Assembly (NCBI GenBank): GCA_042216675.1
Contig: JBDGTS010000027.1
Coordinates: 5,087-25,431 of the forward strand
Source: Halobacteriaceae archaeon
Lineage (GTDB): Archaea; Halobacteriota; Halobacteria; Halobacteriales; Halobacteriaceae
Direction of reading: 5' to 3'
Length of the DNA stretch: 20,345 nt
A model generated the notes under the pieces. It saw nothing but the letters and a program-made list of their open reading frames with translations. It made no database searches and was not told the origin of the DNA. Shown here in pieces: positions 1-20,345 of the stretch. Each line of letters begins with the position of its first letter. The stretch's first letter is position 1. A program made the translations under genes and the position numbers.

Positions 1-91
1 CGGAGGGAGCGACAGCGACCGACGATTCCCCTATGACCATACGCGTGTACGGGGGGTGTGTGGACGCGGACAGTCGCGGAGGGCGTCGCCG

Positions 92-1237
92 TCATCCAGT
101 TAGTTCCTCCACGCTGTCCACGGCTTCACGATGCTCTCCGTCCTGCCATTCTTCCCACCGACTGTTTACCCACGACTTGCCAAACGGGACGTATGCGGCC
201 GTGTCACGGTCGGATAGCCCGTCCCGCTTGCACCGCACGACTGTCCACACCGCGACGTTCCACGCGGCCGTTTCTGGGTCGGGAGTTCCATCGTCACCGG
301 TCGGACGCTCCCACTCCCACGCGGTCGCCTCCTTGTCGTTGTAGCGCCAGTCTGTCGGCGGGATGCCGTCGATCGAGAGGATTTGCCCGCGCCCTTTCCG
401 GTTCTTCACCGTCTCGTAGATCGTCGCCGACTTCTTGCCCTCCTTGTGGACGGCTTCAGCCATCACCCGGATCGCGGGGTGTACGTCGCCGCCGTCGTGC
501 CCGACGATGATGATCGAGCCGCCGTACTTCCGGACCTTGTAGACGAGCGGCGCCAGTTTCGCACCTGCCTCGGCGCCGGACTTTCCCCGACCGCTCGCGT
601 GACTGCTCGCCTCGTCGAAGATGAACAGCTTGTGCGTCCCCTCGCCGTTCATCACGGCGTCCTGATCCTGCTTGAACCAGTCCATCACGTCAGGGTAGTT
701 CGCGATCCACTCGTCGCTCTCGCGAAGTGTGCGAATGTTGCTCGCCACCTCACCGCCGGGATGGGTCCGCTTCCAAAGTTGCCCCGCGAGACAGGCAAAG
801 TCCGTCTTCCCCGACCCCGGCGGCGCGAAGATGTACCACAGGATCGCTTCCCGGTCGAGAAGGTCCTCCACGTCCATGAGCGCCTGCATCCCCGATATAT
901 CGGCGCGTTGGTTCGCGTCACCCGTCATGAGTTTGAGCGTCTGCGTGTCGCCGTGGTCCATCGCCTCGCGCGCGACAGCCGTCGATTCGTTCCGGAGCGT
1001 CCGCCGGTACATCTCGGTGCTCTCGACGCGGGCCGGCATCGCCGCCCGAACCTCCGTGGGGAGTTCGGACGGATCGTACTCTTGGGAGAGGATAGAGAGG
1101 TAGCGCGACAGTTGCGGGTCCTGAACCCGGCCCGTGTGCTCGCGCACTTCGGGGTCCCGCTGGCCGTAGCCTTCCGCGTGCTCGCGAAACTGCGCGGGAG
1201 TGTAGAGGTCCTCACCGCCGTCGTCGGTCATGGTCAC
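92..1237 (-). CDS. Pleolipovirus conserved P-loop NTPase (HRPV-1 ORF8/VP8-like)
   Basis: Walker A APPGSGKT, Walker B LFIFDEA, then IIIVGH and a possible C-terminal HTH. Last gene of the cluster. SD-like GGAGGTGA at 1241-1248 (minus strand); start is GTG 1237 or ATG 1231. Confidence 0.88.
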   Translation of the reverse strand: MTMTDDGGEDLYTPAQFREHAEGYGQRDPEVREHTGRVQDPQLSRYLSILSQEYDPSELPTEVRAAMPARVESTEMYRRTLRNESTAVAREAMDHGDTQTLKLMTGDANQRADISGMQALMDVEDLLDREAILWYIFAPPGSGKTDFACLAGQLWKRTHPGGEVASNIRTLRESDEWIANYPDVMDWFKQDQDAVMNGEGTHKLFIFDEASSHASGRGKSGAEAGAKLAPLVYKVRKYGGSIIIVGHDGGDVHPAIRVMAEAVHKEGKKSATIYETVKNRKGRGQILSIDGIPPTDWRYNDKEATAWEWERPTGDDGTPDPETAAWNVAVWTVVRCKRDGLSDRDTAAYVPFGKSWVNSRWEEWQDGEHREAVDSVEELTG

Positions 1238-2055
1238 GACTCACCTCCGTCGGTCGCGACGGCTTCCTGCTCCTCAGCAAGGCCGTTCCCTCGCTTCGGC
1301 GCGTCCGACTCAGGCGACGGGTCCGCCAGTTGGTCGAAGTCCGGCAGGTCCTCCTCGTCAAGCGTCGGGAGGTCCGTCTCCGTCACGCTCTCCGCGCGCT
1401 CCTCGTAGTCCTCGAATACCTCTTTCACTGCCGTCTTATCCAGCATCTCGCCCCGCTCGCGGGCCTGTGCCAGTCGGTTGATGAGCCGATGCTGAAGGTC
1501 CGACCCGAGTTCCGAGATGCTGTCCCGCATGATACCCAGCGAGATGTACGCCTCGGTGAGTTTGGAGTACATCGACTCCATGTGGTCCTTCGACGTGAGC
1601 ACCTTCTGGTCCTCAAGCTCCGAGAGCCACACACCGCGGACGATGAGGTCCTCCGTCTCACCGTGCCAGTCGAACTCCCGAACCGCCCACGCTGACGAGC
1701 CGTTCACCGCCCACGGGTCCGGCCCCTCGACCGTCTTCTCGGCCCATATCTCGGGCGGGACGAGGTACTTCTCCACGTCGTCGGTGACGGCGTTGACGTG
1801 GAACACCTCGACGGCGTTCCGAACGCGGAGCCACCGGGCGAAGCGGAGCCCTGCGAGGAACAGCGGCGGCCCGAGGATCAGCGCCGCCGCGGCGAAGTCC
1901 ATCACCCAGCGCGGAACGTGCGGGAGATCGGGCCGCGCCACGCCGATGATCAGGCCGAGGAACACCAGTATCCCGGCCGTGAGAAGCTGGGCTTCCGCGA
2001 CGACGTAGGTGAAGCGGTCAGCCCACGATCGGAACGTCGGGCGAATCTCAGGCAT
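1234..2055 (-). CDS. Pleolipovirus conserved membrane protein (HRPV-1 ORF7-like position)
   Basis: 273 aa with two N-terminal TM segments, a helical region and an acidic tail. Overlaps both neighbours and lies directly upstream of the NTPase. Confidence 0.8.
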   Translation of the reverse strand: MPEIRPTFRSWADRFTYVVAEAQLLTAGILVFLGLIIGVARPDLPHVPRWVMDFAAAALILGPPLFLAGLRFARWLRVRNAVEVFHVNAVTDDVEKYLVPPEIWAEKTVEGPDPWAVNGSSAWAVREFDWHGETEDLIVRGVWLSELEDQKVLTSKDHMESMYSKLTEAYISLGIMRDSISELGSDLQHRLINRLAQARERGEMLDKTAVKEVFEDYEERAESVTETDLPTLDEEDLPDFDQLADPSPESDAPKRGNGLAEEQEAVATDGGES

Positions 2056-2608
2056 CGGAGCCAGCCACCTCCGGAGCGCCGCCCTCCTGTCGCATCACCC
2101 AGAGCGCCGCGAGGATGAAACAGCCAATCGCCAGCGCCGAGCCGCCGAGCCAGCCGACCGTCGCGCTCCCGCCCGCCAGCGGGTTGATCGGCTTGATGCC
2201 AGTCGAGAGGTAGACGCCACCGTCGGACGTGCCGATGCTCACCGCGGCCGCCCCGCGGTACTCACCCACGTCCATCGTCACCGTCGTCTCTCCTCTGACC
2301 ATGACCCGCTTCGCCTCGACTCGACGAGCGCCCGACTCGTCCACCGCGCCCAGCACGTCCGCGACCGAGACGAGCGTCGGGAGGTCCGCGTACAGTTTGA
2401 CGTGCATCTCGTCGCCGTCGTACCAGTAGTCCGTCACCGAGAGGTGCGGCCCGACCCGGATCACCGTCTGGTTCGGCCCCGTCTCGCCGGTCCCATCCGA
2501 GGGAGTCGGCGTCGAGGTCGTGCTGTTCTCCTGTGCCGCTACGGTGCCGACGCCTGCACCCGCCACTACAGCGAGGAGAAGCGTCAGCGCGAATAGTGCG
2601 CGTTTCAT
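2048..2608 (-). CDS. Pleolipovirus conserved exported membrane-anchored protein (HRPV-1 ORF6-like position)
   Basis: Start re-assigned to ATG 2608 (MKRALFALTLLLAVVAG..., a signal peptide). Thr/Pro linker, beta-rich domain and a C-terminal TM helix. Confidence 0.78.
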   Translation of the reverse strand: MKRALFALTLLLAVVAGAGVGTVAAQENSTTSTPTPSDGTGETGPNQTVIRVGPHLSVTDYWYDGDEMHVKLYADLPTLVSVADVLGAVDESGARRVEAKRVMVRGETTVTMDVGEYRGAAAVSIGTSDGGVYLSTGIKPINPLAGGSATVGWLGGSALAIGCFILAALWVMRQEGGAPEVAGSDA

Positions 2609-2627
2609 GAGTAGGAGGGGAGCGCCC

Positions 2628-2825
2628 TTAGAACGAGAACGCGTCCCCGAGACTGCCCCAGATGCCGCCCACAGCGGACTGCACCTGTTGAGCGATCCAA
2701 TTCGAGACGTACGAGACCACAAACTCGATCCAGCCCAGCAGCATCCCCACGGGGTCGTACCCCGCGAGGTACAGGGCCGCGCCGAGGCCCGCGATCAGCG
2801 CGACGGCCTGAATCTTATCGTCCAC
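2628..2825 (-). CDS. Small hydrophobic viral membrane protein
   Basis: VDDKIQAVALIAGLGAALYLAGYDPVGMLLGWIEFVVSYV...; fills the gap between the spike and the ORF6-like gene. GTG 2825 overlaps the spike end; the ORF track start is 2849. Confidence 0.6.
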   Translation of the reverse strand: MDDKIQAVALIAGLGAALYLAGYDPVGMLLGWIEFVVSYVSNWIAQQVQSAVGGIWGSLGDAFSF

Positions 2826-4905
2826 CTCCACCACCGGGTTGGTCCCCACGGAGGACGATGAACGCCGCGGCCAACACGAACACCGCGCCGATCATCATGG
2901 AGCCACCAGCGCCGCCGAACCCTCCGCCGCCACCAGTGCTACCGGTTCCGGCGGGATAGGTCGGCTCCAGCTTCTCCAGTTGCGCGCGGAGGTCCGCGAG
3001 TTCCGTCATCCGAGACTGATAGTCGTCGGACGAGTAGGACTGATAGTCCGTGTCCTGCGTGCCCGTCGAGGAGATCGACGTGCCGTTCCGGTTCTTCATC
3101 TCCGAGATCACGAACGTCCCGTTCATGCTGAACCGCTGACCGTCAGCGGTGAGGAGCATCTGACTCCCCGAGATGTTGGCCGTGTCGTACGTCCGGTTGA
3201 CGTACCAACGCCCGTCGGTGAGGTTCGTGCTGTTGTACGACGGGGCCTGCTGGCTCATCACCAGCCCCGTGTACGTCCCCGACTGATTCGACCCGGAGCG
3301 GGCTGTGTAGTCCACGACCATGTGCGACGTGCTGGAGAGGTTCGGCGTCGAGAGTCCCAGCGTCGCCAACGACGCGGCCGCGTGGGTGAGTGCGCCCGTC
3401 TCGTTGTAGTCCGTCGCGTACTCTTGGGCGAGCGTCGAGCGCGAGATGAAGTCGCTCGGGTCGTACGTTCCGTTCTGCCACGCGTCGTGAGTCCGATTCG
3501 CGTAAGTGGCGAAGTTGGTTTCGAGGCGGTCCGTCGTCTGGTTGATTGACGACCAAATCTGACCGTATTCCTCGAAACTCATGATAGTCTGATTCTCTGA
3601 TCCTTCCGTATCAGCGACGTAGAGTTTCGAGTATTCCATAAGCGACCCCTCGACACTCACGTTATCGACGTAGACAGGCGCATCTAACTCCGCATACGTC
3701 CATGCGATCTCGTCTACAGTCCCCGAGTTCTGCGACCAGTTGCCGAGTTGGTCGCTTCCGATTTTCGTCCCGTTGTCGCCGAAGACGGTCAGCGTCGGGG
3801 TCACCGTCGAGGCGTTCGCCCAGTCCATCCCCGTCACATGGATTTTGTAGTTCTGGTTGTATTGGAGGTCGATGCCGGTGTCGACTTTCGTTATTCCGTC
3901 GCCGTTCTCCCACTGGAGGTTCGCCGCCGCGCTCCCGTCGATGTCTCGCAAGGTGACGACGAGCCGGTTCGTGGTCCCCGACCGTAGCGCCATGCGGAAC
4001 GTCAGGGACCCTTCAGTCCCCGAGCCGGTCGGCCGGACCATCGTGGAGAAACTCGACGGATTCGTCGCAGGCAGACCAGCGCGAGGATCACCTCCGCTGG
4101 TATCCACCTTCATCGTGTAGTTTCCCCTAATTTCGGGAGAGGATACCACACTAGCACCGGAATTTAAATCCCACAACGGCGCAGAACCGTTTTCGAAGTC
4201 GCTGAACGCGGAGGTCGCCGATGCAATCACTGCGCCGGTAGAGACGGTGCCCTGCTTACCGGCGACCGACTCCCACCCTCTCACGGGGATGCTCGTCCCG
4301 TTCGTGAGTGTGACGGTCGCGGTATAGTTTCCACCCTGATAGTTGCCGCCGTCAGACCTGACGATACTCTCATCTAACCCATCTTCGGTTTTCGCGACCC
4401 GCTCGATATACTCAGCACTCGTCAGCGAGCCATTCCACGCCTCAGCCATCACCATCTGATGCCGGGCGTAGTAGTCCTCGATGGCCTCGATACCGACCTG
4501 TCGGACTTCGGCCGCGGTCGCGTTGCTATCATTCTGCATCTTCGCGACCATCGCCGCCTCGGCCTTGCTCCACGCCACGGTTTCCGTGTCGTTCAAGTAG
4601 TTTTGCCGGACGGTGAGGTGGAGGTTCTGTTTCTCTAACTGCGACGCCGCCAACGCCTTCAGATCAGTAATCGTCTGCTGGTCCTCGATGCGATCCTGCT
4701 GTTTCCACGTCTGGATTTCGCTACTCGTGTAGGCGTCCTCACCTGAGTCACATGAACCCACGTTGAAGGTGAGGGCCGCGGTGAGATGGATGGCGGTGCC
4801 GCCATCGCAACTACTGGCGGATACCGGGCCGACCGCGCCGGTCAGCGCCGCGCCGACGACCAGCACGACGAGGAACGCCGAGCGAAGTCGTGCGCGACTG
4901 CTCAC
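2815..4905 (-). CDS. Pleolipovirus spike / membrane fusion protein (HRPV-1 VP4, HRPV-6 VP5-like), 696 aa
   Basis: Signal peptide, then a Cys-bracketed hydrophobic segment (CDGGTAIHLTAALTFNVGSC), a helical N-domain, many N-x-S/T sequons, a Gly-rich linker and a C-terminal TM anchor. SD-like GGAGGTGA lies upstream. Confidence 0.88.
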   Translation of the reverse strand: MSSRARLRSAFLVVLVVGAALTGAVGPVSASSCDGGTAIHLTAALTFNVGSCDSGEDAYTSSEIQTWKQQDRIEDQQTITDLKALAASQLEKQNLHLTVRQNYLNDTETVAWSKAEAAMVAKMQNDSNATAAEVRQVGIEAIEDYYARHQMVMAEAWNGSLTSAEYIERVAKTEDGLDESIVRSDGGNYQGGNYTATVTLTNGTSIPVRGWESVAGKQGTVSTGAVIASATSAFSDFENGSAPLWDLNSGASVVSSPEIRGNYTMKVDTSGGDPRAGLPATNPSSFSTMVRPTGSGTEGSLTFRMALRSGTTNRLVVTLRDIDGSAAANLQWENGDGITKVDTGIDLQYNQNYKIHVTGMDWANASTVTPTLTVFGDNGTKIGSDQLGNWSQNSGTVDEIAWTYAELDAPVYVDNVSVEGSLMEYSKLYVADTEGSENQTIMSFEEYGQIWSSINQTTDRLETNFATYANRTHDAWQNGTYDPSDFISRSTLAQEYATDYNETGALTHAAASLATLGLSTPNLSSTSHMVVDYTARSGSNQSGTYTGLVMSQQAPSYNSTNLTDGRWYVNRTYDTANISGSQMLLTADGQRFSMNGTFVISEMKNRNGTSISSTGTQDTDYQSYSSDDYQSRMTELADLRAQLEKLEPTYPAGTGSTGGGGGFGGAGGSMMIGAVFVLAAAFIVLRGDQPGGGGGR

Positions 4906-5111
4906 CGCGGGTCACCTCCGGGAAGTGCCGCCACCTGTTTGCGTACAGACTGCCGCCGGTGCCCTCGATCCGCCGAGAGCGCGACAGGGACGACCGTGAC
5001 GATCGCCGCCCACGGGAGCGCGCCGTACGCGGTGAGGAGCACCGCGACGAGCGCCAGCCCGAGAGCCGCGGCCTGCCACGGCCGGAGCGCCATCGTCTGT
5101 TTGCTGTTCAT
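4902..5111 (-). CDS. Small membrane protein, two hydrophobic segments, basic C-terminus
   Basis: 69 aa. Its stop overlaps the spike start (GTGA); lies between the VP3-like gene and the spike. Confidence 0.65.
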   Translation of the reverse strand: MNSKQTMALRPWQAAALGLALVAVLLTAYGALPWAAIVTVVPVALSADRGHRRQSVRKQVAALPGGDPR

Positions 5112-5121
5112 CCTCGATACC

Positions 5122-5538
5122 TCAGTAGTACGCGAGCAGGGCGTACGCCCCGGTCAGGATCATGCCAGCCACAGCGCCGACCGTCTGGGAAGACATGACG
5201 AGGTTGTTCAGCGCGGGCACGAACGGGATGCCGATCATCAGCAGAGCCGCACCGCCGGCCGCGGCCTGCTCGATCTCGTCCATGTCGTCGAGCGACTGGT
5301 TCGCCCGGTTCGTCGCCCACGCACCAACGAGGCACACCAGCGCCACGACCCACGCGATCGTTACCTCAGCGCCCGTCGCGGACCACAGCACGTCGCTCAT
5401 GCTGTAGCCGAACAGCGAGAACTGCCCGATGCCGACGAGGACCACGACTGCGATGGGATACGCCCACCCCAGCACGAAGTCCGTTACGTCGATCGATCCT
5501 TCCCGATGCAACCACGAAGCTCCGGTTCCAGTTGCCAT
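5122..5538 (-). CDS. Pleolipovirus internal membrane (matrix) protein, VP3-like
   Basis: 138 aa with about four TM helices; first gene of the structural cluster, upstream of the spike. Confidence 0.82.
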   Translation of the reverse strand: MATGTGASWLHREGSIDVTDFVLGWAYPIAVVVLVGIGQFSLFGYSMSDVLWSATGAEVTIAWVVALVCLVGAWATNRANQSLDDMDEIEQAAAGGAALLMIGIPFVPALNNLVMSSQTVGAVAGMILTGAYALLAYY

Positions 5539-5561
5539 ACTACGGCCGGACGCTTCGCGGA

Positions 5562-5579
5562 CCGGGGTCTAAACCCCGG
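5562..5579 (-). promoter_or_regulatory. Putative promoter of the structural operon: TATA-like TTTAGA inside the palindrome CCGGGGT-N4-ACCCCGG
   Basis: Perfect 7-bp inverted repeat (5562-5568 / 5573-5579) about 30 nt upstream of ATG 5538, the spacing expected for a leaderless haloarchaeal transcript. Confidence 0.5.
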
Positions 5580-5699
5580 CAAGTGAGAACTCTGCTTGTT
5601 TCATTCGGGGGCTGACTTGACGGGGGTAATTGGAGGGATAGAAACCACTAACCACCGTTCGTACGGGCGATAAATGAAAAACGGAAATCTAGTCGGTCG

Positions 5700-6263
5700 T
5701 TACGACAGAGTCACCGTCTGGTCGAGAAGTTGCTTGTCGCTTTCAGTATGGACCATTTGGATTATGTAGTCCGTATTATCGCTGAAGACCTGAGTGGAAT
5801 TCCCATCACTAATCGTGATGAGTGAACCGGTCGAAAAGGTGCTGGCGGAACCAATTGCAGTCCCGTCAACCGTCGCAGAGACGTCAACACTGCTACCAGC
5901 ACCATTCGTCCAACCACTACCGGAAGTCCAACGTGCTACAATACTGTTGTCGCTTGCCGAGCGCACCGTAATCTGAAGTTTGCTCACTTCGATTGAATCT
6001 CCTTGATTATGGGAGATGTCAAAGGCGGCAACAGCGCTAGTCCCGGTCGTGGGGTCCGTATAATCGGTCGGGTTATCGGATACCGAAATACTGGCCGTTG
6101 GTCCCGAATTCCCTACGTTCTGACCGAGCCCTAGCACGAAGGTCCCGATAACGGCGGCAAGAATTACCGTTATCGCAACCATAAGTATCACACCGATGAC
6201 AGGTGAGACGCCCGTCTTGTCCTCGACGAAAGTCGTGAATCGCTCTTTGAGTTGGTCTAACAT
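5700..6263 (-). CDS. pilA: Archaeal type IV pilin (PilA-like, DUF1628/Pilin_N family)
   Basis: Class III signal peptide with the haloarchaeal pilin H-domain G|[29 protein letters not shown], a later HNQGDSI motif and a Ser/Thr-rich beta domain. Start is ATG 6263 (GTG 6290 is an alternative). Confidence 0.92.
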
Positions 6264-6316
6264 GGTTTGATTGCGTGGTTTGGATCGCACGGCCGTCGGA
6301 AAAGCGAGCGGGCGAA

Positions 6317-6350
6317 ACAGTTTAACCCCTTGCCTTCGGGGTCAAACTGT
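6317..6350. promoter_or_regulatory. 13-bp imperfect inverted repeat upstream of the pilin gene, overlapping a TATA-like TTAAA
   Basis: ACAGTTTAACCCC (6317-6329), 8-nt spacer, GGGGTCAAACTGT (6338-6350); 12 of 13 positions complementary. Confidence 0.5.
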
Positions 6351-6488
6351 CGGCTGGAGGGAGGATGAGGGCCCCACCCCCGCCGCGTCCACCCGGTTTC
6401 GCTTTTCCGCGTCCGTGTCATCCGGCACTCTAACCGCCACCCACATATAGATTCCTGTGCTAACCCCTCTAAAGAATCGGAGGCATTT

Positions 6489-7346
6489 ATGGGAGACTCT
6501 ATCACACTCGTCACCGCCGCAGACCTTGCACGTACCTACGACCCGCCTGTTGACGATCTCGACGGGTGGGAGTTAACCCAACAGCATCAGGAGGCTCTCG
6601 ACTACGCCGCCTCCAACCCAGACGCAGGGTCCTACGCCGTCGCGAGCGCGGTCGGTGCACCCCGCGGGCGCGTCCGGCCGTGGATCGAGGACGACGACCC
6701 GGCGATTCCTGATGCCGCCCGCGGCGTACAGACTGCCGAGGAGCGAGGCTGGATTCCGATTACGACTGATGACGATCCCGACGTGCTACACGCGTGGGTG
6801 ACTCTGACCGCCGCCCTCCTCGCCGGAGGGTCTATCAATCGGCACCATGTGCCGCGCTGGGCCGCCGGAACCGAGCGCGAACGCGACCGGATCACTGGTG
6901 CGCTTGAGACGCTCGGCGTCGAGTGGCGCGACGACCACGCGGATGTTTCCAATCGGGCGACCGAGATTTCACCGTTCAAGTCGTCGGTCCTCGGCCGTGT
7001 CTTCGAGGCTCTCGGCGTTCCTGCTGGTGAGAAGCGCCACGCCGATCTTGCGGTGCCCGACTGGCTCGACGAGGTTCCGGGCTGGCTCCGCCAGCAGTTC
7101 GCCGTCGTGTACGTCGCGAATCGGGCCGAAGAACGGTTCCCTGACGCAGAGGGTGAGCGTGGTGGTATTCGGATTCGCGAGAACCGACCCGAGGCGTATC
7201 TCGATGAACTGGCCGCGTTTCTCTCTCAGGTGACTGGCGAGAAGGTGACCCGGCCGGGTGAGAACAACGTCTATCTCTCCAAAGGTGCGCTGGAGAAGCT
7301 CGCCGCCTTCGACCGTCGCGATAGCGCCATCCGCTCGATGGATTAG
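6489..7346 (+). CDS. Putative DNA-binding protein: N-terminal HTH plus degenerate LAGLIDADG-like domain
   Basis: 285 aa, acidic. HTH-like GSYAVASAVGAPRGRVRPWI; LTAALLAGGSI and QFAVVYVANRA helices with a K..L.VPDWL linker resemble a two-motif LAGLIDADG fold. The ORF call is solid; the domain call is inference. Confidence 0.55.
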   Translation: MGDSITLVTAADLARTYDPPVDDLDGWELTQQHQEALDYAASNPDAGSYAVASAVGAPRGRVRPWIEDDDPAIPDAARGVQTAEERGWIPITTDDDPDVLHAWVTLTAALLAGGSINRHHVPRWAAGTERERDRITGALETLGVEWRDDHADVSNRATEISPFKSSVLGRVFEALGVPAGEKRHADLAVPDWLDEVPGWLRQQFAVVYVANRAEERFPDAEGERGGIRIRENRPEAYLDELAAFLSQVTGEKVTRPGENNVYLSKGALEKLAAFDRRDSAIRSMD

Positions 7347-7348
7347 CG

Positions 7349-7636
7349 TCAGTCCTCCGGTTCGGGGAGTTCGTCGGCGTCGAGGTCGCCCGCGAGGAAC
7401 GCGCGGCCCCGATCGGTGAGCCGGTACGTCTGCCCCTCTTTTTCGAACAGCCCTATCTGATGGAGTTTCTGCAGTTCCCCTGCAGTATAGCGCCTGCTGT
7501 AGTCGATATTCTTCGCCAAATCCCGCGGGGACTCCCAGATGTCGTGCTCTTCGAAGTGCTTCAGTATCTCGTAGTGAATGGGGGACATCCACGGGACACG
7601 CTCTACCATCCGTCTTACGTTGGTGTCTTCGTTCAT
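7349..7636 (-). CDS. phiH1-repressor-like winged-helix transcriptional regulator
   Basis: WMSPIHYEILKHF...SPRDLAKNIDYSRRY...L...GLFEK...YRLTDRGRAFLAGDLDADEL is typical of the haloviral phiH1 repressor family. Start uncertain (7609, 7636 or 7657). Confidence 0.82.
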   Translation of the reverse strand: MNEDTNVRRMVERVPWMSPIHYEILKHFEEHDIWESPRDLAKNIDYSRRYTAGELQKLHQIGLFEKEGQTYRLTDRGRAFLAGDLDADELPEPED

Positions 7637-7676
7637 ACGGGTGTTAACTGGTCGCATTCGGGATTTTTGAGTTGAC

Positions 7677-7703
7677 GATACGTGCCAAGTTTTATCACGT
7701 ATC
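7677..7703. promoter_or_regulatory. Candidate operator/promoter: GATACGTG-N11-CACGTATC enclosing TTTTAT
   Basis: Perfect 8-bp inverted repeat (7677-7684 / 7696-7703) flanking a TATA-like box, between the divergent repressor and the plus-strand integrase operon. Confidence 0.6.
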
Positions 7704-7760
7704 CGTGCTACCGTCTGAGTATCACATCCGTCGTCCGCCGCGTCGAGGAAAAGGAGTCCT

Positions 7761-8009
7761 CCGGCGCGGGTGGGAGGCGCCGGGTGTGCCCCAGCAAGGA
7801 ACACATGACTGACGACACGCGATTTCACCATAACCCCGGCATCTGGTTCGCGCGGTCAGCGACCAGTTTCACTTCCGGCGCGGTGTCGGCTCGCTCTTAT
7901 GTGTCTGTCAGCCATGAGGTCCTTCTGGGGATTGGTTCCCGGTTAGAAACAGGGCGATTGCGGGCGTGTTCCTTGCTGGGGCACCACGGCCCGCTCCCTG
8001 TTGCGCCGG
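7761..8009. repeat. Long nested inverted-repeat element (44-bp arms with a perfect 19-bp core)
   Basis: GTGCCCCAGCAAGGAACAC (7786-7804) is the exact reverse complement of 7966-7984. The arms extend without gaps to 7761 and 8009 (34/44 identical by manual count). Further internal stems are present. Confidence 0.9.
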
Positions 8010-8054
8010 TGAAACTCGCGAACCTGAGAGGGTTCGACCAAACGAATCCGACGC

Positions 8055-8135
8055 ATGAGAGCATACTACAGCGATTTGGTTAGGAGTATCGGTCACGGTC
8101 AAAGTGAAGACGCGCGAGCGGGGTGGTCGGCGTGA
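8055..8135 (+). CDS. Possible 26-aa micro-ORF (MRAYYSDLVRSIGHGQSEDARAGWSA)
   Basis: Its TGA overlaps the GTG of the next ORF (GTGA 8132-8135) after a GGGGTGG SD-like run. Below the ORF-track cutoff. Confidence 0.35.
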   Translation: MRAYYSDLVRSIGHGQSEDARAGWSA

Positions 8136-8296
8136 GCGACCCGATGGACCGCCTCGTCATTCGGGAGTACCGCGAGGAGATCGAGCGCCTTCATTCGGAG
8201 ATCGAGGAGCTTCAACGGCGGAACGCGGCGCTGGAGTCGGTGGTTCGCAAGGCCGTCTTGGAGACTGTCGAACCGTCGGAGCGGGGTGAAGCATGA
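8132..8296 (+). CDS. Small coiled-coil protein, 54 aa (not in ORF track)
   Basis: [54 protein letters not shown]; heptad pattern; stop overlaps the next start (ATGA 8293-8296). Confidence 0.7.
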   Translation: MSDPMDRLVIREYREEIERLHSEIEELQRRNAALESVVRKAVLETVEPSERGEA

Positions 8297-8538
8297 GCGA
8301 CGACGACGCCGACGGGATCACCCTCACCGTCGAAGTGACGCGCGGGACGGACACCGACGACCGCGACAAGCTACGGGCGAAAGTGGAGGCCCGCGACATC
8401 GAGCAACTTGAGCGCCGCGTCGAGGCCGTGAAAGAGCGCCTCGAAACGTGGGCTGACGACCTACGTGAGATTCAGCCGACGGGCGATTCGCGGGCGCTCG
8501 GAGAGGACCAGTCCACCCTCACGGAGGCCGAGTCATGA
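8293..8538 (+). CDS. Small integrase-associated protein
   Basis: 81 aa, acidic, beta-hairpin plus coiled coil; ATGA overlap with the integrase start. Confidence 0.75.
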
Positions 8539-9548
8539 GCGACCTCCAACCGTTGACGCCCGAGGAGGGCGTCGAGATGTACCTCTCGAAGCGTGACGGC
8601 GACGTGAGCGAACACACGCTGGAGAACCACCGCTACCGGCTGACGCCGTTCCTCGACTACTGCGAGCGCGAGGAGATCGAGAACCTGAACGACCTGACGG
8701 GCCGCGACCTGTTCGGGTTCTTCAACGAGCGAAAGGGCGAGGTGAAGGACGTGACGCTGAAGAACCACCTCGCCACGCTCCGCGTCGCCCTGGATTTCTG
8801 GGCGGACGTGGAGGGCGTCGAGAAGGGGATTCGTGAGTCGGTCCCGATGCCGACCCTCACTCCCGACGACGAGACGAGCGACGACGTGCTCCGGACGGAG
8901 CGCGCCGACACCGTGCTCGATGGCCTCGAAACGTTCCGCTACGCGAGCCGGGACCATGTTATCACCCTACTCCTGTGGCGGACGGGGATGCGGATGGGCG
9001 CGCTCCACGGCCTCGACGTGGACGATTACGACGCGAGCGAGCCGTGCTTGACGCTCCGGCACCGGCCCGAGTCGGATACTCCGCTGAAGAACCGGGAGGC
9101 CGGCGAGCGAGACGTTGCGCTTGAGTCGTGGGTTGCGAGCATCGTCGAGGACTATCTCGACCGCCAGCGGTCCGACGCGGTGGAGGACGGTGGCCGCCGC
9201 CCGCTGGTGACGACGCGGGAGGGGCGCGCGAGTCGGACGACGATACGGAACACGCTCTACGACGTGACGCGGCCGTGCCTGTGGGGCGAGTGCCCCCACG
9301 ACCGCGACCCGGACGACTGCGAGGCGGCGGGAGCGAAGAAGGTCGCGAGCAAGTGCCCGTCGAGCGTGAGTCCGCACCCGCTCCGGAAGGGCGCGATTAC
9401 CCGCGAACTGAACAACGACGTGCCGACGGAGATTGTCGGCGGCCGGATGGACGTGACGCAGGCGGTTCTGGAGAAGCACTACGACAAGCGCTCCGAGCGC
9501 GAGAAGATGGCTGTTCGTCGCCGTCTGATGCAGGAGGTGAAAGGATGA
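8535..9548 (+). CDS. int: Tyrosine integrase/recombinase, haloarchaeal SNJ2-like family
   Basis: Catalytic motifs TGMRMGAL (R), TPLKN (K), HPLR (H-x-x-R) and HYD (Y); Cys-rich insert RPC..ECPH...C...KCPSS; N-terminal core-binding domain. Confidence 0.93.
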
Positions 9549-9593
9549 CCGCGATGACCATGACCCCGACGCCGCCGGGCGGATATTCGGGAC

Positions 9594-9606
9594 CCCCGCG
9601 AGTCCA
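9594..9606 (+). other. Putative attR core CCCCGCGAGTCCA (duplicated tRNA 3' end, probably tRNA-Ala)
   Basis: 45 nt after the integrase stop. Resembles the T-stem 3' strand, acceptor strand and discriminator of haloarchaeal tRNA-Ala (5' end GGGCTCG, recalled from memory). The partner copy is not in the window. Confidence 0.65.
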
Positions 9607-9737
9607 TTTCTGTGGGCACCGAAGAAATGGACGAGCCGAGCGTCCGCGAAGCGGACGCGTGGATTTGAAGTAGGGAACTCGCAGCGCCGAGTGTCGCGAG
9701 GCGACCGTCTTCCCGTAGTTCAAGCCCCCGCGAATCC
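9602..9737. repeat. Hairpin-rich tRNA-downstream element with a degenerate tRNA 3'-end copy
   Basis: Stems GTCCATTTCT/AGAAATGGAC (9602-9632) and GCGTCCGC-GAA-GCGGACGC (9640-9658); GGATTTGAA at 9661; GTTCAAGCCCCCGCGAATCC at 9718-9737. Confidence 0.6.
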
Positions 9738-9989
9738 GGTGCTGAAGTTCCAGCGAGACGATCGAATCGAGGCGCGGTTCCGTCCGATCCACCAGCGCGG
9801 GACACGCGTGCCGAGTGAGCGCCGCGACAGGGACCTCATCGCGGCGGCGGTGTCGGTTCCTGTCGAAGAACCGCAAAAAGCGGACGGGCGTCTGACCCGG
9901 GTCCGATTTCGGATACTTCACCTCCTCAACACGGTCGGGAACGGCGCGGAACGGCCGGCACCGGAGACCGGGGCCGACGGCGAGAGGTG

Positions 9990-10172
9990 TCAGCGTCGGG
10001 AGGCGATGAGTTCCATCTCCGCGTCGCAGTCCAGACAGCGGACCCCCGACACGTCCCGGGGGTCGGAGGCGCGCACGGCCACCCGGTCACCGCAGCCCGG
10101 GCACTCGAAGGCCTCGTACTCGTCGTGGGCCCAGTCGATGTCCATCCGTGGGTTCTCGCTGTCCTCGGCCAT
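9990..10172 (-). CDS. Small CPxCG-type zinc-finger protein, 60 aa
   Basis: MAEDSENPRMDIDWAHDEYEAFECPGCG...RCLDCD; start re-assigned to ATG 10172. Confidence 0.78.
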   Translation of the reverse strand: MAEDSENPRMDIDWAHDEYEAFECPGCGDRVAVRASDPRDVSGVRCLDCDAEMELIASRR

Positions 10173-10213
10173 GTGCGGGGGTAGGCGGGCCGAGGGCTTC
10201 AACCCCGGGGCCG

Positions 10214-11494
10214 CTACTCCTCGACGACTTCGACACCACGGTTGTTCACCGCGGCGGGGTCGAGGCCGGCTTCGTTGAGCGCCGTCTTGTACTCGCGCTC
10301 GCACTGCTCGGCGTCCTTCTGCCGGTCGCTGGCGCGCGTACACAGCTCCGCGAGGTCCGCGGGCACGTCGTTCGTCGCGACGATCCAGTGGTTGACGAGG
10401 TCGGACATGCGCCGGATGGGCGACGTGAAGTGCCCGTAAATCTCGAAGTTCAGGGCGTGGTGGCCGCCGAACGGGTCGCTCATGTACTTCGCGCGGGGCA
10501 TCACCTTCATCACCGCGCGCTGAATCTTCGACAGTTGGCGCTGGGGCGCCTCCTCCAGCGTGGCGTTGACGGCCTTCCGAGGGTCGTCCCAACTCGCGCC
10601 GGGGATGGAGACGCCGTCGAGTTCCTGAATCTCCCGGAGGGCGTCGCTCCACTGGTCGGGGGTGGGCTGGGGGTGGACCCGGTAGACGGCCTCCAGGCCG
10701 CGGTCCCACATCAGGGTGTGCGTGACGGCCTTGTTGGCCTTCAGCATCGACTCCTCGATGATGGTGTGCGCGCGGTCCCGCCGGGGGTTGAGGACGAGCG
10801 ACCCGTCTTCCTTGCGTTGTTCGTGCATCCGGTCGGCGAGGTCGTAGGACAGCGCGATCTTCTCGTGCATCTCGCTGTCCTCGTCGTCGAGGCGGTTCTC
10901 ACACTCCGTGTAGGTCAGCCGTTCGTCCGAGCGGACGACGGACTTGTAGATCTCGATGTCCTCGTAGCCGAGCGTCTCCTTGTCGAGGTGCATCTCGACG
11001 GTGTGCGCGAGGCGGTCCTCCTCGGGGACGAGCGAACACACCGTCTCCGCGAGCATGGGCGGGAGCATGTGGACGGTGTAGCCCGGCAGGTACACCGTGT
11101 TCGCGCGGCGGAGCGCCTCGTCCCACATCGTCGTGTCGGGGGTGACGTAGTGTGTCACGTCGGCGATGTGGACCCAGAGGACGTACTCGTCCTCGCGTTC
11201 CTCGACGCTGAGGGCGTCGTCGAAGTCCTGCGCGTCGATGGGGTCGGTCGTCCACGTCGTCATGTCGCGGAGGTCCCGGCGCTCGTCGACTTCGGCCTCG
11301 ATTTCGGCCGTCACGTCGGCGGTTCGTTCCTCCGCCTCGTCTATCACTTCCGGCGGGAACTCGTCGGGAATCTCGAACTTCTCGAAGAGGGACTCGCGTT
11401 CGCTCGCGAGGCGGTCGGCGGTCTCCTGTGAAATTTCGACGGGCCCCTGTCCCTCGGGGGTCCCGGCGGCCGCCTGTTGACTCTGCTCGGTCAT
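10214..11494 (-). CDS. rnr: Ribonuclease R / RNase II family (RNB domain) exoribonuclease
   Basis: TTDPIDAQDFDDALS, VHIADV, TVYLPG...MLP, HHAL...YGHFTSPIRRMSDLVNH; start ATG 11494. Confidence 0.93.
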   Translation of the reverse strand: MTEQSQQAAAGTPEGQGPVEISQETADRLASERESLFEKFEIPDEFPPEVIDEAEERTADVTAEIEAEVDERRDLRDMTTWTTDPIDAQDFDDALSVEEREDEYVLWVHIADVTHYVTPDTTMWDEALRRANTVYLPGYTVHMLPPMLAETVCSLVPEEDRLAHTVEMHLDKETLGYEDIEIYKSVVRSDERLTYTECENRLDDEDSEMHEKIALSYDLADRMHEQRKEDGSLVLNPRRDRAHTIIEESMLKANKAVTHTLMWDRGLEAVYRVHPQPTPDQWSDALREIQELDGVSIPGASWDDPRKAVNATLEEAPQRQLSKIQRAVMKVMPRAKYMSDPFGGHHALNFEIYGHFTSPIRRMSDLVNHWIVATNDVPADLAELCTRASDRQKDAEQCEREYKTALNEAGLDPAAVNNRGVEVVEE

Positions 11495-11534
11495 ACACGT
11501 GAAAACGGGAGTGCGCGGTTTAGTCGTGTCGGGG

Positions 11535-11810
11535 TCAGCGGCGCTCTTCCTCGACGGCCGCACAGAAGCGCGCGAGAAACGTGTCGCGCGAGCAGTCGCC
11601 GGCGCCGACGCTCACCAGAAGCGACTCCAGTCCGGCCCGGTCCGCGTGCGTCAGGTCGGCGAAGCAGGGCTTACAGAGATACTCGAAGCGCTTTCCCTCG
11701 CGGTCCCACCGGTCCCCGTGCTTGTCGTACTCGCGGGCCTCCGCGCGGGGCACCGACGCCCCGCAGGCGATGCAGGTGACCGTTCGGGACTCCCTGCTGA
11801 CCGGCCACAT
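11535..11810 (-). CDS. Small Zn-binding hypothetical protein
   Basis: CIACG and CKPC motifs, REYDKHGDRWDR; fills the gap between rnr and the PUA gene. Confidence 0.75.
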   Translation of the reverse strand: MWPVSRESRTVTCIACGASVPRAEAREYDKHGDRWDREGKRFEYLCKPCFADLTHADRAGLESLLVSVGAGDCSRDTFLARFCAAVEEERR

Positions 11811-11896
11811 ACGCCGATATTTGCGCCGTACCGACTTAGCGGTTTGGCCCCGCCCGGAACGGACGATTTATTTTCCGGCCGGCCGCAGAGACGGCC

Positions 11897-12376
11897 ATGG
11901 AAGTGTCCTCTCGCCACCACCTCCGGAGCGACCAGATTGCGGCGCTCACGGACAGTCTCGCGGAGCAACTCGGCGTCGACGTCGACGCGGAGACGTTCGA
12001 ACTGGTCGAACTGGAGGAGACGCCCTTCGATTTGGTCCTCGTGGACGGCGAACCGCTGGTGTTCCGCCGCGACGACGAGTGGTTCGTGACCGTGCGCGGC
12101 GCGAACGAACTCGACCCCGACACGCACGTCGTCACCGTCGACGCGGGCGCCATCGAGTTCGTCAGCGGCGGCGCGGACGTGATGCGCCCCGGCATCGTCG
12201 AGGCCGACACGGACATCGAGGAGGGCGACCTCGTCGTCGTCGCCGAGGAGACCCACGGCAAGGCGCTCGCCGTCGGGCGTGCGCTGGTCGACGGGGAGGA
12301 GATGGCCGGCGACAGCGGGAAAGTCGTCGAGTCCATCCACCACGTCGGCGACGAATTCTACGAACTGAGCGTCTGA
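11897..12376 (+). CDS. PUA-domain RNA-binding protein (MCT-1/Tma20-like)
   Basis: VTVDAGAIEFVSGGADVMRPGI...HGKALAVG...HHVGD. Confidence 0.9.
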   Translation: MEVSSRHHLRSDQIAALTDSLAEQLGVDVDAETFELVELEETPFDLVLVDGEPLVFRRDDEWFVTVRGANELDPDTHVVTVDAGAIEFVSGGADVMRPGIVEADTDIEEGDLVVVAEETHGKALAVGRALVDGEEMAGDSGKVVESIHHVGDEFYELSV

Positions 12377-12414
12377 CGCAAGAACTATACTCCGGGCTTC
12401 CGAGTCGAACACCC

Positions 12415-12768
12415 ATGGGATTCATGGACAGATTCCTCGGTGGCTCCCGGTCTACCGAGGACTACGTCGAACTGGACCTCGACGACGTGCCGACCGGGTC
12501 GGGCGAGGCGAGCATGCAGGTCCACATCGCGGAGATTCAGGGCCAAGACGACGCCATCGCCATCAAGGACGCCGTCTACGACGGTGACCTCGTCATCGCC
12601 GACGTGACTCGCCTGCGGACGGAGGACCGCACGGCCGAACACGTCATCGACGAACTCCGGCAGGTGGCGCGCGAGGTGGACGGCGACATCGTCCAGAAGG
12701 GCGACGACCAACTCATCGTCACGCCGACGGGCGTGAAAATCAGCCGCGAGAAGCTGAACCGGCGTTAA
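12415..12768 (+). CDS. sepF: Cell division protein SepF
   Basis: MGFMDRFLGG amphipathic N-terminus, IKDAVYDGDLVIAD, GDIVQKGDDQLIVTPTGVKISR; start ATG 12415. Confidence 0.92.
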   Translation: MGFMDRFLGGSRSTEDYVELDLDDVPTGSGEASMQVHIAEIQGQDDAIAIKDAVYDGDLVIADVTRLRTEDRTAEHVIDELRQVAREVDGDIVQKGDDQLIVTPTGVKISREKLNRR

Positions 12769-13157
12769 CTGACGTTGTCGGGCGTCTCGTCGTCCTCGAC
12801 GGCGCGCTTCATCGATTCGCGTCGCGACTTGGCGTCCCGACCCGTGACTTCGAGCAGAAACTCGTTTTTCAGGTCGACCGCTTCGGCGGCGGCGTCGGCG
12901 TTGCCCTCCGCGATGACGTCCTCTGCGGGGCGCTCCTCGAAGTGGACCGCGAGTTTGTCCTTCTTGCCGCTGTACTCGGCGGCACCCGCGACGATGCGGT
13001 CGAACACGGGGTTGTCGGGGTCCGCGACGACGAACAGTTCGTGGCCCTCGTACTCCTCCGTCCCGGTGACCGTCCCGAAGTAGTCCTCGACGAGTCCTTC
13101 GAGGTCGGGCGCCCGTTCGTCGAGTGTCTCCCCGCGTCGCATCTTGTACTCCTTCAT
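12765..13157 (-). CDS. Conserved archaeal hypothetical protein (DUF5611-like)
   Basis: MKEYKMRRGE...NEFLLEVTGRDAKSRR; 130 aa, acidic, host-like codon use. Confidence 0.75.
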   Translation of the reverse strand: MKEYKMRRGETLDERAPDLEGLVEDYFGTVTGTEEYEGHELFVVADPDNPVFDRIVAGAAEYSGKKDKLAVHFEERPAEDVIAEGNADAAAEAVDLKNEFLLEVTGRDAKSRRESMKRAVEDDETPDNVS

Positions 13158-13185
13158 ACAGAGGGATTGGAGAGTCGGGCCTATG

Positions 13186-14049
13186 TCAGTTTCGCGTCGG
13201 AGATTCCTCGGCGAGGTAGCCGCGCTGACACTCCGGACAGATGTCGCCCTCGCGCAGCGAGGAGTTCAACACCGGTTCGGTGTAGTCACAAGCGGGGCAG
13301 ACGAACTCCGCGTCCACGTCCACGTCGTCCGACCGGCCCGGAACCGTCGTCTCACTGCTCTCGATGCCGGTGCCAAAGGAGTCGCCGCCGACGACGGCCT
13401 CGCCCTCGTCCTCCGCGTCGGCGACGCCGCGGGGCGTGAGGCCGCCCATATCCACGTCGCCGTCGCCGGAGTTCGGGGAGGCGTCGAAGCCCTCGTCCTC
13501 GGCGCCCGTGTCGGGCCAGCCACCGGTCGGCGAGGCGTCTTCGACGTCCACGCCGTCGCCCTCGGCGTCGATTATCTCACCGCCGTCGTCGCTCTCGGAT
13601 GCCGCCTCGGCCTCGGCCTCGGCCTCGGCGACCACGTCGTCGGCGTCGGCGGGCGAGGGCTCCTCGACGCGAGTGTCCTCGGCCTCGGGCCACTCGCCTG
13701 GCTCCCGGTCCGGTTCGGCCTCGGGTTCGTCGTCATCCTCGTCGAGAATGACGCCGTCGTCCTCGGCGGCGGAGGCCGGCGGCTCGAACTCGTCGTCGAC
13801 GGCCGGGCTCTCCGCCGGGTCAGCGGACGACGACGGCGCTGACGCGGGGTCGGACTCGGGTTCAGGCTCCGGTTCCGGTTCGACTGGCCGGACCTCGGTG
13901 TTCTCACTGACGACTGTCTCGGCGCCACAGCGCTCGCACGTCTTCGTTTCGCGCACGGTGACGACGACTTCGTCGCCTCGGTCGTCCCGTTCGCGCTCTA
14001 TCTCGGGGTCGGCGTAGGCGTGTCCCAGAAGTGAACATCTCAGCCCCAT
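13186..14049 (-). CDS. Acidic low-complexity protein with terminal Zn-ribbon motifs
   Basis: CSLLGH...CERCG at the N-terminus, CPAC...CPEC at the C-terminus, long D/E/P-rich linker. Confidence 0.8.
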   Translation of the reverse strand: MGLRCSLLGHAYADPEIERERDDRGDEVVVTVRETKTCERCGAETVVSENTEVRPVEPEPEPEPESDPASAPSSSADPAESPAVDDEFEPPASAAEDDGVILDEDDDEPEAEPDREPGEWPEAEDTRVEEPSPADADDVVAEAEAEAEAASESDDGGEIIDAEGDGVDVEDASPTGGWPDTGAEDEGFDASPNSGDGDVDMGGLTPRGVADAEDEGEAVVGGDSFGTGIESSETTVPGRSDDVDVDAEFVCPACDYTEPVLNSSLREGDICPECQRGYLAEESPTRN

Positions 14050-14130
14050 TGACGGCGAGATTCCCCAGCCACGGACAAAAGGATACCGCTCGGGGGTACG
14101 TCTTTACCGGGCCGCCACGTACCCTGAGGT

Positions 14131-14424
14131 ATGCCGGTCAAGCGCGAGTACCGAAACCGCGGCGAGACACAGACCGCGGTGCTGGAGGCCCTCGTCGACC
14201 GCGGCGAAGAGGGCATGACCGTCCTCGAACTTCGGGGGCGCGTCGACGCCGACATCGACGACATCGAGGCGGCCCTGAGCGGTCTGAAGGACGACGACCT
14301 CATCGTCGTCGAGAGCGACGACGACCGCACCGTGTTGAAGGCCGCCGACCGGGTAGTGGCCGAGCGGAACCCCGAGCCAGAGACCTCGGTTCTGGACTGG
14401 CTTCGCGAGCGCCTCGGGCGCTGA
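14131..14424 (+). CDS. Small winged-helix-like conserved protein (DUF6432-like)
   Basis: VLEALVDRGEEGMTVLELR...IEAALSGLKDDDLI; 97 aa. Confidence 0.75.
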   Translation: MPVKREYRNRGETQTAVLEALVDRGEEGMTVLELRGRVDADIDDIEAALSGLKDDDLIVVESDDDRTVLKAADRVVAERNPEPETSVLDWLRERLGR

Positions 14425-14472
14425 GTCGCCCCGAACGGTAGCCTTTACCGCCGCGGTCCCCGAGAGCGAAGC

Positions 14473-15543
14473 ATGACAGTCGTCCGCTCGAAACACGAGG
14501 ACTTCGGCGCCGTCTTCGACGCGGACGGGGCGTTCCCGGCCCACTACGGCCGTCCCGAACGCACCCACACCGCCGTCCGCCGCATCGTCGGCGTGCGCGA
14601 GTCCGACTACGGCGTCCTCGCGGTGCGCGGCGAGGACCGCGTCGACTTCGTGGACAACACCGTCTCGAACCGCGTCCCCGACGAGGACGGCGAGGGCGTC
14701 TACGCACTCCTGCTCGACCCCGACGGCAACGTGGAGGCCGACCTCTACGTGTTCGCGGCGGGCGAGCGACTGCTCGTCTTCACGCCGCAGGGCCGCGAGG
14801 CGACCATCGCCGAGGAGTGGCGGAGCAAGACGTTCGTGCAGGACGTCGACATCGAGGTCGTCACCGACGACTTCGGCGTCTTCGGCGTCCACGGTCCCAA
14901 GGCGACGGAGAAAGTCGCCAGCGTCCTCGGCGGCCCCGGCACGCCGGAGGGGCCCCTCTCCTTCGTCCGAGGGCGAGTCCGCACGGAGGGCGTCACCGTC
15001 ATCCGCGGCGACGGACTCGCCGGCGAGGAGGGTTACGAAGTCGTCTGCACCGCCGACGCCGCCGCGGAGGTGTTCGACGCCCTGGTCACCCACGGCCTGA
15101 ACGCCGTCCCCTTCGGCCGTCGCTCGTGGGAGACGCTGACGCTGGAGGCCGGCACCCCCCTCTTCGAGACGGAACTCGACGGCCAACTGGCGAACGCCGC
15201 GGGCGTCCGCAACGGCCTCGACTTCGAGAAGGGCTGTTTCGTCGGGCAGGAGACGGTCGCCCGCATCGAGAACCTCGGCAACGTTCCACGCCACGTCGTC
15301 GGCCTCGCGCCGGAGCGCCTGCCCGAGGCGGGCGCGCCGGTCCTCGACGACGGCGCCGAGGTGGGGACGGTGACCCGCGCCGTCGAGAGTCCGACGCTGG
15401 AGGCGCCCATCGCGATGGCCCGCGTGGACTTCGACGCCGCCCCCGACGCGGTGGGAGTCGGCGACGAGACAGTGAGCGCGGAGCACCGCGAGTTGCCGTT
15501 CGTCGACGGGAGCGAGCGTTCGGCGCGGCTCCCGACGTACTGA
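14473..15543 (+). CDS. YgfZ/GcvT-family folate-binding aminomethyltransferase-like protein
   Basis: YgfZ-type signature KGCFVGQE, plus GEEGYEV and LEAGTP. Confidence 0.9.
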   Translation: MTVVRSKHEDFGAVFDADGAFPAHYGRPERTHTAVRRIVGVRESDYGVLAVRGEDRVDFVDNTVSNRVPDEDGEGVYALLLDPDGNVEADLYVFAAGERLLVFTPQGREATIAEEWRSKTFVQDVDIEVVTDDFGVFGVHGPKATEKVASVLGGPGTPEGPLSFVRGRVRTEGVTVIRGDGLAGEEGYEVVCTADAAAEVFDALVTHGLNAVPFGRRSWETLTLEAGTPLFETELDGQLANAAGVRNGLDFEKGCFVGQETVARIENLGNVPRHVVGLAPERLPEAGAPVLDDGAEVGTVTRAVESPTLEAPIAMARVDFDAAPDAVGVGDETVSAEHRELPFVDGSERSARLPTY

Positions 15544-15623
15544 CCGAAGGGTCGTCGTTCGACGGTTCTTCGGCCCGGAACCAAAGCGTATCTATTAGTG
15601 TGGCGTCGGAAAAAGACGAGCGC

Positions 15624-16766
15624 ATGTCGACAGCACGGCGAAAGAGAGACGCCGCGAGGTGGCTCCCGCACCTCCTCGTCGGGTTCGGCGCAGTCCTCGC
15701 TCTCTTCGTCGTCGGCGAGTGGGCGGTGGTGGCCCTGATACGCGGAAAGCCACTCGGAGAGCAGTATCTCGTCGGCGTCCTGACCTCGCTTCCGTTCGTC
15801 CTCGGCATCCTCTACGGCGGCATCTGGCTCTCGCGGAGCGGTCTCGGGGTGGAGCGGTATCCGCGCATCGCGGGGTGGCTCGTCGGCGGGGTGGCTATCT
15901 TCGTCGCCATCAACGTGTTGACGATGGTCGTCCAACCGCCGGGGAACCCGTCGTCGCTCGTCGGGTGGCTCCGGTGGGCCGCCAGCCTCGGGGGCGGCAT
16001 CGGCCTGCTCACGGGGACCATCGAGGCCCGCGCCATCGAGCGGGAGCGAATCGCGGAACGAGAGGCGGTCCGCGCGGAAATCGCCGAGTCCGAACGGGAA
16101 CTGCTCGACTACGTGAACAGCCTCCTCCGGCACGAGGCGCTCAACGCCGCGAACGTCATCAGCGGCAACGCGAGCCTGCTGATGGAGGGGGCCGACGAGG
16201 AGACACGGCGCCGCCTGCGCGTCATCGAACGGCAGAGCGAAGACCTCTCGCAGGTCATCGACGACGTGCGTGTGCTCCTCCAGAGCGCCGGCGAGAGCCC
16301 CGTCCTCGAACCGTGGCCGCTCGACGACGTGTTAGAGACGGAGGTGGCCGCCCTTCGGGAGCGAACCGACGCCGAGGTGGCCGTGACGGGCGACACCGAC
16401 GTGGCCGTCGCGGCGGACAACCTCCTGCCGCGACTGTTCTCGAATCTCCTCTCGAACGCCGTCGAACACAACGACGCGGAGACGCCGCGGGTGACGGTCA
16501 GCGTCGACGCCGGCCCGGAGACGGTGACGGTCCGCGTCAGCGACAACGGGCCGGGAATCGACGAGTCGCGACTGGAGGCCATATTCGAGCGAGAAGCGAA
16601 CGCGAACAGTTCTCACCACCTCGGCCTCTATCTCGTGCGGACGCTCGCGGAGTGCTACGGCGGGAGCGTCCGCGTCGCGGAGACGGGGCCGGAGGGCACG
16701 ACGATGGCAGTCGAACTCCCGCGGCCGAGCCCGGCGCCCGACCGGGCCGCGGCCGAGGCCGCCTGA
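15624..16766 (+). CDS. Membrane sensor histidine kinase
   Basis: About four TM helices, H-box LRHEALN, N-box NLLSNAVEH, G1 DNGPGI; start ATG 15624. Confidence 0.9.
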   Translation: MSTARRKRDAARWLPHLLVGFGAVLALFVVGEWAVVALIRGKPLGEQYLVGVLTSLPFVLGILYGGIWLSRSGLGVERYPRIAGWLVGGVAIFVAINVLTMVVQPPGNPSSLVGWLRWAASLGGGIGLLTGTIEARAIERERIAEREAVRAEIAESERELLDYVNSLLRHEALNAANVISGNASLLMEGADEETRRRLRVIERQSEDLSQVIDDVRVLLQSAGESPVLEPWPLDDVLETEVAALRERTDAEVAVTGDTDVAVAADNLLPRLFSNLLSNAVEHNDAETPRVTVSVDAGPETVTVRVSDNGPGIDESRLEAIFEREANANSSHHLGLYLVRTLAECYGGSVRVAETGPEGTTMAVELPRPSPAPDRAAAEAA

Positions 16767-16767
16767 C

Positions 16768-17847
16768 CTACCGGAACAGCGCCCGCAACTGCTCGCGGGA
16801 GAACAGCGAACTCGGGCGGTCCATGTCGACGCCGATTTTGCCGGCGAACGCGCGCAGGCCAAGCCGTTGGACCTGCGTCGGGAGCGAGTACGCCCTGCGT
16901 ACCCACGCGCCCAGCCGAATCTCGCGGCCGAGTTCGGCGCGCCACGCCCGTTCGTAGTCGGCGAGCGTGCGGGGTGCCGTCGGATCGACGGTTCGCGCCG
17001 CGCAGTCGGCGGCCGTCATGCCGTAGCGGATGCCCCCGCCGGTGAACGGCTTGGTCTGGCCGGCCGCGTCGCCGACGAGGAAGGCCCGCTCGCTCGTCAC
17101 CGTGTCCGGCGGGCCGATGGGGATGGCGCCCGAGCAGCGCCGGTCGATGGTCGCTCCGTAGTCGGCCACGAGCGACTCGAATCGGTCGCCCACGTCCGCG
17201 CCGGGACGGGCCGCGAGGCCGTACTCGACGCCCGCGTCGCCGCGCGGGATGCGCCACGCGAAGAAGCGCGGCACGGTGAGGTGGACGTCCACGAAGTCCT
17301 GTGCGTCCGGGTCGGGGTCGAAGCCGAGGACGCCGTGGAGCAGTTCGTCGGGGTCGGGGAGCCCAACCTCGCGGCGGACCCGCGAGCGCGGGCCGTCACA
17401 GCCGGCGACCATCCGCGCGGCGACCGTCTCGGTGCCGTCCGGGCCTTTCACGTCGAGTTCCACGCGGTCGGCGCGCTCCCGAACGGCGGTGACGGTGTGG
17501 TTCTCGCGGACCGCCGCGCCCGCGTCGCGGGCCGCGTCCGCGAGCGTCCGGTCGAGGCCCACCCGGTCGATGGCGTTCGAGACAGGGGTCTCCTTGTAGA
17601 AGGGGTAGGCCGCGCTGTCGGGGCCGCCGACGTGGAATCGTGCGCCGCGGATGGCGTTTTGAAACAGGTCGTCGCGGGCGCCCTCGGGGACGTAGTCCCA
17701 CACGTCGAGGCTGACGTGGCCCGAACAGGCCAGCGGTTCGCCCACCGACCCCTGCTCGAAGACGACCACGTCGCGTCCGGCCTCGGCGGCCCGGCGGGCG
17801 AACCGGGACCCCGCAGGTCCGGCGCCGACGACGGCGAAATCGCGCAT
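16768..17847 (-). CDS. Geranylgeranyl reductase family FAD-dependent oxidoreductase
   Basis: VVGAGPAGS, LACSGH, IDRVGLD, GCDG, VGDAAGQTKPFTGGGI; start ATG 17847. Confidence 0.9.
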   Translation of the reverse strand: MRDFAVVGAGPAGSRFARRAAEAGRDVVVFEQGSVGEPLACSGHVSLDVWDYVPEGARDDLFQNAIRGARFHVGGPDSAAYPFYKETPVSNAIDRVGLDRTLADAARDAGAAVRENHTVTAVRERADRVELDVKGPDGTETVAARMVAGCDGPRSRVRREVGLPDPDELLHGVLGFDPDPDAQDFVDVHLTVPRFFAWRIPRGDAGVEYGLAARPGADVGDRFESLVADYGATIDRRCSGAIPIGPPDTVTSERAFLVGDAAGQTKPFTGGGIRYGMTAADCAARTVDPTAPRTLADYERAWRAELGREIRLGAWVRRAYSLPTQVQRLGLRAFAGKIGVDMDRPSSLFSREQLRALFR

Positions 17848-17882
17848 GGGGCGGGCATAGCCGCCCGGCGGGCAAGTATCTT

Positions 17883-18878
17883 TCAGTCGGTCACCACGAG
17901 GCCGCGCGGCGACTGTCGCTCGTAGCGGGCGGGCCACCGCAGGCCGAGGCGGTCCCACGAGTCGCCGGCGTCGCGGGTCCGGTAGAGGCCGTGGTTCGTC
18001 AGGGCGTACAGGTCCCCGGCGTCCGTGCCCGAAGCGAGGACGGCCCGGAGGACGCCTCCGCCCGTCGGCAGGCCGTCGCCGCCGACGCGCGTCCAGTCGC
18101 CGTCGCCGCGGCGACGGTAGACGTACGACTCGGCTTGGTCCACGCCGCCGTGGCCGTGCGCGTCGCCCGCGCCCGACGCCGCGGAGACGAAGACGGTGTC
18201 GGGGGCACCGGGGTCGACGGCGACGCTCCAGACGTAGCGGTGGTCGAGACCGGACTGGGGGTGGTGCCACGACGCGCCGTAGTCGTCGGACTCGGCGTAG
18301 CCGTCGCCGGCGGCGGAGTAGACACGGCCCGGCGCGTCGGCGTGGGTGGCCAGCGAGTGGTTGTCCCGCCGGGACCCCTCGGGTCGGTCGAGCCACGTCT
18401 CGCCCCGGTCGGGCGTGACGACGAGGGCGCCCGCCTCGACGGCGACGTACACCCGGTCGGGGTCGTGGGGGTCGACTTCCAGCCACCGGACGTGGTGGGT
18501 GTCGGGCCGCGGCGGGAACGACCACTCGGAGCGCGAGGGCACGTCGAGGAGGCCCTCCACGCGGTCGAATGAGGCGCCGCCGTCCGTCGAGCGGTAGACG
18601 GCGCTCGGTTCGGTGCCGACCCACACCTCATCGGGGTCGTCGGGGTGGACCGCGACGGCCGTCACGGCGTCGCTGTCGATGGACTCCCCGATGCGGCGGA
18701 ACTCCGCGCCGGCGTCAGTCGAACGCTGGAGGCCGCTCTCGAACGTGCCGACGAACACCCGGTCCGGTCGCTTGGGGTGGGCGGCGACGCACTCGACGTC
18801 TTCGTCGGTCAGTCGCTCCGTCGCGCCGTCGTCGCTCAGCGAGATGACGGCGCTCCGTAGCGCGACGTACGTTGGCAT
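17883..18878 (-). CDS. BNR/Asp-box repeat beta-propeller protein (glycosyl hydrolase-like)
   Basis: Repeated S/T-x-D-x-G-x-S/T-W/F boxes: STDAGAEF, STDGGASF, TPDRGETW, SDDYGASW, TRDAGDSW. Confidence 0.88.
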   Translation of the reverse strand: MPTYVALRSAVISLSDDGATERLTDEDVECVAAHPKRPDRVFVGTFESGLQRSTDAGAEFRRIGESIDSDAVTAVAVHPDDPDEVWVGTEPSAVYRSTDGGASFDRVEGLLDVPSRSEWSFPPRPDTHHVRWLEVDPHDPDRVYVAVEAGALVVTPDRGETWLDRPEGSRRDNHSLATHADAPGRVYSAAGDGYAESDDYGASWHHPQSGLDHRYVWSVAVDPGAPDTVFVSAASGAGDAHGHGGVDQAESYVYRRRGDGDWTRVGGDGLPTGGGVLRAVLASGTDAGDLYALTNHGLYRTRDAGDSWDRLGLRWPARYERQSPRGLVVTD

Positions 18879-18934
18879 ACCCGCGCTTGGTCGCGGGCCG
18901 GCAAAAGAGTGGGCGTCAGCGGGGAGCGGCGGCG

Positions 18935-19450
18935 TCAGTCGTCGTCGGACTCGCTCTCCGACTCACTCTCCGACTCGGACTCGCTCTCCGACTCGCTCTC
19001 CGACTCGGATTCGTCCTCCTCGTCGTCGCGTTCGTCATCGTCCGCTTCGACCTCGTACTCGTAGGACTCCTCCACGAGGCGGAGGCCGTCGTCGGTCACG
19101 AGGTATTCGAGTTCGCCCTCGAAGCCGTCGGCGACGAGTTCGACTTCGAGTTCCTCGGCGGCGTCACCGACGTCCACGGCGACGGTGCCGTTCGCGTCGG
19201 TGGTGACCGTCCGCTCGGCGTCGTCAGTCTCGACGTGGACCGTCGCGTTCGCGAGGGGCGCACCCGCGTCCGTGACGGTCACGGTGACGGTGCCGTTCTC
19301 GTAGGTGGCGTGCGCGTCTACGTCCGCCGGGACGGCCGTCTCGGCGGACCCTGTGTCGGCCGCGAACGGGGCGCCGCCCGTGGAGGCGACGGCCCCGCCG
19401 GCGGCGAGCAACACGACCAGTGCGGCAGCGACTGCTTTGGTTGCGGGCAT
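18935..19450 (-). CDS. Secreted acidic protein with Ig-like domain and (ES)n tail
   Basis: Signal peptide, VTVTVTDAGAPLANATV...TTDANGTV, and a C-terminal ES dipeptide run. Confidence 0.78.
   Translation of the reverse strand: MPATKAVAAALVVLLAAGGAVASTGGAPFAADTGSAETAVPADVDAHATYENGTVTVTVTDAGAPLANATVHVETDDAERTVTTDANGTVAVDVGDAAEELEVELVADGFEGELEYLVTDDGLRLVEESYEYEVEADDDERDDEEDESESESESESESESESESESESDDD
18945..19012. repeat. Imperfect 6/12-bp tandem repeat encoding the ES run
   Basis: Repeated CTCGCTCTCCGA-like units; boundaries approximate. Confidence 0.75.
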
Positions 19451-19624
19451 TACGACTCACCCTTGGGTCGGGACGCACCTGTACCGGGTAGTTCGTTCGA
19501 GTGGATTCAGCGGGATTCATCGCGGTGCAGTCGTGCGATTAAGCCGAATTAAGCGGGTGGAGAAGCATCGCGGCGCGTCGCGCCGCGTTCACCGCTCGCG
19601 GAGCGAGCGACATTTTCGGTCCAG

Positions 19625-19651
19625 CGTTTTCGCTCGAAGCGAGCGAAAACG
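19625..19651. repeat. Perfect 12-bp hairpin just downstream of uvrA (haloarchaeal intergenic palindromic repeat or terminator-like)
   Basis: CGTTTTCGCTCG-AAG-CGAGCGAAAACG, preceded by TTTTCGGTCCAG and followed by GTGG. Confidence 0.65.
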
Positions 19652-19655
19652 GTGG

Positions 19656-20345
<690 letters not shown>

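Follow-up and report, generated by a model that had tools for sequence, protein, structure and literature searches.

What role does a 249-base inverted repeat play in an archaeal provirus, where it sits in the gap that separates the integrase operon from the repressor gene? Whether a temperate archaeal virus remains integrated depends on how expression of its integrase is controlled. Among pleolipoviruses such control has been worked out for SNJ2 alone, and the locus considered here has a different, much larger control region. In the window (the whole stretch of 20,345 nucleotides that was analysed), the original prediction had described the repeat as a single nested fold of about 250 nt. The most likely answer is that the inverted repeat encloses the integrase promoter and contributes to the mRNA leader, and is not a single large RNA fold.

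The host element is an integrated betapleolipovirus. Within it, the inverted repeat sits in a gap of 495 bp between a winged-helix (wHTH) repressor gene and the integrase operon (Table 1). The predicted location upstream of that operon was confirmed by the Pfam matches and by the similarity of the integrase to SNJ2 Int (45.2% identity over 99% of the query) and to HHPV4 Int (47.7% identity). The repressor has weak matches to Pfam wHTH families, below the cut-off, and is 42.7% identical to the "PhiH1-like repressor" of HRPV9 and 65% identical to its homolog in L033, a metagenomic locus that is the sole close relative of this one. In the sequence, a TATA-like box belonging to the repressor gene itself can be read about 30 nt before its ATG. 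Farther upstream, at 41-67 nt from the repressor start codon and some 190 nt away from the conserved promoter module described below, there is a palindrome which, together with the TTTTAT box, is a candidate repressor operator and upstream promoter; palindrome and box are not conserved in L033. By gene and motif similarity, the provirus is a replicon with a rolling-circle-type Rep gene and a double-strand origin motif: it contains a Rep-Arvir-like gene (C30:2217-4019; DUF7845, phrog_3288) and, downstream of this gene on the same contig, an origin hairpin motif that it shares with SNJ2 and with the complete genome G032.

Table 1. Features of the repressor-integrase region (coordinates refer to the window).
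Feature	Coordinates	Strand	Details and basis
PhiH1-like winged-helix repressor gene	7349-7636	-	95 aa, ATG 7636; phrog_2440 "transcriptional regulator", 2.1e-20
Perfect palindrome	7677-7703 (8-bp arms 7677-7684/7696-7703)		Surrounds TTTTAT box 7691-7696
Conserved non-coding block	7729-8135	+	~400 nt, contains the inverted repeat; 333/403 aligned positions identical to L033
Inverted repeat, left arm	7761-7804	strand-neutral	Repeat search; perfect core 7786-7804
Local hairpin	7761-7783 (7761-7767 with 7777-7783)	+	Consensus fold; rival pairing to the outer long-range helix
Inner inverted repeat	7805-7818 with 7901-7915	strand-neutral	Bulge 7906, mismatch 7808/7912; read from sequence
13-nt motif	7864-7876	+	Common to six proviral loci
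Spacer	7877-7894	+	18 nt, length fixed, sequence free; 7/18 positions differ from L033
TATA-like box	7895-7901	+	Invariant in L033; weak in the window
Third, degenerate arm copy	7918-7930	orientation of right arm	On the predicted start site; read from sequence
Long hairpin, predicted leader	7936-8012	+	~77 nt; consensus fold; 7965/7988 C-G to T-A in L033
Inverted repeat, right arm	7966-8009	strand-neutral	Repeat search; core 7966-7984 at leader-hairpin tip
Short hairpin, predicted leader	8019-8036	+	Fold; 8021/8034 A-T to G-C in L033
26-codon open frame	8055-8135	+	TGA overlaps GTG of next gene; possibly coding
Integrase operon	8132-9548	+	Three ORFs, overlapping stop/start codons; Pfam and Int similarity
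54-aa coiled-coil ORF	8132-8296	+	First gene of integrase operon
DUF7389 ORF	8293-8538	+	Integrase operon
SNJ2-type tyrosine integrase	8535-9548	+	Pfam PF02899, PF00589; operon end

The arms found by the repeat search are 44 nt each, 77% complementary and separated by 161 nt, and they include a perfect 19-bp core whose left copy is itself a 7-5-7 interrupted palindrome. Among inverted repeats within 500 nt in the whole 20-kb window, this is the largest. Between the arms, two further stems can be distinguished: (i) 7836-7843/7882-7889, with six Watson-Crick and two G-T pairs; and (ii) 7844-7851/7859-7865, with a single bulged T. Furthermore, the inner inverted repeat joins with 7789-7804 and 7918-7930 into a second, imperfect arm pair of about 30 nt, and in the plus-strand consensus fold 7918-7930 pairs with the left arm. 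CCGGCGC is present twice (7761, 7875), as is GCGCCGG (7777, 8003). In the local hairpin at the left edge, the only bases that vary against L033 are 7771-7774 (a 1-nt indel included), all of them in the loop. Further good copies of the arm motif or of the 7-5-7 pattern were not found in the provirus. Of the five copies of the heptamer [AG]TTTCAC in the window, three lie in the block, an enrichment, and a single copy is left in L033. Folding energies were compared with those of 200 dinucleotide shuffles per fold, and each time the native sequence was better than all 200: as RNA, 7761-8009 has z -4.9 (plus strand) and -7.3 (minus strand); as DNA, 7755-8015 has z -4.3 and -5.7. The physical description that prompted this study, that is, the arms and core (far beyond chance), the inner stems and the heptamer copies CCGGCGC and GCGCCGG, was accurate.

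Conservation was judged from just two alignable sequences, the window and L033. The block that contains the repeat is 83% identical between them (85% by blastn over 7729-8109), and its flanks are unalignable or saturated (pS 0.63 for the wHTH gene; 48% and 43% amino acid identity for integrase and pilin, respectively); differences also extend to the host flank and to the ORF that comes first downstream. Divergence in the block is four- to sevenfold below that of neighbouring synonymous sites. Since the spacer of the promoter module has changed at more than a third of its positions, divergence has reached neutral sites, and the remainder of the block is under constraint. Judged by this comparison, the block is a selected regulatory region, under strong selection. 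Its left half is 93-95% conserved: the stretch 7775-7807 is invariant, and the best-conserved part, 7739-7847, is unstructured when taken alone (z -0.5 and -0.8, the latter on the minus strand of the window). In the right arm, L033 differs at 7969, 7983, 7984, 7988 and 7989, and the least conserved stretch of all is 8020-8049 (50% identity), within which the changed pair 8021/8034 of the short hairpin falls. The three changes in the core are, by estimate, not significantly below the block average. Conservation passes the arms by 32 nt leftward and by about 100-126 nt rightward and, in consequence, the arms are not the ends of an element. The recognition-helix region of the wHTH repressor differs between the two loci (pN 0.385) while the arms stay the same, hence the adjacent repressor does not readily suggest itself as the protein that binds them.

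No frame of the block shows coding constraint (pN/pS 0.58-1.35 across all six frames), and the earlier view of the element as non-coding and located in a regulatory region can be maintained. The 92-codon frame that begins at ATG 7805 is open in both sequences, with 68% amino acid identity at 83% nucleotide identity, but a small basic protein gene at this place is made improbable by a pN/pS of 0.8 (substitutions by codon position, 11/22/21), a GC3 of 0.66 compared with 0.76-0.89 in neighbouring genes, a pI of 10 compared with 4.3-5.1, and the lack of a homolog in a collection of 5.8 billion proteins. The proposed sequestration of ATG 7805 by the fold is moot, as this frame is non-coding. The 26-codon frame that precedes the operon is also open in L033 (18/26 residues identical), and in the alignment with L051, a distant relative, its ATG coincides with that of the first gene.

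Searches for other relatives of the block gave the following results: (i) no match by blastn to phages and plasmids; (ii) none in 55 genomes of the family or in a class sample of 400 genomes; (iii) in seven of the 400 genomes of an order sample, matches no longer than 37 nt, apparently coding and unrelated by context; (iv) none in IMG/VR by pattern scans, translated block or wHTH alignment; and (v) none by nhmmer in its own genome and in the loci gathered before the wHTH loci were added. A metagenome scan with the 19-mer returned three loci, of which L033 alone is related. In 17 genome loci found through the integrase, the gap has no nucleotide similarity to that of the window. Among 13 integrase loci, the 1.2 kb upstream of int contains no inverted repeat with arms longer than 27 nt, the largest one (in L019) lying inside ORFs.

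When the single nested fold of the original prediction is compared with L033, it finds no support. On the plus strand, 50 of the 64 proposed pairs are invariant, one is compensated (7810/7910, T-A to C-G), three keep pairing after a one-sided change, and ten are broken; seven of these ten belong to the outer helix, which thereby loses 7/36 of its pairs with none compensated. Shuffles equal this result in 239/500 cases, and the minus strand gives a similar picture. In the plus-strand consensus fold, 5/114 pairs are compensated, a number that column shuffles reach in 63/150 trials. Covariation in relatives, the check that had been suggested for the fold, is therefore no better than in shuffles with the one close relative at hand. 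The minimum-energy folds of the window and L033 each lose 15-17 of about 90 pairs when transferred to the other sequence, and the enrichment of substitutions at predicted-unpaired positions is weak and inconsistent (p 0.0009-0.38, depending on reference and strand). As for the G-U pairs, which had been taken to favour a folded single strand, they are ambiguous: some changes fit the plus strand only and others the minus strand only. The Rfam 15 covariance models gave no match to the window at the gathering score and, with E up to 5 over 7600-10300, one unrelated SECIS_2 match outside the element. In general terms, a long, thermodynamically stable inverted repeat is not necessarily a single RNA fold.

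Between the arms there is a promoter-like module composed of the 13-nt motif, the spacer and the TATA-like box. The motif was scanned for in 36 sources and found in six of them, always in the repressor-operon gap and on the same strand as the integrase operon, with at most one mismatch in the window, L033, L050, HRPV9 and L013, and two in L051; two other matches, each with two mismatches, occur in L069 and L075. The distance from the motif to the TATA-like box is 17-20 nt in all six loci. The first ATG follows this box at 23-24 nt in L050, HRPV9 and L013, which is the geometry of a leaderless mRNA, and at 151-153 nt in the other three loci; in L050, the integrase is absent from the stretch covered. 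From these sequence features, a start at about 7925 is predicted for transcripts that run into the integrase operon. As a conserved promoter-like module stands between the arms, the left arm is probably upstream of the transcription start.

The right half of the repeat would then belong to the leader. The same layout, i.e., a long hairpin, a short hairpin, about 20 nt and an AUG, is found in the window, L033 and L051. Taken alone, the leaders of the window and of L033 have only moderate stability (z -2.4 to -3.3). In L051, where the genes are syntenic (wHTH, a 444-bp gap, Zn-ribbon ORFs and integrase), the leader has an unrelated sequence and reaches -79.8 kcal/mol (z -6.9) in the operon sense versus -65.0 kcal/mol (z -2.6) on the opposite strand. 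A dispersed palindromic element as its origin was ruled out, the sequence being present in a single copy in its genome. A pairing of the leader with the start region of the first gene was also considered and dropped, as it differs between the window and L033. The idea of a structured RNA leader is supported for the right half of the repeat, placed in the predicted leader, and not supported for one covarying fold of about 250 nt.

These data are tentatively brought together, with somewhat less than even confidence, in a promoter-plus-leader control region of the integrase operon whose arms are duplicated 19-bp cis-sites. According to this proposal, the module would drive the operon from about 7925, and the right arm would lie inside the mRNA, within the long hairpin that is followed by the short one and by the first AUG at 8055. 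The resulting leader of about 130 nt (7925 to 8055) may limit or time operon expression through mRNA stability or start-codon access. The left arm, some 130 bp upstream of the start, would be a flipped second copy of the 19-bp interrupted palindrome; both copies, plus the degenerate third copy on the start site, could act as paired cis-sites in one of two ways: (i) a dimeric regulator binds the arm DNA, so that the promoter is clamped or looped; or (ii) the left copy pairs with the right one in transcripts reading through from the repressor-side promoter, so that the leader refolds. Both the direction of regulation and the binding partner of the arms are conjectural. In L033, arm identity decays at the edge, with the outer-helix extension eroded without compensation, and the core persists; this fits duplicated sites better than one long helix.

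Several other explanations must be weighed against this control region. An unlikely one, although the most probable among them, is a long structured RNA, namely a leader of about 400 nt which would start at the repressor-side promoter (TTTTAT 7691-7696) and act as a switch, both arms pairing and the left arm choosing between 7918-7930 and the right arm, with local hairpins at 7761-7783 and 7960-7994. These alternative partners of the left arm exist in both the window and L033, and the palindrome around the TATA-like box occupies the same relative place as the Orf4 operator and the PInt TATA box in SNJ2, according to the available part of the SNJ2 report (PMC10123103). Conservation with L033 begins at 7729, just downstream of the TTTTAT box; the consensus fold closes the block by pairing 7730-7745 with 8115-8131, where all five substitutions are compatible with the plus strand; and the consensus energy is well below that of column shuffles (z -3.3 to -4.7). 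Nevertheless, such a fold has to face the uncompensated breaks in its outer helix, compensated pairs no commoner than in shuffles, minimum-energy folds that do not carry over between the two sequences, a palindrome and box that L033 does not conserve, the lack of an Rfam match, and a conserved promoter module in its interior. Quite improbable is a single-stranded DNA signal, or single-strand origin, at which the strand displaced by rolling-circle replication would fold and prime synthesis of the complementary strand. Bacterial single-strand origins are typically sharply bounded, conserved, non-coding cassettes, a description that suits the block, and the Rep-Arvir-like gene, the downstream origin hairpin motif and the DNA folding energies also agree with this explanation. 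SNJ2 makes ssDNA intermediates, a truncation upstream of its int lowered plasmid stability, and the available portion of the corresponding paper mentions no lagging-strand or single-strand origin (PMC13107129). But L050, HRPV9 and L013 have the promoter module and no comparable repeat, the gap is just 234-239 bp in SNJ2 and HRPV9, and pairing is not preserved in L033 on either strand; besides, the likeness of the arms to the origin hairpin (two mismatches to a degenerate pattern) is equalled in 72/200 shuffles and is not seen in L051.

Less probable again is a small RNA, or a long leader of the repressor mRNA, transcribed divergently. In this case the TATA-like box would also fire leftward, with the motif as the 5' end of a minus-strand RNA, and both divergent transcripts would carry the same 19-nt hairpin sequence. 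The fixed distance of 17-20 nt, close to that expected for a leftward start, the high conservation of the left half, the better minus-strand folds over the whole repeat, and a minus-strand hairpin (7783-7761) followed by four T (7750-7747) are consistent with it; yet the left half alone is unstructured on the minus strand of the window, the repressor gene has a TATA-like box of its own, and the first-ORF geometry of three loci supports rightward firing. At the bottom of the list, and at the same low level, stand an invertible switch and the absence of function. If the 19-bp arms were recombination sites, flipping 7805-7965, presumably by the adjacent tyrosine recombinase, would redirect the promoter from the integrase operon to the repressor, and a DNA-inversion lysogeny switch would exist in an archaeal virus. 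DNA inversion by integrase-family enzymes is reportedly known in haloviruses from the L segment of phiH. A perfect inverted repeat encloses a 161-bp segment with a putative promoter, a tyrosine recombinase gene lies 0.5 kb away, and the repeat centre (7885) falls within 1 nt of the midpoint of the start codons at 7636 and 8132. Against an inversion, a single orientation was seen throughout: two runs of one study have contigs that cover 7251-8770 and 7398-8770 with no joint, contigs of three DNA runs from one study are collinear without a joint in 7398-8576 (in both cases as far as contigs, in which rare or minority forms are invisible, can tell), and L033 is collinear with the window. Moreover, the observed orientation faces the integrase operon despite the integrated state, related loci retain the promoter without flanking repeats, and arm identity decays at the edge in L033. 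As to the absence of function, the repeat could be a local inverted duplication or a MITE-like insertion, or the sequence could simply be the small protein gene at ATG 7805. Compared with SNJ2 and HRPV9, the gap has about 260 extra bp; neither sequence has a stop codon within the 92-codon frame; and the core changes are, by estimate, not significantly fewer than average. However, the element is single-copy in its own genome and was not found in the 55 family genomes or in the order and class samples (400 genomes each, overlapping), conserved sequence runs past both arms, a target-site duplication was not seen at the arm ends, and the low divergence of the block relative to neighbouring synonymous sites argues against neutrality, as the coding measures given above do against a protein.

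The proposed control region can be compared with several known systems. Invertible promoter segments, such as the fim switch, and the inversions of the haloviruses phiH and phiCh1 share with this locus the inverted repeats around a short promoter-bearing segment near a tyrosine recombinase gene. Here, in contrast, one orientation was seen (two contigs of one study, plus L033), and nested imperfect pairing reaches well beyond the arms. The paired and auxiliary operators that loop a promoter, namely lac O1/O2/O3 and gal OE/OI, resemble the two copies of the interrupted palindrome, about 180 bp apart around the promoter with a weaker copy at the start; they differ in that the arms may here act as RNA and that the binding protein is only hypothetical. 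In the parts of the literature available, an archaeal viral example of looping paired operators was not found. With the rolling-circle origins of betapleolipoviruses that depend on Rep-Arvir (PMC13107129), and with bacterial single-strand origins, the provirus shares a Rep-like gene, the origin hairpin motif and a pairing-rich non-coding block; but this block lies about 8.7 kb from the origin, its stem likeness is at chance level, and it is not general in related proviruses.

Parallels also come from the pleolipoviruses. Loci of the HRPV9/Halorubrum distributum type have the 13-nt motif (one mismatch), the TATA spacing, the operon strand and the repressor-integrase gap in common with the window, but their first ATG comes 23 nt after the TATA-like box and they have neither the two-hairpin leader nor the flanking 19-bp repeat; in the HRPV9 record, the module lies inside the annotated ORF4. 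The pleolipovirus papers, in the portions available, hold no description of such a motif-spacer-TATA module. The PInt region of SNJ2, according to PMC5861418 and PMC10123103, comprises the Orf4 repressor, an operator palindrome by the TATA box, two mapped starts and a leader of 114/132 nt; this leader holds a second palindrome whose mutation left repression unaffected (PMC10123103). Both loci comprise a three-gene operon with an SNJ2-type integrase as its last gene, a PhiH1-like wHTH repressor gene in divergent orientation to it, a repressor-side palindrome beside a TATA-like box (for SNJ2, PMC10123103) and a leader of similar length, mapped in SNJ2 and predicted at about 130 nt here. Unlike the present locus, with its 495-bp gap, SNJ2 has a gap of 234 bp without nucleotide similarity to the block, the stretch of SNJ2 that was scanned lacks the 13-nt motif, and its promoter is not bracketed by a 19-bp repeat; the start and operator proposed here are predictions. 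If confirmed, the control region would be a defined, testable cis-element and would supplement the SNJ2 repressor paradigm with a second level of regulation, by looping, by leader refolding or by inversion.

The inverted repeat at 7761-8009 is a real, selected, non-coding element without a described family. It lies between a PhiH1-like winged-helix (wHTH) repressor gene and the integrase operon of an integrated betapleolipovirus, which this haloarchaeal contig carries. The core genes on the minus strand have their matches among pleolipovirus PHROGs (NTPase, phrog_1979; one spike-like and one VP3-like protein), and the tyrosine integrase of the operon is 45-48% identical to those of the pleolipoviruses SNJ2, HHPV4 and HRPV9. 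The 14 nt found after the integrase gene and again at the start of the contig are probably the attachment-site core, which would give a provirus of ~14.7 kb; the core measures 14 bp in SNJ2 too.

Positions of the features discussed (L045 positions are counted from the start of the window's own contig, C30)
Feature	Position	Strand	Remark
PhiH1-like wHTH repressor gene	7349-7636	minus	
Integrase operon	8132-9548		tyrosine integrase as last gene
Left arm	7761-7804		
Right arm	7966-8009		tip of long hairpin
19-bp core	7786-7804/7966-7984		
Degenerate third arm copy	7918-7930		on predicted transcription start
13-nt word	7864-7876		
Long hairpin	7936-8012		
Short hairpin	8019-8036		
26-codon frame	8055-8135		TGA stop overlaps GTG of 54-aa ORF, first operon gene
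Type IV pilin gene (archaeal)	5700-6290		inside provirus; Pilin_N, 3.4e-21
14-nt repeat	9594-9607/L045 1-14		identical; directly after integrase gene/contig's first 14 nt
Rep-Arvir-like gene	L045 2217-4019	integrase strand	DUF7845, phrog_3288; upstream of window
Betapleolipovirus origin hairpin motif	L045 4220-4250		after Rep-Arvir-like gene

Several other observations concern the provirus. A stretch of 69 nt (9598-9666) shares 88% identity with another contig (C41:136-204), and many related metagenome contigs cover it at high depth; a tRNA was not found. The pilin gene is kept in L033, a metagenome contig and the sole close relative (43% amino acid identity), and type IV pili are reported in SNJ2 biology (PMC12426801). 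At 7025-7280, metagenome contigs of both runs covering the stretch contain a second variant, with ~20 substitutions in a 285-aa provirus gene, and therefore related strains coexist in the sample.

The arms were recovered by a repeat search (44 nt, 77% complementary, 161 nt between them) and constitute the largest inverted repeat in the entire window at a range of <=500 nt. Direct reading of the sequence bears out the parts described in the original prediction: (i) the perfect 19-bp core; (ii) the pairing between 7805-7818 and 7901-7915, interrupted by a single bulge and a single mismatch; (iii) two small stems inside the repeat; and (iv) the words CCGGCGC and GCGCCGG, each repeated. Folded as RNA, 7761-8009 reaches -129.5 kcal/mol on both strands (z -4.9 plus, -7.3 minus), matched by 0 of 200 shuffles on either strand; as DNA, 7755-8015 gives fold z values of -4.3 and -5.7. 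Each 19-nt core is a 7-5-7 interrupted palindrome, and within the window only the two arms fully match this pattern.

The single nested fold proposed from these pairings, on the other hand, is not supported by a comparison limited to the window and L033. Out of its 64 plus-strand pairs, 50 are invariant, one is compensated (7810/7910), three survive through a change on one side and 10 break, the outer helix (36 pairs) accounting for seven of these 10; the minus-strand count has a similar outcome. Covariation does not favour it either, since 239 of 500 shuffles reach its score. The minimum-energy fold of either sequence loses 15-17 of ~90 pairs in the other. Consensus folds of the two sequences are energetically favourable (z -3.3 to -6.3), and their compensated pairs (five plus, four minus) are equalled by 63/150 and 80/150 column shuffles of this two-sequence alignment.

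L033, found by an exact-word scan of metagenome contigs, is 74% identical to the window over 7371-8140. Identity is 83% (333/403 positions) in the block 7729-8135 and 85% (212/249) in the repeat alone, compared to 67% at the nucleotide level in the wHTH gene (synonymous divergence, pS, 0.63), 30-33% in the repressor promoter region (7660-7719) and, for proteins, 48% in the integrase and 43% in the pilin. The ORFs that come first after the block are unrelated in the two sequences, and the host flank differs. Inside the block, 7877-7894 differs at 7/18 positions and 8020-8049 shows 50% identity; therefore, neutral positions have diverged, and selection, not recent transfer, keeps the remainder of the block alike. 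The best conserved part is the left half (7739-7847), and L033 retains an 18-nt arm core with one mismatch.

A 92-codon frame from ATG 7805, open in both sequences, was considered as a gene and rejected: it shows 68% amino acid identity to L033 at 83% nucleotide identity, substitutions of 11/22/21 by codon position, a GC3 of 0.66 and a pI of 10 (0.76-0.89 and 4.3-5.1 in neighbouring genes). Across all six frames of the block, the ratio of nonsynonymous (pN) to synonymous divergence is 0.58-1.35. No protein resembling this frame was found in a large protein collection, nor was there any Rfam match for the element; the block is non-coding. Downstream, the 26-codon frame is open in L033 (18/26 residues identical), its AUG 8055 is aligned to the AUG of the first gene in L051 (a distant relative with wHTH-to-integrase synteny), and the frame could represent an upstream ORF or what is left of a lost first gene.

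Of 401 genomes in the order, 145 yielded homologs in a protein search with the wHTH, and the genome of the window is among them. A block profile gave weak matches at the syntenic place in 2 of 29 loci, L051 (E 0.014) and L050 (E 0.085). The 13-nt word, scanned in 36 sources, stands on the operon strand between repressor gene and operon in six of them, with at most one mismatch in the window, L033, L050, HRPV9 and the locus L013 and two in L051, a count that omits two other two-mismatch matches (L069 and L075). Each of the six loci has a TATA-like box 17-20 nt beyond the word, and in the window this promoter-like module falls between the arms. The first ATG lies 23-24 nt past the box in L050, HRPV9 and L013, which is the geometry of leaderless haloarchaeal mRNAs, and 151-153 nt past it in the window, L033 and L051. 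Between window and L033, the motif has changed at 1/13 positions and the spacer at 7/18, and the box is invariant, the pattern to be expected of a promoter; the predicted transcription start is near 7925. In HRPV9 (NC_048160.1, 1704-1845), the shared motif and TATA box fall within annotated ORF4, and ATG 1704, which follows the box by 23 nt, starts an 86-aa Zn-ribbon protein resembling the L050 one; ORF4 is probably annotated with a start too far upstream.

From ~7925 onwards, folding of window and L033 gives the long hairpin, the short hairpin, ~20 nt and AUG 8055. In L051 the order of parts and their place are alike, with unrelated sequence, and by these predicted folds the right arm is part of a recurrent two-hairpin leader. 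The operon-sense strand of the L051 leader has a much more stable fold (-79.8 kcal/mol, z -6.9, or -8.1 in separate shuffles) than the opposite one (-65.0 kcal/mol, z -2.6), a difference that suggests G-U pairing and hence RNA. The leader of window and L033 has moderate stability only (z -2.4 to -3.4) and little strand preference. In a consensus fold, fitted to these data, every L033 substitution within the long hairpin either lies in a loop or bulge or leaves its pair intact; pair 7965/7988 is compensated.

The left arm precedes the predicted start by ~130 bp, and the left half is unstructured by itself (z -0.5 and -0.8). By analogy, the arrangement of the arms resembles duplicated operators bracketing a promoter. 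As to possible binders, the wHTH recognition region differs between window and L033 (codons 36-70, pN 0.385) while the arms are the same, and each repressor gene has its own, differing repeats beside its start codon. The wHTH C-terminus (7349-7420) is almost invariant in its last 23 aligned codons (pN 0.039, pS 0.66), suggesting a conserved wing or dimer surface together with altered DNA specificity. Alternatively, the left arm might act in read-in transcripts from a repressor-side TATA-like box (7691-7696), where it would compete with local hairpins.

The preferred reading, held tentatively and at somewhat less than an even chance, is that promoter and leader together make up a control region for the integrase operon, with one 19-bp site duplicated in inverted orientation. 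Inversion of the segment between the arms is very improbable: contigs of two runs (one study) are collinear over 7251-8770 and 7398-8770, L033 has the same orientation, and no inversion or deletion is seen in contigs, which hide minority forms. A transposed MITE would be expected in several places, but the element is single copy, its conservation extends beyond the arms and it occupies the same place in both proviruses, so this origin is unlikely.

That the repeat serves as a single-strand origin is very doubtful. A Rep-Arvir-like gene and an origin hairpin motif are present in the provirus, and the sections considered of an SNJ2 study mention no lagging-strand origin (PMC13107129); no comparable repeat occurs in the relatives that share the promoter module. 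The origin hairpin stem is CCC/GGG here versus GGC/GCC in SNJ2 and G032 (a genome with an L051-type provirus), a compensated swap. A likeness between this stem (L045 4228-4246) and arm 7966-7984, with two mismatches to the 7-5-7 pattern, was discarded, as 72/200 shuffles equal it; L051 and G032 show none.

Among the papers listed by full-text search, none was found that describes an element of this kind from pleolipoviruses or haloarchaeal proviruses. In SNJ2, the operon transcript begins at either of two points, 114 and 132 nt before orf3 (PMC5861418), and the repressor Orf4 works via a palindrome adjoining the TATA box (PMC10123103). Gene order is the same in SNJ2 and the window, but the divergent start codons are separated by 495 bp here, by 234 bp in SNJ2 and, as annotated, by 239 bp in HRPV9; on the preferred reading, the element would be a new form of the control region known from SNJ2.
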